The notes below the pieces were generated by a model. That model made no database searches and was not told the origin of the DNA. It saw nothing but the letters and a program-made list of their open reading frames with translations. Shown here piece by piece: positions 1 through 7,000 of a DNA stretch of 7,000 nucleotides. This DNA comes from Nitrosomonas europaea (GTDB taxonomy: Bacteria > Pseudomonadota > Gammaproteobacteria > Burkholderiales > Nitrosomonadaceae). Location: the NCBI RefSeq assembly GCF_900167395.1, contig NZ_FUWK01000064.1, positions 1-7,000 of the forward strand, given 5' to 3'. The position numbers were made by a program, and so were the translations under genes. The stretch's first letter is position 1; each line of letters begins with the position of its first letter.

Positions 1-278
1 TGGCACAAGCCGGTATTGAACCGTCTGTCGGCAGTCGCGGTGACAGTTACGATAATGCGCTGGCTGAAACGATCAATGGCCTGTACAAGGCTGAACTGAT
101 ACACAGGAGAGCTCCCTGGAAAACCAGGGCTGCTGTGGAGCTGGCAACTTTGGAATGGGTTGCCTGGTATAACCATCAACGCCTGCTTGGATCTATCGGG
201 TATATTCCTCCAGCTCAGGCTGAAGAAAACTACCGACAAACCCAGGATAATAAGACATTGATGGATATTTTACTTTAA
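1..278 (+). CDS. IS3-family transposase OrfB (DDE integrase domain), C-terminal 91 codons; 5' end lies outside the window
   Basis: Frame 3 is open from the window edge to TAA at 276-278. The translation AQAGIEPSVGSRGDSYDNALAETINGLYKAELIHRRAPWKT...WVAWYNHQRLLGSIGYIPPAQAEENYRQ matches the conserved C-terminal block of IS3-family OrfB, including the DNA..E glutamate region of the DDE triad and the WYN..R tail. Confidence 0.9.
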   Translation, partial: AQAGIEPSVGSRGDSYDNALAETINGLYKAELIHRRAPWKTRAAVELATLEWVAWYNHQRLLGSIGYIPPAQAEENYRQTQDNKTLMDILL

Positions 279-311
279 CCAAATAGCCTCCTCGATTGTC
301 GGGACGGTTCA
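1..311 (+). mobile_element. IS3-family insertion sequence, right-hand portion (partial)
   Basis: The transposase 3' end is followed by ccaaatagcctcctcgattgtcgggacggttca. Its reverse complement, TGAACCGTCCCGACAATCG..., has the TGAAC.. / ..GTTCA terminus typical of IS3-family inverted repeats. Putting the end at 311 is an inference, because the other IR is not in the window. This stretch is visibly more AT-rich than the flank. Confidence 0.6.
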
Positions 312-452
312 AGGCGCACTGAGCACGCTCACCAAGGAAGCCAACGAGCAGTCTCATCTGTAGCAACGTGGGCAGGTAGGATTCTTTCATCTCAAATCTC
401 ATCATTCGTTTGTTCTGCCGGCGCGACCGGCGCAGGCAGTGATATCCACTGT

Positions 453-1367
453 TTAGTCACAATCCGCTACCGCGCGGGCCGCATCCAAAGGCGCATACCC
501 TGGCGCCAGCACGGCGTTCTTGACGCCATACAAGGCCAAGTGGTCCTTGAGCCAAAGTCTGTACTCAGGCCCGCGAAGGCTATGGTCTGCGGAGCAGTCG
601 ACGCTCCACTTGCGCAGGATGTAGCCAGCAGTCGCTGCACGGAGCTTCATCTTCACCATGCCGCCGGTCATGCCGTAATCCATCTCCGCGATCTCGGGGC
701 GCGGTTGGTCCGGGTGCGGCACCAGCTCCAGCTCCACAATCCGCGTCCACTGGATGTCCTGGTCACTTTTTTCGTGGGGCAGGACGTGGCTGTCTTTCAG
801 CATCACGGAACGCTGCATGCGCGTGATGACAAAGTCCCGGAAATCCTTGCTGCGTCGATCGAAGGCGCGGACATGCCAGCGCAGGCCGTTGTCGATTAAC
901 GCAAACGGGACGATCTCGCGCTCAGTCTCGCCGCTCGACAAGGAGTGGTAGGTGACTTTCAGCGGGCGCTCCTGATGGATTGCCCGAGTAACACAAGCGA
1001 GCGTGTCGAGTCCTGGCTTTGTGAGTCTGGAAGGAATCTCACAAGTGATCCAGGACTTGAGGGCCGAAGGCTCGCCATCACCGAAACCCTGTGAGAGCCA
1101 CGCCAAGACCCGCTCTGCAGGGAAATCAAAGACTGGCGTGAATCCATCCGCGTAGCCGTACACCTTGTTCTTGGTGTCGTAATCCAGGTTGCCAGGGGCG
1201 AGATCCTTGTAGATTCCGATGTCCCGGGTTGCCGCTGCCGCCTGGATGCCAAAGCGCGACACCAGGTCTTGGCGGCGAATCTCTCCGATGAAGCGCAGGC
1301 GCAACTCGATAAACGCAAGTCGGTCGCGCTGGGGCTGGGTCAGGTCTGCAAGCTGTTCGTTGGACAT
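453..1367 (-). CDS. WYL-domain transcriptional regulator (N-terminal wHTH, central WYL domain, C-terminal extension), BrxR/CapW-like
   Basis: 304-aa ORF, ATG at 1365-1367 and TAA at 453-455. The N-terminus RLAFIELRLRFIGEIRRQDLVSRFGIQAAAATRDIGIYKDLAPGNLDYD resembles the wHTH of BrxR/CapW-type regulators. The WYL-type core is RPLKVTYHSLSSGETEREIVPFALIDNGLRWHVRAFDRRSKDFRDFVITRM (about aa 134-184). ORFs on the opposite strand inside it look like GC-driven shadows. Confidence 0.85.
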   Translation of the reverse strand: MSNEQLADLTQPQRDRLAFIELRLRFIGEIRRQDLVSRFGIQAAAATRDIGIYKDLAPGNLDYDTKNKVYGYADGFTPVFDFPAERVLAWLSQGFGDGEPSALKSWITCEIPSRLTKPGLDTLACVTRAIHQERPLKVTYHSLSSGETEREIVPFALIDNGLRWHVRAFDRRSKDFRDFVITRMQRSVMLKDSHVLPHEKSDQDIQWTRIVELELVPHPDQPRPEIAEMDYGMTGGMVKMKLRAATAGYILRKWSVDCSADHSLRGPEYRLWLKDHLALYGVKNAVLAPGYAPLDAARAVADCD

Positions 1368-1416
1368 CCTGGCTGCCGTTTCGGGTTAATGATCGCTAGT
1401 TGGTGCTCTTGCGGGT

Positions 1417-1445
1417 AGTATATGCCTCGCACGATAATATGTCGA
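1417..1445 (-). promoter_or_regulatory. Putative sigma70-type promoter of the WYL regulator gene
   Basis: On the minus strand: -35 TCGACA (complement of 1440-1445), 17-nt spacer, -10 TATACT (complement of 1417-1422). The -10 lies about 50 nt upstream of the ATG at 1367. Confidence 0.35.
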
Positions 1446-1479
1446 TGAATTGACGTTGCGCATCAGTCCATCGCATATT
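1436..1479. promoter_or_regulatory. Inverted repeat (candidate operator) in the divergent WYL / nuclease intergenic region
   Basis: AATATGTCGATG (1436-1447) and CATCGCATATT (1469-1479) are reverse complements apart from one extra T, with a 21-nt spacer. A third half-site-like ATATGC lies at 1420-1425. The left half overlaps the predicted -35 of the regulator gene. The right half overlaps the predicted -10 of the nuclease gene. Confidence 0.4.
1450..1479 (+). promoter_or_regulatory. Putative sigma70-type promoter of the small ORF / DUF3223-HNH gene
   Basis: -35 TTGACG (1450-1455), 18-nt spacer, -10 CATATT (1474-1479). Confidence 0.35.
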
Positions 1480-1499
1480 GTTACCGACAGAGGGCTACG

Positions 1500-1625
1500 A
1501 TGAGCGGAAGCCGATGGGGTCAGCCGGGCGTGCCCCACAAAGGACGGCCCTGCGTGGACGTCGTCGATCTGCGGGCGGACGCCGGGCTTGCTATTGCTGC
1601 GCCAGGAGAAATGAGAGATGGCTAA
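1500..1625 (+). CDS. Hypothetical 41-aa upstream small ORF, possibly translationally coupled to the nuclease gene
   Basis: ATG at 1500 is preceded by GAGGG (1490-1494) at 5-nt spacing. Translation: MSGSRWGQPGVPHKGRPCVDVVDLRADAGLAIAAPGEMRDG. Its TAA (1623-1625) overlaps the ATG at 1618 within ATGGCTAA. No recognisable family, so it could simply be a 5' UTR. Confidence 0.2.
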   Translation: MSGSRWGQPGVPHKGRPCVDVVDLRADAGLAIAAPGEMRDG

Positions 1626-2364
1626 ACCTGTCGTAATCGGCTCGCGGAGCTTCCGAACCCAGAGCAGTGCCCTCGACCACTATAAGGCGCTGCTTCACCG
1701 GTATCAGGACGGTCAGCGGATCGCCGACCCGGCTGACCACACAGACCTGGTGGCGCTCATCGAGCGTTTTGACCCGGTGCTCGATGCTGTTGGGGAGCCC
1801 GCAAAAGGTGCCGGCCAGATTGCTCACTTTGAGCGACGCCTGAATACAGGGATCGGCTGGAGCACGCCGGGGTTCTGGGTTGTTCGGCAGGACGGCACTG
1901 AAACCGACTTCTCGTACATCGATGCGGTCAAGGGCAGGCCGAAGGGGCGGTCCCAAGATTTCTACAACGCATGCCGGCAGGCGGTCGCACTCGACCTCGT
2001 CCTCGCCAAGAAGCAGGCGTTTGCCCAGTACGGCGATGATCAGGGCCGGGTTGAGTGTGAGTTAACCGGAAAGATGGTCACCATCGACGACGCACACCTT
2101 GACCACGCATGGCCGTACTTCTCGCACATGGTGAGTGGATTTCGGGCTGCCAGGGGTTGGTCGAGGGACATCCCGGACGGCATCGTTTCCACCCCGGCTG
2201 ACGGCCAGACCACGGCAACATTCCTGGACAGCGCTGTGACTGAGGCATTCCGAGCGTTCCACCATGACCAAGCGGTCCTTCGGGTTCTCAGCCGGGAAGC
2301 AAACCTACAGACCGCGAGTTCAGCCCGCCGGCCAAAGGTTGCACGGCCAGTCCGGCTAGCGTGA
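1618..2364 (+). CDS. DUF3223 (DCL-like) domain protein with a C-terminal HNH-like (beta-beta-alpha-Me) nuclease motif
   Basis: 248-aa ORF with GGAGA (1605-1609) 8 nt before the ATG. An in-frame TGA at 1612-1614 rules out a longer form. The N-terminal half, FRTQSSALDHYKALL...GAGQIAHFERRLNTGIGWSTPGFWVVRQDGTETDFSYIDAVKG, fits the DUF3223/DCL pattern (..F.V.R.DG...DFSY..). The C-terminal half, VECELTGKMVTIDDAHLDHAWPYF...FHHDQAVLRVLSREAN (aa 145-229, nt about 2050-2304), fits an HNH arrangement: Cys-x-x-x-Gly, then H-x-DH, then a distal Asn. Confidence 0.75.
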   Translation: MAKPVVIGSRSFRTQSSALDHYKALLHRYQDGQRIADPADHTDLVALIERFDPVLDAVGEPAKGAGQIAHFERRLNTGIGWSTPGFWVVRQDGTETDFSYIDAVKGRPKGRSQDFYNACRQAVALDLVLAKKQAFAQYGDDQGRVECELTGKMVTIDDAHLDHAWPYFSHMVSGFRAARGWSRDIPDGIVSTPADGQTTATFLDSAVTEAFRAFHHDQAVLRVLSREANLQTASSARRPKVARPVRLA

Positions 2365-2406
2365 CCCGCTCCGGTCGCCTGCGATCAGGCCCGCGTAGAC
2401 GTCTGG

Positions 2407-2446
2407 CGGACGCGGGTTCAATTCCTCAAATGGGAATCGAACTGAC
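2407..2446 (+). repeat. att-like core element, copy A: conserved flank plus 11-7-11 imperfect palindrome
   Basis: cggacgcg GGTTCAATTCC tcaaatg GGAATCGAACT gac. Arms are 2415-2425 and 2433-2443 (9/11 complementary), spacer 2426-2432. Outside the spacer, 28/33 positions are identical to copy B and 30/33 to copy C. Starts 43 bp after the nuclease gene stop. Confidence 0.8.
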
Positions 2447-2604
2447 GCCCTGTCTGATGCACTCGGCTGATGATCTCGGCCGGGCGGAACTGGTAGAACT
2501 GCAGGCAGCAAGGGCTGGAGTCCCCACCTTTCCGCAGCAGTGCGAAGCGGTTGTAAGGCGCTGAGTTACTGAGGTTTGGCGCAGGGTTCCACCCCACCCA
2601 GACC

Positions 2605-2660
2605 CCGCAGGAGTTCGAATCTTTCCGCATGAACCCGCAGGAACCCTCACTAGCCCGCAC
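2605..2660. repeat. Helically phased CCGCA(G/T/C) motif array
   Basis: CCGCAG at 2605, CCGCAT at 2625, CCGCAG at 2635 and CCGCAC at 2655 all sit in the same 10-bp register. A further CCGCAG lies at 2532-2537. Confidence 0.5.
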
Positions 2661-2768
2661 GGCCCGATGCTAGGACGTTGATTTTCAACAAATCGCTCGA
2701 TCGATCCGCGCTTGCGGACTGCGGACTTCCAATGGGCCGGAAATCTGGCTCGCCCAGACGGCTCTCGG

Positions 2769-2833
2769 TACCGACACGTTGCAAACAGTCGGTACTTCTC
2801 GATAACTACCCGACGAATCGGAACATCTCAGCT
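2769..2833 (+). repeat. Conserved box, copy A (TACCGAC / GTCGGTA / TACCCGAC arrangement)
   Basis: taccgac(2769-2775)acgttgcaaaca gtcggta(2788-2794) cttctcgataac tacccgac(2807-2814) gaatcggaacatctcagct. A hand alignment to 4757-4818 gives about 56 identical columns of 65, with 3 short indels. Confidence 0.75.
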
Positions 2834-3008
2834 CGCCCTGATGTTGCCCCTGCTTGCTGACACAGCTTGGAAGTTCTGGCTGCAATATTGCCCCCCCAAT
2901 CGCTGTGGAAGGTAGCTCCCTGGGCAAGTGCAATTGGAGGGGGATCGCTGCGTAGGGCCGTGTGCCCCCCATCCTGCAGCGTGACCTGATTGGGTCAAGG
3001 CCGGGTTG

Positions 3009-3311
3009 TCATGCAGGCAGTTTGGCTGCAAGCAGTTCGACCTTCTCGATATTGGGCGGAGAACTGAGCAAGGTCGCGGCGTTGGCCATCAAGGCCGCGG
3101 CGATCTGGCCGTTCAGATGTGCTTGGCGACCTGCCTCATCGGCAAAGGCATCGAACACACCAAACGTCGAAGGGCCAAACTTCAATGCGAACCAGGCAGT
3201 GGTGCCGGACTCGGCGTTGGCGAGCGGCAGTGCGCTGGCCAGGAAGTCGGCAAGCGCAGCCTCCTGGCCGGGTTTGGCTTCGAGGCGAACAAACAGGGCG
3301 AGCTTGGTCAT
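3009..3311 (-). CDS. Antibiotic-biosynthesis-monooxygenase (ABM, ferredoxin-like dimeric alpha-beta barrel) family protein
   Basis: 100-aa ORF, ATG at 3309-3311 with AAGGA 7-8 nt upstream, TGA at 3009-3011. MTKLALFVRLEAKPGQEAALADFL...TTAWFALKFGPSTFGVFDAFADEAGRQAHLNG has the size and pattern typical of ABM-domain proteins. It pairs divergently with a GlxA-type regulator, as is common for this family. Confidence 0.8.
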   Translation of the reverse strand: MTKLALFVRLEAKPGQEAALADFLASALPLANAESGTTAWFALKFGPSTFGVFDAFADEAGRQAHLNGQIAAALMANAATLLSSPPNIEKVELLAAKLPA

Positions 3312-3425
3312 ACTGTAATCCTTTGGGTAAATGGGTTAGGTGAAGGGATCGACGAGCCTGCAGTCTAAATCTTCATGACAGCCATCTCTATAGGCAATAA
3401 TGACAACTTTGATATCATTGTTGCC

Positions 3426-4388
3426 ATGAAACTCCACATCCTTGTTTGTGATGGCGTGTTTGATCTGGGGCTTGCGGCGCTCACTGACACAGTGGGCTTG
3501 GCCAATGCGATGTCGGGCTCGCTGCCACAGGCTCCCGCGCACATAGAGCTCACGCTGGTGGGCGTGCGGCGTCGCATCCGAACTGCGCAAGGCTTGACGG
3601 TCCCCGTGGTCACTGCGCGTGGTGTGCCGGAACCAGACGTCGTGCTCGTGCCCGCGTTTGGTGACAAGATGCCTGACACGCTCTCGGCTCGGCTCACACG
3701 CCCCGACGTGCCCGATGCGGTCGCCATGCTACAGCAGTGGTCCACCGCTGGCGCGCACCTTGGTGCCGCCTGCTCCGGTAGTTTCTTGCTTGCAGAGAGT
3801 GGCCTGCTTGATGGACATCGTGCGACGACGTCATGGTGGCTGGGGCCGATGTTTCGGCAGCGCTATCCGAACGTCACGCTGGACGAGTCACGCATGATCG
3901 TGAACTCGACACGCTTCACTACCGCGGGTGCCGCTTTAGCCCACGTCGACTTGGCCTTGCGCATCATCCGGGGGCGCAGTCCAGCGCTGGCGACCCTGGT
4001 GGCACGCTATCTGCTGGTCGAGACACGCAGTTCGCAAGCCGAGTTCGTGATTCCCGACCACCTTGCGCATGCCGACCCGATGGTGGAGCGCTTCGAGTGC
4101 TGGGCCAGACGTCGGCTCGCGAAGGGGTTCTCGCTGGCCGAGGCGGCCAGCGCCGCGGGCACAAGCGAGCGCACCTTGGCGCGGCGGCTGCAAAGCGTTT
4201 TGGGCAAGACACCGCTGTCGTATTTCCAGGATCTGCGCGTGGAGCATGCCGTGCATCTCTTGCGCACCGGAAACGCGAGCGTCGACCAAGTCGCCGCACA
4301 GGTCGGGTACTCGGATGGGGTGACCCTGCGGGCCCTGTTGCGCCGCAAGCTGGGCCGGAGTGTCAGAGAGTTGCGACGCGGTGGATGA
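3426..4388 (+). CDS. GlxA-family AraC-type transcriptional regulator (N-terminal DJ-1/PfpI-like domain, C-terminal AraC HTH)
   Basis: The ORF is open from 3375, but the family-typical N-terminus MKLHILVCDGVFDLGLAALTDTVGLANA starts at the ATG at 3426. The DJ-1-like nucleophile-elbow region is GAACSGSFLLAESGLLDGHRATTSWW. The C-terminal AraC HTH is SLAEAASAAGTSERTLARRLQSVLGKTPLSYFQDLRVEHAVHLLRTGNASVDQVAAQVGYSDGVTLRALLRRKLG. Start-codon choice (3375 vs 3426) is uncertain. Confidence 0.85.
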   Translation: MKLHILVCDGVFDLGLAALTDTVGLANAMSGSLPQAPAHIELTLVGVRRRIRTAQGLTVPVVTARGVPEPDVVLVPAFGDKMPDTLSARLTRPDVPDAVAMLQQWSTAGAHLGAACSGSFLLAESGLLDGHRATTSWWLGPMFRQRYPNVTLDESRMIVNSTRFTTAGAALAHVDLALRIIRGRSPALATLVARYLLVETRSSQAEFVIPDHLAHADPMVERFECWARRRLAKGFSLAEAASAAGTSERTLARRLQSVLGKTPLSYFQDLRVEHAVHLLRTGNASVDQVAAQVGYSDGVTLRALLRRKLGRSVRELRRGG

Positions 4389-4649
4389 CCAGAGGCGTTT
4401 GGTGTATGTACGGCTGGAGACCGCCGGGAAACTGACGCAGGCCAAACGGCGCATTTGGACCTGACAAAACTACTGCCCGCCACGGCGCGCAAGCTCCAGT
4501 TTGACCCCGGACAAAGTTTTGCTGGCAATGTCGTGGTTGAGCAAATCAATACCTTGATTGAGCAACGCTGTGCACTGACGATTCGGCGGCTCACCGACCC
4601 CGCCGCCGACAATGACGCAGCCGCCGAGCCCACCGTTTGAACTACCGTG

Positions 4650-4689
4650 CGGACACGGGTTCGATTCAGGGTTTGGGAATTGAACCGAC
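4650..4689 (+). repeat. att-like core element, copy B
   Basis: cggacacg GGTTCGATTCA gggtttg GGAATTGAACC gac. Arms are 4658-4668 and 4676-4686 (9/11 complementary), spacer 4669-4675. Same orientation as copies A and C. Confidence 0.8.
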
Positions 4690-4756
4690 ATCCCATCGCA
4701 GACGAGTTTGATGCCCGTTTCCGGCGACTGAATCGCCCAGATGGCCGGCGGTGCCG

Positions 4757-4818
4757 CCGACGTTGCAAATCGTCGGTACTTGTCGATATCTACCGACGAA
4801 TCGGAACATTTCTCAGCT
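4757..4818 (+). repeat. Conserved box, copy B (CCGAC / GTCGGTA / TACCGAC arrangement)
   Basis: ccgac gttgcaaatc gtcggta(4772-4778) cttgtcgatatc taccgac(4791-4797) gaatcggaacatttctcagct. GTCGGTA and the downstream TACCGAC form a perfect 7-bp inverted repeat with a 12-nt spacer. The box ends exactly at the stop codon (complement of 4813-4815) and last Ser codon of the HTH gene. Confidence 0.75.
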
Positions 4819-5025
4819 GACACTGACCTGGGCCACCACGGTCTTGGTCGAGGTCGCCAGGCACGACTCCTCGTATGCCTCAATGTCGGCCTGCCGGTAG
4901 AGCACGCGCCCGCAGAGCTTCAGAAACTTGGGGCCGATCCCCGCGCTGCGCCAGCGCTCCAGGGTGGCCTCACTGATACTCCAGCGGGCAGCGAGTTGTT
5001 TTTGATTGAGGTGAGCGACTTCCAT
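4813..5025 (-). CDS. Excisionase/AlpA/MerR-like helix-turn-helix DNA-binding protein (about 70 aa)
   Basis: MEVAHLNQKQLAARWSISEATLERWRSAGIGPKFLKLCGRVLYRQADIEAYEE matches the excisionase-family HTH pattern (L...q.A..l.vS..Tl.rWr..G.gP.f.k.G..v.Y...di..w). The ATG at 5023-5025 is preceded by GGAGA at 5-nt spacing. The ORF track's longer form (to 5088) needs a TTG start and has no RBS. Confidence 0.75.
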   Translation of the reverse strand: MEVAHLNQKQLAARWSISEATLERWRSAGIGPKFLKLCGRVLYRQADIEAYEESCLATSTKTVVAQVSVS

Positions 5026-5108
5026 CTTGGTCTCCGTCCGAACGAGTTGGCAGGAGTCCATGAGGGCGCTGTTCCGGCCGCGAGCCAAGGCAATTCCAGG
5101 AAGCGCCG

Positions 5109-6233
5109 CTACTCGGGCAGATCATTCAGCTCGTAGCTGGTGCTACGCCCGCCGGCATCCGATTTGCGCAGCACGCCCCGCGTCAGCAGATCGTTGATGT
5201 CGCGCAGTGCCGTGTCCGGCGAGCATTTGGCGATGGCCGCCCACTTGCTGCTGGTGAGCTTGCCCTCGAAACCATCGAGCAGCTTGTTCAGCAATTTCAC
5301 CTGCCGCTCGTTCAACGGGGTCGTCGCCCATCGCTGCCAGAACCGCGCTTTCGTCAGGACAGCGTCCAGCGTGTGCTGGGCCTGGTCGACGGCGCGATGA
5401 AGCGTGTCGAGGAACCACGCAAGCCACTCGGTGACATCCATCGACCGCTTCTGCGTCCTCTCCAGGATGTCGTAGTAAGCCTTGCGCTCGCGCTGGATCT
5501 GCGCCGACAAACTGTAGAAGCGTTGCGGGCTGCCATCGGCACGCGCCAGCAGCAGATCGCCAATGGCCCGGGCGATACGGCCATTGCCATCATCGAATGG
5601 GTGCAGAGTGACGAACCACAGATGGCCAAGGCCTGCCTTGAGCAGTGGCGGTTCGTTTAATGTGCCATTCAGCCAGTCGAGGAAGCGGCTGGTTTCGGTC
5701 TCGAGGCGATCGGCCGGCGGTGCTTCGAAATGCACCCGCTGGCGGCCGATGGGTCCGGACACCACCTGCATCGGGCCGGTGGCATCGTCGCGCCAGCCGC
5801 CGACGTTGATCTTGGAGAGCCCAGAATAGCCGGTAGGAAACAGTGCGGCATGCCAGCCGAACAGACGCTCACGCGACACCAGTGCCTGGCAGTTGGCGGT
5901 GGCATCGAGCACCATCTCGACCACGCCTTCGACATGCCGATCGACCGGAGCGAGCGCGCCGATGTCAACGCCCAACCTGCGGGCGATGGACGAGCGCACG
6001 GATTCAACGTTGAGCTGCTCGCCTTCGATCTCGCTGGTCTTGACCACGTCCTCGGTGAGCGCCGCGAGACTCGCTTGGTCACGCAAGGCCATGCCGACGT
6101 CAGCCAGACGCCCCATCAAGAGCCCTTGGGCACGACTGACCTCAGCCATGGGCTCGGCCAGCGCCGCCAGGTCGAAGCGCCAGTTTGGCCAGTCACTGGC
6201 CTGCCAGATGTATTTGTATTCGCCGCTATTCAT
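5109..6233 (-). CDS. Fic-family protein (AMPylase/adenylyltransferase-type), class II, SoFic-like architecture (DUF4172-like N-terminus, Fic core, C-terminal wHTH)
   Basis: 374-aa ORF. The canonical Fic motif HPFDDGNGRIAR is at aa 211-222 (nt 5568-5603). The intramolecular inhibitory motif TSEIEG, fitting (S/T)xxxE(G/N), is at aa 66-71 (nt 6021-6038). The N-terminus YIWQASDWPNWRFD is typical of DUF4172. The C-terminal segment LNERQVKLLNKLLDGFEGKLTSSKWAAIAKCSPDTALRDINDLLTRGVL looks like a winged helix. Confidence 0.95.
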   Translation of the reverse strand: MNSGEYKYIWQASDWPNWRFDLAALAEPMAEVSRAQGLLMGRLADVGMALRDQASLAALTEDVVKTSEIEGEQLNVESVRSSIARRLGVDIGALAPVDRHVEGVVEMVLDATANCQALVSRERLFGWHAALFPTGYSGLSKINVGGWRDDATGPMQVVSGPIGRQRVHFEAPPADRLETETSRFLDWLNGTLNEPPLLKAGLGHLWFVTLHPFDDGNGRIARAIGDLLLARADGSPQRFYSLSAQIQRERKAYYDILERTQKRSMDVTEWLAWFLDTLHRAVDQAQHTLDAVLTKARFWQRWATTPLNERQVKLLNKLLDGFEGKLTSSKWAAIAKCSPDTALRDINDLLTRGVLRKSDAGGRSTSYELNDLPE

Positions 6234-6239
6234 GCGGAG

Positions 6240-6268
6240 ATTATGGACTGCAATCTCCGCACGCGCAA
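6240..6268 (-). promoter_or_regulatory. Possible promoter abutting the Fic start codon (would give a leaderless or very short-leader mRNA)
   Basis: On the minus strand: -35 TTGCGC (complement of 6263-6268), 17-nt spacer, -10 CATAAT (complement of 6240-6245), then 6 nt before the ATG (complement of 6231-6233). The same DNA can fold as an 8-bp hairpin (6234-6241 / 6253-6260), so the interpretation is ambiguous. Confidence 0.25.
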
Positions 6269-6373
6269 GTCAATCGCCGCGCATTGTGCGGTGAATGTGG
6301 TCACCATTCGCCGCATGACGGATCGCCTTGCCCCAGGAATGGGTGTAAATGGGTGTGTTATTGGCTGTGGCAA

Positions 6374-6413
6374 CGGACGCGGGTTCAGTTCCCGTTTCGG
6401 GAATTGAACTGGC
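6374..6413 (+). repeat. att-like core element, copy C
   Basis: cggacgcg GGTTCAGTTCC cgtttcg GGAATTGAACT ggc. Arms are 6382-6392 and 6400-6410 (9/11 complementary), spacer 6393-6399. Downstream, 6422-6450 (gcagacgaggttgaggccgtattccgact) is also similar to the sequence following copy B (4698-4729). Confidence 0.8.
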
Positions 6414-6510
6414 CACGGAAAGCAGACGAGGTTGAGGCCGTATTCCGACTACCAATCAGTCCGAAAAACCTGCTTGATCGTCCACTGCCGACGGGCGTAC
6501 CGGCAGGCTT

Positions 6511-6560
6511 TTCGCTCCGGTTCGCACTGGTTCGCAGCAACCCGCAGCGCTTCGATTCCG
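6511..6560. repeat. Five tandem degenerate 10-mers (TTCGCnnnGG type)
   Basis: ttcgctccgg / ttcgcactgg / ttcgcagcaa / cccgcagcgc / ttcgattccg fall exactly in 10-bp register from 6511. The motif core YCGCA resembles the phased CCGCA array at 2605-2660. Confidence 0.5.
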
Positions 6561-6608
6561 TACTTTCAATAGTCGTTTGATGCGGGGTACCACCCCACCA
6601 CCAATACC

Positions 6609-6641
6609 AAAAAACCCAACCGATGAAGGTTGGGTTTTTTT
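6609..6641. terminator. Rho-independent terminator, bidirectional in form
   Basis: aaaaaacccaacc gatgaa ggttgggttttttt. The 9-bp GC-containing stem is 6613-6621 / 6628-6636, with a 6-nt loop. The stem-plus-run of 7 T (6635-6641) is mirrored by a run of 6 A upstream (6609-6614). Confidence 0.8.
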
Positions 6642-6662
6642 CTGTTTGAAATCCTTACTGTA

Positions 6663-7000
6663 ACCTGAGTTCGGGATAAGAAAAGAGGAAGTGAGCGCCC
6701 GCCTTTTTGCGTAAGATTATGTTTCCAAAAACAAATCAATCGCATTCAGGAGGCGCTCATGGACAGTTTAACTGAACTTTTTTGTCTCATAGATGATTTC
6801 TGCTGCCAATTCGAGCCCGCTTTAGAACGCCGCCTTCTGGAAACAGGGGTAAAGAAGCGCAAGCGCTGCAGCGGGTTGAGTTTGTCGGAGTTGATGACCT
6901 TGACCGTTTTGTTTCATCAATTGCGCTTTCGCCAGTTCAAGAGTTTCTACCTGGTTTACGTATGCCGTCACTTGCAGGCTGAGTTTCCGAAGTTGCCGAG
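6663..7000 (+). mobile_element. IS982-family insertion sequence, left-hand portion (partial)
   Basis: An AT-richer block contains the IS982-type transposase start. The proposed left terminus ACCTGAGTTCGGGATAAG at about 6663 is a guess based on the ACC.. termini remembered for this family. The other end is outside the window, so the boundary could lie anywhere in about 6642-6700. Confidence 0.55.
6759..7000 (+). CDS. IS982-family transposase, N-terminal about 80 codons; 3' end lies outside the window
   Basis: ATG at 6759 is preceded by AGGAGG (6749-6754). MDSLTELFCLIDDFCCQFEPALERRLLETGVKKRKRCSGLSLSELMTLTVLFHQLRFRQFKSFYLVYVCRHLQAEFPKLP matches the conserved IS982 N-terminal pattern (ELFC..DDFC..F.P......R.R...LS.SE.MT....FH.....FK.FY........FP.L). 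Confidence 0.85.
   Translation, partial: MDSLTELFCLIDDFCCQFEPALERRLLETGVKKRKRCSGLSLSELMTLTVLFHQLRFRQFKSFYLVYVCRHLQAEFPKLP

Follow-up and report, generated by a model that had tools for sequence, protein, structure and literature searches.

We conclude that the brxR-DCL gene pair of Nitrosomonas europaea most plausibly forms the regulatory hinge of a defence island that moves horizontally, where a BrxR regulator, a decayed small operon and an autonomous DCL rider meet; the probability of this explanation as a whole is put at roughly 55%. The analysed DNA, hereafter the window, is a 7,000-nucleotide stretch of contig NZ_FUWK01000064.1. The comparison covered about 60 related loci; WYL neighbours were counted on 37 loci, and 33 close genome loci were examined. 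The features on which the argument turns are as follows.

1-311, forward strand: right end of an IS3-family insertion sequence (transposase C-terminus readable at 3-278; Pfam rve_3, 2.3e-13, on 3-257)

313-405, reverse strand: start (about 31 codons) of the 171-aa gene found next to brxR in relatives, interrupted here by the IS3 element (its ORF, 193-405, continues into the IS)

453-1367, reverse strand: gene for a BrxR-family (wHTH-WYL-WCX) transcriptional repressor of 304 aa (PDB and Pfam WYL matches, dN/dS)

1368-1499, unstranded: candidate divergent promoter/operator region (promoter scan, repeat shuffles and conservation across 8 syntenic loci)

1500-1625, forward strand: 41-codon remnant of a 169-aa Zn-ribbon/AP2-like gene after an internal deletion of about 384 nt, its stop overlapping the DCL start

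1618-2364, forward strand: DCL/HamC-family gene of 248 aa (PADLOC PDLC00202, Pfam DUF3223, 2K0M, AF2 model, dN/dS)

2406-2444, forward strand: tmRNA T-arm-like site, GCGGACGCGGGTTCAATTCC and then a 10-bp inverted repeat (arms 2416-2425 and 2433-2442, 7-nt spacer)

2512-2598, forward strand: hairpin-forming, near-invariant block of about 87 nt that ends the conserved element (alignment A4, 16 loci)

Both open reading frames of the preliminary description, 304 aa on the reverse strand and 248 aa on the forward strand, proved to be real genes, and its assignment of the former to the BrxR/CapW-type regulators was borne out by matches over its full length to solved structures of BrxR and CapW. PDB 7QFZ (BrxR) matches residues 3-292 of the 304-aa protein with E = 1.6e-84, followed by CapW 7TB5 (1e-32) and the Acinetobacter BrxR 7T8K (1.4e-21), and the Pfam WYL domain lies at aa 122-186 (2e-13); no NCBIfam model matches either this protein or the 248-aa one. 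By homology, the 304-aa protein is a full-length BrxR/CapW-type WYL repressor. Orthologues with 97-98% identity head a defence operon, 171aa-BrxA-BrxB-BrxC, and the gene order WYL-171aa-BrxA-BrxB-BrxC is found in L007, L015, L059, L061 and L062. Across relatives, the leftward operons behind brxR include BREX, type I methyltransferase, Pbe and PsyrT systems. Judged from this gene order, the primary target of the BrxR in the window would be the leftward operon that it heads; in the closest relatives, that operon is BREX.

That operon is broken in the window. In relatives, the 171-aa gene comes directly after brxR at the start of the BREX operon; here the IS3 element interrupts it, and similarity to L007 and L015, two relatives that carry BREX, begins only at about 312 (window 312-452 matches L007 8695-8835 at 88%). 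The mobile surroundings noted in the preliminary description, an insertion sequence and a Fic module, were recovered by Pfam as the IS3-type rve_3 tail and a DUF4172-Fic gene at 5109-6233. A second IS begins at about 6759.

Between the two genes, a leftward promoter is predicted with its -35 at 1440-1445 and -10 at 1417-1422, and a rightward one with its -35 at 1450-1455 and -10 at 1474-1479; the promoter scan returned 3 promoter-like sites versus 0.3 expected. The leader 1368-1416 is nearly invariant in 8 syntenic loci and also in loci with different cargo. The near-perfect inverted repeat that had been reported here is present with one bulged base, AATATG(T)CGATG (1436-1447) and CATCGCATATT (1469-1479); it was matched by 0 of 200 dinucleotide shuffles, and its overlap with the predicted leftward -35 and rightward -10 was confirmed. 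The arms are kept at 10/11 in the 3 loci with the most similar WYL proteins and at only 6-8/11 in 4 other syntenic loci. Characterised BrxR operators are inverted repeats of 10-11 bp with a 5-bp spacer, located between the -10 and the start codon (PMC9122601), whereas the only strong repeat of the window has a 21-nt spacer and spans two -35/-10 boxes. No BrxR-type operator with a spacer of about 5 bp was found in 1368-1416. Of the proposed intergenic co-regulation, a compact divergent promoter region common to both genes thus stands, but the interval is not purely regulatory, since 1500-1625 is a gene remnant. The predicted promoter geometry suggests that BrxR may regulate both genes through a candidate operator that is partly conserved.

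The remnant tells how the two genes came to be adjacent. In a tblastn search with the 169-aa protein, residues 1-31 matched window 1500-1592 with 77% identity, and three loci, L056, L061 and L062, have the intact gene at this position behind a spacer that likewise measures 133 nt. Their layout is of an ancestral type: a BREX operon and brxR pointing leftward, the 169-aa gene and DCL pointing rightward. The remnant itself shows relaxed evolution: close relatives differ in it by 6 nonsynonymous changes and no synonymous one. As the aligned loci indicate, the brxR-DCL adjacency is secondary and arose by deletion of the 169-aa gene. The direct divergent pairing does recur elsewhere (L007, L008, L015, L055/L059). 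A WYL gene is not the usual neighbour of DCL: of 37 loci, 12 have a WYL homologue on the upstream side, and only 3 have it immediately next to DCL. The rightward unit would once have been a small accessory operon that encoded a 169-aa Zn-ribbon/AP2-like protein and DCL. The 169-aa protein carries an AP2-like motif, and a homologue is named "AP2 domain-containing protein" in one source. A strict pairing of the 169-aa gene with DCL was rejected, because the former occurs without the latter in Cupriavidus, in a cyanobacterium and on another mobile element.

Such erosion raises the question of whether the pair is inert debris of an island dismantled by IS elements and deletions. The IS3 element truncates the first gene after brxR, the 169-aa gene is down to 41 codons, another IS follows further downstream, and many truncated DCL copies are found elsewhere. 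However, both ORFs are intact, DCL keeps its conserved ribosome-binding site (GGAGAA-N7-ATG), and comparison of the window with other cargo-less loci gave dN/dS values of 0.11-0.16 for DCL and 0.03 for the WYL gene versus its orthologues. Moreover, assemblies that are taxonomically far apart retain this reduced layout. We consider inert debris very unlikely.

The partner of BrxR had been presented as an unnamed family, which it is not: it is catalogued as HamC in PADLOC (PMC8565338) and as "DCL family protein" by NCBI. The PADLOC profile PDLC00202 (HamC2|HamC) matches residues 1-247 over profile positions 1-244 of 245 (E = 1e-85), and Pfam DUF3223 matches aa 23-104 (9.4e-11; 42.6 bits, with a cutoff of 21 bits). 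Two domains can be delimited, an N-terminal DUF3223 domain of about aa 1-105 and a C-terminal domain of aa 106-248, and the AF2 models reached a pLDDT of 89.3 (whole protein) and 88.6 (C-terminal domain). Over its N-terminal ~105 residues, DCL resembles the bacterial NMR structure 2K0M both in sequence (E = 3.6e-6) and by Foldseek (4.8e-6, TM 0.77 on the target). The family is large (2,923 cluster representatives at 50% identity), and the description of the protein as a DUF3223 fusion tied to defence islands was upheld, with every sampled context being a defence operon, an island or a mobile element.

The preliminary description had further assigned the C-terminal domain to the HNH nucleases and had read the locus as a self-contained, inducible two-gene module, in which the WYL protein represses an HNH nuclease effector via the inverted repeat. 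The residues of its proposed motif, C147, H160, D162, H163 and N229, are indeed present and invariant or nearly so in 31 homologues (down to 51% identity), and C119, H215 and R222 are conserved as well. The C...H-x-D-H-x-x-P...N-L string of DCL superficially resembles the HNH pattern, CxxC...DH..P...NL. In contrast to HNH proteins, however, DCL lacks the second Cys of CxxC, has about 50 residues between DH and N, and in its predicted structure does not follow the beta-beta-alpha order. By DSSP of the predicted model, HLDH is a strand that passes directly into a helix, without the second strand of a His-Me finger; in the 31-homologue alignment, no conserved His or Asn follows N229 by about 8-10 residues, and H215 precedes it. 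Pfam HNH did not match the isolated C-terminal domain (aa 106-248 or aa 143-248) even at E <= 10, a 23-sequence profile against PDB sequences retrieved no HNH protein and no match for this domain, and Foldseek against PDB found no HNH fold with either the full model or the dedicated C-terminal model (best E = 2.5 for the latter). In the BFVD viral library, only uncharacterised phage proteins were significant for the C-terminal domain; HNH, HNHc and NinG proteins appeared at sub-threshold level only, with short cores (E = 0.3-5; examples with 36-37 aligned columns, rmsd 2.1-3.2 and E = 3-5). The HNH assignment therefore finds no support in Pfam, PDB sequence profiles or Foldseek on PDB. DCL as a demonstrable HNH nuclease was rejected, given that no profile or fold matched at any accepted threshold. 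The invariant Cys, His, Asp and Asn residues of the domain suggest a metal site. The fold has no characterised relative, and from residue conservation the domain may be a metal-dependent nucleic-acid enzyme.

The self-contained module would draw support from several observations: the recurrence of the divergent pairing, purifying selection on DCL, conservation of the H-x-D-H...N residues, a non-random repeat that lies across both promoters predicted in the window, and several HNH-type proteins among the sub-threshold viral matches. Against this, no HNH is seen by Pfam, PDB profile or PDB fold and the HLDH strand leads straight into a helix; the pairing results from deletion of the 169-aa gene; most DCL loci have no WYL gene, and the WYL gene heads BREX on its own strand; and the repeat arms decay in the 4 other syntenic loci. 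We regard a two-gene nuclease module as unlikely.

DCL looks like a rider on defence operons. Among the ~60 related loci, it is the last, sometimes the first, gene of many defence operons, including Hachiman, CBASS, AbiE, HerA-type, Wadjet and others, and in related islands whole defence systems lie between brxR and DCL. The cargo, located either between brxR and DCL or beside DCL, comprises patatin with CD-NTase, AbiEi/AbiEii, a NurA-like protein with HerA, an ADP-ribosylglycohydrolase with the 169-aa protein, Macro, Wadjet, nSTAND3, HerA with CBASS, DUF4917, Mrr-nSTAND3 and HsdR. PADLOC and Pfam gave no match for further neighbours, namely the 1260-aa protein of L010, the 1112-aa protein of L014 and the 171-aa, 169-aa and 193-aa proteins. 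The similarity patterns of the WYL protein and DCL are discordant: DCL of the window is 95% identical to that of L005/L006, where WYL is 76% identical, whereas WYL is 97-98% identical to that of L007/L061, where DCL is 79-92% identical. The two genes are thus not a co-evolving pair. Similarity of DCL tracks neither cargo nor WYL, and near-identical copies (dN 0.02) accompany ADP-ribosylglycohydrolase cargo in L019 and CBASS cargo in L032. The dN/dS of DCL is 0.09-0.16 overall, and the values of the cargo-less lineage point to purifying selection even when the gene stands alone. Truncations or frameshifts affect at least 9 copies among the 33 genome loci, a sign that the gene can often be dispensed with. 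From its end position in at least 10 unrelated kinds of defence operon, its uncoupled similarity and its selection when alone, we infer that DCL is autonomous of the neighbouring effector. Where the cargo is HamA with HamB or an AAA ATPase, stop and start codons overlap with DCL, and this translational coupling could mean that DCL works with its neighbours in those systems.

Downstream of DCL lies an element that does not evolve with it. The T-arm-like site lies about 44 nt past the DCL stop in the window and 15 other loci and matches the T-arm of the L029 tmRNA at 19 of 20 positions. It is 91-98% conserved where DCL third codon positions are only 49% identical, and the ~87-nt block keeps 90-97% identity across DCL clades. 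Between those clades, the 42 nt past the DCL stop are unrelated (29%), whereas site and block are 90-98% identical. Homology in most loci stops at ...CCACCCCACCACCA, the end of the block. Within the window, paralogous T-arm-like copies occur at 4648-4687 and 6374-6411, and a paralogous block at 6520-6606 precedes a terminator at about 6607-6650; the same element also trails non-DCL cassettes (Fic, AraC/ABM). ARAGORN found no tmRNA or tRNA gene and Rfam no match in the window, and L019 and L021 gave only a 17-bit local tmRNA match versus a gathering score of 47 bits. RNAalifold folded the 234-nt downstream element into a hairpin with a covariation term of -1.2 kcal/mol; the predicted pairs are all invariant and thus give no covariation evidence for a structured RNA. 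Housekeeping genes downstream in L015 and L018 and gyrB upstream of the 169-aa + DCL pair in L011 show that DCL marks an island edge. By alignment, this highly conserved T-arm-like element is usually 3' of DCL and marks the island edge.

These data bear on another explanation, namely that DCL, alone or together with the 169-aa protein, works for the mobile element rather than for immunity, through an island-end or homing-type function at the tmRNA-like site. Integration, excision and cassette exchange are examples of such a function, and the defence link would be a by-product of cargo accumulating at the island end. The recurrent site behind DCL and the edge position of the gene are in line with it, as are a truncated DCL in L029 that has an intact tmRNA 4.6 kb upstream of it, a tmRNA-type 3' end downstream of DCL in L003, IMG/VR contigs with DCL a few kb from the contig ends, 5'-truncated DCL copies that retain the 3' end and the T-arm-like site, the AP2-like motif of the 169-aa protein and the phage relatives of the DCL C-terminal domain. 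Nevertheless, the element is conserved independently of DCL and stands behind Fic and AraC/ABM cassettes that have no DCL; moreover, no such site was detected at distant DCL homologues coupled to HamAB, AAA ATPases or nSTAND3. No recombinase is consistently adjacent, and none was found beside the repeat-delimited cassettes of L029 and L023. We consider a role in mobility quite improbable. Equally improbable in our view is a bolder proposal, in which DCL/HamC, with or without the 169-aa protein, forms an autonomous portable unit with an undescribed metal-binding fold common with cyanophage proteins, attached to the 3' end of at least ten mechanistically unrelated defence operons and acting on a universal tRNA- or tmRNA-like nucleic acid. 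Such a unit might be a general infection sensor or effector, or a factor for the swapping of defence cassettes at T-arm-like sites; the proposal cites the tRNA-chaperone-like activity of a ciliate La protein and the T-arm mimic that usually follows the gene.

Taken together, the hinge reading suggests the following working model. BrxR would autoregulate and head the leftward defence operon (BREX in the nearest relatives, broken by IS3 in the window). CapW senses ssDNA and is known for ligand-dependent release from DNA (PMC11662680). By analogy with BrxR and CapW, the regulator may silence both divergent promoters until it binds a signal of damage or infection, for instance ssDNA, and then release the DNA. 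DCL would be a portable add-on that borrows the promoter of its host operon together with its mode of induction. The DUF3223 domain of DCL probably serves for interaction with nucleic acid or RNA, and the protein is most likely a metal-dependent factor in nucleic-acid binding or processing.

The comparison presents HamC/DCL as a promiscuous accessory, terminal in the operons of many defence systems, that evolves independently of cargo and regulator and is retained by selection even on its own. This recasts DCL as a separate module and makes HamC by itself a doubtful marker of "Hachiman type II". Additionally, BrxR islands seem to follow a plan with the regulator at one end, the accessory gene and tmRNA-like site at the other end, and swappable cargo between. 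Candidates for defence-gene mining include the 370-aa NurA-like protein with HerA, an ADP-ribosylglycohydrolase fusion of 646 aa, and the 169-aa and 171-aa proteins.

Among known systems, the 304-aa protein is homologous over its full length to the BrxR/CapW family (PDB 7QFZ, 7T8K, 7TB5, 9C5G). Like CapW, a brxR homologue is divergent to CBASS in L032, L034 and L050, and relatives of the window's gene also head BREX and other defence operons. DCL has its N-terminal domain in common with eukaryotic DUF3223/DCL proteins (plant DCL, the C-terminus of Pol IV/V and the Tetrahymena La protein Mlp1), which act in rRNA, tRNA and sRNA biology; in Mlp1, DUF3223 is required for tRNA-chaperone-like activity. 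The bacterial DCL, in contrast, has an extra C-terminal domain and resides in defence islands. In defence catalogues, HamC/DCL figures only as the optional third gene of Hachiman (PMC8565338). HamC of Hachiman type II belongs to the same family and the same two-domain length class and has the same habit of standing at the end of a defence operon. Membership of the window in Hachiman type II was rejected, as no adjacent HamA or HamB was found in the window or in the scanned neighbours of related loci. HamA and HamB do lie beside DCL homologues in the plasmid loci L046 and L047, whereas HamA (DUF1837) and the HamB helicase are absent from the window and all 33 close genome loci. The partners of DCL are BrxR, CBASS, AbiE, HerA-type, Wadjet and other systems, or nothing. 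With partners so varied and HamA/HamB missing, "HamC" looks like a rider on many kinds of system rather than a Hachiman-specific subunit.

The locus is best explained as a mobile defence island under BrxR control, in which a conserved regulator is combined with variable cargo and with a conserved terminal accessory beside an att-like site. Both divergent open reading frames of the preliminary description are present at exactly the coordinates it gave, and its IS-flanked, Fic-adjacent setting was confirmed as well:

Left edge: tail of an IS3-type transposase
453-1367 (-): WYL regulator (BrxR family), 304 aa
1618-2364 (+): DCL, 248 aa
2406-2444: T-arm-like site after DCL, with a block at 2512-2598
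3009-4388: divergent pair of an ABM-like monooxygenase (100 aa) and a DJ-1/PfpI-AraC (GlxA-type) regulator
4648-4687: second copy of the element, with an extension at 4728-4812
4813-6233 (-): DUF4172-Fic gene and its HTH_17 partner
6374-6411: third copy of the element, with an extension at 6520-6606
From near 6759: a further IS

Pfam places the WYL domain at aa 122-186 of the 304-aa protein (2e-13) and DUF3223 at aa 23-104 of DCL (9.4e-11, above the curated cutoff). The ABM-like assignment comes from a weak Pfam match (0.026); the pair at 3009-4388 is a cassette of its own between two element copies, carrying metabolic or stress cargo, not defence. The Fic protein matches PADLOC SoFic at 3.4e-41, which falls far short of the NCBIfam equivalog cutoff.

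The 304-aa protein shows full-length homology to the BrxR structure solved from the E. fergusonii plasmid pEFER (7QFZ, E = 1.6e-84) and also matches CapW and Acinetobacter BrxR, in agreement with its initial classification as a BrxR/CapW-type regulator; its dN/dS is 0.03. In related loci (designated by L numbers), the brxR homologue heads a defence operon transcribed in its own direction:

L007, L015: 171aa-BrxA-BrxB-BrxC
L032: BrxC
L006: type I methyltransferase
L022: PbeA/PbeC
L034, L036: PsyrT

Positions 312-452 of the window align to the corresponding flank of L007, and thus the 171-aa gene starts at 405 and is cut by the IS3 after approximately 31 codons (remnant, 313-405). In the window, the leftward operon belonging to this BrxR is disrupted or displaced. 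The 171-aa gene, located between brxR and brxA in the BREX lineage (L007:8273-8788, minus strand), is an unannotated BREX-associated gene; its product is 91-95% conserved in L059, L061 and L062 and has no match in Pfam, PADLOC or PHROGs.

The WYL-DCL pairing of the window is a secondary product, derived by deletion. The "spacer" at 1500-1592 encodes residues 1-31 of a 169-aa protein (77% amino-acid and 87% nucleotide identity), and this remnant extends to form an ORF of 41 codons in all, with a stop codon that overlaps the start of DCL. The loci with the WYL closest to that of the window (L056, L061 and L062; 98.4% identity) have the order BrxC-BrxB-BrxA-171aa-WYL, followed by the same 133-nt spacer, an intact 169-aa gene and DCL; therefore, approximately 384 nt of the 169-aa gene were lost in the lineage comprising the window, L007, L008, L015 and L059. 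The direct adjacency described initially is real and recurs in L007, L008, L015 and L055/L059, but it arose through deletion of the 169-aa gene. The remnant shows 6 nonsynonymous and no synonymous changes among close relatives, indicating relaxed evolution, and DCL is under purifying selection, with a dN/dS of 0.11-0.16 in the deletion lineage and 0.09-0.12 overall. A CxxC...CxC motif is present in the 169-aa protein, which also has an AP2-like motif at its C-terminus (Pfam AP2 reaches only E = 3.2; one source calls a homologue an AP2-domain protein). It is promiscuous itself and is also found without DCL.

The neighbourhood of DCL was compared across 33 genome loci with close relatives, another 12 places in metagenomes or genomes, plasmids and IMG/VR contigs. 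WYL is not its usual neighbour: of the first 37 loci, 12 have a homologue of the window's WYL upstream in divergent orientation, and in only three (L007, L008 and L015) does it directly adjoin DCL; L055/L059 have the arrangement of the window. The anticipated association with defence islands held, since every context sampled belonged to one of three kinds, namely defence operons, defence islands and mobile elements. In the other loci, co-directional cargo is located between brxR and DCL or beside DCL and includes:

Patatin and CD-NTase (CBASS)
AbiEi and AbiEii
370-aa NurA-like protein and HerA
646-aa ADP-ribosylglycohydrolase fusion and the 169-aa protein
Macro-domain protein
JetABCD and the 169-aa protein
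HsdR
HerA and CBASS

More distant DCL homologues precede nSTAND3 or Mrr-nSTAND3, DUF4917, a 1,448-aa protein or a Metallophos-AAA protein.

The similarity of DCL is uncoupled from that of its neighbours. The DCL of the window is 95% identical to that of L005/L006, where the cargo is HerA and WYL is only 76% identical, and its WYL is 97-98% identical to that of L007/L061, where DCL is 79-92% identical. DCL is nearly the same (dN 0.02) in L019 and L032, which carry ADP-ribosylglycohydrolase and CBASS cargo, respectively. Moreover, operons ending in the 169-aa gene and operons ending in HerA have in common the junction just upstream of DCL, which takes in the final codons of the gene before it and the RBS GGAGAA-N7-ATG. 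These discordant similarities and the common junction argue against co-evolution with a specific partner, and DCL probably functions independently of the neighbouring effector.

A 625-646-aa protein (L019:381-2321, L016:3154-5031, L025 and L028) joins an unknown N-terminal region of approximately 290 aa to an ADP-ribosylglycohydrolase domain; its gene is divergent from brxR and in every case precedes the 169-aa (or a 249-aa) gene and DCL. PADLOC does not include this protein, which is a candidate for an uncharacterised effector of defence. Its N-terminal ~40 residues recur in the patatin effector of the CBASS in L034 and L050. In L006 (6707-9945), L018 and L005, a 370-380-aa protein (weak NurA match, 0.014) and a 704-aa HerA-type ATPase lie between brxR and DCL; of the two, only HerA is recognised by PADLOC, and thus they may form a defence pair of NurA-HerA type that has not been described. 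In Cupriavidus (L066/L067, 5435-12510), the same layout as that of the island in the window carries different cargo without DCL; the operon divergent from BrxR encodes an HD-domain protein, the 169-aa protein, a 1,594-aa SACS/NOV_C protein and a NERD-UvrD helicase.

The inverted repeat noticed between the two genes, AATATG(T)CGATG / CATCGCATATT (1436-1447 / 1469-1479), is real (none of 200 dinucleotide-shuffled spacers reached it), and it does overlap the predicted leftward -35 and rightward -10; three promoter-like sites were found in this region against 0.3 expected. Conservation across loci that differ in cargo extends over the ~130 nt adjoining the WYL start and takes in the predicted -10 of the regulator, and the leader at 1368-1416 is almost invariant in eight syntenic loci. 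The repeat arms match at 11/11 positions in the window, 10/11 in L056, L061 and L062, 8/11 in L059 and 6/11 in L007, L008 and L015, and the GTCGAT...ATCGC core is retained in all eight. Characterised BrxR operators, however, consist of 10-11-bp repeats that are separated by 5 bp and lie downstream of the -10 (PMC9122601). The present repeat differs from them in spacer and position, and no operator of that type was detected in 1368-1416. The repeat is a reasonable, although atypical, candidate operator.

Approximately 44 nt past the DCL stop lies GCGGACGCGGGTTCAATTCC, which matches the tmRNA T-arm at 19/20 positions and is followed by a 10-bp inverted repeat (7-nt spacer), ~60 variable nt and a near-invariant, hairpin-forming block of ~87 nt. 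The homology of most loci stops at ...CCACCCCACCACCA. When the window is compared with L019, DCL identity is 74% (49% at third codon positions) and the 42 nt past the stop are unrelated (29%), while the T-arm-like site and the block are 91% and 90% identical; therefore, conservation of the element does not depend on that of the gene. Across phyla, the identity of orthologous copies is 90-98%, which greatly exceeds that of synonymous sites in the adjacent gene. Three direct copies, each opening with a 19-20-nt T-arm match and continuing with the 10-bp inverted repeat (7-nt spacer), bracket WYL+DCL, ABM+AraC and HTH_17+Fic. The third ends in ...GGGGTACCACCCCACCACCA, immediately followed by a clean rho-independent terminator, AAAAAACCCAACC-GATGA-AGGTTGGGTTTTTTT. 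This region (6520-6650) resembles the 3' end of an RNA gene; ARAGORN and Rfam called no tRNA or tmRNA there, its acceptor-like end has no G3:U needed for tmRNA, and the element alignment gave no covariation support for an RNA. An intact tmRNA lies 4.6 kb upstream of a truncated DCL and element in L029, a tmRNA-type 3' end lies downstream of DCL in L003, and housekeeping genes lie beyond the element in L015 and L018. No recombinase was found near the element-delimited cassettes of L029 and L023. The elements may represent a cassette recombination site, but the simplest reading is that they are att-type remnants of serial integration at ssrA, with DCL at the island edge.

L023 and L029 carry the Fic cassette of the window, flanked by the same T-arm-like elements. 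A ~50-nt repeat (2776-2829 and 4760-4812; 89-95% identity) contains a GTCGGTAC...GTACCGAC-like inverted repeat (4762-4778 / 4791-4807); its second copy is immediately upstream of the AlpA/excisionase-like HTH_17 gene (4813-5088, minus strand) and may serve the HTH_17-Fic module as its operator or belong to the cassette boundary.

The C-terminal domain of DCL had been proposed to be an HNH nuclease. The residues on which this rested are conserved (C147 and N229 invariant; H160, D162 and H163 nearly so), as are P166 (nearly invariant), H215, C119, R120, K131 and R222. However, Pfam gave no match to the isolated domain at E <= 10, a 23-sequence DCL profile found no HNH among PDB sequences, and the whole-protein model (pLDDT 89.3) matched only 2K0M, via the N-terminal domain. 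A dedicated C-terminal model (pLDDT 88.6) had no PDB neighbour better than E = 2.5. In a viral library, its only significant neighbours were three uncharacterised cyanophage/Caudovirales proteins (E = 3e-6 to 1.4e-5, TM 0.60-0.70); HNH, HNHc and NinG proteins matched short cores only, at E = 0.3-5. In the model, the predicted HLDH strand leads directly into a helix, whereas the His-Me finger order is strand-strand-helix. On this basis, the domain is treated here as an uncharacterised fold with a probable metal or active site, and an HNH is a weak possibility.

Nor does DCL lack a name: it matches the PADLOC HamC2|HamC model (DUF3223) along its whole length (E = 1e-85), and its homologues are named "DCL family protein" by NCBI. 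The family comprises 2,923 representatives at 50% identity (E <= 1e-3), most of them 215-250 aa with both domains, and is also encoded by phages (phrog_28887, unknown function, 4e-21). DUF3223 proteins adjoin 3.8% of Hachiman systems and were named HamC, of unknown function (Payne et al. 2021, PMC8565338; repeated in PMC11914072). We saw this arrangement directly on alphaproteobacterial plasmids, where DUF1837, a DEAD/DEAH helicase and DCL have overlapping stop and start codons.

Taken together, the locus is a decayed island hub. The window represents an island in reduced form, in which BREX was cut by an IS, the cargo is absent, the 169-aa gene was deleted and selection still keeps DCL. BrxR may well co-regulate DCL, which may act alone. 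The conserved Cys, His, Asp and Asn residues, and the part that DUF3223 plays in the tRNA-chaperone-like activity of Tetrahymena Mlp1, suggest that DCL would have a metal-dependent, nucleic-acid-directed activity. The model of an inducible nuclease module thus survives only in weakened form, with a DCL that is neither a recognisable HNH nor unnamed and a pairing that is secondary. HamC as a promiscuous, autonomous rider, with an uncharacterised fold and tight linkage to a tmRNA-like element, provides a useful and testable lead. The locus is a new configuration of known parts, wherein a BrxR-family regulator is combined with a HamC/DCL accessory outside Hachiman.

Follow-up and report, generated by a model that had tools for sequence, protein, structure and literature searches.

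A probable tandem array of integrase-less, ssrA-type integrative islets in Nitrosomonas europaea

Results

The 7,000 nt stretch of Nitrosomonas europaea DNA analysed here (the window) is probably a tandem array of integrase-less, ssrA-type integrative islets. Three islets were recognised: BrxR/DUF3223 with end unit A, ABM/AraC with a truncated unit B, and AlpA-like/Fic with unit C. This supports the proposal of the first-pass annotation that an array of att-type sites in the same orientation separates unrelated modules, and that integrase-less islets were assembled by repeated site-specific integration.

Palindromes and end units

A 40 nt element with 11 nt arms and a 7 nt spacer occurs three times in the window, always on the + strand, and the spacers differ between copies (tcaaatg in A, gggtttg in B and cgtttcg in C). 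A search with the degenerate arm pattern GGTTCRRTTC-N8-GGAATYGAAC, allowing up to 2 mismatches, gave exactly three places in the window, and the opposite strand was matched at each as well because the site is palindromic. With the same pattern, none of 200 dinucleotide-preserving shuffles gave a match. Identity outside the spacer was 28/33 between A and B, 30/33 between A and C and 27/33 between B and C, so that the positions, orientation and 27–30/33 identity originally reported for the element were reproduced. The features are as follows.

2407 to 2446, + strand: palindrome A, 11-7-11, with a copy of the ssrA T-arm segment, CGGACGCGGGTTCAATTCC, as its 5' part
4650 to 4689, + strand: palindrome B, supported by pattern search, repeats and shuffles
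6374 to 6413, + strand: palindrome C, supported by pattern search, repeats and shuffles
2407 to 2598, + strand: end unit A (type A), ending in GGTTTGGCGCAGGGTTCCACCCCACC and read as a P-arm-like island end
4650 to 4728, + strand: end unit B (type B), truncated, of which only the initial ~79 nt are left
6374 to 6599, + strand: end unit C (type C), complete, ending in TCAATAGTCGTTTGATGCGGGGTACCACCCCACC

The element had been described with a length of 40 nt; it does not stand alone, each palindrome being the 5' edge and outermost conserved block of a conserved end unit of 190–230 nt that ends in CCCACC/ACCA (the slash marks the unit boundary). Unit A is kept at 81–88% in many genera, and 85 other unit ends could be aligned with its 3' end. 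Unit C was aligned with 30–47 homologous units from other genera, the alignment spanning ~229 nt and ~30 genera. Copies B and C have a common stretch of 79 nt (repeat D1), giving a similarity that extends beyond the 40 nt. Full type B units in other loci are ~210 nt long and end in CCCACCACCA, and a BLAST comparison of unit B with one of these (L029) gave 99% identity over query positions 1–81 only. Among the matches listed, units are present in more than 120 stretches of Beta- and Gammaproteobacteria, and they were not found in the 5,426 E. coli genomes searched. As a point against the islet array, the palindrome is also found with a much shorter or no recognisable unit (L021, L053, L124, L127, L139 and L141).

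What follows most units is either a terminator or a conserved left end with an AlpA-like gene. At the 85 unit 3' ends (69 loci) the next sequence is ACCA in 55 and the left end L1 in 21, and a T-run terminator, analogous to but different from that of the window, follows 51 of the 55 ends that continue with ACCA.

Link to the tmRNA gene

Each element begins with 19 nt (CGGACGCGGGTTCRRTTCC) that match the T-arm segment of ssrA. The T-arm copy forms the first ~19–24 nt at the 5' edge of the unit and the ssrA 3' end is copied by its last 6–9 nt, the identity of unit ends to ssrA at the putative core being short, CCACCA(AT). Real ssrA genes end in CTCC/ACCAAT, and a terminator, again analogous to but different from that of the window, follows all those examined. 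Downstream of unit C the window contains an intrinsic terminator and then the start of an IS transposase.

6600 to 6608, + strand: pseudo-ssrA 3' end ACCAATACC, putative crossover region, directly after which four genomic contexts diverge
6609 to 6640, + strand: intrinsic terminator, 13 bp stem and T run, of the kind found directly after ssrA genes

The sequence behind ssrA in L089 is, over 70 nt, almost identical to that behind the units in L022 and L047. Intact tmRNA genes were identified by ARAGORN in seven of the 8 kb stretches, where all nine palindromes (9/9) lie 0.9–3.6 kb downstream of ssrA on the same strand, in line with the tmRNA link suggested in the first-pass annotation. Because no ssrA was found within ~10 kb either side of the N. 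europaea array, and parts of the array also occur on plasmids, ssrA is only a candidate location for this particular array.

Integrases of related elements

The window was described as integrase-free, which was confirmed; at 3–275 it contains just the 3' part of a transposase of IS3 type, with rve domains. The expected connection to a tyrosine recombinase was found in other genomes, where P4-like integrases adjoin the units. The integrases of L007, L039, L044 and L086 start ~165 nt after the unit and in the same direction, with a terminator and GGGGTAAC-type repeats in between. The L007 protein contains Arm-DNA-bind_3, Phage_int_M and Phage_integrase domains, and the other three are 59–66% identical to it. 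The integrase of Stenotrophomonas phage S1 is 55% identical to that of L007, and the phage has the order AlpA, ~125 nt, CCCACCTCCACCAA, terminator, repeats, int. P4-like integrases were found in 6 loci compared to AlpA-like genes in 54.

Modules, left ends and cargo

The gene content flanking the palindromes was as first described, as determined from Pfam and plasmid annotation.

453 to 1367, − strand: BrxR-type WYL regulator (Pfam WYL)
1618 to 2364, + strand: DUF3223 protein (Pfam DUF3223), last cargo gene before unit A
2599 to 2830, + strand: left-end block L1 of the next islet, P'-arm-like
3009 to 3311, − strand: 100-aa ORF, cargo, antibiotic biosynthesis monooxygenase (ABM) in plasmid record annotation, no Pfam match
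3375 to 4388, + strand: AraC-type regulator with DJ-1/PfpI domain (Pfam), cargo
4733 to 4812, + strand: final ~80 nt of a left-end block L1, directly beside the stop codon of the HTH_17 gene
4813 to 5088, − strand: AlpA-like HTH_17 gene (Pfam HTH_17), conserved left-end gene of islets
5109 to 6233, − strand: Fic/DUF4172 protein (Pfam), cargo

The BrxR and DUF3223 genes are the right-hand end of a defence island that is truncated here and has unit A as its end unit. The BrxR-type gene is identical in L011, L014, L016 and L017, where it has WHD_BrxR/BrxR_CTD domains and a full BREX operon upstream, and in 25 loci a DUF3223 homologue immediately precedes a type A unit. The L1 block that follows 21 of the 85 unit ends reaches the stop codon of an AlpA-like HTH_17 gene in other loci; at 2599–2830 the AlpA-like gene is missing and the ABM/AraC cargo is next. 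The protein encoded at 3009–3311 is 99–100% identical in seven other loci.

Positions 2745–2829 are repeated at 4728–4812 (repeats D3, D4 and D12), and 4733–4812 has 84% identity to positions 150–229 of L1. A deletion fused this L1 remnant to the truncated unit B. Homologues of the HTH_17 gene occur in 54 loci, beside an L1 or L2 block in all 18 loci mapped, and the order unit, L1, HTH_17, cargo, unit repeats in most of these 18. Fic homologues were identified in 53 loci of Beta- and Gammaproteobacteria and are 77–99% identical in 31. Cargo consisting of HipBA and CBASS was also observed in related loci.

Position of the breakpoints

Comparison of related genomes located breakpoints at CCCACC/ACCA, at 2598/2599 and 6599/6600. 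They coincide with the 3' end of the ~200 nt unit, ~190–225 nt further downstream than the palindrome. The window, L007, L011 and L013 are identical through CCACCA and divergent beyond, the continuations being IS982, a P4-like integrase, or TacAT with a serine recombinase. In L041, L024 and L020, unit C is 99% identical and an extra islet begins exactly after its CCCACC. Module boundaries exactly at the palindromes are not supported, and the ABM/AraC cargo (2936–4478) occurs in 96% identical plasmid regions with no palindrome within 2.5 kb.

These positions bear on the original reading of the 11-7-11 palindrome as the crossover core of a tyrosine recombinase, with monomers on the arms, strand exchange in the spacer and modules swapped exactly there. 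The geometry fits: among 75 distinct copies the arms are 11 bp long and the spacer measures 7 bp in 57 and 6 bp in the remaining 18. Each arm is a copy of the ssrA T-arm segment, as expected for the symmetrised site of an ssrA-recognising recombinase. Integrase genes directly adjoin the palindrome in two loci, at a distance of 17 nt from the start codon in L096 and of 4 nt from the stop codon in L139. Differing spacers would make an array more stable against deletion. One and the same upstream cargo class is found with unit types A, B and C, and L026 resembles a hybrid whose left arm goes with the upstream class, its right arm and spacer with the downstream type; both patterns would fit an exchange inside or at the palindrome. 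However, all presence/absence differences detected among close relatives break at CCCACC/ACCA or elsewhere and never in a spacer, identity to Pseudomonas/Stutzerimonas plasmids shifts at ~2401 and ~2700, also outside it, and L021 and L124, which have the palindrome and left flank in common, diverge directly after the right arm. At the equivalent position ssrA reads CGCCGGC or CCCCGGC; the palindrome spacers differ from this, and therefore ssrA cannot be the partner site. The spacers also differ among copies. Arm position 6 is coupled between the two arms, as G.T or A.C in 60 of the 75 copies, which argues that palindromes are inherited whole, and a recombinase is absent nearby in most loci. 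A crossover core at the palindrome is consequently improbable, even though it is the strongest of the alternatives to an ssrA-type islet array.

Function of the palindrome

Slightly less probable is a regulatory operator, bound by the AlpA-like HTH_17 protein or another regulator, that controls or insulates transcription at the island end without taking part directly in recombination. Most integrase-less islets have only the AlpA-like gene in common, the arms are conserved around a free spacer as in dimeric operators, and a cargo gene often ends 5–20 nt upstream, pointing at the palindrome. Against this, the half-site centres are 18 bp apart, which is unusual for a simple HTH dimer operator, no promoter-like sites were found beside the three window copies, and the 19–24 nt ssrA copy is left unexplained.

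A hairpin in RNA or single-stranded DNA, acting as a terminator, an mRNA 3' stabiliser or, with the whole unit, as a tRNA- or tmRNA-like small RNA ending in CCA, is quite unlikely. A stem of 10–11 bp is possible, some copies could form a T-arm-like stem-loop (GCGGG TTCAGTT CCCGT in copy C), and the unit ends in ACCA followed by a terminator. The spacer orientation flips between close relatives (GCGTTTG and CAAACAG), which suggests hairpin extrusion at least during replication. However, RNAalifold analysis of 36 units gave compensatory changes in 0 of 33 pairs and a covariation term of −0.35 kcal/mol, stem position 6 is mostly a mismatch or wobble with the pairing strand differing between types A and C, no T run follows the hairpins, and searches with Rfam (E up to 10) and ARAGORN gave no match. 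Where Fic is the context, the gene beside the palindrome is directed away from it. The RNAalifold, position 6, terminator, Rfam and ARAGORN results point to the palindrome as a feature that acts at the DNA level.

Although it is a short intergenic palindrome widespread across genera, a REP/MITE-like dispersed repeat unlinked to mobile islands is very improbable, since among the matches listed there are 1–3 copies per 8 kb stretch and the stretches nearly all come from different genomes. Of the five largest records, which are four chromosomes and one 4.4 Mb contig, four have at least one 8 kb tile each and the fifth has no genuine copy among the matches listed. The copies always sit in the unit/left-end/AlpA architecture or close to predicted provirus ends, and all three found in the N. 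europaea sequence examined (28 kb) are inside this array.

Discussion

Each islet consists of a left end (L1 or L2) with, as a rule, an AlpA-like HTH_17 gene behind it in opposite orientation, then cargo and a right-end unit of 190–230 bp finishing in CCCACC/ACCA as a mimic of the ssrA 3' end. The ssrA-type islet array suggests the following mechanism. A P4-like tyrosine integrase from related elements, acting in trans, may recombine the att site of the element with the ssrA 3' end, the crossover being placed at CC/ACCA. The integrated right-end unit plus ACCA would remake a usable target beside the old ssrA terminator; the next element would insert there, and therefore islets would accumulate head to tail. 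The junction of unit and L block resembles an attP composed of P arm, core and P' arm. The palindrome, two inverted ssrA T-arm copies (GGACGCGGGTTCRATTCC) around a freely varying 6–7 bp spacer, most likely works as double-stranded DNA, forming a two-fold site for an arm-shaping recombination protein, for which the integrase core-binding domain or an AlpA-like factor are candidates.

Several known systems are similar. E. coli CP4-57 (IntA/AlpA) is a prophage at ssrA with a P4-like integrase. The integrases adjoining the units are likewise P4-like, and phage S1 has the same order of AlpA, arm, tmRNA 3' end core, terminator, repeats and int. Phage S1 has a half palindrome (GGAATTGAACCCGC) ~125 nt before its core instead of the 11-7-11 palindrome, and a shorter arm. 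Unlike these prophages, the present elements are islets of 2 kb, with units of a type not found in the 5,426 E. coli genomes.

CIMEs (cis-mobilisable elements) and their accretion at one att site are an established concept from streptococcal ICEs. The comparison made in the first-pass annotation is apt in that integrase-less segments lie between att-type sites, in tandem or near integrase-encoding elements, while the target, integrase family and att sequences differ and mobilisation in trans is here a prediction. The pdif (XerC/XerD) modules of Acinetobacter plasmids also place short palindromic 11-N-11 sites between unrelated small modules; in the present array the arms bear no relation to the dif consensus, most spacers have 7 bp rather than 6, the sites are all in the same orientation and the breakpoints are not at the sites.

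According to the Islander principle, displaced tDNA fragments mark the ends of islands in tRNA/tmRNA genes (PMC4383910). Here too a copy of the target 3' end marks each island border and permits tandem arrays. Unlike that principle (PMC4383910), the copy is split into a 19–24 nt T-arm at the 5' edge and a minimal CCACCA at the 3' edge, with ~190 nt of island-specific conserved DNA between the halves, and the T-arm copy is duplicated in inverted form.

A further resemblance is to Pseudomonas islands directly downstream of tmRNA, in which the tmRNA 3' end is directly repeated and which encode IntY, AlpA and phage-defence functions (PMC12595487). Features in common with the I23/I44/I55 class (PMC12595487) are insertion at the very 3' end of the tmRNA gene, the presence of this end as a short direct repeat at the far border, a tyrosine integrase on the tmRNA side together with an AlpA-family gene, cargo of the defence type (BrxR and Fic in this array, BREX in sister contigs), the lack of self-transfer genes and a location beside other islands. 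Unlike that class (PMC12595487), most islets here are integrase-less, the AlpA-like gene is at the left (P') side on the opposite strand rather than at the 3' end, the far border is a 190–230 bp unit starting with a T-arm palindrome rather than a 23 bp end sequence, the repeat shared with ssrA is only CCACCA(AT) compared to 14 bp, and no ssrA was found in the ~10 kb on either side of this genome's array. Stacked islets behind a tmRNA gene are an already known kind of island array, and the palindrome at the edge of each unit is probably a protein-binding site in the att arm.

Organization of the window

The 40-nt element reported in the first-pass annotation was recovered in three copies on the + strand at 2407-2446 (A), 4650-4689 (B) and 6374-6413 (C), which are identical at 27-30 of 33 positions outside their 7-nt spacers. 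The geometry described there, inverted ~11-bp arms around a 6-8-bp spacer, is present as 11-7-11. A degenerate two-arm pattern matched the window at these three places only, on both strands because the element is palindromic, and gave no matches in 200 shuffles. The neighbouring genes also agree with those listed in that annotation, and an integrase gene is absent from the window. Each palindrome opens a longer conserved block, the end unit, typically ~190-230 nt long and closing in CCCACC/ACCA. Exact-protein matches to the window were obtained from N. europaea-like genomes (AL954747.1) and several metagenome contigs.

Features of the window
1-278: IS3-family element, with the 3' end of an IS3-type transposase, at the window start
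Before unit A: BrxR-type WYL and DUF3223 genes
2407-2598 (+): unit A
2599-2830: L1, a left-end block of the next islet; the AlpA-like gene is lost and the ABM/AraC cargo follows
Within the ABM/AraC cargo: ABM, a 100-aa ORF so annotated (antibiotic biosynthesis monooxygenase) in plasmid records, next to an AraC/DJ-1 gene
4650-4728 (+): unit B, truncated and joined to the end of an L1 block (its last 80 nt, 4733-4812)
4813-5088: AlpA-like HTH_17 gene adjoining the L1 remnant, then Fic/DUF4172
6374-6599 (+): unit C, complete, then ACCAATACC
6609-6640: terminator after unit C, with the IS start (IS982) beyond

From this reading of the units, the three-way partition proposed for the region is right in kind, with borders displaced rightward to positions ~190-225 nt right of palindromes A and C.

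Several other features were observed in and around the window. A 61-aa ORF at 4455-4640 stops 9 nt before palindrome B and has no Pfam hit; its last ~40 nt correspond to upstream-flank class U1, which precedes the type B unit in at least 16 loci, and the ORF may represent a genuine small gene or a portion of the type B end unit. A weak Rfam CRISPR-DR29 match at 4121-4156 on the - strand (23.6 bits, against a gathering score of 39) lies inside the AraC coding region and was taken as chance, since there is no repeat array at this position. The BrxR gene is an orphan in the window, and an identical BrxR ends a complete BREX operon in four other contigs (L011, L014, L016, L017; 1-9750), the operon genes being PglZ, BrxC, BrxB, BrxA, BrxE and GmrSD. 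To the left of BrxR in N. europaea ATCC 19718 (L013 1-8661) are an IS3-family element, a CD-NTase (CBASS), a patatin, a second BrxR, a helicase and a DprA-like gene; the called 3' end of the CD-NTase gene overlaps the IS3 element, by which it has possibly been cut.

Conserved end units

Palindrome copies B and C have 79 nt in common, and further repeats of the set D1-D12 tie together the regions downstream of the copies. A scan with CGGGTTCRRTTC-N7-9-GGAATNGAAC across 185,579 species genomes gave at least 120 stretches. Among the matches listed, nearly all were from Beta- and Gammaproteobacteria, nearly each 8-kb tile was a separate genome, and a tile contained 1-3 copies in the same orientation, a lower bound per genome. 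The oriented listings revealed three main unit types, matching A, B and C of the window, and roughly eight upstream-flank classes, which for the most part are cargo-gene 3' ends. Units of types B and C are 208-230 nt long and those of type A ~192 nt, and all close in TTTGRYGCRGGGTNCCAYCCCACC. At 85 unit ends the next bases were ACCA in 55 (with a T run in 51 of the 55) and the L1 block in 21. Two loci first read as a HipBA module between inverted, "hairpin-only" palindromes (L097, L123) proved to contain short reverse-orientation units ending GCACCACCAT.

Within the units, columns 51-63 and 201-214 of alignment A5 (~6423-6435 and 6566-6579 in the window) form a conserved inverted repeat, CAGACGAGGTTGA and TCAATAGTCGTTTG, with its halves ~140 nt apart. 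It showed no covariation, and may represent a pair of protein-binding sites in the arm.

A copy of the unit was not found in 5,426 E. coli genomes. Eight P. aeruginosa megaplasmids carry just the last 50 nt of the unit at 90% identity (L150 4001-4051), and were uninformative as a comparison, only this fragment being present. The fragment sits in a phage-tail gene remnant between two ISPpu21 (IS5) copies.

The spacer of the palindrome is highly variable among 75 distinct copies, being 7 bp long in 57 and 6 bp in 18, and is inverted in some close relatives. Reverse-complement spacers were observed between close relatives that share arms and flanks, as GCGTTTG versus CAAACAG or CAAACGC (L031, L032 and others), which suggests that the loop was flipped by template switching or by recombination between the arms. 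The core of the type A palindrome also resembles the inverse of the type C core. At arm position 6, G.T was present in 42 and A.C in 18 of the 75 copies, so that CGATT in one arm faces CAATT in the other.

Relationship of the end units to ssrA

ARAGORN identified intact tmRNA genes (ssrA) in seven of the 8-kb tiles, and all nine palindromes in these tiles lie on the same strand as ssrA, 0.9-3.6 kb downstream of it. For the array described here no tmRNA gene was detected in the window, using ARAGORN and Rfam, or within ~10 kb to its left and right in N. europaea, and parts of this array are found on plasmids as well. The 3' end of ssrA reads ...TGCGGACGCGGGTTCGATTCCCGCCGGCTCC/ACCAAT and is followed by a terminator. 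Every unit begins with a 19-24-nt copy of the ssrA T-arm segment, (TG)CGGACGCGGGTTCRATTCC, confirmed by a BLAST match of 32 nt at 87.5% between the L095 tmRNA and palindrome copy A, and its last 6-9 nt are a copy of the ssrA 3' end. The type A palindrome is longer, 18-7-18 (GGACGCGGGTTCAATTCC ... GGAATCGAACTGGCGTCC), and that of L141, located 525 nt past a real ssrA end, is a near-perfect 17-7-17, indicating that both palindrome arms are copies of the T-arm segment.

The unit end CCCACC/ACCA resembles that of ssrA (...CTCC/ACCA), and genome breakpoints fall there. The 70 nt past ssrA in L089 are nearly identical to the flanks that L022 and L047 have past their units; the ssrA end and the ends of units are thus interchangeable partners for the same flanks. 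Arrays opening at ssrA have the order ssrA, L2 (a second left-end block), AlpA-like gene, Fic, unit (L117, L095), with longer forms in L031, L059 and L089. An assignment of the palindrome as attL on ssrA was rejected because the upstream contexts are protein-gene ends and never the tmRNA body.

The palindrome most likely works as double-stranded DNA and would form, on the outer edge of the att arm, a site that binds protein with two-fold symmetry. The target T-arm segment, duplicated there in inverted orientation, would be a feature of integrase assembly on the DNA.

Breakpoints between genomes

The position of the crossover was inferred by comparison of breakpoints together with the 6-9-nt identity, and would be CCCACC/ACCA. 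The right side of copy C was aligned in four contexts: the window and N. europaea (IS982), L007 (P4-like integrase) and L011 (TacAT and a serine recombinase). Identity among them extends from the Fic gene across copy C, over 229 nt, to ...GGGGTACCACCCCACCACCA, and they diverge ~3 nt past it, where each context enters its own hairpin-plus-T-run terminator. An extra islet in L041, L024 and L020 begins directly after the CCCACC that closes unit C; this unit shares 99% identity with unit C of the window in L041 and L024 and 88% in L020.

Left of 2401 the window and the Pseudomonas/Stutzerimonas plasmids are less than 50% identical; identity rises to ~80% over 2401-2700 (unit A and the start of L1) and to ~98% over 2701-4484. 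A start of plasmid identity exactly at the palindrome border, 2406, was dropped on this profile, which reaches ~98% only from 2701. Plasmids of Marinobacter and Comamonas carry the ABM/AraC cargo (2936-4478) at 96% identity, and neither a palindrome nor a unit was present within 2.5 kb of it there.

Two further differences were examined. N. europaea ATCC 19718 and several contigs have 3578 bp more between two AraC paralogues that are 98-99% identical (L013 11758-16349 versus window 3375-4650); the segment contains an OYE-type oxidoreductase, an HbpS-like gene and the second AraC, the window having a single AraC. It was rejected as a palindrome-bounded segment because it lies between the paralogues, and looks like a deletion or duplication via homologous recombination between them, unrelated to the palindromes. 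The Logan contig L015 is 100% identical to window 283-3342 and continues into the core genes OsmC, holA, lptE and leuS, not AraC. This junction (L015 3060; window 3342/3343) is in the ABM/AraC divergent promoter region, away from the palindromes, and reflects a rearrangement or else a chimeric assembly.

Islet architecture and integrases

Mapping of the units, L1, the DNA downstream of ssrA and the window proteins onto the loci revealed a recurring order of unit, L1 (~230 nt) or L2, an oppositely oriented AlpA-like HTH_17 gene, cargo and next unit, where L2 consists of a terminator plus ...GGTTCCTGCGGA...CTGCGGACTTCGCC. Homologues of HTH_17 were present in at least 54 loci and Fic in at least 53, of which 31 were at 77-99% identity. 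Among the matches listed, DUF3223 occurred in 25 loci, BrxR in 20 and a P4-like integrase in only 6.

No tyrosine integrase lies next to an att site in the window. The AlpA-like/Fic segment at 4733-6603, from the L1 remnant to unit C, is an integrase-less segment between att-type sites, consistent with the CIME-like accretion proposed in the first-pass annotation. The identical unit C in L007 leads into a P4-like integrase, with Arm-DNA-bind_3, Phage_int_M and Phage_integrase domains. In L007, L039, L044 and L086 the integrase begins ~165 nt past the CCACCA of the unit, in the same direction, and is preceded by a terminator and 3-4 GGGGTAAC-type repeats extending to the start codon. Large serine recombinase genes were also observed near units, at L147 1841-3406 and 5128-6507, on either side of a unit, and at L011 20349-20747.

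The integrases of L007 and Stenotrophomonas phage S1 (L149) share 55% identity. The complete phage genome has the order AlpA gene (Pfam Phage_AlpA), ~125 nt with GGGGGTAT repeats, CCCACCTCCACCAA, terminator, repeats and int, where CCCACCTCCACCAA is a tmRNA-type 3' end. A palindrome half, GGAATTGAACCCGC, an inverted copy of the ssrA T-arm, lies in the 3' end of the AlpA gene (L149 2222-2235), ~125 nt before the tmRNA-type attP core. The order in phage S1 matches that proposed here for unit, core, P' arm and int. This layout supports the unit as the P arm of attP, and the junction of unit and L block as an attP-like joint between neighbours.

Alternative explanations

The palindromes had been proposed as tyrosine-recombinase core sites, a role to which the 11-7-11 geometry is suited and which predicts junctions in the spacer and a spacer shared with the partner site. 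The observed breakpoints are at CCCACC/ACCA, ~2401, ~2700 or just outside the arms, with none in a palindrome spacer among those compared, and the spacers are unlike ssrA and unlike one another, leaving the proposal with a low probability. In its favour, the palindrome has a very short unit or none in L021, L053, L124, L127, L139 and L141, and directly adjoins integrase genes in two loci. In L096 (2517-2533) 17 nt separate a palindrome with no recognisable unit from the start codon of a P4-like integrase gene, and in L139 (12169-12206) 4 nt separate another from the stop codon of the gene for an Int_N/Phage_integrase protein of 326 aa. A single apparent left-arm/right-arm hybrid, in L026, is the sole hint of exchange at the palindrome. 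It is improbable that the palindrome is itself a symmetric recombination site, composed of two inverted ssrA T-arm half-sites and a 6-7-bp spacer, at which a dedicated tyrosine recombinase inserts or swaps cargo cassettes in defence islands independently of ssrA. The recombinases in that case could be those like the L096 and L139 integrases abutting the palindrome. As an exchange site in its own right the palindrome would define a new cassette system, dif-module-like or integron-like, in Beta- and Gammaproteobacteria, with the differing spacers as specificity or stability codes.

An Xer/dif (pdif) module would have alternating 28-bp sites of 11-6-11, and was rejected as the spacer here is mostly 7 bp and the orientation constant. 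The arms GGTTCRATTCC/GGAATYGAACC also show no likeness to the XerC/XerD arms of the dif consensus. Integron arrays are marked by IntI, attI and Pc nearby and by attC sites with R''/L''-L'/R' boxes. An attC array was rejected because the window contains no integrase and the element is 40 nt, compared with 57-141 bp for attC; as read from the sequence, GTTCAAT does not match the attC box GTTRRRY. A REP/BIME or MITE repeat, the alternative named in the first-pass annotation, is at odds with the 1-3 copies (at least) per stretch, nearly every stretch being a separate genome; in the five largest records among the matches listed, four had one tile each and the fifth no genuine copy. The unit as a structured RNA (tRNA-like or tmRNA-like) was rejected using RNAalifold on 36 units, which gave compensatory change in 0 of 33 pairs, and Rfam (E up to 10) and ARAGORN over the window returned nothing beyond chance-level matches. 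The palindromes are not intrinsic terminators, as the scan flagged 6609-6640 and none of the three, and T runs are absent.

Comparison with known islands and significance

Islands immediately downstream of tmRNA in Pseudomonas have been captured experimentally and found in ~100 genomes; the tmRNA 3' end is directly repeated at their flanks, and they carry IntY, AlpA and defence cargo (PMC12595487). It is a standard principle that the ends of islands are marked by a displaced fragment of the target (PMC4383910). The islet family of the window is of the same kind as the Pseudomonas islands, from which it differs in several respects: the islets are ~2 kb and mostly integrase-less, the AlpA-like gene lies at the other end, on the other strand, and there is a conserved end unit of 190-230 bp with an inverted ssrA T-arm duplication at its outer edge. 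No published description of this duplication was found in a limited literature check. On present evidence, which is comparative, the locus would be an ordinary, if neat, case of islands accreting at an att site of the tmRNA type.

The end units provide a border signature, consisting of the T-arm palindrome, ~190 nt of conserved DNA and CCCACC/ACCA, that marks widespread small, mostly integrase-less islets with Fic, toxin-antitoxin, BREX-linked and regulatory genes as cargo. These islets move between Beta- and Gammaproteobacteria and also onto plasmids, Fic being 77-99% identical in at least 31 loci. As they have no integrase, they are likely to be missed by island finders that depend on one.
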